The notes beneath the pieces are model-generated. The model searched no databases, was not told where the DNA came from, and saw nothing but the letters and a program-made list of their open reading frames with translations. Made by a program: the position numbers and the translations under genes. DNA of 64,000 bases, taken from Zygnema circumcarinatum SAG 698-1b. Its lineage: Eukaryota; Plantae; Zygnematophyceae. Positions 1 to 64,000 of this stretch are shown here, one piece after another; positions within the stretch are counted from its first letter, which is position 1; the number at the start of each line of letters is the position of its first letter. The stretch covers positions 3,100,001 to 3,164,000 of the forward strand of contig CM074813.1 of the NCBI GenBank assembly GCA_037447605.1, in the 5' to 3' direction.

Positions 1-238
1 CAGCCATGACATTCCTAGCTCCAAAGGCATGCCTTATGGCATCACATTCATCGGCCTACCATGTTCCGAAGCATCCCTCATACAAATAGGGTACGCTTTT
101 GAGCAGGCGACCATGCTAAGGGAGGCATTGTCATTTGACACCCTCCAGAACAACGCCGGTTTCCATGTTCCACTTTCCGTTGCGCATGACAGCCGCAAAG
201 ATCACGGTCTGACTGACACGGAAACGCAAGAGCTTTGA
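1..238 (+). CDS. 3' end of an amidase-signature family protein (5'-partial)
   Basis: Frame reads GMPYGITFIGLPCSEASLIQIGYAFEQATMLR and ends TGA at 238. This matches the C-terminal 'G.P.GI.F.G....E..L..+.YAFEQAT..R' pattern of plant/fungal amidases as recalled. Confidence 0.75.
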   Translation, partial: SHDIPSSKGMPYGITFIGLPCSEASLIQIGYAFEQATMLREALSFDTLQNNAGFHVPLSVAHDSRKDHGLTDTETQEL

Positions 239-754
239 GATGGTTCAAAAGCATGGACGTATTGAGGAGCGTCGCTTATGGAAAAGCAAGAAACCAATCA
301 GATACCGAGTCATTTCGAGTTCTTCAACTTCCTAGAGTTGAGACTCCGCAATATTTGCCTCTTCCTGGACTTGACACACGTTAGGAAGGTTCTGGATCGT
401 AAAATAAAGGAGTTTAATCTTTTTGCAAGTAGTTTGTGCTCTTCCCTCAACTTTCCCCTTTCCCTTTGCTACTTTTTATATTTCATTGTCTATTATAAAA
501 AAGCAAGCAAAGAGCGATATGGTATAAAGTAAATTTGTAACTGTGTCAAACTACAGCAGTGATCAAACCGCCTAAAAGACACAAGACACCGCCCACTATG
601 AGCTTCTAAATCGTGTTACGGTTAACAATGCGTGGCCACAGTCGGCAATAACGATTCTTCGGACGGCTTAAAAGTGATCGTCGGTCTTAGTCACACATGA
701 AAGGGGATCCTTTATCAAGGCTGCACTCATTCTAAATTGGTACGAGAGTTGTGA

Positions 755-2189
755 CTACACTGGCACTGCCAGCTGTCCTACAACTTGAAGCATCACAGAA
801 AGGCTAACGATAGCGAGCTTGAATGTGCATATTCTCGAGTTCTTGGTAGACGGTGTTTCAATATCAGGAGGCGTGGAGCAAGAGTCAATTGCAATGTGAC
901 CAATTGAATGGTCTGTGGGAGTACTCTCTGTTCCTCCTCCAACTGTGTGGAACACGAGAACGTTTGGATCTGCACATTCAACCGCCATTCCATCAATTAG
1001 GAAGGCCTGCATATACAAGCAGATATTTTATTTCTGCACATTTTTTTGAACAATTAAAATCAGGTGTCTGCTACAATCTTGAACCACGATTTTTCCCTGT
1101 TCTTCTTCAGTTATTCTGCCGGCACGTCCTGTGTTCATTTTACCAGGGCAATCCACCATAAACGAAGTAGAGCCTGTCTTAAGAAGAAAATCAGGATCTG
1201 AACGAGAAAATGCAGGATATGCCTCGACAACTACGCTTTAGCACCAGAAAAAAGGAAAAAACGCATAGGGCTGCTGCAAGGGACTGCATACCTGCAATGC
1301 AATTGTAAGATGAGCAATCAACGTTCAGACTATAAGAGCTGTCCTTCTTCAAGTTAGTCAGTGCGAACTGATACACTCTAGCGTCGTCATAAAGATCCTG
1401 ATTACTGCAGTCGGAGGTCCCGTCCAAGCATAGTGTTGCCCGGCAAGAACTTTGGCACGTAGAGTTCCGAAATTCGATTGTCACAAATCGAAACGAATGA
1501 AATGTGTTGCTCGACAAAAAGCCTGTGAAAATTCTCAGCAACTAGACAGCATGAATCATTTCGCTACAAGTTTCAATTCGCAGCACAGACAAGATTACAG
1601 TTTTCCTAAAGACTGCTACGCTATACATTGGAGAATCAATTTTGAAAGCTATTGAGCGATTTTAAGAAAGATGCAGCTTCTTGTGCATGATCGTGCTCGT
1701 GCTATTCACATCAATCACAAACACTGCCACGGAAGCACCATCTTGGGCAAAACTTACCTTCAGCCATACGCAGATCTTTATCATCAACATCTGCTCCTAC
1801 ACAGCTGCTGCTTTTCAACAGATTCCTCCTCACATCATCAAGTACCTGCGAACTGGATGGCTCTAAAGCCCACGCTGCCAAGAAGCCCTGTAGTATCCAG
1901 CCATCAGAAAGCATCCAATCGTCATGATCGTGTAAGCAACGCTTCCGTCTAATATAGCATAACGCGCAACCTGACTCTCCAACGACTCCAGAAATCCTTG
2001 TCTCCTCCCCGACTTGCAGCATACAAGACGTGCAAAGTCTTCTAACACCAGCACTTTGGAACCACTTTTTCTGCTTCGAACGCACATACCTACAAGTTTA
2101 TAAGTTATTGAATGCAGCTTAAATCTTACCATCAGTAGCACGAGCAGGGTCAGCCATGGTTGCCATAAAATCCTGGAGAGTGTCTGCAT
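755..2189 (-). CDS. Multi-exon gene of unknown function; possibly a secreted or membrane-anchored Cys-rich protein. 5' structure uncertain and may extend to ~2440.
   Basis: Phase-compatible GT-AG exons at ~1522-1292 (GFLSSNTFHSFRF...DCSSYNCIAG) and ~1200-1142 (DPDFLLKTGSTSFMVDCP). Terminal exon ~970-755 ends in hydrophobic LAIVSLSVMLQVVGQLAVPV*. ATG 2189 gives a signal-like MQTLSRILWQPWLTLLVLLM followed by a GTAAG donor. No family recognised. Confidence 0.45.
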
Positions 2190-2840
2190 GGCGGTCTACC
2201 ATGTACATCCAGTCAACAGATCTCAAGAAATCTAAAGCTCCTGCTCTTGCAAGATTCAGCACCCAATCGCAAATTCTTGAAAGTCTCCAATCGGCTGAGA
2301 AGTAGGCGGCAGAGCGAGGAAGTGCGCGGTTTGCAAGGAGACGACGCTACTGAAATAGCTTCGACTTGGGCATAAAGCTGAAGTTGCAGCATTCCATGGC
2401 GGCGGTGACTGCCGGCGGCCCTGCCTGGCGCGAGCCGACTCACTCGGCGCCGCTTACTTTGTCCTTCAAATTTTCGCTTATCGTAAAACCACGTCCCCGG
2501 GCATTCAAACTTAGCGCCGGTCAGAGTCCAGGTCTACGCGCACAAGGAAAAACGAAGATCTAACGGCCAAATCATCCCCTGCTTGGCTGCGGACGATTTT
2601 GGGCCGTTAGATATTGCCTCCGCCCAACGCATTTGCTCGATTTGCACTGCGAGCACAGCTCTGGGCCACACCATGCATCCATCATGCATGCATGCATGCA
2701 TGGAAAGGTGACATCAGGTTGGCCCCATGCTCTCCACGACGCGAGCAAAAGTGAACAGCACACGTGGAACTCAATGTGCAACATGGAATGGCAGATCCGC
2801 CATTCCCTTGTTGGGTCTGTCGAGTCAATACTATAGCCAT

Positions 2841-2921
2841 TAGGGCGTGTCAGACTTAACAAAATGTTAAGAATATCGAGTTTTTAGTATTACGAGATTT
2901 TTTTAAGTCTGACACGCCCTA
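2841..2921. mobile_element. 81-bp MITE-like element with perfect 19-bp terminal inverted repeats
   Basis: TAGGGCGTGTCAGACTTAA (2841-2859) is the exact reverse complement of TTAAGTCTGACACGCCCTA (2903-2921). The interior is AT-rich. The terminal TA could be a target-site duplication. Confidence 0.65.
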
Positions 2922-3399
2922 TTGGAACCATTACACATTCGAAACGTTTCCACAGACATGCATCAAACCCGAATAGGGTAATTTTGCAGCTACAATATGA
3001 GAAGGAACAACAAAATTCGAATGATGCCGGCCTTGCCCAATGTTGCGTGGCTGGTGTTTGTCGGCGCCGTGCACCTTCATGCGCAGGACTAGACGTTTGT
3101 CGCCTCACAAGTCACAACTCGAGCGTCCAATGGCTTCGCCCATTGTCAACGGTTGGCTCGGTTCTACGCCAACGACTGTGGAATGCATGGCAATCATAAA
3201 GAACAGGGGGATAATGGCATTGAACCCACGATGGCGAGGCCATCAAATGTACAATCATAAAGCATCCAACCCTGCCAAACGTTGGCTATTCCAGCCATCA
3301 ACGTTTCCAACCATTGCACACGGTTGCCAATTGAATGCGCCACCATTTGATGCGACAGGCGAACGCATCCAAGCCGCCCTGCGGAATCATTGCCATAAT

Positions 3400-4940
3400 C
3401 CATCCCGCGGTTGACGAGTGCGTGTTTTGTCGTCACGCGACCAAAGCCCGGCCCGTCGTTTCCGTGCCACGTGGAGCCGTCCGTCTGTCTGCCCCCCGTC
3501 TGACGCGGCACCGTTTGTCGGACCCGCGTCCCCCTGATGTCCCCCGTGCGTCCCTCCGCTGGAAATATCGCCCAGCCCGTGCCCACCGCCCGCCGCCCGC
3601 CGCCCGCACGCCCGCCCTTCTCGCCCGCCCGCATTGATGGTGGCGGGCGGCGCCCCCTCCGCGCGGATCCGTCCGCGGACTTCCGACGATCTCTCGCGCA
3701 TCGCTTCGCGGATCCTCCGCTGCGCTCATGGCCACGTGGCGCCTCGCACTCTGCACCAGACATCAATGTCGAGAGAGAAAAAATCTCAGTTCTAGATTCT
3801 TGGCCTCATATTCGCTGACGCGAAGGTGTGAGGGAGAGCTCCTATTGGCTCGTTAGGATGGCCAAATCCGGATCCCCGTGCGGCCGTTCGTGTCTCCGAG
3901 CCGCGCGGACGCGGCCACGTGTCCGCCGGCCGCCCGGCGCCGGCCCGTCTCATTGAAGGCGCGGCCGCTCTCAGCCGCCTGGCGGGCGCCCCCTCCCCCC
4001 CTTCTTCGCCCGGATCGGAGCGGAATCCGCCGTTGGCCGGCACGTGCCCAGCGGGGCGCCGTCCAGCGATCTTTTTTTTGTGTGTTTTCCCGCACTGTAC
4101 GGCGCGGTGACGTACGCACTGCATGTATGCACAGCATGCCCCATGTCACCATGTGGCCATGTGTAGCCACCTCGTACGGCCTGCCTCGTACGGCCTTCCT
4201 CGTACGGCCTGCCTGCCCTGTCACAGTCAGACAACTCAGACGCCTTCCATCCGCGCGCCTCTGCCAAGTTCAGTATTCGTCGCCTTGTGTCCGTACGCGC
4301 CACCTGTCGCGTCCATCCAACGGCCAAGTCCCGCGGCCCCGCGCCCTGTCCGGCCCTCCGAATCCCATATACGACAGCGCCGGCAGATTTCGCCCGCCCG
4401 GGTGACCCGCGGCTCATTGAATGCGCGCTCGCTTCAGGTGCGCCCCCCGCTCGTACGGCTGCACTGTACGGATCCCGCTGCGCGCCGCGAGGGGGTCGGC
4501 TCCGAGCCGCTTCCCCTGCGCGTGTGGGGCTTTGGTCGGCCAATGCGCGCGCGCCATGTAGGCGGGGGGGCCAGCGAGGCGGGCGGGCCGGCTAGCGGAG
4601 GGGCCCCATAAAGGCCGGCGGGGCGGGGCGAAGGGGGCTGAGAGGAGCGCTCTGGCAGACGGACGTGCGGACGGGCCGGGCCGGCAGACTGGCTGGCTGG
4701 CTGACTGACCAGCGGGCGGGCGGGCGGCGGACTGCCTGGCGGACGGCCGCCGCAGGGACCCGCGACGCGGCGGGAAACACGGGCGAGCGACCGGGAGGCA
4801 GGGCGGGGAGGGAGGGAGGGACCGAGAGCAGGGGTTGGGAGAGGGGGGGAGAGGGAGAGACTGGGGACAGGGAAAGGAGAGCTGCCGAGGAAGGGGCGGG
4901 AGGGGACAGCGTGCGAGGGAGGAGGGGCGAGAGAGCGGTG
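3400..4940. promoter_or_regulatory. GC-rich divergent promoter island
   Basis: Lies between divergent genes. GCCACGTG at 3466, 3731, 3914; CCAAT/ATTGG at 3844 and 4540; CTCGTACGGCC x3 at 4171-4209; GA-rich leader ~4790-4935. Confidence 0.55.
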
Positions 4941-4941
4941 A

Positions 4942-7295
4942 ATGGCTACGCAGTGGGGGAAGGTCAGGCCTTCCTTGATCGAGGTCCCAAGAGGGAATGA
5001 GGAGGAGGAAGCCGAGCACTGCTCATCCCAACTACCAGATCTCACACGGAACTCTCCGGAAGACTTGCTCCGCTTCGTCGAGCTCTCTTTGAGAGAGTCT
5101 TTTCTGCGTATGGCGAATGAGGGAACTCAGCGAAGCGGGACCGGTAACGGTAGCGTCAATGGAGCGGAGGGAAAATGGGGAAAATCCGGTAACCCTTTCT
5201 CTCCACGCGTCGCCCACGACTTCCCCACGCCGCCGCTGAGCCCTGATGGGCCGCCTGAGGGTTCAGGGAGAGCGGAGGATCAGGGGGCATATGCGGCGGC
5301 TCAGTCGGAGCATCCGTTTGAATGCGGGGAGAGTGAGCGAGAGCGGGAGAGTGAGCGAGAGCGGGAGAGGGAGGAAAAGGAGAAGGATAGGGAGGCTAGA
5401 TGGAAGGGATTGTACACTGTGGGAGAGTCGGTGGTTGTGAGATGTAACCGCTCAAAATGGCGTTTTGCTGAGATTGTTAAGATCTCTGCTGAGGGCATAA
5501 GGCTTTGGGTGGCGTCTGCAAAAGCGAATGTGGACGTGCCGGCGGCTTTGGTGAACAGCCATTTAGCGAAGGAGTTTCCGGCGGAGTGTGGAGGGGAAGG
5601 GCAGCAGAGTTCTGGCCATGGACCGGGGACGGGAGGGAGGGGAGGGGGAGTGGGAGGGGTAGCGGTAGTGGAGGGAGGAGTTTCGAGTGGGAGAGGAAGG
5701 GTCGCGGTGCCTCCGGGGTCGGCGGGATATTTGAAGTCTCCAGTGCATGCGGTGCGGCCGGCGCATCTGTCTCACAGGTAAGCAGAGGGATGGGAGCAAG
5801 GCAGAGGGAGGAGACAGGGAAAGGGAGGAAAGAGGTGAAATGCAGAAGAGAGAGGAGATTGGTGAGGGACATGTATTGAATATTATCAGAGGCTTAGATT
5901 CTTCCTGATTTTGAAGCTGACTCGAGTCCATTTTTGAATGCAGACAACTTTACAAGCAGGTGGCGCTGGAGCCCTTGACCTTCCCTCCGTCCAGAACCGT
6001 TCATAGCGGCTCCAAGGAACGTGGATCTCCAGTTGAAGGAGTCTGTGATTTGGAGTGCGATGACGGCTTCTCCCCTGGGAACGGACGTTTTAGGGTTACA
6101 GCAAATGCAGTGGATGTTCTTAGCGTGGCGGGGGCGAACCCTATTCAAGGCGGAAGCAGCCGAAGAAGCAGCCATGGCTGCCGAAGTAGTGGGGACGAGT
6201 CCCCTTTCAGGCCGGGAAGGTGTCCCTCTGTTGGAGCTCCCTCAAGGAGTTCAGGAACTCCGCCGAGTAGTGGGCTTTCAAGAACGCAAAGTCGCGACTT
6301 GAAGGCTTTTTTGGTGGAGCGGGAGACGAGCATTTCCGGTTAGTTAACGCTGAAACCCTAATCTTTGCTGTCGCAAATAAAGTGTAGGCTTTTTGTTGCC
6401 TATGTAACAGTGAGAGTGGGAGTTGTAGAGGTACGGAGAGTGAGGGGAGCGTGCGAATTGAAGGCGATGAAGGGCAAGGGATTGAAGGAGAATGATATGA
6501 AGAGATGTGATATGGAGAGTGAGTGGGGAAAGTACGCAATGTCGCTTGTGTTCTAAATTTGCTGCATTGTTTGATTTCTGCTTTGCAGGCCGTCCTCGTC
6601 CTCCTAACGGAAAAGCGGGATCAAGTTCCATGGCGCCTGCTGTTCAACCGCTGGACGGTGTTCCAGTATTCAGTCACAGAAGGAGAAGTAACATGACGCT
6701 TTTGTGCTCTACAGAGGGGCTGTATGGCGCTCTGCCTTCCCAAAAGAATGTCGCCGTGGAGCCGTCTTCAGACAGTGCAAGCGCAGCCAAACCGAAAGGG
6801 CTTCGAAGGACGCAATCTCTTGACAGCCGACAGGGATCCCGTAAAGTAGAAGCTTCTCCAACTCCAAGATGGTTCTCTCCTCCTGCTCCCGCTTCGCCTG
6901 CTCTCTATAATGAGAGAAAGGATGAAGGAGAGCCGTATCGGCAGATGTCGGAGGTCATGGCGGAGCCTGAAAATCTAAACCTACCAGATCGGGTCGAGAC
7001 CTCAAAGGCTTCTGAAGCAGTTTCTGAAGCTTCTAGAAGCGAGATGGAGGGAGAGAAGGAGGGGGAGAAGGAGGGGGAGGGTGAGATTCAGTGGGGAGAA
7101 GAGCAACGGAGCATGTGGAGCATGGAAGGGCAGTGGATTGCCGTCGTAAAGAACGGAAAAGACACTCGGCCGAAGGATCCGGAGGTTGAGCGGATGGCGG
7201 CGTTTAAGGAGGGGAACTTGGGGAAGGATGTCTCGGAAGGGGGCAAGAAGACGAGAAAGAAGGAGGAATGGCTGCTCCCTTTGAAGCGAGATTAG
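4942..7295 (+). CDS. Three-exon protein of unknown function, largely low-complexity, with one Tudor/SH3-like beta-barrel motif
   Basis: Exons 4942-5777, 5944-6338, 6589-7295 join in frame through GT-AG introns (phase 2, phase 1). Motif LYTVGESVVVRCNRSKWRFAEIVKISAEGIRLWV at 5410-5511. Confidence 0.7.
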
Positions 7296-8099
7296 CTTAG
7301 GTTAGGTTTCACAATTCAAGCTCAACTTGCTTGATTTTAAGCGTTAGCTAGGGTTTCAGCTTCAGTTTGATTAGGCCAAAGTGTACAGCAGGGTCACTTG
7401 TCAAAACTTATGTAAATCTTAAGCTGTTCATGTATCCTAAGTAGGAGGTTTAGATGTCCAGAGGGTAAACAGGGCTAGGCGAAGCTGTAGCTGTAACTGT
7501 AACATCATGAGGGCAATGTGCCCAGTTTTGGCTTTCAATAATGATCTACAGCAGGGGGGAATAAGAGGGCACTGCAGTCTTAGAAAAGCGGTCTTTTAGG
7601 TTATCTATCTGTCCAGCCCTGTCTCACTCGGCCGCGCTCCATTTCATCCGCACACATGTACACAAACAGGGAAAAACCCGCACACTTTGTGTGTTGTTTC
7701 TGCCTATCCGTAGCTGGATGGTGCGAGAATGAATGATTGGTCGTTTTAATGATGCAGCAGATGAATGTGATGCTTTATCTCGTACACTATGTGGTTGCAT
7801 GCGCAGGAAGGGTCTTCCTTCATTGTATCCCACTGGTTGCGCATCCTCCAATGGCAGAGCATGATGGTCTCCATGCTGGATACCTCTGCATGTCTGTCGG
7901 ACCTTCGCATAGACGAAGCGGGAAAGTGCCACGCTCGATGTGGCCTTCATGCTGAATGAAGTTCGATGTTGGCGCGAAGGGACGGTTGCTCCCTCAGTGA
8001 GGGGAAGCAGTGCCCCAATGCGCAGTCGGAAGTAGTTCCCATGCCTCCTCGCCATGGCTACCTGCCTGCCTCCTTGAGTCGCGCCACACAAAAGTGCAG

Positions 8100-8960
8100 T
8101 ACGTAGTGTGAGTTCACCAACACACGGTGGAACTTGGACGCCTGAAATATGGCAACAAGTCCATGGCAATGCCATGCATGCATGCATGCATGCATGCATA
8201 CATGCGAGGTACGTGATGTTTGCACCAGCCATCCAAGCATGCATGTTGCGCTGCATGAGTGCCAGTGTGCCACATGCCATCATCGCCTGCGACCCGCACG
8301 GTAAATCGCCCCCCCCCCCCCCCNNNNNNNNNNCCCCCCCCCCCCCCCCCGGCCGTACGAGTCGCTCCGCCGGCCGCGGGAGGCGGTCGGTCGGTCAACG
8401 GGGCCCACCCGGTCTGGACCGTTCGTACACATACCGTACAGCGGCCGCTTGGCGCTCGAGCCGTGCGGCGGAGGGAGGCGCCGATCGGCGATCGTCCGCG
8501 TTAAGCCGAACGTTCGTCGAGGTTCAAGCGATCGGACGGCCAGGGCGCGGCGATCGTGTGAGAATCGACGGACGGGAATGGGGTCCCCTCTCGGAATGAC
8601 CGCGGGACAGGGGAAAACGGATATTCCGCCACGTGACAGCCGAGAAAAGGCGCCGCAGGACGGGGCAAAAAAACGTGGAATATTCGTACGGACTGTGAGT
8701 CCAAGTCCATGACATCAACTGACGTCATGAAGTTGCGAACTAGAGGAAGGGCCCTCAGCTTGTCCCCGCGCCCACGGAGCCCTCCCATTGGCCGCAGCGC
8801 CCGGGAATTGTGGTCCTGCGTGGCGCGCGAGCGGGAGGCGGAGGGGCTAAGGGAGAGAGCGGGAGAGGAGGGAGAGAAAGGAGCGGGAGAGAGAGGGAGA
8901 GAGAGCGACAGGAGGGAGAGGAAGGAGTGGGAGAGAGAGGGAGAGGAGAGAAGGAGACAT
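8100..8960 (+). promoter_or_regulatory. GC-rich promoter island upstream of the mTERF gene
   Basis: (CATG)6 at 8173-8196, GGCCGTACGAG at 8351, GCCACGTG at 8628, ATTGG at 8787, then a GA-rich leader. Contains an N gap in a poly-C run. Confidence 0.5.
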
Positions 8961-8963
8961 GTG

Positions 8964-9145
8964 ATGATGCACAGCCTCCCTTGCGGTTCTATATTCGGGC
9001 AAAGGACAGGATGGTCCGGTTTTCCATGTGAGAAGTTCGAGTTTCCGTTGAACGGGGAATGCCGGGAGGCTGTAAGGAGGGGATACCCGCTTGTGCTGGC
9101 TTTCAGGTGTGTGGGGGGTGAGGGGCAGGAGAAGAGAGAGAGAGG

Positions 9146-9183
<38 letters not shown>

Positions 9184-12100
9184 GAACAAGAAGAGGCAAG
9201 AAAGAGTGTGAGGGAGAGAAACGAAAGCAAGAGAGTCGGGGAGAAAGAGAGGATAGGCGATAGGAAGGACGATAGAGGAGAGAGGAATGATAAAGAGCGA
9301 GAGGGAGAGGAAATGAGGGGATATGGGAGCGAGAGAGAGAGAGACACAGAGCGAGAGAGAGAGCGAGCGAGAGAGAGAGAGAGATATCCACATTCAAGAT
9401 CCACCTAAATCTCAATCTTCTGCTACATGGAACCTGAGCGACACATTCACGAGAATTCATCAGCTGTTCCTTTTTAGGAGCACATTGAAATTTTAAAAAT
9501 ATTGTTCCACTCTCAGCTAACTCAATGAAAGTCTTTCCCGTGTGAAGGTCATTTAAGGATATTCATTTATGACCCTGAAGTTTGAGGGTCGAACTTATTT
9601 CCTCCTCATGTTTCAGAGCAGATGGAGTAACGGAGAAATGGGGAGTGTATCAGGCAGAGAGAGAGAGAAAAGGGAGGGGAGGGGAGATGGAGGGAATGAG
9701 AGAAATTATTTTTCCTAGTTTCATTGTTAAATCTATTTCTTGTCTTGTTGTGTATCTTTTTTCAGGCGTAGCAGACACCATCCCTCCTCTCCCGCCCCCC
9801 CTCCGTCACAGGGTGGTGACCCTCCTTTGAGTATTTTCACAAATTATCGACAGAATGAAAGGGCCAAATTTGTAAATTCTTTGGCGGCTTCGGAAGAATC
9901 TGAAAGCGGAGGACAAGCCGCCGTCCTCGATCATCCTTCGTCTGAAAACCACTCTTTAATTCCTCTGCAAAATGTCGACGTCGTTTTTGCGCACGAAACG
10001 ATTAATGTCCCGAATACTGGGACTGGACAGAGCGAAGGGGGTGCAAAGAACACGGCCCCTAATTTTTCTACAAGTCCTGAAACCGTGGATGTCCCCAGGA
10101 ACTCTAGAAAGATAAGGAAGGTTAAAGAATCTGAAATTCTAATAGAGCTCAATGACCGGAAGAGCAGGAAGAGCAGGAGCGCTACTGAGAAGAAGAAAGT
10201 GCTGTATGTTAATGGAGGGGATGGAGTGGAAAATATGCTAGGAGCTTTTTCAGAACCTTCAAGCAAATGTGAAGGCTCTGTAGAGTCTCTTGAGATGGAG
10301 AACATTTTGGGGAGTGCGAAATCTAGTTTTAATCCGCAAACTAGCACCCACCTTAAAGTGCATAACAGGCCTAAAGGCCCTGGAAGCCCTAAGATGTCCC
10401 AACATTCTAAAGCCCTTAAACTACCCCCCAATCCAATTCTTTCAAATAAAGAAGGAGAGCCCAAATGTCCATGGCCAGGGAGCCTCACTTCCGTGGTCTC
10501 GCCAATGGAAAGACTTGAAAGTTTAAGTTCTGAGGAGAGATCAACACAGGATTCTTTCAGGTCAAGCAGTCAAGGATGGGTAGCAAGTCAAGCTGTAACG
10601 CTTTACCCTAGTGTTTACTCAAGTTCCATGTCAGTTTTGGCGAGAGGAAACAGTCGACATTTTCAACGGGACGGCGTTCATCGGAGCAAAAGGACGGCGG
10701 GAAGTTGGGATGTGGGGGAGCTGGATGAGGCACTCTTGAAGCTCATGCAACCGAAGGAGAAGCAACCAAACGAGTACAGGGGGTCTCTGGCCGTGCAGGT
10801 AGGGGAGGCCCGAAAACACTTTCAACCTTAAAGTTTCTGAAGCCCTCAATTGAACTCCTCGCCCCCTCCCCCCCTTCCCCCCTTTCTTCAAAGCTCCTTT
10901 AGCCTAAAATTTCAAACTCTTAAAGCCCTAATACATGCAACCCACAGGATCCGACAGGAATTTCATTATTGGCTCGTACGGAAAACTATTGAAATTCAAG
11001 GTCTCCCCAAAGGCCTCGCAACCAACAAATTTTGAAGTAACACAAATCGAAATAAAGACATAGGGAAACTAAAACACATCAAGAATAAAACGGGAGGAAT
11101 TATGCAGGAGGGCAAGAGGGAGTGCGTCCGAACAATTTTTGAGGCGGAGCTTCGGGCTCGGGGCCTTCCGGAAGCTGCCGCGAAAGCGGTGGCGGTGAAG
11201 GCTCCGGGCTTTGTGGACGGACTGCTTTTGGAGGCGAAGCAGGCGGACTGGGCGGCGTACTCCCGAGGCCTCCCATTGGCTGAGAGCCTGCCAGATCAGA
11301 TTCGGGATATGCTGGAACGAAGCGGGACTGCAAGGATCGTATTCTATCTCTACAGCTTGGGAATGGAGGTAGGTTGGGTGGAGGAGGAGGAGATGAGGGT
11401 GAAGAGGAGGGAGAAGGGGAAGGGGGAGAAATAGTTTTTTTTTCTGAACTTCATTTGTCATTTCCATGCTGTTCGCCGGTACTCTTCTTCCTCCTCTCTG
11501 CGCCACCTGGTAATCGAGCACTCAATCTCACTCTCACCCTAGAAGGAATCCTGAAGTCTTGTCTCGGTCTTTCACGCAATGTGGTTGTCTCTGCGAATGG
11601 CTCGCTCGCTGAGAAATCTCTACGTCCCATGCTAATCACTGTTTTCCTCTCCGCTCTTAAGTATCTTTCTATTTTCTCTCCCTTGAAACCCGCCCTCTCT
11701 CTGGCTGTTTCTTTCTTCCTCTCAAAACATCACTTTTCCCCTCTATCCCCCCTAAAACTCCCTTCACCCTCACACACACACACACACACACACACAATGC
11801 CTCATTCTTGGCAATTGGATGACCGTAAACTCAGGCGTCGAGTATCGGAAAAGCAGTAAACTCTCGCTCCTTATTATTTAGCGATGTTGTCGCACAAGTA
11901 CAACTTTTGTTTAGTGTTGGAGTACGACCTCGGGCAGTTGCGCAAGTTTTAAGTGGCTGCCCTAACTTTCTTGGACTATCTCTCGAACTTCTTCGTGCGA
12001 ACATGGGATATCTTCACGAAGTTGGAGTGAAGGTAAAGCCTGAACACTGTAAGCGCCTCCGCATCTTTTCACTCCTTTTTTTAAAAGCATTGTGGTAATT

Positions 12101-14139
12101 GGAACTAGAACATTTAGTCGCTTATTCAGGGTGTAAAGCTAGTGGAGTGGTTTTTTATTCTCAATTTGTGTTTCAGGTTTCAAATATCAAGATTTTTCTT
12201 TCTATTTTTCTTCTGTTTGCTTTTTTTTTTCTTTGCAAAAAACTTCTGAACATGTGGGGGATCTCGGGTGACGAACGCTGGGTTGACAGGGGGTCGACTT
12301 GGGACGAGTGATTGAGATCTATCCAAAGCTGCTAAGTCCCTCAGTGCAGGTGGAAACTCTACTTTCTCCTCTCTTCACCCCCCTCTAACTCCCTCACACT
12401 CAAATTGCCACGTCTCTAAATCTCCAAATCTCCTCCATTCCCAAACCCCACATCCCCTAACCCTGAAATCCTTAACCTCTCCCAACCTCCCAGAACCCTG
12501 AACTGCTTTCAGAACAAACATCCACTAGAGCAGCATCTCGTAGGCTTTGGTCCCGGCTTTGGTCCCCCCCTTAAACCTGGAAGCGGTCTCTCTCTCCCTC
12601 CCTCCCTCCCTCCTTCCCTCCCTCCCTCCCTCTCTCCCTCCCTCCCTCNNNNNNNNNNGGGAGGATGGGGGAGGGGGAAGGGGGAGGGAGGGGGAGGATG
12701 GGTGCGCACGAGAAGCTAGCCCGGGAAAGTTGAGGGGAGCGAAGGAGGCAGGGTCAGGGAGAGACAGAGACAAAAGAAAGGGAGTGGGTGATGGGGAATG
12801 ACAGGGAAGCGAGAGACAGGGAGGGGTACATGGAGAGGTCGGGACTTAGTTTGGGAAGTGACGGAGGAAAAGGACGGGAATAAAGAAGACTTGAAAACGG
12901 AAAGGTTTGGAAAGTGTGGGGGTGGGACGTGGAAAAGGAGGCGGAGAGCGAATAGGGAGATAGAAAAGATAGAAAAGGTTTGTAGAGAGATTGAATTGAA
13001 GTGAATCTGACTGATTAGAGTTATGCTTGACCGCAGTGTGGAGAATAATATCTTGCCGTCTCTCGATTTTCTTGAGAATCTGCTTGGAACGAAAGCAGCA
13101 GTTTCAAAACTTGTGGCGAAAAACCCAGAGGTCTGGACAGTTTCAAAACTGAACCCCTTATGACTTCGATGCCGTGTTCGTTATATGGCGGGTCATTAAG
13201 GTTTTGGGTCTTCTAGATGCTTCCAGTTCTATTTATTCGAGATGTTTCTAGGATTTAGTGTTTTCGATTTTCCTTTCGTCAAACTTCTGCCATGTTTTTC
13301 ACAAAAAAATTGATTGATTGATTGATTGATTGATGTGCAGGTTTTAACATTGAACATAGAACGGAACATTGTTCCGACATTGGAATTTTTTGCATCTCTG
13401 GGCATGGACCGGGAGGCCATTGCAAAAATGGTTACCCGTAACGGACGCGTTCTATGCTCCTCTCTGCCAAATATTGCGGCAAAAATTCGTCTCTTGGAAA
13501 GTTTTGGGCTCCAAAGGACGGAGGTTGTTCAGATGGTCGCCTTGTTTCCCTCACTCGTGAACTACAGGTGACGGTAGGAAGCTTTTGGGAACTTGAGTGG
13601 AGCTCGAGGAAGGGAGAGTGAGAGAGTGAGGGAGTGATGGAGGGAGAGGAAGGTGGGGGGCGACGGAAATCGAAGGAGTCAGAGAGTGGGAGGGGAAGGA
13701 GCAAATACAGGGAAAGGTTGGGAGAGTTGATGAGATATGACGCCAGAGAGAAAGGCAGGAGGAGGGCAGTGGTAGAGAGAGTGAACGATAGACAGATGAC
13801 TGAACCCCCCTTGATCTTCTTGTTCTTCTTCTTCTTCATCTTCTTGGTCGGCGCAGCGAGGAGACGCTCGTTGCGAAGCACGCGTACTTGGTGGGGGCGA
13901 TGGGCCGCAGCGCGCGCGAGGCGGTGCGGTTTCCGCACTTCTTCGGGTACCGCCTCGAGGAGCGCATCCGCGCGCGCCACCAGCGGCTCCTCCGGGCGGG
14001 GGCCGGGGCCGGGGCCGGGGCGGGGTGCGCGCTCGGGACCATGCTCTGCTGCACCGACGCCGCCTTCGACCGCCTCTGCCTCCGCCTGCACGCCCACGCC
14101 CACGCCCACGCCCAGGCCCCTAGCCAGCTAGCTAGCTAG
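8964..14139 (+). CDS. mTERF family protein, multi-exon; start and long N-terminal exon tentative
   Basis: mTERF-repeat exons: 11108-11369, 11882-12031 (VGVRPRAVAQVLSGCPNFLGLSLELL), 12290-12349, ~13020-13130 (SVENNILPSLDFLENLLG), 13341-13567 (NIERNIVPTLEFFASLGMDREAIAKMV). Last exon has the typical FPHFFGYRLEERIRARH...LGTMLCCTDAAF and stops at 14139. Upstream exons 8964-9106 and 9766-10798 are phase-compatible. Confidence 0.85.
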
Positions 14140-14708
14140 CTCCCTGCCTGCCTGTGCAAGATGATGCAGGAGGAGGGGGATCATGCGCCCGCCCGCCCGC
14201 CCCCCCGCCCGCCCGCCCGCCCCCCCGCCCGCCCGCCCGCAGGGGAAGAAGGGTTTTTGAACGGTGTTGTATGGTTTGGGGCTGGAGGGGTGTTGGGATT
14301 GCAGGGCAGGCAGGGCAGGGCAGGGTTTAGGGGTTCAGGGGGTCATGGAGTCGCAGGAGAGGAATGCGCTTTTGTCATTCATGTACAGAAAGGTCGGGAG
14401 GGAGGGAGGGGATAGTGCCTACGGCGAGCATGGGCGGCTGTCTCCGCATGTAAATAATTTGATTATTTCATTTAGCATACTTTCTTTTTCCTTCAACACT
14501 TGCGATGGGCGAACGCGTACTAATCATAATCGTAATAATAGGAATGGTGCTACCGAAGTTTGCGTGGCCCCTCTCCAGTTACCTGCGGCATCCACCACCA
14601 CCACCGCCCAGCGCCGCGTTGCGGCCGCCCGCCCGCGCGCAGTGTCCTCCCTGTGCCGCAGTCCGTACGGTGCGCTTGCACGGTTCAACCTGCGCGAGGC
14701 CCTCCAAA

Positions 14709-15044
14709 TAGGGTTGGGGGCACGGGGGGCACGGGGGCACGGGCATGCCCGGGGGGGGGCATCATGCCCCCCATTTTTGACCGTCCGTGCCCGGGGCACG
14801 CCTCCAAAAATTTTCCCCATATTTTCTCCCCCGTGCGCCCCTGTCACGTGACGCTTACTCGTACGACCGGGCCCGGGCCGGTGATGATTGAAGGTGTGTT
14901 GAGTACTGTCCGTACTTTTCATATTTTCCGTACATTTGTACCTTGATTCGTACGTTTAGTACATTCATCTGTACTTTCCCCCAAGGGGGGGGGGGGCACG
15001 TGCCGCTGGGCACGGGTCGGAGGGGGACCGTGCCCCCAACCCTA
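14709..15044. mobile_element. 336-bp MITE-like element with 17-bp TIRs and GGGCACG subterminal repeats (second copy 16657-16997)
   Basis: TAGGGTTGGGGGCACGG (14709-14725) is the exact reverse complement of CCGTGCCCCCAACCCTA (15028-15044). Repeated GGGCACG/CGTGCCC near both ends. No 8-bp TSD is visible. Confidence 0.7.
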
Positions 15045-17249
15045 CATGTACCTCCAAACCAAGGTCGCCGTACCGTACGAAAACATCAGATTACTGTACA
15101 GTACTAGATTAGCCTTCCGTACCGTACGAGATACGGCCTCCGTTTTGTACAAGCTTGAAAACTGCAGCCAGAGATTAGGCAGGCAGACAGGCCAGCGGGC
15201 GGGCGGGCGGGCAGAAAGGCAAACATTTTTTCCTTTCCTTTCGCCATCCGTACGACATGCACGCCTCTTTTAGTTTTTTTTTTTTTTTGTCATACTGAAG
15301 GGGCAGCTTTATTCTCGGGACTTTCTGAGTTTTATTTTCGGTATTTACGGGACGATTCCAGAAAATCCCTTATTCGCCGATGCCTGCCCCGCCGCCCTCC
15401 CTCCCGCGCGCCGGGAGGGCCACGTGTGCGCGCGGGCCAGGCCGTACGAGTCGTACACGTGTTTGTACGATGAGGGCCACGTGGCATTCAGCTGGCGAGG
15501 CTCGCCCGGCGGCCGTACATCGACGGCCGCGGGCGGGTGTCGGTTGCGCGCCCCAACGGAACGGCGAGACGAACGGCGAGCATGGAGCGGCAGGCAGGCG
15601 GGCTTGCGCGGATAGAGAGGCGGTGCAGAGAATACGAATCTCGGGGCGACGGCCAATCGGAGGGCCGCGCGATCGGATCGGACGACGCGGCGGCGGCCAC
15701 GTTGGCCTGCGTGCGGACGGACGGGCGGATGGAGCCCGCCGTGGTTCCTTGGTCGGGGCGCGGAGGAGCTGGGCGGGGAGCGCGGGGAGGGCGGGATCAC
15801 ACGTGCGGGGGAGCTGTATAGCGGAGGGCGGGCCGGAGGGGGGGGGGCGGCTACAGGGGGCGGAGGGAGGTGGGGTCGGGAGGGAGGAAGTGACGACGGC
15901 GGGAGAGGGAGGGGTGGAGGGAGTGAAGAGCGGCGGAGAAGGGAGAGTGGAGAGCAGGTAGGGGAGTGAGGGAGCGCAGAGTGGAAGAGAGTGTGGAGCG
16001 AGGGCGAGATTACAGGAAAACAGCAAGAGGCACCGAGAGGGCGAGAGAGATCGACGCAGCGAAGGAGAGAGAAGAAACGGAGAGGACGAAGTAGGAGGGA
16101 GAGAGAGAGGCACAATGCAGGCTGCAGCGTGGGCGGCGGCACCCATCCCCCCAACCCTAAAGCCGCCCTCCTCTGCAGAGGCAGATCTCGGCCATGGAAC
16201 GCGGCNNNNNNNNNNTGTATGGTTTGGGGCTGGAGGGGTGTTGGGATTGCAGGGCAGGCAGGGCAGGGCAGGGTTTAGGGGTTCAGGGGGTCATGGAGTC
16301 GCAGGAGAGGAATGCGCTTTTGTCATTCATGTACAGAAAGGTCGGGAGGGAGGGAGGGGATAGTGCCTACGGCGAGCATGGGCGGCTGTCTCCGCATGTA
16401 AATAATTTGATTATTTCATTTAGCATACTTTCTTTTTCCTTCAACACTTGCGATGGGCGAACGCGTACTAATCATAATCGTAATAATAGGAATGGTGCTA
16501 CCGAAGTTTGCGTGGCCCCTCTCCAGTTACCTGCGGCATCCACCACCACCACCGCCCAGCGCCGCGTTGCGGCCGCCCGCCCGCGCGCAGTGTCCTCCCT
16601 GTGCCGCAGTCCGTACGGTGCGCTTGCACGGTTCAACCTGCGCGAGGCCCTCCAAATAGGGTTGGGGGCACGGGGGGCACGGGGGCACGGGCATGCCCGG
16701 GGGGGGGCATCATGCCCCCCATTTTTGACCGTCCGTGCCCGGGGCACGCCTCCAAAAATTTTCCCCATATATTTCGTGCCCCCCCGTGCCCCCTGTCACG
16801 TGACGCTTACCTCGTACGACCGGGCCCGGGCCGGTGATGATTGAAGGTGTGTTGAGTACTGTCCGTACTTTTCATATTTTCCGTACATTTGTACCTTGAT
16901 TCGTACGTTTAGTACATTCATCTGTACTTTCCCCCAAGGGGGGGGGGGGCACGTGCCGCTGGGCACGGGTCGGAGGGGGACCGTGCCCCCAACCCTACAT
17001 GTACCTCCAAACCAAGGTCGCCGTACCGTACGAAAACATCAGATTACTGTACAGTACTAGATTAGCCTTCCGTACCGTACGAGATACGGCCTCCGTTTTG
17101 TACAAGCTTGAAAACTGCAGCCAGAGATTAGGCAGGCAGACAGGCCAGCGGGCGGGCGGGCGGGCAGAAAGGCAAACATTTTTTCCTTTCCTTTCGCCAT
17201 CCGTACGACATGCACGCCTCTTTTAGTTTTTTTTTTTTTTTGTCATACT

Positions 17250-18067
17250 GAAGGGGCAGCTTTATTCTCGGGACTTTCTGAGTTTTATTTTCGGTATTTA
17301 CGGGACGATTCCAGAAAATCCCTTATTCGCCGATGCCTGCCCCGCCGCCCTCCCTCCCGCGCGCCGGGAGGGCCACGTGTGCGCGCGGGCCAGGCCGTAC
17401 GAGTCGTACACGTGTTTGTACGATGAGGGCCACGTGGCATTCAGCTGGCGAGGCTCGCCCGGCGGCCGTACATCGACGGCCGCGGGCGGGTGTCGGTTGC
17501 GCGCCCCAACGGAACGGCGAGACGAACGGCGAGCATGGAGCGGCAGGCAGGCGGGCTTGCGCGGATAGAGAGGCGGTGCAGAGAATACGAATCTCGGGGC
17601 GACGGCCAATCGGAGGGCCGCGCGATCGGATCGGACGACGCGGCGGCGGCCACGTTGGCCTGCGTGCGGACGGACGGGCGGATGGAGCCCGCCGTGGTTC
17701 CTTGGTCGGGGCGCGGAGGAGCTGGGCGGGGAGCGCGGGGAGGGCGGGATCACACGTGCGGGGGAGCTGTATAGCGGAGGGCGGGCCGGAGGGGGGGGGG
17801 CGGCTACAGGGGGCGGAGGGAGGTGGGGTCGGGAGGGAGGAAGTGACGACGGCGGGAGAGGGAGGGGTGGAGGGAGTGAAGAGCGGCGGAGAAGGGAGAG
17901 TGGAGAGCAGGTAGGGGAGTGAGGGAGCGCAGAGTGGAAGAGAGTGTGGAGCGAGGGCGAGATTACAGGAAAACAGCAAGAGGCACCGAGAGGGCGAGAG
18001 AGATCGACGCAGCGAAGGAGAGAGAAGAAACGGAGAGGACGAAGTAGGAGGGAGAGAGAGAGGCACA
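17250..18067 (+). promoter_or_regulatory. GC-rich PSY promoter island (duplicate at ~15300-16114)
   Basis: In copy 1: GCCACGTG at 15419 and 15476, GGCCGTAC at 15440 and 15511, CCAAT at 15653, then a GA-rich leader before the ATG. Confidence 0.55.
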
Positions 18068-21000
18068 ATGCAGGCTGCAGCGTGGGCGGCGGCACCCATC
18101 CCCCCAACCCTAAAGCCGCCCTCCTCTGCAGAGGCAGATCTCGGCCATGGAACGCGGCAGTTCAGTCTCCGCCGCCTCCATTCTGTTCCGTTTCCCTCCG
18201 TCTCCTCCCCCGCTGTCCGCCGTGCTGGGCAGGCGGTGACAGCTATTCTGGACGTGCCAGCTGGGCCGGGCAGCGGTCAGGCAGGCGAAAAAAAAGATGC
18301 CATGCAGCGGTTCGCCATTGCGGGGTTCAGTGGAGGGGAGGTCGCGGGCAGCGGGGCTTTGGGAGGGTTCAGAACAGTGGAGGAGAGGATCTATGAGGTA
18401 GTTGTAAGGGAGGCGGCTGAAAGTCAACGTCAACAGCAATGCGGGTCAACGGGACTGGCGGATGTAATGATGCCGGGCAGCTTGAGCAGCCAGGAGCTTC
18501 TGGACGAGGCATACGCTCGCTGCGGGGAGGTCTGCGCGGAATACGCGAAGACCTTCTATTTAGGTAATAATAATCATAAGTTAATATTTATTACTTCATC
18601 GAATGATTGTGACTATATAGAGGACTTTGATAGTGATATTGGGGGAGGGTGGGGGAAAGGTAGAAGTTTCCGAAAAGGGTTTTAGAATCAAGCGGGCGAG
18701 GGTTCGGAAGGAAAGGAAGCGGGGTGGTAGGGGGGACATTGTTTGAGTTCTAGAAGTTTTTTATGGGTTTTATAAAAAGGTCTCAAAAAACGGGTACGCT
18801 AAGGTTATTGATATCTCTTGATAGTACTTCAAAGAAACCCTTTCCCCCCCTTCTCCCCCCCCCCTCCCCCTCAAAAAAGAAGTTTGCTTTCCTTATCGTA
18901 TCTGTTTTTCTGATCGATTGGGCCCCCTCTTTTTCCTTTTGATGATTAGGAACGAAGCTGATGACTCCCGAGAGGCAGCGGGCGATCTGGGCGATTTATG
19001 GTATGTGCTTGTCCGTTTATCTTGTTCAGCTGCGAGTACAGAAAGCACGGACGAAGAGTTTGCCTTGTTAAATAGGAGTATCAGATTTAAAAAAATAGAT
19101 GTGGACTTTTTCTTGAAGTACTTCGAATTTCGCTGTTACTACCTTTTTCGCAGAAAAGCGTTTACTGATTTCGAGTTCCAATAGTGTGAAACGTTTCTAA
19201 GTCTGACACCCGCTTATATAGCTGAATGAGTAGGGGCCCTTCAAGGAAACACCACTGGACCGGAGTAATACAGTACATGATTGCTAGACTCACAAGTATT
19301 TTTGTTTCATTCCTCGTCCGATGGGTTCATATAGGCGATAAAAAGTGCTGGCATAAGCAGATATGTATCGATGACATCACATCATGAGTATGTCGAGTTG
19401 GATGATGCGGCAATAGAAGTGATGCATGCCTCAACCTATGCAGTACGGAACAGGCAGTATTGGGGTCTGTACGTCGAGATCACCTGGAATATGTGGGTGA
19501 TGAAGTCCCCAGTAACGCGATGTAGCTTTGGGCACAGCATGTATTGCAAGCGTCGTTGCCATCATTTCGTATTAGCGTCCCATGTAATATTAACAACGGT
19601 GTATGCCTGCGTGGAACTAGACGAGTCAGGAATTTCTATTACTGGATGTGCGGTTGCCTTTACCGCCCATATGTAAGATAGGATAACATCCATTGTTGTG
19701 GGAACACGACATGTATGACCTCGCTTCTCACTGATAACATCACTTCTTATGAGAAAATCACTCCACGGCAAGGCACAAATGCGTTCACCTCCGGTTTTGT
19801 GTTGTCCATTCCTTTTCACGGCTGCAAAAGACAAAAAAATCCCTTTGTAGATACATATCTAGCTTTCCTCGTTCCTCTCCCTGCCCTTCAGTCCAACACT
19901 GATCAACTGTTCGTGTGCCATCATGCATGATATTTCTGAATACAGGGTTGATGTTATGACTACATGAATACAGATATATTGACTTTTTGAACTTTCTTGC
20001 CGCGCTGTGCCATGCTGCAGTGTGGTGCAGACGGACAGACGAGCTGGTGGATGGCCCCAATGCTCCGCGCATCACTCCGAGAGCCCTTGACAGGTGGGAG
20101 GAACGGCTGGAAGATGTTTTCAACGGGCAGCCCTATGACATGCTGGATGCTGCGCTTGCAGATACTGTGCGCAACTTCCCTGTGAACATTCAGGTACCCT
20201 CCCCCCCCCTCCCCTCCCCCCTCTCTCTATGTCTTTGATTCCGTTGTCCAGTTGCAGCCTACTCCGTCCATTTTAACAGCCCCATACTGCTAATCGCAAA
20301 TGTCGAAAACAGGCATTTGACATAGGAAGGATGGGGGGACATATGCATGCAGCCGTTCCGTGACATGGTAGAGGGCATGCGCATGGATCTGCGCAAGTCC
20401 CGGTACGCGGATTTCAACGAGCTCTATCTGTACTGCTACAACGTGGCGGGCACGGTGGGCCTCATGAGTGTGCCCGTCATGGGCATAGAGGAGGACTCAC
20501 AGGCGGACCCTGTGGAGGTCTATGGAGCAGCGCTGGCTCTCGGAATTGCCAATCAGCTGACTAACATTCTGCGGGACGTGGGCGAAGAGTGAGCTCTGAC
20601 TCTCTCCCTACTCCTCCTTGTTATTCTCCCCTCCCTCCCCACCGGCCCCCTCCNNNNNNNNNNTCCCTTGCTTTCCTTCCTAACGCCTTCCCTCTCTCGC
20701 GTGCGTGCAGCGCCCGGCGAGGCCGCGTGTACCTCCCGCAGGACGAGCTGCAGCGCTTTGGGCTGAGCGACGAGGACATCTTCGCGGGCGCAGTGACGGA
20801 CAATTGGCGCGCCTTCATGCGCTTTCAGATTCAGCGCGCCCGCGATTACTTCCAAAGGGCGGAGGCGGGCGTGGCCGAGCTTGACCGGCAGAGCAGATGG
20901 CCGGTCAGTGGGGGGAGGCGACATGCCATCATGCTGTGTTGCTGTATTATCATGGGGGCATGAGGTCATGGAGATCAGGAGGCCATGAGTCATGAAGTTA

Positions 21001-21644
21001 TGATGTCAGGTCGGCATCATGTTATGATGTTATGACGCCATGATATCTTGGTGTCAGGATGGCAGATGATCCTATGATGTCATAATGTCAAGGGTTCAAG
21101 TAGTTATGATGTCAGAAGGTCATGTTGTCATGATGCCTGGATGCCATCATGTCGTGATGTCATGATGTTTGGGTTCCACTAGTGACTTCCATACTTCTAA
21201 CCCTTCGATTTGAGAGGTGCTCAAAACTTAATGCTTTAATTGTAAGGTTTTCTGGAGTTTGAAGGGTCTACAAAGTCTGGCAGCTCTTGAAGGCTATTTT
21301 CTGGGAGGTCAAGTGAGGTCAGGAAATTCTGAAGACTGGAATTCCTGTAAACCCGGGTAAACCTAGCAGCTCAAGACTGGCCAGAGCCTAAGGAAGGAAA
21401 TTCATTGTTTTAGTCAACACTTTTTTTTTTTTTGCAGGTGTGGGCCTCTCTCTCGTTGTATCGCCAGATTTTGGACTCAATCGAAGCTAATGATTTCGAC
21501 AACTTCACAAAGAGAGCGTATGTGAGAAAGTGGAAGAAATTTTTATCCCTGCCTGGAGCCTACCTGAAAGCACAGCTCATCACCCCTTCGACAAAGAAGT
21601 CGAGTTCAGGGGGGTCAGTGGCTGCTTCAGAGGGACGAGCCTAG
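18068..21644 (+). CDS. PSY: Phytoene synthase, 6 exons
   Basis: Exons 18068-18563, 18950-19000, 20021-20193, 20353-20588, 20711-20903, 21438-21644. Hallmark peptides [106 protein letters not shown]. Confidence 0.98.
19073..19216. mobile_element. Degenerate relative of the 2841-2921 MITE in PSY intron 2
   Basis: Right end TAAGTCTGACAC (19198-19209) is identical to the 2841 element's TIR. Left end TAGGAGTATCAGATTTAA (19073-19090) is a decayed TAGGGCGTGTCAGACTTAA. Confidence 0.45.
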
Positions 21645-22600
21645 AACGAGAGGGAGTGAGAGCGAGGCAGACTGGAGTGAGCGAGAGAATCGGGAAAACG
21701 AGTGGAGGAGAGTAAGAGAGTGGCGAGGGAGGATGGAGAGGTGGACAAGGGAAGGGAGGAAGGGGAAGAATGGACAAGGAAGGAGAAGGAAACAATTGAA
21801 GGAGAAAGCTGCATTAGAAACGGAATTATGCTTAATTCGCATCCCCACAATTTTGTTTCTTGGAGCGGCCTGGCACAGGTAGGAGTAGGCACAGATCATG
21901 TAGTTGACGTCAGTGGCATCGTGTGTTCGACAGACGCAGAAGTGATGACGCGATAGGCGCATGTGACGCAGTTGGTTCGTTGCAAGGCGGGATCAACTCT
22001 TGTATAAATTATCTCTGCAGCATTTAAATTGGCATGAACGCAAAACTGTAATTATTTACTGACCCCTTATGCACAGAAAGTGCATTCTTGTGGTAGCGCT
22101 CAAATTATATTTGGGTACTTTTCACCCCTCTGGCGGGAATGACGCATGAAAGCAGAACGCAATCTTGCAGACTCAGATCAGATGCCTCTAGAGAGGGAAG
22201 TATGGAGCCGTCGGCGGTCTTTTGCACAGCAGCTGAGATGGCTTTGTTCCCTCAGTCCTCAGAGCAACGAGAGTGGCGATGTGACGGTTGAAATGGTGGA
22301 TGTCCGCATGGCTCAGTACTGATATTGAAAACTTTGTGCAGTCATGCAATTTAAACTGAATAATCAGTTGTTTGACCCAAAGGCAACACGTCAAGCAATG
22401 CGCAAATACATTTCAAAGATTACAAAAGTTACAAGAATAGGAGAGAAGGGGCTAGGGAAGAGCAGAGATGGCGGAGGGTGGGAGTAGAGAGAAGATGGAT
22501 CACTGCCTGATATACATTGCCTCGTCATAGTGACGATGGCTCCCTTATCCGCCCGAGCTGCTCTTGAAACCTTCAGCCATTATTCCTTCGTTCCTCCAAT

Positions 22601-22727
22601 CTCGCCTCATTCTTTCAGCGCCATTGTAAAGTCAAAGCTTCTCGCCTCATTCTTTCAGCGCCATTGTAAAGTCAAAGCTTCTCGCCTCATTCTTTCAGCG
22701 CCATTGTAAAGTCAAAGCTTCTCGCCT
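22601..22727. repeat. Perfect 40-bp tandem repeat, 3 copies plus a partial
   Basis: CTCGCCTCATTCTTTCAGCGCCATTGTAAAGTCAAAGCTT at 22601, 22641, 22681, with no spacers. Confidence 0.97.
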
Positions 22728-23053
22728 TCCCTCGCTCCTTCATACGATCGTCATATCGGCAACACTGACTCCCCTCCCTCTCGTCACTCCCCTTTTCTCT
22801 CACTTAACGATCTCTCCTTGTCCCTCGTACGCCCCTCCCTTGCCTACGCTTCTCTCACTCCCCACATTCTCTTCCCCTCTCCCCTCGCAGTCCCTCCCTC
22901 CCCATTTCCCCATTTTCCCATCCCTTCCTTCCCGCCTCCACCCCCCCCCCCCTCTCCCCTTGACACATTTTACAAGTAACCCCCATGCCCTGAGCGCTTA
23001 ACCTCGCTCCTATCACTAAACCCTCCTCCCCTTTCTGCCCTGAACCCTCCGCT

Positions 23054-24274
23054 TCACTCCTGCGCTAACTTTGTCACCAAGGCCTCCAAAAGCTGATCCC
23101 TCTTCTCCGACCTCGCCTCCTCCCTCTCCCTTCTCTGCTCCTCTCTCTCTCTCCACTCCGCCTCTCTCATCCCTCTCTGTTGCTCCAACCTCAACAGTGC
23201 CTCGCGGAACTCCGTCTCTCTCGCTCTTCTCTCTCCCTCTCTCAGCTCTACCGCCTCTCTCCACTCCAGTTCCAGCCACTGTTGATGCTTCAAAAAATTT
23301 TCAAGCACCTCCTGCACGCTCCCACTGCCACCCCCAACTCTCGAGGGTTTGCTTTCGATCGGCAATAATTTTTGCCGATCTTTCTCTGCCCAACTAGCCC
23401 GTCTCCGTAACAACCTCTCCTCTTCGCTCTCTTCGTCTTCATCCTCATCGTCATCATCCGAATCATCGTCTCCTAATTTTTGCTGCCCATCTGCCAAGAA
23501 TTTTCGGCCCCTTTTGCCCTTTTTCTTGAGCAGTCCGCCCTTCGATTCCAGCAAAAGTTGATCCATGTTTTTCGCTCTTTCTTTAAAAATTGCATCTAAC
23601 TCATCAAAGAAAGGACACTGCCGACCACTTTCGGCCTCCATTGTCTCCTTTCCCTGCATGCACATTGATGTTGAAAATGTGTCAAAGACCCTCGCAACAA
23701 ATTATGTAGTTTGCCGAAATTCCTATGACTTCAGGAAAGCAGAAATGAAGGGTTTCGGGTTTACAGTATTCTAGGGTTTCAGGCTTCAAGCGTTGTACGG
23801 TTTTCGCTTTTAAACGTCTAGGGCTTCAACATTCCAAAGAATCAGCTTTTTCAAGTTCTAATGATTTTCCGTCAATTTCAGAATTCGATCGTTCCTGGTG
23901 TGGCTGCCCTACTCGAAAACCCAACTCTGACCCAACCCTGCACCCTACCCAGCCCCGGCCCGCCCCGGCCCGCCCTGACCCAGCCCTCCACCCTCAGCCC
24001 CCCCGCGTGCCTTGTAGCGGTTGACGAGGTTCTTCCACTTGCACTTGCACTGCTCTGCGGTGCGCGCGTAGCGGCTCTCGCGCATGCGCACCGCGATGAG
24101 CTCCCAGAGCGTGCGGTTGCGCCTCGTGGCGCCGAAGTCCGCCTCGAGCTCCGCGCGCACCTCGATGAGGCGCCGCGTCTCGTTGTAGCCCCACTGCGCC
24201 AGCGCCGCCTTCTCCGCCTCCTTGCGCACAGCCGCCGCCGCGTCGGCCATCGACAGCCCGCCCAGCTCCGCCAT
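23054..24274 (-). CDS. Trihelix (GT-factor, Myb/SANT-like) transcription factor, 2 exons with a GC-AG intron
   Basis: Exon 1 24274-24011 (QWGYNETRRLIEVR...RNRTLWELIAVRM...TAEQCKCKWKNLVNRYK). Exon 2 23653-23054 (GKETMEAESGRQCPFFDELDAIF, acidic tract, coiled-coil C-terminus). Confidence 0.93.
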
Positions 24275-24894
24275 GCGCGCGCTCAACCCTAACCCTAACC
24301 CTCAGGCACCTGCAGCAGCCTGCAGCCTCGGGCCTGATGCCGCGGGGCTGAAGCCTCCCTCCAATTTGGAGCCTCCAGGCCACCCCCNNNNNNNNNNGCC
24401 CCCCCCCCCCCCCCCCCCCCCCCGCTTGCGAGTGAATGCCGCGTCCTCACGCCTGCACGCTGCCAGAGAGAATGCAGCCCAAGGACTCACGCTCTCCGTT
24501 TTCCGCACTGATGAGAGGAGAGGAGAGCGGGGGAGGAAGGCTCTCTGATCGACCGTTCTTTTTATGTATTTTTATTTTTCTTCTTAAACAAAATATACAA
24601 AAAAGGGAGAGAGCAAAGCTGATGGCACGACCTGCGGAGTCTGTATGGATGGATGGTATGCACTCATGCATGCATGTACGGCCCGGACCCATCTCCGCAT
24701 CATGCTCTCCGTACAGCCGTACCGCGTCCGCAGGCAGGCTCCATGCGGTTCCCGCGCGTTTCACCCTCCGCGTGGCGGACCAGTGGGCGATGCGCGTACC
24801 ATCCGTACATGTTTTTCGGTCCGCGCGTGTCACGTCACGTGACGCCCTCGTCGAAGGAGACAGGAATTTGCATCGTCTCACGATGCCATCAGAA

Positions 24895-25088
24895 GTGCAT
24901 GGGTCCATGGGTGCATGGGGTGCATGGGTGCATGGGTCCATGGGTCCATGGGGTGCATGGGTGCATCGGTCCATGAGTCCATGGGTGCATGGGTGCATGG
25001 GTCCATGGGTCCATGGGGTGCATGGGTGCATGGGTCCATGGGTCCATGGGGTGCATGGGTCCATGAGTCCATGGGTGCATGGGTGCAT
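24895..25088. repeat. Compound CATG-core minisatellite (units GGGTGCAT/GGGTCCAT variants) in the trihelix upstream region
   Basis: Direct reading: repeated gtgcatgg/gtccatgg units, with occasional gag/cgg variants. Confidence 0.9.
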
Positions 25089-25565
25089 ACGGCCCGAAAA
25101 CTTCTCCAAGTGCCCCCCATTGGTTTGCTGCCGCTCCGTAACGCGGCTGAAGGGCTGTCTTTTGTTCCGGCCTTCCAGTGCTGCGCGGATGATCGCGCTC
25201 CTTTTGGCCGTCCCCTGCGAGCGAGCGATGGCACGGCCGCACTCGGCAGCAGACGGCGAGTGGGACGGTCCACTCTCACGTGTTGGATTTCAACTTAACA
25301 AAAATTTGGCTGTTGAACTAATTTGCAACTTCGCAGAACAAGGCCCGCCTATCTCCACGTGGACACAGCGCCCGAACTTCCACAGGAGTCCCTCCTCACA
25401 TATTGGACAAGGGGCCTCTACGAGCACTTGACCTGTTGTAACCTTAAAGCCTAAGTAATGAATCCTCACATACATGTCAAAACAATTCTTTACAAAAAAA
25501 AAAAAATATGTGGTGACGTACACGACGGTGTAAGCCAACTCTAGTCACATCATGGTCAACCTTGG

Positions 25566-27994
25566 TCAAAGATCTCCGCTGTCGATTTTTTCAAGAATGT
25601 CAGTGCGGGTTTTGCGCTTCCAATTGTTTGTGGCGGAGACGAGGTTAATGAGAGCCACGATTTGAGCGCGGGTGTACTCCTGTTCCACAATCATGATGAA
25701 CATGCCGCAATCAGAATCGCAATCCCCTCCCTCCCCCCCACCCTCTCCTCCCGCTCTCGCTCCCTCCCTCTCTCCCTCTCCCTCTCCTTCCTCGTGAGTT
25801 GACCAGCGAGGACCATAGACCATCCGATTCCCCAAATTTTATGGTATGATTCTAGAACTTTGGCGTCTTCAGAAAGTTCGGGCCTTTTCGGGTTTTTTCT
25901 TTTTTTTAAGCGGAAATGGTTGACAAGTCTTTTAACAAGTAAACAATTTTAGGGTTCAGGCTTTGCAGGCATCCAAAGTGGGGGGTCGTACCGAATGCGT
26001 CCTCGCCCAGTGGAGGTACTCCGTCTCGGGGAGGTAAAACGCCTGCAGCGGAAGGAGGCCCAAGTGCCGGCGGGGAAATTAGAATAAGAGCTGTTTTTTC
26101 TCGGAGATAGAAAGCACACGAGTACAGAGAAAGAAAGCAATCATTTTGAACGGTGGGGGACAGTGACTCGGAAACAAACGAATCAAACTGAATCATCAGG
26201 TGTGCCACATCAGAGTTAGGGAACTTAAAACGCTGAGAAACCAAGAAACTTCAAATTAAAAAAAACCCTAACTACCAAGTGTAAGGAGTGGTCAGGCCCT
26301 CCTGCATCCAAAATGGAACTAATAAAAAGCAGGAATCGACGGAGGGTTTGGAGGCAGAGATACAACGAGTGACATCCAAGGCTCTATGCATTTGCGGTAT
26401 GCCCACCTTAATGTAATGCTCCACGAGCTCCATGTTCGGAGTCAGTTTTGAAACCGCTTGGAGGCCATTCATGAGGACCTGCAGTCGACGCAAAAAGCAT
26501 CACACACCAAACAGCTGAAAGCAATGTCCCAAAGACAAGGACAACGACGTTTGGATGCCGAGGACCTTTCAGACCTTCGCAGATGGAAGTGTGCGAATTA
26601 AGCATGCAGGCTTACATTAGTGGACACAAAGCAAAATCTATCCCAGGCCTAGTCTGCATTGGGTGGGTGCCTGCCTGCAGGTCGAGCGACATGAGGGCCC
26701 GCCCCTCGTTGGTGCATCGCTTCACTCGCGAGTAGCCCTCCACGAGTGCCTCCGCAATGGCATCGCTGCCGTACTGCAGAAGCTGCTCCTGCACCTGCAC
26801 TTGTGGTAGTGATGATGGTTTGCATGAATGAGTGGATGGCATTCCAAACGTGATCGACATGTGAACATGAGGTCGGAATCTTGATCCGAACACCGTATAC
26901 ATGTGAACTAGTGTACCTATGTCGAACTTTGAGTTCAAACCCGAAATAAAGGGCAAGCATGAAGAGAATGAAAAACGCGAGATAATGCATGCGAAGATTT
27001 GTGCGATGCAAACTCCCCCTCCAAAACCCTGAAATGCCCGTCCAAGCCGGCCTCTGCTATCCATGGACAAGTGCGCATGCACGCGGTCGTTGCGATCACC
27101 TGTTTGGCCACTCCCGCGTGCGCCACGCGGTGCGCAAACATGCGGTACTCGCCCACAAGCTGGTCCACGTACCTGCACGCACATGCATGCAATGCACACT
27201 GCTTTGCATACGTTCTTTCGTGCAAGAAGGCAATCTTTTTGACGCCAGTCACTCACATAGTATCTGATTTCTGAATCGGATAGTGGCATCATGGCAGAAC
27301 GTTACGAAGACTGAGGTGGAATGAGGAGCCTGCAGGGAGAAAGGATGAACAACCTATACAAGCATATCCACAACATGCACCAACCCTGACGAACAGAAGC
27401 GACAAACAGGACAGATCCTCACTGGTTGTGGTCGAGCCCCACTTCTCTCGTCTCCCATCTCACGTTCGCGATGCGATCCGCATAGCTGCAGTTTCGACAG
27501 GGAAAAGCCCGCTTTAGCGTTCTTCCGTATAGTGGGACTTGCTTCAGAGAGAGTCAGTCATATGACGAGGGGGAGAAAGGCAGGACCCGGCCGTCCTATG
27601 CTTCTAGAAATCTACAATCCTGAAGCTTGAATCTCTGTACAGCCTAGGAACAGTCGTTAGTTTGGCGAAGGACTGCTTCTGACCCGCCCACGTTCATGAG
27701 GAGGCGCGCGAGGGCCTTGTGCACGTGCTCGCGGAGGTCCGGCACTGCGTCGACCTGCACCCACCTCGCGACTGCCTTCAAGCAGCTGAACTGACAGTTT
27801 CCAGGAGGGGTAAACATGGCATAACATGACATACCGATTCCCATGTTTCCGGACTCTCAGAGTTTCAGCATATGTGAGGATTTGAGGGTTCCTGAAGGTT
27901 TATTTATCACCTCCACCTTCCTCCCAATGACTTTTCGTAAGCACATACATGGCAACCGGATTGTTCCTTTCAAACGTGTTTTTGGCCGGATAGC

Positions 27995-28033
<39 letters not shown>

Positions 28034-31000
28034 CATCACAAGAACAACTGTCTCTCTCCCTTCCAACGCACCGTCCGTGCATAGAAATGTTCCATGGCTG
28101 GAAGAGCAGACTGGGGCAGGAGAGCTTGAAAGCGAGGGCGGCATCTCCGCATGAACTCCGCCAACCACAAAATCGACTCAGTCGCCACACAACGCTCCTG
28201 CAGAATCACAGCCTTCAGAAACTCAGAAGCAATTTCCTGCTGCATCAAATTTTAACTTTTCACGCAATGCCATATTTTTTAAAATGCTGGGAAACTACAG
28301 CGGATATTCTCTTGACTTTGAAGAAATCCTCTTTCAGAGTCAACTTCTGTCGCTCTCTGCCTAACTGAATTGAGGCTTTGTGCTTTTTCGGAATGGGTGG
28401 GATTTGTTGTGGCCATACTCGCAGACCGTACAGGTTGCCGGGTGACACTATCGCTGCGGGGTGCGCGTTGAGGGGCGTTACGTTGTCGCCGGAAGGAGGG
28501 GGGCCGCTCCGCGCACGGTACTCGTCCAGGCCTTGGGATATGCGCACCAACGTGGCTCGAAGGCGCGGGGTCAGCACTGAATGGCAGAGGAGAATACACA
28601 AATCCATGTCAGCATCGACTCCAAATCATAGGGTTGAGGGGCTGGCTGGAAACATGTGTCAGCATGCCTTGGCACAACCTATGTTTTATCAAATGTTAGA
28701 CGTCAGTTGGCTGGAAATAAACCCATCAGGTAAATATATCAGGAACAAGCGTTTTAAGTGGACCCCGAAACTGTGAAGTTTCAGCCCGGCACCTACGAGC
28801 AGTAGTGGGAGTTTCATTTTGAATGCGAGTTAAAGTGAAGGCTTCGCGTTGCCCAAACGTCCGGAAAATGGCGAGGAGGTAGAGGTCAAAAAGCTGGCAG
28901 AGCCCCTGCTCGCACCGACCCGCAAATAGAAGTTAGGAGAACAAGACAAAAAAATGCATCCAAAAAGTACCTGACAATGATTTGAAGAGCCAACACGTTG
29001 AGCGATATGCAAGGGTGGTTTATGTTTGTTGAAAGGTTATTGATAAAACTTGTCCTCCTCAAAAAAAGGGAGAGCGAGTGAAAGAAGGGAGGGAGAACAG
29101 AGAGGATGCAAGATAGGGGGCGAGAAGAGGGATGCGGGGCACAAAAAGAAGGAAGAAGAGTGTGCGAGAGAAAGAAAAATTGTAAGCGAGCAGGAAGTGC
29201 AAGGGGTTCATCAAAAAATTGACCGAATGGGACACAAAAGGGAAAGAACTGTGTCAACATTTTTTTTCCATGATTTCAAGCACGATGTCTCTCGCTCTCT
29301 CACCTTGAAGACTTCCGCTGAGATGGGCTGCAGAATCTGCATGAGGCGGGCATACCGGTCCATAAACCTGGACAAAAATCCAAACCAAATCTCTGAGACC
29401 CCAAGTCTCGGCCGCGCATTTCAGCAGCCCTCAAACAAATGCACTTCACAACATGCATCTGTACATAGATCTCATAAAAACTAACGATTATGAATCACTG
29501 AAGTCCTGCGATCCCTCTCTCTTTGTGCCCACCTGAGCACGCTGACTGACGAGCCGGTGATGACCACCTTTCCGTCCCCTCCACCCCCTCCCGCAGTAGG
29601 GCCACTCCCTCCCGCGGAGGGCCATTTGGAGTAGCGCTGAGCACTTGATCTCCCGCTCGGCTTTTGACTCTCCTCATCGATGAAATCCGCCATCAGCTCC
29701 TCTCTCTCATCCTCCTCCTCCTCCTCGTCTTCCTCCTCCACTACCCCCCCTCCCAGCCCTCCCTTCCAACTTCTCTCACTCGCTATTCGCCGAATGGAGG
29801 AGTCACGTGGCGCAGACCAATCGCTCGGTCTCAAGCTCGACACGCTCCGCCGACTCACCCCATTGGCGACCAAAGCTTTCGAATTTCCTGCATTTTCTAG
29901 AAGCTTCTCGGAATTCGCCCTCTTCACGGCCCTTCCTCCGCTTCTCGCTTCCTCCTCTCCATCGCCTTCAGGTCCCACATCTGCTCCGCCTGCTGCGTCT
30001 CGTTCATCTCTGTCCAGCCCTCCCCCTTTGTCTCTCTCTCTCTCTCTCACACTCTCTGCCTCCCCTCTACCATTTGTACCTTCTCTGTCATCTTTGAAAG
30101 GATTACCAGCAGCCATCCAATCTGCGAAGCTTGTCTTTACATCCCCATTCCCAAGACGCTCTCCCCCCATGCTGTCGGCTCCTCCTATGACAGCAGATCC
30201 CATCAGCGGACTCCGCATAGAGGCACTCCCCGCATCGTTATTGAGCCCTAAGGGCGATGTAGCAAGAACGGCCGCTCCATCTCCAGTCAGCCCTGCGAGA
30301 TTCACATTTTGGAGAGCCGAGGGTGGGAGAGGCTGCCAGTTCTCTCGCTCTTGCATCATCCGGAGCACCTGCGACATCACTTTTGCATGCATCATTACAG
30401 GATGTTCACATAAGGTAGGCAAGCATACAGGGTGAGTCGGAGATGCGGGAAGGGCACGAATGGCGCAAATGAGTTGCTACTGTGAAGCTTTTCTTGGTGC
30501 TCTCTACTCATAGTGGTAGAGAGAGAAAGGAGGATGCGAAGAGGGAGGAAGGGAGGTGGGAGTGCAATCAACTAGGCAGGCGAAACCCACCTCCAAGCTC
30601 TGCCGGTGAAACGTTTTGAAGTACTTTTCGCTCTGCCTTGTGACCTTCGCTCGCAGCCCTAACGCATCCGCTCCACTGAAGGCCTCCCCCGCAAGGATGA
30701 AACGATTGGTCCACTCCAAAGCCTGCTATCCCACCCTCTCTTCCACAGACCATCACTCTACTCCCACACATTGCTCCCATCGCACAACCACTTCATTCCA
30801 ACCATATGCTGCAGTTTGGTGCCCGATTCAAGGACGCATTCACTCATCTCTCTTAGCTCCGCTCCGCTCTGCAGTCTACCAACGGACTCAATACCACGGC
30901 CTTGTTATTATAAAGATGGGTTTAGAATGCTTGCACGCGCTGCGGCTGAAGGCCTTCAGGATCCATTGAGGTTGTCCAGATTTACAGAGTTTCAACGAGG

Positions 31001-34000
31001 GTTCAGAAGTAAGGGAATCCCTTACCTGTAAAAATTGATGAGCTGTGGCAGAAACCATAGCATCCGCTGATAGTAAGGCTGAAACCCTCCGAGCTGCAAG
31101 TTCCCAAGCTGTCTTTCTCCCTCTTTCTAGCGACTTCCGTACAGCTGCTGTCGTCTCTACTCTCATCCTATTAGCCAGAGTGTCTGCAGCCATCGGCCCC
31201 TCCATGAAAGATTCTTCTCCCTCTGTGGGTTTCCCCACCATATCCTCTTCTCTTCCGACACCTTCCTCTACTGAATCCGAAACTGACACAGAAACAGCGT
31301 CTCCGTCGGCAGGTAAAGCAGACTCTCCCGCTGCTCTCTCTATGCTCGCAGTTCCAAACGCGTCTGCCTCTCTTCTGGTTGAAGAGGGCCCTATGGGTTC
31401 GGCCACTCGGCCCAGTTGCACCTCCCCCAAAACCGCGCGCTGGGGGGTTGAATTTGTGCTAACTTCGCGAAAATCGCCTCCCGGAACTTCGTTTTCGCTA
31501 TTATTCATCACAACTTTGGTAGGGGTTCCAAATGGGGTAGATGCATTGCTTTGTGAAGGAGACGACAGGTGATTTGGGCGGAAAGGTATCCCCTTGGAAC
31601 CTTCTGAAACAGCAGGACCCGAAGTAGAAGGAGGCTTTCTTGGAGACATAAAAGGAGAGGTGGTACTTGAGCTTAATACAGTTGTTTTCCCAGATGATAT
31701 TAAGTTAGGGGAGTCAGGTGAAGGCAAGAATGCTGCACTGCCTAAACGCTTATGTGAGGGCCCACTTGTCTTTGGGGGCAAAGTTGCAACCTGCCAGACA
31801 AGGAGAGGGAGAAATGTGGCCATGCTCTGTAAGGGAGAAGACAATCCCGGTAGCTCGTGAGCCTTCAAAACAGCCAAAACTTCAAGCCTTGCTGTCTTTG
31901 CAAATATTGCAGTCAGCCGATAAAATCAGTTCATAAGGAAACATGGAAACTATCGCCTATGCTTGATGGGGCGACCATACCTTGGGATGCTGCCAGCACA
32001 TCATCGTGTGGTAGGAGCACAGTAAGTCAAAGAGAACGGCCAACGTCTTGCGTAAGCATTCGCGGAAAACGGAATCTGATAGATGTGTGCAGAGCTCATT
32101 ATACGGTAATCTGTTGCCCTCCCACATGTGTTCTACTGAGAATCAACATTCAAATAGCAACAATTGTCAAACATGATCACAGAACTCAAGAAAACGAAAA
32201 CAAAACAATCGACATTGCCTCCATTCTCAGTCTTTACCAAAGAAGTCAAATGACACCCCTAAACATCCTCTCCTTCTCCTTCTGCTTCTCATTCTCCCTC
32301 GTTCTTTCCAGACTTGAACCTCTGTATACGCCAAAAATGAACGATGTGAACCCCCAAAGCTTAAGCAGGCCAAGAAATCCCAATGATACCAAAAACCACG
32401 AGTGGCAGAGAGCTTGCCTGCTTTTCTTGAGGACGAGTTGTGGGTCCCGCCCTTCAGAGGCCTGCTTCAAAAAGGAGTATTATTCGCTTGAAGGGGACAT
32501 ATGCATAGTAACACCTCATGATTGTAAGAGTTAAGCATTAAGTGTGCTGATTGTACATCTCTCACAAAATAGAGAGTACGAGCACCATCCCCTCTTATGG
32601 CTAATTCATGGTCATTTCAACAAATTCAACAGCCTCCACATTTCCAAGTTTCTACATTGTTCAGGGCTTCTAGGATTCTAGGGTTTCTAGGAACAGTAGG
32701 CTTTCCAGGCTCCATGCTGGGGGGTGTAGACTTTCCAAATCTCTAAAGAGATGCTCAAGGTATGTCAGAAGTTAGAATCGGCGTCCAAAGCATCTCACCA
32801 TGAAGTAGTACGTTCGCAGGACTTCATACGTCTCCGAGACCACTGCCTGAGCGAAGTACGTCTGCACTTTCTCCGAAAGACTGGCCGCATAGTCCATCAC
32901 GGCGTATGCATCGATCACCTGCGCAGCGCCAAAAAAACATCTCATCTCAATCAGCTCGTCTCCATCTTCCACTCTCTATCTCGCTCCCCGCCTCTTTTTT
33001 CAACTCTAGCCTCCTTTCACCCTATGTGACTCTCTCTTACTCTATGCAACTAACTCTCCCACTCTTTCCCCTATCCCTGCAACTGCCTCCTTGTCGCATT
33101 CTCCTTCTGCCTCCCTCTCTGCTTCAACCTGGATCCCTGTTTCTCCTTCTCCCTTTCCTCTCCCCAGAAAGTGTCTATTCCCGTTCCTGTAAAGAATTAA
33201 AGGGAGAGTTTTACGTACCGAGGCGTACGTCTCAGAGTTGAAGTGGCGGCAAGTCTCGAGCAACAGACCATCGACTCGCTCAATCGTCCGTGTTAGCCAT
33301 TCCTGCGAAAAGGGAAAAAGCAAAAATGAAAAGGTTAAGGCATTAGTTCAAAAGGCCAAGTTCCGCTCATAGTACTTCTCCACGTTTGCTACTTCCATGA
33401 AGAGCCGACGAATGAACAGACCGCACCTCTATGCTCTTATTCATGTCTTGAATGGCGCGCAGCTGCGAGCACTCCTCTATCATCATCAGGCACTCCGAAC
33501 ACATCCTCAGCGCCTGCACAACCCTCCACAAAGTTGAACTCTGCTCAGAGTTCACCCGCAAGGTGGATACAACAGGTGGACGGACCTTAATCAATTTTGA
33601 ATGAAAATGAAATGAGTGAGTGAGAAAGAGGCTCACTTTGGCGTAGTTGCCCTCCTCCACAGTGGCCTCCAGGCGGCCCTTCGTCTCCACAATGTCTTGC
33701 ATGCGCAGAAGCACAGGGAGCATGTCCTGCCAATTCGCCGCACTTTCATATGTTTCTGAGATCGAATTTGACCACCTCACTTAGAAGCTGCTTGCCTTCC
33801 TCTCCTCTCCATGGTCGCAGGTTCAAATGCTGCTATACCCATGGTCTCCCTCTCTCCTCCGTTCTGTCCTTCCTTTTTTCCTCCCTCGATTTCCACCCCC
33901 CGTCCCCCACTCCCCTGTCTCGCGATCTTCCCCAAAATTCTCCCTCGTTTCGGATTTCCTTGACGCAGAGTGAGCAAGGCTTACAGTGAGGACTTGCTTC

Positions 34001-36730
34001 TTGCAGACGCTCGATGTGACGACCAAGTCCTGCGATACTTCTCGCGAGGCTGCCGCCAGATTGCGCCTTGCATTCTGTGTGCACCCCACAACAACAACCC
34101 CGTCTCGTTAGATCGACAAAAGAACAGCATTTTCCTGATCAAACTTAACCTAGGGTGAAAAGGAGAACCACTGCTTAAATTGGACAATTTCACTTCCAAC
34201 TCAAGTACCTTTAAACTGGAATGTTTATGACGTGAAATGAATGCACTGTGAAAGTTCACAGGAAGCTTCATTAAAGAACGGGATACAAGCCCACGTGATT
34301 CTCGTAGTATCCAGAATCAGCCGTTGCTGCATTTTCCGGTCCGCTATGAGACTCTAAAAATTGCGCCGTTTTGAACACATCACATTCCAGCATTCGTCCA
34401 GTCCGTATATCGACTGATTGAAGGAGATTTTTTTTTGACGTGTTGGCGTGATACAGACTTCGAATTACAGGCGCGAGAAGCAAGCACCATTTAGGATCTT
34501 CGAGTTGAGCAGAGAGAAAGGAACGACGGACCAACCTTGCAAATTATGAGAACGAGTTGCAGGTCCCGCTCCAATTCAGTTACAAGCTGCATCCCGGCAA
34601 CTGAGAAATGCCAAACAATGCTCCACCACGGAGATCATCAAGGGTATATACATGTTGAGTTCAAGAATCCCTATGAAGGCCTGAGCAATAAAAATGCAGC
34701 TAAAAAAGAAACAAAGTGGGTACAAAATATCTGATGAGTAGTGCACGAAGGGGCTGCAGTGTACCCATATCCTCGTGGTGCTCCATGACCTGGCGCGAGA
34801 GCCGCGCAGTGACGTCATCCAGCTGCAGCAGCTTCTTACCGCTCTGCGCCCATGTCTCCGGCCGGGAGAGAGTGAGAGAGGAAAAGGGAGCGCGGTAGAA
34901 GAAACGCAGAAAGACTAATCATCATTCCCTTTGGGTGAAGGGGTTCAATCGGGCTTGAAGGTTTGAATATGGAGCTTCTTAGGAGTGTTTGGGCTGAAGG
35001 GTTTTACGGAGTTAAGAGCTGATCTATTGTATTTGACCGTGTCTATGATGATCGGCAATAGAGAACCGGTAGACTAAAATTCAACATCAATAAAGTATCT
35101 TAGAAAAAAAAAATTGAAGAGTGGTTCATTGGTTTTACCAAAAAAAAACATGCTTAATGATGGAGCTGACGAAACGTCTAACTTGAAGCACGCCTACGAA
35201 CATAAGGCTTGCATTGAATGCCTGGGTTCCATGAATATCGCAAGCTCCGTAATTTTCTAGTTTGGATTGGCTCTACGCATTAATGATTATTCCTAGAAAA
35301 AACAATGTCTGCCGGTTTTCACGCACACCTGACTATTGCCTGGCAAATTCTTGAAGCCTAAGAGCTTGAACATCTATTTGGATACTTCGTGTATTGTATC
35401 GCTCTCTTCTTGGCATTCCTGCCCCCAAAATGAAATTGTCAATGATCTCCGAGGACGAGCCCGAGGCCATTGTTGTGATGTAAACTCACCTCCACCCCAA
35501 AATATTGCAGATTCGCATTTGGTGGAAGGCTTTCTAGCATCGCACGAACAGGATCAAAACTCTGCAAGATAACCCCCAAAATGAACACATAAAAAAAAAA
35601 ATCAAATCGTACTACGACCTACTCATTTTTCTTGCGACAGCCCTTGAATGCCCAAAACAAGAAAAACGGACAGAAAACCCACAAAGCTAAGGCTAAACCA
35701 ACCCTACAACTGCCGCACACCTCCTCGTACGACCTCTCGTCTATCTCCTCCACCTCTTGTCCAGGCACCCGAGTTGCAACAAAAGCCGACATTCCACCAT
35801 AAAAACTGTTATTGTTCTTCTCTCCAATCTGATTAGATGGGAGAGCTATGCGCTCATGGGGTGGAAGCGAAGTAATTCTGCGGGCAAGACTGGCTGCCAC
35901 AGCAGCTCGCTCCGGAACCTGCGAATGGTTAAGAATGAAAAAGGTTTAAGTTTGAAACGTTCACTACATTCATAAGCAGCTTCATTGATAAGCAATTGAA
36001 GGCCGCAAATTCAAACGTGACGTGGAAGATATTCGTTAGTTGCTTTTGTTGTGGTATACGAACTGGTGGTTGGATTGGGCTTGTTGGAGGTGGTTTGGAA
36101 CGGCTCGTTTGGTAAGGGTTAATTGGAAGACATAACGGATTGAACAATGTAAGGGGACTCTTGGGACAAACTTGATGAGGGCCGTGAAGTAGGCTTTCAT
36201 CGGTGAGCACAAGTATTTGAATTCTTGAATTCTTGAAATGATAGCGTGTGAGGAACGCGAAGAGGGACAGAAGAGAGAGAAGAGCGAAAGGGGGGAGGGA
36301 CAATAATAGTGGCGACAAAGACGATGACAACCGACATCATGGTGACACGAGGATCATGTACGTATGAACGGAGGAAGACAGAGGAAATGGGTGGTTGGCG
36401 ACAGGGAAGAGTCCAAAAAGGAAATGAGGATGATTATGATAAGAATAATGCTTATTCCTCTCCCTTCCTTTGGCTCACAATCTTCACTGACTCTCTGTTC
36501 ACACTCTTTGTCGTCCTCCTCTCTGTCGGTCTCTCTTCTCACTCTCTCTTCCCTCTGTCTCTCCGCCATTCTATGTTCTCTCTCTTTGTCCCCCCGTCAC
36601 CCATTTTCAATCTCCCTGCTTGAACGTGCATGAAGGCTACCTTTGGCTGATTGGATACGGGCGAAGGGGAGCCACTTCCTCCCTGCATTTGCCACATCCA
36701 TCGCTCACCAAACTTTCGAATTTCCTCCAT
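25566..36730 (-). CDS. VPS50: Syndetin / VPS50 (EARP complex subunit), many exons; could start at 36757
   Basis: Exons give MEEIRKFGER...NQPK|VPERAAVAASLARRITSLPP, LSRQVMEHHEDM, RRNLAAASREVSQDLVV, DMLPVLL...LEATVEEGNYAK, EWLTRTIERVDGLL, VIDAYAVMD..SLSEKVQTYF, EALVEGYSRVKRCTNEGRALMSLDLQ, AFYLPETEYLHWARTH, EYTRAQIVALINLV...WKRKTRTDILEKID. These are collinear with plant VPS50 as recalled. Confidence 0.93.
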
Positions 36731-37329
36731 CTCTTGATTTCTCTCGGAAGAATTCATCTGTGTAGGAGCCTAGTCAGAGTTCTACAGACATATCTGACGA
36801 AGTACATTCGTCATGTTGCCCTCTCCTTTTTTTTTACTCTACCTCTCCCCTCCCTCTCGCTCTCAGTGATTTCCTCGCGTGTTAAACCGTCCTACTATCA
36901 TTCCTCCCTGGCTCCTCTCTCCCAAATTCCACCTCCGCCCACTCCTCAATCCCCTCTCTCTGCTCCGTTTCCCCTTTTTCATAATTAGGGCGCTTTGGCC
37001 GCAACCTAAATCGTATGTATCTGGTCTTCGAAGAAATAGAAAATGAGAACCCGGGAGTACAAAACCAGATCAGGAAAAAACGAATCGGATGAATACTTCC
37101 TGCATGCTTTCAGAAATGTACACCTCCAAATATTGCTATTCCACCACCCTTCTTTTCTCCAGAGATAAGATGCGACTCCACATTTCAGTTTTCCGTGATT
37201 CCCGAATCAGGTACCGAGAAAGTTGTTCCCATGACCAGCTACGAATAATGCTGCGGGAGTGCAATGGTTGCAAGATGGATCTGCAGATCCTGCCCTCCAA
37301 GGAAGGATCAAGCAAAAAGTGGCCACCGG

Positions 37330-38300
37330 AAGGGCCTGCTTGCAGCGCCTTCCTTCACTCAGGAAACGGCCGTACCAGTACGAAGCGAAATCGTACGAAT
37401 CGTACCATTCGTACGGTACCACAACGGTTCCTTTTTGAAACGGTCCAACCGTACGAATAAAATTTACATTGCCGTACGACCAACGGCGTCTATGTACAAT
37501 GCTTATGTTCACCTATAACGGAACTGTAGAGGGAAACCACGGTGTCGTACAGTAACTGCTACTGCACCGTACTGAACCGAATCGGTCGCGGAGATGGCGA
37601 CACGGTTACAAAGAGTACGATACCGATTGAATATCGTATCGTTCGTATCGACAACGGTAGTCTGCACACGGCCCACCCACCCCCCCCCCTCCCAACCGGC
37701 CGCCCGCCGACGCACTTGCGGAGGAACGGGCGCCCCGTTTGAAAGGGCCATCCGCCGCCGCGCGGGACTGGCTGCGCGAGACCGCCAGAGTCGGTTCACG
37801 CTTGCGGAAGCCGTATCCCGCCCTGCGGCCTCCTCCCGTGTCCCCGCGGCACATCCGCCAGAGCAGCACCGAGTCTCCGTTGGCGCGCGGCGTCGAGCGC
37901 GCCTGCGCAGAAGCCTCTGAGGGCGCCGACTGCCAGAGCGCGCTGTGGAACGTGGCGCGCTCCCATTGGCCTTAAAGCTGACGTGGCAGTGCAGGTGGCC
38001 CGGAAGCTCGAGGAGCGCGTCTGCACGCATGCCACGTGTCACTTCTGCCGCCTGCTGGCGCGCTCTCCCCGGCCGCTTCGCCGTACCCCCCTCGCCCTCC
38101 CTCCTCCCTCCCTCCTTCCCTCCCTTCCCCCTCCCTCCCTCCCTCCCTCCCCGGCTGAGCGGCTCGCCCCGAGCGGCCTCCCCCGCCTTCGCGCTGGCTT
38201 CCTTCTCCCTCCTCTCCCGGCCTGCCACGTGGCAGAAACCTGACAGCAGCCAGCACCCGAGACGCTTGAGCCCTAAGCCCTCTCCTCGCGGCGCCCCCTA
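37330..38300. promoter_or_regulatory. Divergent promoter island with a dense GTAC cluster
   Basis: 12 GTAC in 37372-37618; ATTGG at 37965; GCCACGTG at 38031 and 38224. Confidence 0.6.
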
Positions 38301-38307
38301 CATCTCA

Positions 38308-41300
38308 ATGATGTCGCTGGCGTTCACTGCATCACAGGCCGACATCCTCCTGCAGCCGCCCTGGCAGCCATGGCAGGGGCAGCTCTCCGCCTCTATGGAG
38401 CGCTGGGAGAGCGCTCTGCAGGGCGTTGCGGACTCGCAGATTAGGACGTGGAGCCATGTGGCGCGGCCACATGGCAGAAGCTCGTTGACCGGGGCGAAGG
38501 CAGTGAGAGGGAGCTATGCGGCAGAGGGGCAGAAGGAGCGGAAGGGGAGAACCCAGGCCGCTATGGATTCTCTGCAGGGGAAGCTCTGGTGAGGGAACCA
38601 AGAATGGAATTATCTTGGCAGGAACATCGTGTTCTGTTATTTCGTTTAATCTTTATTATCTGCTGTCGAAGGTTTTGTATTTTTGAAATGTTAAGCTTCA
38701 GCTGGGAGGCCAGGGACTTTAGGTGAGAATTTTTTTTTGGAATTCGGAATGTGAGGTGGTAGGAGTGACTGTTGGGACTGCAATGTTCGTCTATGTTCGC
38801 TGTTTATCGAATTGATACAAGACGAATGTTGGGCGGAACGAGAGGACATTTTTTATGATAATGGTTGGGTCCCCTGCAGGCTATTGCTTTCCGGTGTGCT
38901 TTATGCTTCTCCAGCAAACGCCTGCATTGTCTTTTTTCTCCTTTGTCGGTCGGCAATTTTCCAAGTGCTCTCCTGCTGGGCAATTGCAGAGGTACGGATT
39001 TCCTTGCGCCTTCCATTTTCCCGTGTTTTCAGTCCTGCTTCTCTTAGTTTAACTAACACATGAATGGTGTTGCAGGCTTTATTTGCTGTCTATCGGTATT
39101 TTGAATACCAGCGAGTGAATAAATCGCTGATTCAGAACCCTGTTCCGGAGCCGGAAGAAGTCACAGTACTGCTAGACCGAATACTTGCGCTCCGGTGAGA
39201 TATATATTTCATCCGTTGAAAGTATTACTCTCTCACATTCTGTCTATCCCCTTCACCCTCCCTCCAACCTCCTTCCTCCCTATCCCCATTTCATTCTCTT
39301 GCAGTCTCCCTCTCCCGTCCCTCAACCTCGTCCCTTTCTTTTCTCTCCTGTTCTCCAAAAACCCAGCATTCTATCCCGCCATTCTGTTGCCCTCCTTCAT
39401 CCTTCCCTCCTGCGCTTCTTCTCTCTTAGATTTCCGTTCCTACTTCACTCCTCTCCTTCCTTCTCTCCCCTCCCTTCCCCCCCCTTCCTTCTACTCCATC
39501 ACTTTCTTTCATTCAGGTTATAGGGAGATTGTTAGAGAGATTCTCATGCAACTTGTTTTACTATCTAGATTTAGTATCCCTCCCTCCCTTCATGTGAGGG
39601 GGGCGTGCCTCACACTGACCATCTCTGTGAGAGTGTGGGTGTGGCAGCGGCGACATTGATGAGCGGCAGTTCTTATCGGGCTGGTTCTTGGGGGCGCCAT
39701 TTGAGAAAATAAAGCGTGAAAACATGCGCGAATTTATGGCCTACGCATTTTATCACCGGTTTGTTGCAAACCTCAGCGATCTTTTGCTTCCCCCCCTCCT
39801 TCTCTGCTCTTTTATTTCCGTACATTTCGATTTTTTACTTTTTTGTTTGTTGATTAGTTCAGGAGATGATTTTTCCTTTGACTTATCGGTTGTTTACATC
39901 GAACAGGTCGGTGGAGGAATTGACCGAAAGACACAGAGAAGCGATTGAAGGTACAAGAAACTGAACTAAGACCCTTTGGAAATGCCGCTGAGGCGACTTA
40001 CTTGTCCCCTTTGTCTTGCACCCACGCACTTCAACCTGTGAAGTAGCTGCTCCCGCTGCGCTTCTTACCTTTGCGCAGTTCGACTTTTTGTCCTTTGGAG
40101 GAGCTGGACTTCAATCGGTGTCCGCTCTATAGTATTTTTGTCCCTTCCCTTGTTCGTTGTTCCATGATCTCGCTCTCTCTCTCTCTCTGCCCCTCCTTCC
40201 CAGGGCACATAAAGCGGGCGGAGGAGGTGTGGGAGCTGTCCTTCGAGGCCGGCCATGCCGAGGGGCTGCGCTTTATGGCGCACAACCGCGAGCCCCTGCG
40301 CACTCTGCACCACCCGCTCGCGCTCTACGCCTGGTCAGGGGGTTGGACTGCGGGGGGGAGGGGGGTGGGAGGGGGAGGAGGGAGAGGGCAGGAGAGAGGG
40401 TGGGGGAACCTGTGATTTCTTTCTTTTCTTTGCCGTTTCCGTTTTGGCGATATATGAAACTGACAAAGGCAAATGGTTTTATTTTCTGCCCTTATTGTCT
40501 CTATGTTGGCAGGGGACAAATGGTTGCACTGGTGACGGGGCTCGTCCTTCGCTGCTTGAACTTCCAAAAGTGCGCGCTTTCGTGCCCTGCAAAATCCCCA
40601 ATGGCGTGTTGCCAACGCTGACGATGGAGGACTCGTCTCTGTCTGCGATGGCTTTGTTTTTGTATGTTGTGAATCATGCTGTGTTGAAGTGAAGCTTGAC
40701 TTTTGGTCGAAGGGCGCACTGCTGCAGGCGGCAAAGCAAAGGTCGGCTGCTGCAGTACTGGTTCCGCCCTGCTACGGTAAAAACCTTGGACCCTAATTTT
40801 GCCTTTTTATTTCTGTGCGCTTCTTCTGCTCCTCTCCCTGCTGGAGATGATTTTCTTTTTTGGGCGATTGACACGATAAAGTCAGTGTCCCCCGCTTTTT
40901 CCCCTAATGATGAAGGTGCTTCCAACATAGGTAGTATTCATAGAGGGAGGTGAGGGCTTGAAGTTCTAGGGGCTGAGTTCAGGCGTGGTTTCATCGTGAT
41001 GTTGTAACTTGTGTATTGAATGTGAGATTTACTTCATAATGTGTGTTGTTTGCTTCTTTTCAGGGCGCAAATGTGGGACAAAAGTTGGCGGTCCCCCGGG
41101 TCTTCATTCATGGGCTGGGGATTGGGGTCACTCCCTACCTCTCATTCATCCACATGCTCCTTGAGGGCCATCAATCTGTCAGTTTCTCTCTCTCACCGAC
41201 CCCCTCTCTCCCTCCCTCCTTCTCTCCCTGTCTCTCTCTCTCACACGCACACATACTCGTGCCCATTCATCGCGGCCCTGTCTCCCATGTCCTACTATTC

Positions 41301-43329
41301 CCACCCCTCCCATTCCCCTCCCTTCCCTTCCTTGCGTGCTGCTGTTTCATTCCATCTGATGGAAGATGGAAACAAGCATTCTTTAAATGGAACTTCAATG
41401 CTGTCTTTTTGTTTCCTGGGGATTCGCAGCCCATGGTGGTGGTGGAGCTGCCCCACATCGCACTGCAGATCAGAAAGAAGATTCCCTCAGCCAACGATGT
41501 GGTGCGTACTACTGAAAAAATCTTCAACCCTAACAGCTCTCGATTCTTCAAAACTTTTGTAGAAGACTCGTGTTGTTGAAAATCTTGGAAATCGCCCTGA
41601 TCGTCTAACCCTGATACCCCTCTAAGTCCTCCAACGTTTGATAGAAATAACATAGAAACGACCAAATACAGAACCAAAACCCTAAACGTGCCTTGGTATG
41701 AGGCGGTTGCCAGATAGACGCCATAAAGGGCATCCACGCCGAGCACGGGCTCGGCCCCGCTCAGTACATCGGCCACTCGTACGGCTCGCTCATCGTGGCG
41801 GGGGTGAGGGCACAACGCTGGCTCAAAAATTAGCTGTACCGCCTGAATCCTGTTGTCAAGTGTAGGTTTTGAAGATCTTAGGACTTTAAAACTTTTTTTT
41901 TTTTTTTTTCGAGTATTTGTCGCTTCATGTTACCTTAGTCAGATAGTTATCATTTTGTACGGCGTGAGCTTGCAGCTTGTCCGGCGGTTTCCTGAGCTCG
42001 TGGCCTCCCTCGGCCTCGTGGACCCCGTCTGCTTTCTGCTCTGCCTGCCCGACGTGGTCTACAACTTTGTCTACAGGTTCCATGGAGCTCCCCTCGTTGC
42101 TGTTCTGTTCTACTTGTTTCCTTGTTTCGTTGCCTAACGCGTTGCTTCAATTATGTTCCGCATCCTCCTTTGAGATGTATGACTTTCATTGACATGTTTT
42201 GTCGAATCGCATTCTTCCGGGTGCGCCCAGAGAGCCCCGTGGTGAGAACATGTTCGTGACGGCGTGCGACACTGCGAGGTGGTTTCTCTGCTCGCGCGAG
42301 CTGCAGGTGGCGCAGGTCCTCTGCCGAGGCTTCGACTGGTGAGGGTCGAAAACCCCCTCGCTTTATAGTGCTCGCTTTCTCTTTCTACTCTTCCCTCTCC
42401 TCCTTTCTCTCGACTTCGCTCTCTCTTTCCATTTCTCTCCTTCCCACTTTTTGGGCCTCTCCCTATTTCTCCTGTTCGAGCTCTCCCTCCCCTTACTTCC
42501 TTTGTTTTCTCCTCTCCTTCTCTTCCCAGTTCCGCTCTCTGCGTTTCCCTCGTCTTTCCTCTACTTTCTCCTCCATTCTTTCCTTATCCTCTAGGCCTAG
42601 TAAATCATGAGAAGGTTGTGTTTGGATTCATGACTATGGAGGGAGCGGTGGGCACAAACTGGACAGGCATATGCTGCATTTGTGGACGGACCAACTTCCG
42701 TTACAGTCGACAGTTATGTTGGCGGGGCGAGATCAAATTGTTCCCTCGAAGGACGTCAAGAGGTCAGACAACAGTTCCATTTTCGAGATTTAGAGTGTGT
42801 AGAGTTTTAAGGCGGGGCTTTACATGTTTGCGGCACATATTTGTGTTATGCTTCAAAGCACGATGATACTATTTCTTGTGTACTCGTGTAGGTTTTTTGT
42901 CGGTATAGAACTGTTCAAGATATGAGTAGTGAAGTGCATCAGAACTGTGATGCATTGCCAAGCGCGTGAACAGGCATCTGGAGAAACATGGAGTGAAGGT
43001 TCTGTACCATGCCAAGTACCAGCATGCGGAGTATCTATTTCGGTAAATATCCTTTCCAAACTATGCAGCTCTATCCACGCAAACACATGGACGAACTCCG
43101 AGTGACATGTTCCGTGCTCGCGGACTGCAGTCCGTCCGTCATCTAACTCTGAACTCATGGGCTGCTGCCATGGATGAGCAGTGAATGAGGTGTTGAGCAT
43201 GTCGTTTTGTTTCACACCTTTGCTTCGTCCTTCAATCTAATTGCGACTTTTATTATGTCTGCGCGCAGGCCTTCAGCTCAAAGAGATTTTTTAAATCAGT
43301 TGAACTCCAGCTTCACCGTGGCAGGATGA
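38308..43329 (+). CDS. Alpha/beta hydrolase fold protein, ~12 exons; first exon boundary tentative
   Basis: Exons give FLSGWFLGAPFEKIKRENMREFMAYAF, LRFMAHNREPLRTLHHPLALY, VFIHGLGIGVTPY, VVVELPHIA, YIGHSYGSLIVAG (41771-41785 nucleophile elbow), LGLVDPVCFLL, SRELQVAQVLCRGFDW, VMLAGRDQIVP, YHAKYQHAEYLF, ending PSAQRDFLNQLNSSFTVAG* at 43329. Confidence 0.85.
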
Positions 43330-43809
43330 ATGCTGCGTCGGTTTGGAAACAGGAGGGTGCCTGTTCCATGCTGTCTGAGGTTGNNNNNNNNNNCCCCCCC
43401 CCCCCCCCAATCGGGTTCAATTTTCAGTTCTCAAGATTTTATGCATTGCTTCATGTGATGACGCGGTATTCCTTTGGCAGAACGAACGTCGGAATAGGAG
43501 TTCCTGTGTATATATTGTCCTTTCCTGGTTAACCAAGTTGAGCAGATAGATCCACTGGATCGCAAGAATGATGTGATTTCTTATCAAATTGTTTGTTCCC
43601 ACGTTCTGTGGAAGTGAGTGACGAGCAGCTCAGCTGAGCTCTAAATTGTCTCAACGATGACATCCATAATATTAGTCGAGTCAATGATATGAAAAGCGTG
43701 CAAAAGTATGTTATGTTGCGAAGCATCGAGTGCAAGAGGAGGTTGCATCATTGATCGCTCCAATTGCCAGTCATAACTTTCACACACCCGCCCATACGTG
43801 TCGAAGTAG

Positions 43810-43851
43810 AAATGTCACCGAGCAAAAATGTCACCGAACAAAAATGTCACC
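43810..43851. repeat. 17-bp tandem repeat, about 2.5 copies
   Basis: AAATGTCACCGAGCAAA / AAATGTCACCGAACAAA / AAATGTCACC. Confidence 0.8.
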
Positions 43852-44652
43852 TCGCTAAGGTGAAACCAAGCCATCGAATCGAACTATCAGACTTGCCTTC
43901 CCTTGTCAGTGCGCCCGTCGCTCTTTCAAGATGCATGGCCCCGGAAGCCCGAAAAGCTCGCAACCTGCTTGCCCCTACCTTGCGGTGTTGCCGCGCTTCC
44001 ACGCTCCGGCCCGGTGCTCGTCCTCCGCTCCCCCAGCACGCCTGCGTCAGGACTTAGGAGGCAGCCGCAGCCGCGCTGTTGGGCGCCACAGAACAAGAAG
44101 ACGGAGAAGAAGCAGAGGAGGCGCGCTCATAGCTTTTTCTTTCAGTCTTCAGCTCGTCCATCATCATCGTCTGTGGCCGGTTGGGTCCTCGTGGTTTCCA
44201 ATCGTGTTGCTTTTGCCATGCCATGCCATGCGCCATTGGCTGGCGTCGCCGTCGTGTGATGAGGGCCACATGCTGACATGCACCCATGCATCCATCCATC
44301 TTATCGTACGGAACCATACGGCACGGTCAGGCCGTACGGTACAATGTGTGGCCGTGCTGCTGACGAGCGCTCCAGCGCAGTGACCGGAAGTGACCGACAG
44401 TGACGAATGTGACCGACGGAACCGCGCGTCGCGTCCCCTCCCCCGGGCCACCCTCTCCGCTAGCCCTCTCAACTGCTCTCCCCCTCCTCTCCCTCTCCCC
44501 CTCCCTCTCCTGAGCGCAGCTGCTGCTGCTGCTGCTGCTGTTGCAAGGGCCTTTGAACCCCCGGACGGGCGGGCGGACCTGAACCCCTGCAAACCTGAAA
44601 TTCCTGACGCCTGGGCACTTGGAAGAGGCTCTCAGCCCCCCGAGCCCTCGCC

Positions 44653-46823
44653 ATGGCGAAAATCATCGACGGGAAGGCCATCGCGCACGCGATCCACGGG
44701 GAGGTTGCGGAGGGTGTGCGGCGACTAAGGGAGGAGCACGGGAAGGTGCGCACGTTGACGCTGAATGAAGGGACACGGAATGGCAGTATCAGTCAAGTGG
44801 GAAGGAAGGACGAGAGGGGGTGGAAAGAGAGTGAATGCTGCTGCTTGCGTAGACTGAGGCCATTCAAGAAACAGGAAATTTAGGGTTTCAGAGTTTTTTG
44901 GAGTTGATCTTTTTTACCTTTATGTAAGGGTTGCATTTTGGCGGTTTCTGGGAGACTTAAAAATGTCAAAAGGTTAGGTTTCACAGAGGGTTTTGAGCTT
45001 TCTTATTTGTACTGCTGTTTGAGAAACTCATTTGAATTCAAACATAGTGAAGCCTGTAAGTTAAGGCTGTCTACGTAGTCATGGGAATCAAACCGAACTG
45101 CTATGAACTTACCTGCAGCAATGAGCAAATAGACGTAAGTTGATGCGTTGGTAGTTAAGAAGTGTTGCAGATTGTTAAGAAATATGGGCAGACGCCTTTA
45201 GACGGAAGGAGCCATGAACAAGCCCTGTACATAGAACTCATGGCAAGCACGGACAGACTAATGATTTCTATACATTTATGGTTCCAGGTTCCGGGCTTGG
45301 CAGTAATAATTGTCGGAGAACGGAAAGATTCCCAAACCTATGTCCGCATGAAGACTAAAGCGTGTGAAGAGGTTGGCATTAGTTCTTTCCAAGAATCATT
45401 CGAATCGAGCGCCAGCCAAGAAGATATCATTGCAGCTGTTCGGCGATTCAACGACGATCCAAAAGTTCATGGTGCGTCTCCTTGAAAGTGATTCGTAGGT
45501 TTTTGGGGAGATGGAAAACAGTTTTTGAGAAAAGATTGCTCGGACTCTTCTAGGGAATTTGTTACACTGGGGAACACCCACCGGGAGGATGACACTCTCA
45601 CAAAACTTGATACCTGGAAAAAAAATATTGATCGTAAACGCATGAATATCTATTAATGTTATTAACTCTTTTATAGAAAAGTTAACAACAGGGTTTTTAG
45701 GGTTTTTAGGGAGTAAAGATCTTGAGGGGTTTTAGGTTTGGCTTGGCGGTTGTGGATTTAAGGGAACATGAGAGTGCAGGAATATTGGTGCAGCTGCCCC
45801 TCCCCCCCCACATTGACGAGACGGCTGTTCTGAGGGAGGTCAGTCTGGAGAAGGACGTGGACGGCTTCCACCCGATGAACATCGGCAACCTCTGCATGAA
45901 GGGCCGGGAGCCTCTGTTCGTGCCCTGCACCCCAGAGGTAAATTTTGAGATTCCCATCTTATAACTCGTCAGTTTTGGCAGTTTTGGCGCAGCATTTCTG
46001 GAAACCACATTATTAATTCTATTTAGACCCGTAGTCCTATAACTAAACTGTAGAGGTGCGTGCCCGAAATCCGCATCTTTTGCAATGGTCCAATCTTTTC
46101 ATGAACCCACACTCGTTAAACGTGAAAGCCTTACGCACGCCAAAGGTTCTGGAGACTGCGTGGTTCTCAACTGTAACTGGAACTGGAACTTATTGTGATG
46201 CCTGTTGATGGAACAGGGGTGCATAGAACTGCTGCTGAGAAGCGGAGTCCCCATTGCGGGCAAGCGCGCAGTGGTGGTGGGCCGCAGCAACACAGTGGGC
46301 ATGCCGGCCGCCCTGCTCCTCAACGAGAGGGACGCCACCGTCACCATCGTGCATTCGCGCACGCACGACCCCGCCAGCATCGTGAGAGAGGCAGATATCG
46401 TGATTGCAGCAGCGGGACGGGCCCACATGGCAAGGAACCTATCTCTTTCTCCCCCCTCCTCCTCTCTCTCCCTCTTTCCTCTTACACATATACAGTATAC
46501 TCCACTCTCACATCTGTCCTAGCACAGCGACGAGAAACAGTCTCCAAGATGTGACATGTCTGACATTTCCCTGCTGAAGCATGTTCGCGCAGGTGAAAGC
46601 TGATTGGCTGAAGCCGGGCGCGGCCGTCATCGACGTGGGCATTAACGCTGTGGACGACCCCTCGAGGAAGTCGGGCTACCGTCTGGTGGGCGACGTGGCG
46701 TACGAGGAGGCGCGCCACGTGGCGGGGTGGATCACGCCCGTGCCGGGGGGCGTGGGGCCAATGACCATCGCCTCGCTGCTCCGCCACACGCTTCGCGCCG
46801 CGCAGAGGGAGGCCGAAAAATAG
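44653..46823 (+). CDS. FolD: Bifunctional methylenetetrahydrofolate dehydrogenase/cyclohydrolase, 5 exons, one GC-AG intron
   Basis: Exons 44653-44745, 45288-45471, 45780-45937, 46217-46428, 46593-46823. Peptides [86 protein letters not shown]. No in-frame transit peptide is seen. Confidence 0.98.
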
Positions 46824-47438
46824 GGTGGCCAGAAATGTATACATTTTTGTTTATAAATTGAAAACGGGTTCTTGAAAGCTCTGCTCTTTTGGTTCTGGCG
46901 ATGAATATGTGTATGTATTGCTACACAAATTGTGTTATTTCGAATTTGGATGCAAGGTACCGTTAGCAACGGTATTCATTTGCACAATTATGTCGAGGGT
47001 AGAAAAGTAATACAGTTCATGAAGGGCTGCACCAAATTTGTGAGCTTGTTTCGAATCGGAAATCAAAGTTTGGAAGTCAAAGGGTCGGCGTCGGCCAACG
47101 CCATTTAATGACCGCTTGCCTCGCCCCCTCCACAGCGCCGCTATGCGGCTCTGCAGACATATGCTCCCTCGTTGCAGATATCTCTATCTGCCCATTGGAA
47201 GGAAACAGAAGGCACGTGTTCCCAAGCCCCATGCCCAAACTCTAGGACCTACGCGGCAAACCTTGACACTGTTCTCGTACATCGTCGGCAAAAATAGACA
47301 ACATAAAATTGTCTCAGGTATAGAGAGCACAGTCAATGGTGTAAGACTGCCCAAGTTCTTCTTTCAACAACATCGTGAATGCTTCCGGACCATACACAAC
47401 AGTGAACAGTATATACACGAAGGCACGACCGCATGATG

Positions 47439-50089
47439 TCAGTCCCCCTGCACGAAGCGCGCGAGCTGCATCTCCTGCTCCGCCATGGCCGCGAGCTCCG
47501 GGCGGCCGGCCCGCCTATACGCGCGCGAGAGCGTGCGGAAGGTCGTGGCGGTCGGCGCGACGCCCCGCGCCCTCATGCGCCGGAACATGCGCGTCACGCC
47601 GTCCACGAGCCCGGCCATGCCGTACACGCTCATCATCGTCGTGTACGTCACCTGCCGGCACGCACACGCACACGCCATGCTTCAACACATGGCATCACAT
47701 ACACATCACATCACATGGCATCACATGGCATCACATGGTATGACATGACATGAAGTTGCATGCCAATGACAGACATCCTGACTGATGTTATAAGGCATGG
47801 CCTGATGGCATGGCGGCATGGTGGCATGAGGGATGACGTGACATAGCAGGACAAAAAGGGATGCTTCTACCATGCCAAGGCCTTAACAACCCTAGATAGC
47901 TCACATTTCACATTTCACATTCTCGCCATTCATCTGAACCTACCACGTCTGCTCGCAGCCCTTCTTTTTCAAGAGACATGAAAAGCTTGATGGCTTCGTC
48001 AACTCTTGTAGCTCGCCCGTGGGCCAAAATCATCGCATTGAATGCGTGCAAGTCGGGGCGAATTCCTTTCGCCCTTACGTGGTTCCACAGCTTCACCGCT
48101 TCCTCATGCCGCCCCTCGCGACTGTGCAGAGCGATCATCGTTGTCACTGAATGCATGTCACGCGAAGATTGGCCGAGATTCGGCGATGAGACAGCTGGCA
48201 GCAAATGGTTGAAAGCTTCGGAAAGCTGTCCTGTCTTCATTAATGCAGTGGCCATTCTGTACACCAAGGCAGACGACAACAGTTAATAAAGAGAAGCAAG
48301 CAGAGCTATACTGAACAAACTCACTCTTTCATGTGACAATTTACGGTTTAACGGTAGAGAGTTGTGCCGCAACTCACCTGTTGTGCGTGGATAGATCCGG
48401 CACGAGGCCTTTTGCTTTCATCTCTTCGTGAATTTCAGCCACCTCGTCTGAGCGTCCTAGTTGGCTGTAAACCGCAATTAGGCGATTGAATGAAGCCACG
48501 TCATTCAAAACTTCCGATGATCTCAACTCCTTGGCAACTTCCAATGCCTGCCCGGACCTGCCGGCATCCAGATAGATCTTCATCATGAGGCAATACGTTG
48601 CTGAATTTCTCCTCCCTTGCATTGTGCGATACAACTGGGAAGCTTTGAAAACTTTCGACCTGCCCGCTCTCCCATACACCTCCAGCATTGTGTTCCATGT
48701 CATAGTATCTAAAGCTCCGTTCTTTTCCCTCACCTCCTTGAAAAACGCTTCCGCCTCCATTAACCTTCCCATTTTACCAAACATTTTTATAACAGATGTC
48801 GCGATAACAGAATTGATTTTTTCCCCATTTTCTTCCATTTCTCTCAAAACACCCATTACCCCCTGTACATCCTTTTCCCTCCCGAGAGCCTCCACCAGCA
48901 TCCCCCTCGCCACCATGTCCGCCTTCACACCCGCAGCCCTCATCTCAACCAAAGTTTCTTTGAGCTGCCCCGTTTCGCCTGCCCGAGCCCTCGCTGCCGC
49001 GAGAGCGCACCAAATTCTGACATCTGGCACGAACCCCATCGCCCTCATATCGTCCAAAGCTATGCTCGCCTCCTCCAACATCCTCCCCTGTATACATGAT
49101 CTAATCACTATGGAAAAAAGCTCACGGTCAGGTAAGAAAAAACTTTTTGGTTCCTCCCCTTCCTGCCCGATTGAGTCCTCCATGGGATGTTTCTGCTTCC
49201 ACTTCCCTCTAAACTTTCTCGTCTCTTCAAAGGCGGCCCAAACATTTTCTCTTTCTGCCCGACCCGCCAACACTCTCAAATTTTGCTTAAAGGCAATCAA
49301 AGAATCGAGGTCTTCTCGACGATCCAGATTCCGTTGAGATGACGTTGCCGCCTTGGTCTGATTGTCACGTGGCACTCCCTTAGAGGTCGAAAGCTCATCG
49401 GAGGAAATAGTACTTTCTTCGACAGAGCCTCGCAGCTCTGAATCTCCATGATTTGTATCACAGCTAGTGCTATGAATTTCTGAATTGGTGCAGTCATCAT
49501 TAGCTAATATTCGGATCTGCTCTGGTTCGGAAAATTGTTGAATTCCTAGGCGGCTTGAAGAATCTCTCCCGCATTCGTCTGAATGAAATTTGGGCGAGTC
49601 CTTGTACAAAAGCAGTGATAATATCGCAGCGGGGTGGGAATTCGGAGTCACGGACATGCGTTTCCATGTTGCAGTTACAAGTTGATCTTCAGGAACGGTG
49701 AAATGAACGGATTTACTATCAGAGACGTCGCCTTTCTGTTTCGCAAAGAGCCCAACACGAAAAGGAGAAAATTACAGGATGTAAAATTCTTCAATTTCAA
49801 ATTGAATAGAAAGACCTCATCCGTGCGCTCTAATCCTTAAGCCCCTCACATTTATCGCAGCACATGCGAAGCCCAAGATTCTAAGCCTCACGATGCATGA
49901 GTTTCTAATCATAAAGTTAATTAATTTAAACCCTCAACCTGAATTCTTTAAAGAGACGGGAGCAGTCATACCCTGAACCTTCCACGCACATTTGATCCGC
50001 TCCCTGCCACCGCAAACTGCCCTCCAGAAGCGTCCATACAACTGCTCCGTCCCGGAGTTTTCCCCACCGCCATGGTCGCTCTCCGCCAT
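47439..50089 (-). CDS. P-class pentatricopeptide repeat protein; start may be 50191
   Basis: Exons ~50089-49979, ~49735-48378, 48256-47944, 47651-47439. Tandem 35-aa PPR motifs, e.g. PDVRIWCALAAARARAGE...EMRAAGVKAD, DTMTWNTMLEVYGRAG, PDLHAFNAMILAHGRATRVDEA, VTYTTMMSVYGMAGLVD. Confidence 0.92.
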
Positions 50090-50199
50090 GGATGCTCCGC
50101 CGAAGAAAGGCGCGGGAGGAAGGCGAGGTCCGCCGCGGCCATGGCTGCTCCTCTGCTTTCTCCTTCCAGGACAGGCATCAAGAGGCGACATAATGCTGA

Positions 50200-51360
50200 C
50201 GTCACGCGGTCAAGGCCAACCAAGCCCACGGATTCCAGCTCAAAACTCCGTTTCGGTTTCTGGTTTGCAGTTTGCAGTTTGTAGATTGCAATTTGCAGTT
50301 TGGCGGGCGGTGATGCACCGCGCGGCAGTGATGATGTTGGTGCAGCGCTACATACGCGAGGGAGGGAGGGGGGAGGGGCCGTGCGGACGTGCGCGATCAA
50401 CGGCGGCGATGCGCGCTCGCGGTGGTTTGGGGGAGGAGGGGGGGTGCTGACCTCACGGGCGGGAGGGCGCGGTTGATTGAGTCGTCCCGAGGCAGAAGGC
50501 GGGCAGCGAGTCATCGGACGGCCGCCATCGCTTGCGAGGGCGCGTCGCCGTCTGGATGCGATCGAGCCTCCCCTCCCCTCCCCTGCCCCTCCCCGCACGC
50601 GACTTCAGCGGCCGCGATGCGCCCACGCCCCCGCGGGATCCGGAGATGCACATGCGCAGGATCGACGGCGGCCCGGGCTGCGCCAACCGCCGAATCGCTC
50701 CAAAGATAAAAGGCGCGTCCCAGAATCTCGCCCGCCCAGTTGCACCACATTCCACCGACACCCCACCGACACTACCGACAACGAGCGGGCGGGCGAGAAA
50801 AAAGGCCTCCGGAAGTGGCCCATCCTGCTGACGCCACGTGTCCACTCCGCCCCCCCTCTCCCTCTGGCCGCCGTCACGCCACGCGGCGCGGCCTCGCTGG
50901 CTCCCGCCGCGTGGCAGGCCCGCCGACTGGCCCGCCACGTGGGCCGGCCACCGGACGCGCTGGTGCACGGGAGGGGGGGGCAGGAGGGACGCAGGGGCGG
51001 GCGGGAAAGGGAGAGGGAGAGGGAGGGGGAGAAGGGCGAGGGAGAGGGAGAGGAGGGAGAGGGAGAGGGAGAGGGAGAGGGAGAGGGACAGGGAGAGGGA
51101 CGGAGAGTTAGAGGAGGTAGAGGGAGGAGGAGAGGGAGAGGGAGAGGGAGAGGGAGAGGGAGAGGGAGAGGGAGAGGGAGAGGGAGAGGGAGAGGGGAGG
51201 GAGAGGGAGAGGAGGGAGAGGGAGAGGGAGGAGGAGAGGGAGAGGGAGAGGGAGAGGGAGAGGGAGAGGGAGGAGGAGAGGGAGAGAGCCCCCGGAAGGG
51301 TTGCAGCTGCCTGCATTCGCCAAATGCAGATGAGCAGTTAGATTTGCGCCACGTGTCAGA
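50200..51360. promoter_or_regulatory. Divergent promoter island (PPR / CRY-DASH) with a long (GGGAGA)n tract
   Basis: GCCACGTG at 50833, 50934, 51348; ~280-bp GGGAGA/GAG repeat at ~51005-51290. Confidence 0.55.
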
Positions 51361-52015
51361 ATTTGTGTGATGCTATTGGGCGGTGTCGCCGGCTTTTCGG
51401 GAGCTGTGGGGCTGACAGTTGGCGGCAGGAGGCTGCAGCTTTGGACACGTGGCTCACAGTTGTTTGTTTTGCAGTCAAGTTTCGTTGGAGAATTTCGGAG
51501 CGTGGGAAAAGGTGGGCGACGTTTATTACTGTGAAAAAAGTACCTTGAGAATTCAAGCTGAAACTGATGACTTCTTGGCCCTTCACATGCTTCGGACTCT
51601 CAGGGTTGTGAAGTTTTCAAGTTCTAAAGAATTCTGCAGACTCAGAATGCAGAAACTCGTTACTCCCTGAACTTGCTCCATGGCGCTTACCGTTCAGCGC
51701 AAGTAGGTCAAGCAATGAGATGTTCCGAGTTCGAGTTTCATTTTAATGGATGCCTCTCCGTCAATAAAGGCACATGATGACGATACATACCTTCAGTTAC
51801 TAGGCAATCACACCGTCTTCTCTATTAATTTTGTTTATCTGAAAACCATACACACTAGAACTTGGAAGTTAATCATGAAGTACTGGAACTGAAGTCATCA
51901 TTGAAACCTCAGTATTGAATTCTAATACTTAACCTCTTAAACCCCGATATTGTCAGAATCTTCTCTGAAGAGAGCTGCAGCGAGAGCGACGATCCAGCAG
52001 CGCCCTTGTAGCGCG

Positions 52016-52228
52016 ATGGCCGATTCCAGCCGTCGATCTCGCGGGGCGGTGATCGTGTGGCTGCGGAACGACCTCCGCGTGCACGACAACGAGGCGCTGC
52101 TCCGCGCGTGGGAGGCCGCCAAGGGGACAGCGCCGCTGGTGCCCGTCTACTGCTTCGACCAGCGCCACTTTGACCTCACTTCAAACTTCAAATTTGCAAA
52201 AACTGGAGGTGCCCCTCCTCCTCCCCCC

Positions 52229-52273
<45 letters not shown>

Positions 52274-55200
52274 AACTCACAGGCGAGCGCGCGACACACA
52301 ATGTTCCTACATCATTTTGGTTGGTTTCCTTCCCGTTCTACCTATCCTTCTCACCTTCACTCTCTCCCAAAGCCCATATTCCTACTCTGGTGAACCCTTC
52401 CCTGTTCCCTCCCAGTTCGCCTCCCTTCGTGTTCCCATTCTCGGGTCGCTCCGTCCCCGCAGAGCTGCGCGCCCAGTTCCTGGTGGAGGCCGTGCAGGAC
52501 CTGCGGCGGCGGCTGCAGGCGGCGGGGGCGGACCTGCTCGTGCGGAGAGGCCTCCCCGAGGAGGAGCTCCCGCGGATCGCCGCAGCGCTCAACGCGTACA
52601 CGGTCGGTCGCCTGCCAATCTTGAAGCCGGAATGGAGGAGAAATGAAGAAATGAAGAATTTTAACTTCAATGTTTTTTCTCGTCGCCCAGTTTTATTTAT
52701 TTATTTATTAAATACTTCAATGTCAGCTTCGAGGGTATGACGACTTCGCATGAAAATGGGGCATGTAACATTGACAAGGTAGTCATATGAGCTAACTCTC
52801 TCTCTTTCTTTCTCTCTCTCTCTCTCTCTGCACCCCCCTCTGGCAGGTGTTTGCACAGAAAGAGACCTGCGATGAAGAAACTCGTGTGGAAGCAGCCATG
52901 GCAAAGGCGCTGCAGAAGGTGCAGAGCTGTACGGACAAGGAAGGAAAGCGGGCAGAAGTGGGATCGGCGGTGAAGTTGGAGCTCGTGTGGGGCAGCACCA
53001 TGTACCACATCGCCGACCTTCCCTTCCCCGCAGCGCAAGTGCCGGACGTGTACACACAGTTCCGGAAGGTCCGCTTGATAAGGATGCACAGCATGGGTCA
53101 AAAAAAGTTGAAGGTGTTTTGCGCTTTATGGATCGTTGGAGTATTTTGGGTCACTGCATTTTCAGGATATTTAAGGGCTTGCATGGTTTTTATGGCTTCT
53201 AGCTGCTTTTTCATGCTTCCAACTGAATCCACGCAGATGATATTTTCTTTTCCCCCTTCCCGTCATTGTTTTTTCAGTCCACCAACAGCGTGAATCTTTT
53301 TCTCAGGCAGTTGAAACGTCGTCCAAGGTGCGGAAGCCCCTGAGCATGCCCGCCAGTCTTGGACCCCTTCCAGAGAGCTTCCTGGAAGCTGCCGGTGGAA
53401 GAGGACAAATTCCATCGGTCCAGGACTTGGGGCTTCAGCCTCGTCGCCAGGTGGGATTGGCCCTATGCATGCAAAAACGTCCAATGATGAATCACTTTTT
53501 AAAGTTAGGACTTGCCACCGTTGCTTCTCTTAATTCTTATAAATGAAAACACGGGTGTCTTGCTTTCCAGGATCCACGTGGCGTGCTCCCGTTCGTGGGG
53601 GGCGAAACCGCAGCATTGGAGAGAGTTAATGAATATTTTTGGACCAAGGTAAACAAATTCAACTTTTTAAAAGAATTTGAAATCCAAAGCGCTGCAACGG
53701 CCTGAGTGCCTTAAAACTTTATTAACTTGAAAGCATGGAAATTCCGAGGACGTTCATTTCCTATGTGCGAGAAGAAAGCTGACCGATGTGCCCGCGGAAC
53801 GGAGCAGAATCTCTTATGCAAGTATAAGGAAACACGGAACGGAATGTTGGGAGCGGATTTTAGCACAAAATTCAGTCCATGGCTTGCAATTGGCTGCCTC
53901 TCTCCGCGCTTCATACACGCAGAGGTAAGCATTCTCGCTTTTTTTTTTTTAAACAGGTTTAGATTTAGACGCGAATGTTCTTTATCGAGGCAAGGCGTTT
54001 GTCTTCAATGAATCTTATAAAAGATTGCTACAAAAGCTCATGGGTTTATCGTTTCAAATATGACGGACTCTGGATCTGTGGGACATGTTCATGTTCTCGC
54101 TTTCTCTCCCTCACTTCCTCCCTTCCTCCGTTCCTCCTCCCTCACTCTCTCCCACTCTCTCCCTTTCTTCCCATTCATTTCTTTCCAGCATCTTTCTTCC
54201 CGCCTTCTTTCGCACTCTCTTCCTCTTCTCTTGTCTCACCCTGTTCCCCCCTCCCATTCTTGGTTCCTCTCTCACATCTCTCTCCCTCCTTTCCCCGCCC
54301 TTCCTCTCCTTCCCCGTATCTCCCCGCCCGCTCTCCCACACGAGATAGGATATGAGCAGAGAGCGCGGGGCCTGAGTGCAGGTGGCGCGCTACGAGAGGG
54401 AGCGCGTGGCCAACGAGTCCACCTACTGGTCGGTACTCAGGGCTGCCCATCGCCTCTCCCACTTTTTTTTGTTTCTCTCCCCCCCACCCTCCTTGCCTTT
54501 TTTTCTTTCTGCACATGTCAAAAATTTCTATGGTGGGCTGCCATTGCCACGTGACAGGCTGCTATTCGAGTTGATATGGAGAGACTATTTCCGGTTCCTC
54601 ACAATCAAATGTGGAAACTCTCTTTTTCATCTCGGTGAGTTACGTTACTTCCTTTGTCAAGCTGGCTTCTCTCTCCCACTCGGTAACACGATTCCCTAAC
54701 TCCCTAACTAGTCTTTAAACTCTAAAGCCGGTCAAGAGGGGTAGATCGCTTTGAAGGAAGATTTGTTGGAGCGGGAAAAGTGACATGTCTGATGCCTTTG
54801 TGCGAAGCTTCATAAGTGTGCAGGGGGGCCTCGACACGTACCCGGCAAGCAGGAGTGGAGCACCGATCGGCGGCTTTTTGAAGCTTGGAGGGACGGACTC
54901 ACTGGGTACGTCTCTCTTATCTCCTTTCACCTCTCTCCTCTCTACCTTGTCGTCTTTCCTCATTCTCTCGTGTCTCCTCGCCTCTCCTGTCACCTTGCCT
55001 CTCCTTTCACTCCTCCAACCCGTGCACTCCCTCACTCGCCTCTCTTTTTCCCTCTCTCCCACATGCAATGCTTCCGTAGATGGCAAAGCCGCCTCCTCCA
55101 CTATTGTGTTACGTCTCCAAGCTGACCTTATTGATCTTACACCTTCACCCCCTAGTGCTCAATCGAGTAAGGATTGGGGCGTGCAGGTATCCTCTGGTCG

Positions 55201-56524
55201 ATGCGAACATGCGGGAGCTGGCGAGCACCGGCTGGATGTCAAATCGGGGACGGCAGGTACACGCCAGCTCCTCTCGAAAAGGAAGAAAGGGGGAGACAAA
55301 GCAAAACTTGTGATGTTTTGCTTTGTTATTCTTGTATTGTTCATGGAAACGCAACGCAAAGGAGGAAAACATGGAAGACTCGAAGCGCAGGCAGCAGGGA
55401 AAGATGGAGAAACAGGGGCGAAATTTGAAGTTTCGAGGATAGTCAGCCTTTTTTTTTTTTACCGCACTTCAGGAGTACATGAAGGATGTACTAATCACCC
55501 ATGAGCATAAATAGGCTTTTTTTTTCATGTTCAGAATCAACAGTGTCTTCCTTCCCTCGTCGCTTTACTTGTCTTTATTTCTTTTCTTAACGTCCATTTT
55601 GTTTTGTTTGAAACTTATGGTGATGGCGCAGATCGTGTGCTCGTTCCTCGTGCGCGACCTGGGGCTCGACTGGCGGCTCGGCGGCGAGTGGTTCGAGAGC
55701 CTCCTCCTCGACTACGACCCCGCCTCCAACTACGGCAACTGGACCTACGGCGCAGGTACACGGGGCGCAGGGCTCAGGGCCAAGGGCTCAGCGGGGCGGG
55801 CTTTGGGGAACACAAGGGAGGGAGGGAGGGCTGAGGGGCGGACGGAGACGGGCGGGCGCAGGAGTGGGCATGGACCCTCGGGAAGATCGATATTTCAGCA
55901 TCCCGAAACAGGTACAGCTGGCGCACTCTGGTTGGTTGAGGTTTGGGCCATGTGCTCCACGCGCGACGGATAGCAGGAAGAGAGGGCTGACGTGGCATAG
56001 GGACCTCGGTCAAACTCTTACTTCGTTGTTGTCGGTACAATTAGATTATTATTATTCGCGTCATGCTACATGTTTGTGCTATTTTTAGGCTACATTATGA
56101 CTGTTGCAAATGGTGTTTTCCGTCTGTCGAGGGTCAGGCTCAAAGCTACGACGCGGACGGGGAATATGTGGCGCATTGGATCCCTGAGCTGAAGAAGCTT
56201 CCCCCGAAGCTGCGGCATTTCCCGCACTCGCTGTCTCCCTCGGAGAAGTCCCTCCATGGCTGGTCGCTGCAGGAGGGGTACCCGAGTCCGATAGTGCAGC
56301 TCAAGTTTGGGGCTCCTAAGGGGGGGGGAGGGGGAGGGCGCGGAGGATACAGCGGTGGCGGGAGAGGGGGAGGAGATAGAGGGAGAGGGCGAGGGAGATG
56401 GAGTGCTAGCGGGAGAGTAGAGAGAGAAGGGGACGTGCAAGGAGAGTCGAGCGACGGTAGAGGGAATGGCGGGAGAGGTACACGGACATGGCGAGGTGGA
56501 GCGGGGCAGTCGGTCAAATTTTGA
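52016..56524 (+). CDS. CRY-DASH: Cryptochrome-DASH (CRY3-like), 13 recognised exons; upstream targeting exon(s) possible (frame open from 51950)
   Basis: Exons 52016-52208, 52463-52602, 52847-53068, 53307-53450, 53571-53648, 53808-53924, 54382-54428, 54558-54634, 54824-54905, 55187-55256, 55632-55755, 55862-55911, 56138-56524. DASH motifs [95 protein letters not shown]. Confidence 0.97.
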
Positions 56525-56559
56525 GATGTGTAAGTTCATTGTGTAACGGTTTTAGAAGC

Positions 56560-58050
56560 AGCGAGGCTGTGAACATATATATATGCATTGACGGCTGTGG
56601 GCGTGCCGTTGACCCGAGCAGTCGCGTCGCCTTGCCCTGCGCCGCCCGCGGGCCGCCTGCCTGGCTCAGCTCGCGTTCTCGCGTTCTCGCGTTCTCGAAT
56701 TCTGCCGCGCGTCGCCCTCAACGGGCGGGCGGAGCCGCAAGATCTTGCAGACGGCCTGTCAGGATTCGGCCACGTCAGGGGCCCGCTGCGGGGGTACGAA
56801 CGTGCCACGTCAGCGAGCAGGCGAGGCCACGTGGCGCGGCGGCGACGAGGACAGGCGGAGGGCGCCCGCGTCCGGTCCGTTCCCTTCACCTCAGCGGCCA
56901 TTCTTCTCGAGACGCCGCCCAACGCGACCGACTCGCAGCAATTGGGGAGGGGGTGCGCAGCAAACAATCGTACAATATTTGACGACCGTGTTTCAAAATA
57001 TCTACCTTTCGATGCGATCTGTGTGTGCAACTTCCAGCAATTCCCGAACTCTAAGTATGCAATTTTTTAGGCCGACTTCTCTCTTATCCTGCAAATTGCC
57101 TCGCAATCTTGCTCTGCAGTCGATTTATCACCCCCACTCTACAATTCTCCTCAAGCCTGAGATGCAGACCGCTCGCATCCTCCGCTCCCATCTGCTGCCA
57201 TACTTCGTGAATCCTGCCTCGCCTGCTGCCACTCCAGAGCCGCACGCACGTCCGTACGCTGCTGCTCCTTCCGACGGTCCTTTCCTTCACCTTATGTTGG
57301 CCAAGACACCAAGTCCGTGTTCGTCCGCCCCTGCAGGCCGCCCTCCAGAGAGAGACGCCCCACCCCCAGCCCCGCCCAACCCACTCCCGGCCGACAGCCT
57401 CTTCCACGGCGCGCCTCTCGCACGCGCGAGATAGCTGCTGCTGACGCGTGCCTGCTTACACGCACACGTCATTGCGTCACAGTACGGTACGGTACGATAG
57501 GGTAAGGCGCCGTACAGAGACCGGCTCCGTCCGTACACTTCCCATTCGGGCATCGCTCTCAACGCGAAACTGGGCGCATGGAAACTGCGCATCGGTATCT
57601 CGCGGCCACGTGGCGGGCATCCTGCATTCCCTCGTCCACGTGGCATGCACTGAGTGGGCATGTGATGACGTGGCGGTCCACTCTGAACCCCCACTTCCCC
57701 CCCCCCCCCCCACTCCCCGGGGTGCGAATCGCGGGCGAGCAAATATGCCATCCGTTGACGGCCGGGCGGGCGGGCAGGCGGTCGGTTCGTGGCGGCGGCC
57801 GGCCCACGCGGCCCCCCCGGGCGGGGGGAGGGCGGGAGGGACGTGGCCAGGGCGGGGCCGCGCCCGCGAGGCGAGAAAGCCCGCCGGGCGACGCTGTGCG
57901 ACGCGTGCGACAGCACTGAGGACCAATCCTCGGCCAGGCGGACGTCGCACACTCACCCGCCCACTGCAGGTTGTGGCCGCCGTACTGTGCGTCCGTCCGT
58001 CCGTTTGTCCGTCCGTTTGTCCCTCCGTCCGTCCGTCCGGCGCCGCCAGC
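56560..58050 (+). promoter_or_regulatory. GC-rich island upstream of the ferroportin gene
   Basis: GCCACGTG at 56826 and 57605, TCCACGTGG at ~57635, GTACGGTACGGTAC at 57482-57495, CCAAT at 57923. Confidence 0.5.
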
Positions 58051-58051
58051 C

Positions 58052-61000
58052 ATGGCAGTGGCGGGCAGACAGAGCGCGGCGCGGCACTACAAGGGTGCGC
58101 CCCCGCCTGCCAGCGCCCGCAGCCGGATGACTCTGGCTCTGGCTCTGGCTCTGGCTCTGGCTGCCCGCCGACGGTATCTTTTACCTCTTTGTTCAGTGAA
58201 GCCTACTGGCGTGTCGAGTAGGGGAGATTCCAAAGTGACTCCTTTTGCGTGCAAGGCTTGCAATGAATGGCCTTAGGGCTGGAGGATTGACGAACTTCTT
58301 GGAAGGAACCGCCAGGGTTTCCAGTAAGTGTGTAGCAAGCGAGACGTCTAGCATTCAAACTGGGAAGGAGTTTCGGAGCAGGCAGCGTTATGAAGGGGAA
58401 CTTCTGCAGTACCCCTCTGCGGCGCTTCCTGGCCCTGGAGGAGCAAGGCTTAGGGCTGCGGAGTCAAGTAGGAAAGGAGACGAGCACCTGCAGCTCGGAA
58501 GGAAATTGAGCGAACTTCACTTGAAAACAGAGAAGAGAGTGAGGAAACGAAAGTGTTACTTGTAAGGCCTCCAAGATTTGATTCATGAAGCAATCAAACG
58601 GAAATTTCAAGGAACTCTTGTTTCACAAGAATTCTGTTGGTTTCTTGCTCGAGAATCTACTTGATGTTAACTTCGCTGAAGCTGATTGTGTTGTGTTGTC
58701 GCGACTTGAATGGTTGTGGTTTGTAGAGGGGCTGCCGAGGTACAAAAATTCGATGACAGTTGTAGCTCTTCAAATCGGGCATTCTTCGATGACGAGTCCG
58801 TTTTACCAAGAAGAGGCGCTTCTAGTAATGTGTCGGTCACATCCGCTCCTCACTCGAACTCAGAAGTCTATGATGAGGGTGAAATACCTGCAAGCCAAGG
58901 CAGGGAGGAGTCAGCAGAGTGCGCAAGGAGTGGCAATCCTGAAAGTACTTCACAGCACAGCGATGCGCATTTGCTGAGCCTGCAGGTTTGCTCCAAACAG
59001 CTGCACAGTGAAAACCCAGAAGGAGAGATGAAAACTACGGCCTTGCTGGTCGGCTTCTTTTAGGCTTGGGAAGCGCTTTTGTTCGTCTTGTTTGAAACGA
59101 ATCTTGACTTTTTATCGACCTGTATTTTTAAATTTCTTCTGTGAAGCGTGCAGGTCCAGTCCAGGGAGGAACAGGAGCGTTTAGCAGCCACACCTGCGCA
59201 TCCTAACGGCCTTTTTGGTAAGCCTATCATCTTTTTTTTTTCTAAAACATCTTCCCCCCGACAATTTGCTAGATTGGTGAGCTGTGTCAGTCTAAATGGA
59301 ATTCAAATCAAGGGCGTTTATCACTGACAGAACCACAATTCGGCGAGAAGGACAAGCGACCTGAAACTTAGTCATGTGAGCGGGAATGTTTAGTTGGCAC
59401 CACACAGTGATGGAAGGGTGAAGAAGTGAGACTTTGGTTCACTGATGATTCTGCGGATGGCTGTCGTTGTTGCGGTTCGGTGTATGTCACCAGCAATGAA
59501 TGCAAGCTACTTCGCGTCGTGCTTTATCGAGAAGATTTGGCGCTTTGCCTTACCTGCGATTCTCTCTCTCCTGCACGATAGCCTTCTGCCAGTGGCTGTG
59601 CTCAGCTTTGCCAGCCAGGTAATTCAGCTCCGCTGTGACTGCGCTTGACTCTGAGGGAGCTCACTACTTCCCCTTGTTGGCTGCTGTTTTTCCGATGCAT
59701 CAACCCGTGAACCAGCCCTTTATGGGAGCTATTTTTGCAACTGCTTTGTGGAGCATACCTGGCGATTTGCATGCCCTGCGATTCTTGCTCTTCTTCATCA
59801 TAGCCTTCTTCCTGTCGCTGTTGCCAGCTTCACTGGCCAGGTAGGTGCTGCTGCCTACCAAGAGGTCGAAGGGCCCTTCGAGAGCTTTGAATTGAAACGT
59901 GGATTGAGATGTTCTGTAGAAACGTCCACTGTTGGTGTGTTCATTTTGTAATGTTGTACACAATTGAAGTGCTTGAATTTTTTGTTGCTGAGTGTGTTTG
60001 TTGAAAGGGTACTCCGGGGAACTGTTTTTGCAATCTGACAGTGGTTTTGTGTGGAGTTGCAGCTTGTTATCTTTGCAGGTGGACCGTGGGTAGGAGAGGT
60101 CATGGATATGGCGCCTAGGGTTTTAGCGTTCAATGTACTCAGTGCTGTGCAGGTGGGCAGTCGTCTACAAATAATTTCCCATAGAGAAAGCAAACTCGAG
60201 AAAAGGGATTCGAACCCTTAGAAATAAATGATATGGACACAGCGGTCTATCATGAGGATGGATGAAGTTGAGTCCGTTGTGAGTTTGGAGTTGATTGTGA
60301 GACGCAAATTACTTTGGTGATTTAAATAATCTACTGTTTCATTGCAACAGACAGCTGAGGACTAGTCAATTTGTTGGTTCCCTGATCCTTCGCCTATTGT
60401 AGGACTGCGATTTGAAGTAGAACGGCAGACTCACTATGCTTTTGTTTGCAACAGGCTGCTGCTATGCTAATCTCGGCAGGAGTGACTGTATATGCACTCA
60501 AATCGGGTGTAACAGCAGGCGCATCGGCCATGAGTATGTTCAGGCAACCATGGTTTCTCGTCCTCATTGTTGCGGGAGCAGTGGAAAGGTTGACTGGTCT
60601 CGCTTCTGGGGTAGCGTTTGAACGAGACTGGGTTGTTCAGGTACACCCTCGAACGGTGCAGAAGTTGAACAATTTTTTTTAGACATAATTGAAATTAAAG
60701 CAAATATGAGTAAATTTTGCTCAACTGGTTGGTGTTGACATAAATAGTTTTATGGATGAAAACCTGTGTGTCTGCTGGATGTGTAGGGTTGTGCAGGCCT
60801 TAGAGGATGTTGGAGTGATTAGTTTAATTCAAGAAGTATTGAATGACGACTACCATAGATAGACTCCGCAGGACTGCAGTGAAAACATCCTTGGTTTAGG
60901 TGATTGAAAATATCGCTGATGCTGATTTGTTTGTACGTTGTTTTGGGCCTTTCCTGCAGTTGGCTGGGCCGAACAGGCCTTTAGCTTTAGCCAAGGCGAA

Positions 61001-63304
61001 TGCTACTCTTCGTAGGGTTGATCTCTTTTGCGAAGTAAGTCGAATATTTGAGCATTTCTGATTGTCGGCAGGTCGATTTCCAACTTCTGGCCATGTTGCA
61101 GTCGAATTTCACAAACTAGCTGCTTATAATTTTCAATGGTGGAATGGGGCCTTGGAACTGTGGATTTTGCTCTGTATTTGCGTAAATCTTGATGTAAACT
61201 AATAGTTTTGTGGAATCTGTGCGTTTATGTTGCAGATTTCAGGCCCTCTTGTATTTGGATGGCTCTTATCAAACTATTCTATAGTTCATTGCATTAACAT
61301 TGCTGTGGGTATTATGGTTGTGTCTCTGCCAATCTTGGTATGTTCGTACCTCTTCTACCATCATCGCTATAACCATGTTTCTTTGCCGTCTTTTGTAGCA
61401 GGATGTTTAGAAGGGTAACTCAGCTGATCAATGTCTTCAGAGGAATTCTGAAACGCGTTAGCCACAATTAATCTCCTGTCCTGTGTCGTCTTTTCTGCCA
61501 GATGTCCTTGGTGAAGCTGACAGATGTCTTATCCAGTGGTGTACTTAAACGTCCTCGACATGGACGCAGTGCTACAGGGGGCCCGCAAGGGGAGAAAGGC
61601 CATCAAGATGAGCAAAGTATGTCATGTTGCACGATCAAGATACGGATGTGTGAATTGCTATGAGGTTCCTTTTATGATTAGAGTAGAACTGCGTGACTAC
61701 GACAGCTGAATCCGCTTGAAGATGGGGAAAGGGGCTGTGATTTCCATCGACTTTCTTAAGTTGAAAACTACAGTCCATACTAGTACTGAATAGGTTGTCC
61801 CGGAAGACATCCATTGCCCCAGTTTCAAGATACTCATGCGGCTCGTATACAAAGTTTGTTTTATCTCTGTAGAGGCTTGCATGAATGTGTCTCTGAGCTC
61901 CACATCTTGTGTCGTCTCTGCTTCTTGCAGAAGTGCCCGGAGGGTTTGCAGCTGCTGCAAAGGGTTGGAAGCAGTACTTGGCTCAGCCTGTACTCCCAGC
62001 CAGCGTTGCCTATGTGCTTCTCTACTTCAATGCTGTCTTATCGCCTGGGGGACTCATGACTTCTTTTTTGACGCAGAGAGGTGTGCGCCTTGTCGTTACC
62101 TTTCTGCTTCCTTTCGTCCTTCCTTCCTCCTTACTGCCTACTCTTGAAGCACTTTGAAGCATTATCTCACGCAGTAAAGGACACCAGGGGTATCCCTAAA
62201 TTTTCTGCTCTTATTGAAAGGGAAAAATAAATTTCATTGCGTTGGACCCTTGGCAGGGTTGGATGTATCAATCATTGGAGTCTTTCGGGGAGCCTGTGCT
62301 GCTATGGGGTTCTTGGCAACTTTTCTATCGGCTCCTTTGATCGCTCGTTTAGGATTGCTGAAGGTAAGTCGTTCTCGAAATGCGCTACGTTTCTTAGTTG
62401 TCAGAGGTGCTGTTTTGGTCTCGATGGAGTGAAAGGGTACAGATAAGACAGCAGATTGTTACAGGTGGGTTCCAGCTCTCGCGTCAATCCTTGCATAAGT
62501 CATTATGTTATATTGTACACAGCTGGCAAACAGTTTGTAAGTCGATTTTTCAAACTGAAACCACATCGGATGTGTACTTAAGCTGCTAATCTGCATGTCT
62601 CATAATAGTGTGGGAGACGGCGCCATGTGACGGAGGTTATGCTCGAACTGATGTGGACATATTGATGCCGTTTGAATGCTGATGATCTGCAGGCTGGAGG
62701 AGCAGCTTTAGCCTTCCAAGCTGTGGTGCTCGTGACCTCGATTTTTGTCTACTTGGTCTCTCCTCCCGGCCATTATGTGGCCCTTCTGCTCTTTTTGGGT
62801 CTTGTGGTGAGCGCTTCTATCCGCAATAACCCTGATTGTTCGCCTTTTTTTGGGTAGAATTGGGGCTTTCAACTGCTATCAAATTCCGAAATGTTTTCCT
62901 GTTAGGGCCGTCGCTGCCGATCCAAAAGGGTGCGTTCTGTACTGCAGGTGCTATCTCGTCTGGGCCAATGGACGTATGACGTTGTGGACGCCCAAATCTT
63001 TCAGACTGCCATCCCCGCCTCGCAGGCCAACTTGGTCGGCACCACCGAGATCGCTCTCGGCAGTTTAACGGAGCTCATCATGCTGGGTGTGGCTATCGTC
63101 ATGCATGACGTCAGCCACTTTGGCAGCCTGGCCATCGTGTCGGTGTCCTCGGTGTTGGGGGCGGCGGCCATCTACTGGCACTGGCTCATGACGCCCAACG
63201 CCGACCAGCGCCGCCTGTTTCCAAACGAGCCGCACTTCAGGCGGGGGATGGACCGCATAGAGCCCGGCCTGCAGCCGCTGGTGCCGGCAGTCACGGGCAC
63301 TTGA
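58052..63304 (+). CDS. Plastid-type ferroportin (SLC40A; IREG3/MAR1/FPN3-like) with an N-terminal extension and two alternative copies of the TM1-TM2 exon
   Basis: Exons include [17 protein letters not shown] (~59153-59217), alternative exons 59494-59618 and 59716-59840, [15 protein letters not shown] (60063-60152), [83 protein letters not shown]. Stop at 63304. Confidence 0.95.
59494..59618 (+). CDS. Ferroportin alternative exon A (125 nt, phase 1 to 0)
   Basis: cag|CAATG...AGCCAG|gtaatt; encodes (A)[41 protein letters not shown]. Confidence 0.85.
59716..59840 (+). CDS. Ferroportin alternative exon B (125 nt, phase 1 to 0)
   Basis: cag|CCCTT...GGCCAG|gtaggt; encodes (A)[41 protein letters not shown]. 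Confidence 0.85.
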
Positions 63305-64000
63305 GAGTAACTTTAGGGTACCTCCCTTGTGAATAATTTCGTCCACTTAGTTAAATGATTGCACCCACGATTGTTTGGTTTTGGGTAGTCTGTTTCCCAT
63401 TTTTTTTTTGTGGGAGTGCATCTTGCAAAGCGAGGTACGTCCAAGAATTTGTCCCGGTGAGGTTTTCGTGGGGCAGGTCAGATGTCTTTGCTGAATATAG
63501 GAAGGAAGTTTGAAATTAGATGCAGGCCAGCATTCAGTTGAAATGTATGCTAGTCTTTTTTTCCCAGCTTAAGCTCTAGTTCTGTACACAGCGCAGCCGA
63601 ATCTAAGAGTATCAGGGTGAGGATAAAACCAACGCATTGTTTGTTGCCCAAAGTTGAGTGCGGTAGTGTGTTGGGGAAAGGGGGGGGGGGGGGGGGGGGG
63701 GGGGGNNNNNNNNNNTGCGTGTTGCACACCTTGCTCTTGCTCTGGAGGGGGGGCGGCTGTGCGCTCCCAACCAAATAGTGGCTTCTAAATGTTGCCTAAA
63801 AACGTAGAGCTCGTTCGCGTGTACTACTGTACCCCGATCCGACCCGAAGTTTAGGGTCGATGAAAGATGGTTGCTTCAGCGCTCGCCGGAGTCTGCGATC
63901 GTGCAAAGAGGGACATGGGAACTCGCAAACTGCAAGGCGTAAGCATGTGTGAGGTTGTGAACCTCTAGTACGCTACAGCACATGACATGAAGACACCCTT

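What the first reader, a model, noticed from the sequence alone, without database searches (positions are those of the whole stretch)
59494..59840. Candidate mutually exclusive exons that swap the TM1-TM2 segment of a plastid-type ferroportin
Seen in sequence: two tandem exons (59494-59618 and 59716-59840) are each exactly 125 nt, have AG/GT boundaries, identical phases (1 in, 0 out) and no stops. They encode homologous 42-aa peptides with 28/42 identities despite many third-position differences. Either alone joins the upstream [10 protein letters not shown] exon to LVIFAGGPW in frame. Both together shift the frame and skipping both also shifts it. Established knowledge: this segment is ferroportin TM1-TM2, and TM1 carries the N-lobe metal-site residues (human D39/H43). 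Both copies keep the acidic residue (IEKIWRF vs VEHTWRF). Copy B adds two Cys and two His. Mutually exclusive splicing is generally considered rare in plants. Inference: one gene yields two transporter isoforms with different metal affinity, substrate range or redox sensitivity.
Basis: partly seen in the sequence, partly recalled or inferred. Interest (0 to 1): 0.92.

Follow-up and report, generated by a model that had tools for sequence, protein, structure and literature searches.

The report
Ferroportin gene swaps twin exons
One gene for an organelle iron exporter makes two protein versions by keeping one or the other of two twin exons that encode the metal-binding first membrane helix, and mosses have the same twin exons, so this kind of switch, thought rare in plants, is old here.

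Summary
Exons A (59494-59618) and B (59716-59840) are both 125 nt, AG/GT-bounded, phase 1 in and 0 out, and 28/42 aa identical. dN/dS is 0.15 with near-saturated dS.

Contigs from four spliced RNA runs show up->B->down in all four. Up->A->down appears at about equal depth in two. No run shows an A->B joint or a skip-both joint. Both of those forms would shift the frame and hit an early stop.

The gene is an SLC40A3/FPN3/IREG3/MAR1-type ferroportin. In an AlphaFold model of a moss orthologue the exon covers 27 residues of TM1, the 4-residue TM1-TM2 loop and the start of TM2. Its invariant Glu aligns with human D39.

The same A-then-B pair of 125-nt exons lies in the Ceratodon locus and in Sphagnum-like contigs, and a Sphagnum-like transcript joins up->B. 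Seven positions separate every A from every B, including Lys/Arg versus His next to the Glu. Marchantia, Closterium and Euphorbia have one exon.

The different metal or proton chemistry of the two isoforms is inferred, not shown. I did not identify the organism. No paper found links this splicing to FPN3. This scan had noted the A-B intron of this stretch and two other such exon pairs elsewhere in this genome.

The parts
58263..58561 (+). First coding exon. It holds the first in-frame ATG and begins a roughly 206-aa extension ahead of TM1.
   Evidence: ORF and frame. The joint 58561->58727 is present in all 4 runs. No Pfam match.
58727..58985 (+). Coding exon 2 (N-terminal extension).
   Evidence: GT..AG joints in all 4 runs.
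59154..59217 (+). Constitutive upstream exon (...[10 protein letters not shown]). It ends in phase 1.
   Evidence: It is 81% identical to the Ceratodon equivalent.
59218..59493 (+). Intron before exon A, 276 nt.
   Evidence: Joint 59217->59494 in X2 and X6.
59494..59618 (+). Exon A, 125 nt. It encodes an A-type TM1, loop and start of TM2, with the motif I-E-K-I-W-R-F.
   Evidence: Orthologous A exons are in Ceratodon and in Sphagnum-like loci.
59619..59715 (+). A-B intron, 97 nt, the shortest in the gene. Its only yUnAy branch-like motifs lie 30 and 45 nt from the 5' splice site.
   Evidence: No A->B joint in any run. No stable fold.
59716..59840 (+). Exon B, 125 nt. It encodes a B-type TM1, loop and start of TM2, with the motif V-E-H-T-W-R-F and a His-His loop.
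   Evidence: Orthologous B exons are in mosses.
59841..60062 (+). Intron after exon B, 222 nt.
   Evidence: Joint 59840->60063 in all 4 runs. Joint 59618->60063 in X2 and X6.
60063..60152 (+). Constitutive downstream exon (LVIFAGGPW..., the rest of TM2). It carries the premature stop of the A+B form.
60455..63304 (+). The remaining 8 coding exons: 60455-60640, 60960-61034, 61236-61337, 61502-61616, 61931-62080, 62257-62363, 62693-62806 and 62948-63304 (includes the stop).
   Evidence: All joints are GT..AG in all 4 runs. Pfam FPN1 matches exons 60455-60640, 61931-62080 and 62948-63304, with E-values 2e-9, 9e-14 and 9e-17.

Best explanation
This is a true pair of mutually exclusive exons in an organellar ferroportin gene of the SLC40A3/FPN3/IREG3/MAR1 type. 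An ancestral 125-nt exon was duplicated in tandem. It encodes most of TM1, the TM1-TM2 loop and the first 11 residues of TM2. Each mature mRNA keeps exactly one copy, so the gene makes two full-length transporters that differ only in this segment.

B appears to be the default form. A reaches about half of the transcripts in some samples.

Exclusivity is most likely enforced in two ways. First, mRNAs with both exons or with neither shift the frame, meet an early stop and are probably removed by nonsense-mediated decay. Second, the short A-B intron has its branch-like motif close to the 5' splice site, which probably hinders A-to-B splicing.

The pair is shared with mosses and is held by purifying selection. 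Isoform-specific residues flank the Glu that matches human D39. The two forms therefore probably differ in metal binding, proton coupling or pH response at the TM1 (S1-like) site.

Shown: the exon anatomy, the splice joints, the frame consequences, the conservation and the structural placement. Inferred: decay of the out-of-frame forms, steric hindrance and the functional difference.
For: Anatomy.

RNA:
- Up->A depth is 107.5 in X2 and 188.2 in X6. A->down is 101.7 and 126.8.
- Up->B and B->down are present in all four runs at depths 120-460.
- There is no 59618->59716 joint and no 59217->60063 joint.
- In X1 and X7 the B->down contig runs unbranched through the whole next exon (side 90), so A->down is absent from those assemblies.

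Frame: the A+B form and the skip-both form both reach a stop in or just after exon 60063-60152.

Selection:
- A versus B in the window gives dN/dS 0.15 with dS about 1.6.
- Ceratodon versus Sphagnum-like gives 0.18 for A and 0.08 for B.

Conservation:
- Ceratodon locus L003 has A then B, each 125 nt, with a 69-nt intron between them.
- Sphagnum-like contigs L009-L012 have the same layout with 95- or 87-nt introns.
- The transcript-like contig L008 joins up->B directly.
- The annotated Sphagnum protein P0150 is A-type.

Diagnostic positions: seven residues (2, 4, 12, 14, 15, 20, 29) separate all A exons from all B exons in three lineages.

Tree: a B clade has support 95/86, and holding moss A and moss B together as one clade is rejected (p-AU 0.013).

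Placement:
- In the alignment to human FPN 8dl6, exon Glu13 = D39, residue 14 = R40, Trp16 = W42 and Arg17 = H43.
- In the AlphaFold model, TM1 spans residues 142-173, the loop 174-177 and TM2 178-204, while the exon covers residues 147-188.
- S1 = D39/H43 and W42 is critical for export (PMC12594662).
- The Glu of FPN3 is equated with Asp39 in bioRxiv 10.1101/2020.07.15.203646.
Against: The RNA evidence comes from assembled contigs of only four runs of unknown conditions. Such contigs drop rare variants, so low levels of A+B or skip-both transcripts cannot be excluded.

Each junction contig covers about 28 nt of the flanking exon. No single molecule was seen from start to stop.

No protein-level evidence exists for either isoform.

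An independent duplication in the window's lineage is not rejected (p-AU 0.13). Window A is no closer to moss A than to moss B in overall identity.

At 97 nt the A-B intron is not clearly too short to splice.

The functional difference is inferred from position alone. Residue 14 is i+1 from the Glu, so it is not on the same helix face.
Confidence: 0.82

Rival explanations
1. The window's lineage and the mosses duplicated this exon independently, or gene conversion blurs the history. On this reading there is no single ancient pair, and the A-like and B-like features arose by convergence.
For: Holding window A and window B together as one clade costs 10.3 lnL units but is not rejected (p-AU 0.13). 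Window A is 67% nt-identical to Ceratodon A and 69% to Ceratodon B. There are only 42 columns. Closterium NIES-64 shows that this exon is prone to fresh tandem duplication.
Against: Seven diagnostic residues are shared by type across the window, Ceratodon and Sphagnum-like loci. The order (A then B), the length and the phases are the same. Window B is 76% nt-identical to Ceratodon B against 61% to Ceratodon A. The B clade has support 95/86, and moss A plus moss B as one clade is rejected (p 0.013). dS between A and B within the window is near saturation.
Confidence: 0.15
2. The two isoforms do not differ in metal chemistry. They differ in membrane insertion, in sorting between plastid and mitochondrion or between envelope and inner membranes, in stability, or in a partner contact made by TM1 and the lumen-side loop.
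For: [quoted passage not shown] Three of the seven diagnostic positions lie outside the site: residues 2 and 4 at the start of TM1 and residue 29 in the loop. Residues 14 and 15 are not on the Glu face by helix geometry.
Against: The N-terminal presequence is common to both isoforms. Four diagnostic positions (12, 14, 15, 20) cluster around the invariant Glu-x-x-Trp core. By the alignment the S2 ligands C326 and H507 are not kept in FPN3, which leaves TM1 as the main site.
Confidence: 0.25
3. Only B is functional. A is a decaying or purely regulatory exon whose inclusion lowers the output of active transporter.
For: A is undetected as a spliced exon in 2 of 4 runs. In X1 and X7 exon A appears only in unspliced contigs.
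Against: A is in frame and gives a full-length protein. dN/dS is 0.15-0.18. A equals B in depth in X2 and X6. A-type is the annotated full-length protein in Ceratodon and Sphagnum, and A-like is the only type in Selaginella and ferns. A matches Pfam FPN1 as well as B does.
Confidence: 0.04
4. It is an artefact. The A joints come from a paralogue, another strain or chimeric assembly of contigs.
For: The data are de Bruijn contigs, and the run types are only guessed ('RNA?' or '?').
Against: All laid contigs of X2 and X6 are at least 99% identical with no other letters. The same two A joints appear in two separate studies at depths of 100-190. Every joint has GT..AG ends at the predicted exon borders. 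The same splice pattern (up->B) is seen in an unrelated Sphagnum-like transcript.
Confidence: 0.03

Closest known systems
Arabidopsis FPN3 / IREG3 / MAR1 (SLC40 member 3, chloroplastic)
   Same: It belongs to the same subfamily. The best named hits are 'solute carrier family 40 member 3, chloroplastic' at 55-63% identity. Both have the Pfam FPN1 domain, a long N-terminal extension, Glu at the D39 position and the same 125-nt exon at the same place in the gene (Euphorbia locus).
   Different: Seed plants have one exon of a third type (E-Q-x-W-N-F) and no second copy. No alternative TM1 has been reported for FPN3 in the papers searched.
Human ferroportin SLC40A1 (PDB 8dl6, 6w4s, 8bzy)
   Same: Both are 12-TM MFS ferroportins (E 3e-19; model). 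The TM1 acidic residue and the Trp are kept (D39 and W42 against Glu13 and Trp16).
   Different: The H43 equivalent is Arg, except in the Sphagnum-like B exon, where it is His. By the alignment, the S2 ligands C326 and H507 are Gly and Met. No mutually exclusive TM1 exons were met for SLC40A1 in the papers I searched or are known to me. FPN3 is an organelle protein with no hepcidin control.
Animal homologous-exon mutually exclusive pairs that swap membrane segments of carriers and channels (for example SLC25A3 exons 3A/3B and CACNA1C exons 8/8a; named from my own knowledge), and the criteria of Kassiopeia/WebScipio (PMC3923563)
   Same: These are tandem duplicated exons of equal length and phase with clear sequence similarity. 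Only one is included at a time, and including both or neither shifts the frame.
   Different: This case is in the green lineage, where such cases are called rare (PMC3923563). No competing RNA structure was found.
OGDH exons 4a/4b and alpha-tropomyosin exons 2/3: exclusion by a branch point close to the 5' splice site (PMC7969005 abstract; tropomyosin from my own knowledge)
   Same: The intervening intron is short (97, 69, 95 and 87 nt). In all four introns the only branch-like yUnAy motif lies 30-45 nt from the 5' splice site.
   Different: The branch points are not mapped. The distance limits are known for animal spliceosomes, not for algae or mosses.
Other mutually exclusive exon pairs noted by this scan in the same genome (RGLG, B3 domain)
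   Same: They are in the same organism and are the same kind of twin-exon switch, according to other agents' notes.
   Different: They are in different genes. I did not check them.

Membership tests
Ferroportin / SLC40 (Pfam PF06963 FPN1) | Sequence match to the FPN1 domain along the protein | tested here: met
   Window exons hit PF06963 with E 9e-17 (last exon), 9e-14 and 2e-9. Exons A and B each hit profile positions 7/8-45/46.
Ferroportin / SLC40 (Pfam PF06963 FPN1) | 12-TM MFS fold with a broken TM7 | tested here: met
   AlphaFold model of the moss orthologue P0149 (62-64% identical to the window protein): pTM 0.71, 12 long helices, and TM7 in three pieces. This is not the window protein itself.
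Ferroportin / SLC40 (Pfam PF06963 FPN1) | Acidic TM1 residue of metal site S1 (human D39) and the neighbouring Trp (W42) | tested here: met
   Glu13 and Trp16 of both exons align with D39 and W42. Both are invariant in 15 exon peptides.
Ferroportin / SLC40 (Pfam PF06963 FPN1) | His of site S1 (H43) and the S2 ligands C326 and H507 | tested here: not met
   H43 aligns with Arg17 in both exons. C326 and H507 align with Gly and Met in the orthologue. The alignment is at low identity, so the S2 part is tentative.
SLC40A3 / FPN3 / IREG3 / MAR1 subfamily | Closest named relatives are member-3 'chloroplastic' proteins, and there is an N-terminal extension before TM1 | tested here: met
   (55-63% identity to moss, Selaginella and Ginkgo member-3 proteins). 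About 206 aa precede TM1.
SLC40A3 / FPN3 / IREG3 / MAR1 subfamily | Location in plastid and/or mitochondrion, and iron export | not testable with these tools
   Known for Arabidopsis only.
Homologous-exon mutually exclusive splicing | Adjacent exons of the same length, the same phases, intact splice sites and clear homology | tested here: met
Homologous-exon mutually exclusive splicing | Transcripts hold one exon or the other, never both or neither | tested here: met
   four runs, contig level. Rare forms cannot be excluded.
Mutually exclusive splicing enforced by frame and nonsense-mediated decay | Both exons or neither gives a premature stop well upstream of the last junction | tested here: met
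   The decay itself was not tested.
Mutually exclusive splicing enforced by steric hindrance | The branch point of the intervening intron is too close to its 5' splice site | tested here: inconclusive
   The only yUnAy motifs lie 30-45 nt from the 5' splice site in the window, Ceratodon and Sphagnum-like introns. The moss introns share a CTCTCTTAC block. The branch points are not mapped.
Mutually exclusive splicing enforced by competing RNA structures (docking site and selectors) | Complementary intronic elements upstream of each exon | tested here: not met
   Only two weak inverted repeats were found, 16 nt at 75% and 10 nt at 90% complementary. The A-B intron folds no better than shuffles (z +1.6).
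Mutually exclusive splicing enforced by U2/U12 incompatibility | One U12-type and one U2-type splice site pair | tested here: not met
   All sites are GT..AG with U2-like donors (gtaagc, gtaatt, gtaggt).

The most novel reading that the evidence does not exclude
The A/B exon pair arose before the split of zygnematophyte algae and land plants and has been kept as a working switch for roughly half a billion years in this organism and in mosses. Other lineages resolved it by losing one copy. Seed plants and desmids kept a B-derived exon. Liverworts, lycophytes and ferns kept an A-like exon. If so, this would be the oldest documented mutually exclusive exon pair in the green lineage. It would also be a natural experiment on the chemistry of the ferroportin TM1 metal/proton site (Lys/Arg versus His versus Gln next to the metal-binding Glu).
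Probability: 0.4. Interest if true: 0.8.

Novelty: new member of a known kind. Interest (0 to 1): 0.66.

Why it matters
Conserved mutually exclusive exons that change a protein's working part are well known in animals and are regarded as rare in plants. This one is supported by RNA, is shared with mosses and is under purifying selection. It replaces the helix that carries the metal-binding residue of an organelle iron exporter.

It gives plant metal biology a ready-made pair of natural variants for asking what the residues around the S1 site do. It also gives splicing research a tractable green-lineage case, because mosses allow exact gene targeting, for studying how exclusivity is enforced and regulated.

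It also exposes annotation errors. The Ceratodon 'B' protein model is built on a retained intron.

Tried and rejected
- Competing RNA structures: none found.
- Similarity of the introns flanking A and B: none.
- PDB search with the 41-aa exon alone: no hit. I used a full-length orthologue instead.
- Region-restricted protein search for B-type segments: only 5 moss proteins, too few words to be useful.
- Identifying the organism through a PPR gene in the window: the nearest relative is 55% identical and unnamed. The organism stays unidentified by me.
- Genomic loci of Sphagnum magellanicum, Selaginella, Diphasiastrum and Adiantum could not be fetched. Physcomitrium returned only transcripts.
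- The Ceratodon protein P0148 looked like an annotated B isoform. It is an ORF that starts out of frame inside exon A and reads through the retained A-B intron.
- A first sequencing-run search failed as busy and was repeated.
- I did not predict the structure of the window's own spliced proteins, because they have no reference form.
Full report
**1. The observation**

- Exon A (59494-59618) and exon B (59716-59840) are each 125 nt.
- Each is preceded by AG and followed by GT (gtaatt and gtaggt).
- Each is entered in phase 1 from the upstream exon, which ends at 59217 (...[10 protein letters not shown] + G), and each is left in phase 0.

The two 42-residue peptides share 28 residues, and the DNA shares 85/125 bases. 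Differences by codon position are 11, 6 and 23. By Nei-Gojobori, dN is 0.25, dS about 1.6 and the ratio 0.15. So the copies are old and both have been kept by purifying selection. The introns around them show no similarity. Each exon alone matches the start of the Pfam ferroportin domain (PF06963, positions 7/8-45/46) with nearly the same score.

**2. RNA evidence**

I laid Logan contigs of four public runs from four different studies on 58500-63450. Their type is only guessed by the tool. They carry GT..AG joints at every predicted intron, so they hold spliced RNA. These joints give the whole gene model: 13 coding exons from the ATG at 58263 to the stop at 63302-63304, about 680 aa.

| Joint | X1 | X2 | X6 | X7 |
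|---|---|---|---|---|
| up (59217) -> B (59716) | 334 | 121 | 140 | 264 |
| B (59840) -> down (60063) | 460 | 121 | 170 | 264 |
| up (59217) -> A (59494) | none | 107.5 | 188.2 | none |
| A (59618) -> down (60063) | none | 101.7 | 126.8 | none |
| A -> B (59618 -> 59716) | none | none | none | none |
| skip both (59217 -> 60063) | none | none | none | none |

In X1 and X7 the B->down contig runs unbranched through the next exon, so the A form is at most rare there. The A share therefore ranges from undetected to about half.

There are three limits to this evidence.
- These are assembled contigs, which drop rare variants.
- Each junction contig reaches only about 28 nt into the shared exons.
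- The conditions of the runs are unknown.

**3. Why only one exon**

Joining both exons, or neither, shifts the frame and meets a stop in or just after exon 60063-60152, many junctions before the end. Such mRNAs are expected targets of nonsense-mediated decay. This is an inference.

The A-B intron is 97 nt, the shortest of the gene's introns; the others are 141-329 nt. Its only yUnAy motifs lie 30 and 45 nt from the 5' splice site and are followed by a pyrimidine-rich run. The corresponding moss introns are 69, 95 and 87 nt. Their only good motif, CTTAC, lies 31-43 nt from the 5' splice site inside a block (CTCTCTTAC) that Ceratodon and the Sphagnum-like contigs share. This fits exclusion by a branch point too close to the donor, as described for OGDH (PMC7969005). 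The branch points are not mapped, however, and the limits for these organisms are unknown.

I found no docking-site or selector pairing. All splice sites look U2-type.

**4. What the gene is**

- Profile search with the last exon and protein search with an orthologue place the gene among 'solute carrier family 40 member 3, chloroplastic' proteins, also called FPN3, IREG3 or MAR1.
- The window protein is 55-63% identical to those of mosses, Selaginella and Ginkgo.
- In Arabidopsis FPN3 is reported as an iron exporter targeted to both chloroplasts and mitochondria. Its Glu is equated with human Asp39 (bioRxiv 10.1101/2020.07.15.203646).

**5. Where the swapped piece sits**

A full-length moss orthologue aligns to solved human ferroportin (8dl6, 6w4s; E about 3e-19). 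The equivalences are as follows.

| Exon residue | Human residue |
|---|---|
| Glu13 | D39 |
| residue 14 | R40 |
| Trp16 | W42 |
| Arg17 | H43 |

D39 and H43 form metal site S1, and W42 is critical for export (PMC12594662).

I built an AlphaFold model of the B-type Physcomitrium protein from a 36-sequence alignment (pTM 0.71; pLDDT about 95 in this part). It puts exon residues 1-27 in TM1, 28-31 in the TM1-TM2 loop and 32-42 at the start of TM2.

By the same alignment, the S2 ligands C326 and H507 are Gly and Met in this subfamily. If so, the TM1 site is the main conserved metal site, but this rests on a low-identity alignment.

**6. Conservation elsewhere**

- The Ceratodon purpureus locus (L003) carries an A-like exon followed by a B-like exon. 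Each is 125 nt with the same borders.
- Four metagenome contigs (L009-L012) carry the same pair. Their A peptide equals that of Sphagnum magellanicum.
- A transcript-like contig (L008), 98-99% identical to L012, joins the upstream exon directly to B and skips A.
- The annotated Sphagnum and Ceratodon proteins are A-type, and the Physcomitrium proteins are B-type.
- Between Ceratodon and the Sphagnum-like contigs, dN/dS is 0.18 for A and 0.08 for B.
- Marchantia, Closterium NIES-68, Euphorbia peplus and contig L013 have a single exon at this place.

Seven residues separate every A from every B in the window, Ceratodon and the Sphagnum-like contigs.

| Exon residue | A type | B type |
|---|---|---|
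| 2 | M | L |
| 4 | A/P | G |
| 12 | I/M | V |
| 14 | K/R | H |
| 15 | I/V | T |
| 20 | L | C/W |
| 29 | D/K | H |

**7. History**

I built a tree of the 42-residue segments, which is few columns. It gives a B clade of window B, moss B, Mesotaenium, Closterium and the seed-plant type with support 95/86. Within it, window B sits with the zygnematophytes (93/83). The A-like rows are unresolved near the base.

Holding all moss A and B exons as one clade is rejected (p-AU 0.013). Holding window A and B together is not rejected (p 0.13).

Taken with the shared diagnostic residues, order and size, one old duplication is the better reading. Two origins cannot be excluded. Outgroups carry E-R at residues 13-14, so the A-like state looks ancestral and E-H looks derived.

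I could not identify the organism. Other notes of this scan call it an alga. If that holds, the pair predates land plants.

**8. Function**

This part is inferred. The conserved differences crowd around the invariant Glu-x-x-Trp core of TM1 and in the loop. A has a basic residue next to the Glu, as in human ferroportin and the outgroups. B has His there and a His-His loop. His is titratable and can bind metal, so a shift in metal affinity or selectivity, proton coupling or pH response is the most likely effect.

The two extra Cys in the window's B exon are not conserved in mosses, so a redox role is less likely. A rival reading is a difference in membrane insertion or sorting between organelles.

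**9. Novelty**

Full-text searches found no paper that links mutually exclusive splicing with FPN3, IREG3 or MAR1. The Kassiopeia paper states that such cases are rarely reported in plants (PMC3923563). Mutually exclusive splicing and ferroportins are both known kinds, and this is a new, conserved member. The scan has also noted two other such exon pairs in this genome, which I did not check.

Noticed in passing
L002:3027-4200 (Closterium sp. NIES-64 locus): The single B-like exon is followed by four partial copies of its 3' half with the donor site. They form a tandem array of period 132-150 nt at 97-98% identity. The downstream exon is also present twice. This is either a recent tandem duplication at the same exon or an assembly artefact.
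   Followed up: partly
L003:2721-3014 (Ceratodon purpureus): The NCBI protein P0148 (528 aa, same locus tag as the A-type P0145) starts at an out-of-frame ATG inside exon A and reads through the retained 69-nt A-B intron into exon B. The public 'B isoform' model is therefore not a clean B mRNA.
   Followed up: yes
L009:2999-3123 and L012:2999-3123: The Sphagnum-like B exon has His at the position of human H43 (E-H-T-W-H-F). All other A and B exons have Arg there.
   Followed up: no
window 59188-59744: In run X1 an unspliced contig spans the end of the upstream exon, intron, exon A, the A-B intron and the start of exon B at depth 101, against 334 for the up->B joint. Other introns of the gene are retained far less. 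In X7 an unspliced contig ends exactly at the end of exon A.
   Followed up: partly
window 61067-61232: A minor alternative donor appears in run X1 only (depth 2), 33 nt beyond the main donor at 61034.
   Followed up: no
L003:2821-2889, L009:2904-2998, L012:2912-2998: The A-B introns of Ceratodon and the Sphagnum-like contigs share conserved blocks (GTACTTT, CCTCTCTCTTAC, TTTGCGTAGTTCAG) despite the deep split of these mosses. The window's intron does not align with them.
   Followed up: partly
window 48374-49654 (-): A long ORF encodes a pentatricopeptide-repeat protein. Its nearest relative in the protein collection is only 55% identical and unnamed.
   Followed up: partly
window 56063-56524 (+) and 56500-58200: An ORF with a ...WIPELKKLP... 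stretch and a Gly/Arg-rich tail recalls, from memory, the C-terminus of a photolyase or cryptochrome. It is followed by a very GC-rich, repeat-like stretch. A run of N with poly-G/C lies at about 63650-63700.
   Followed up: no
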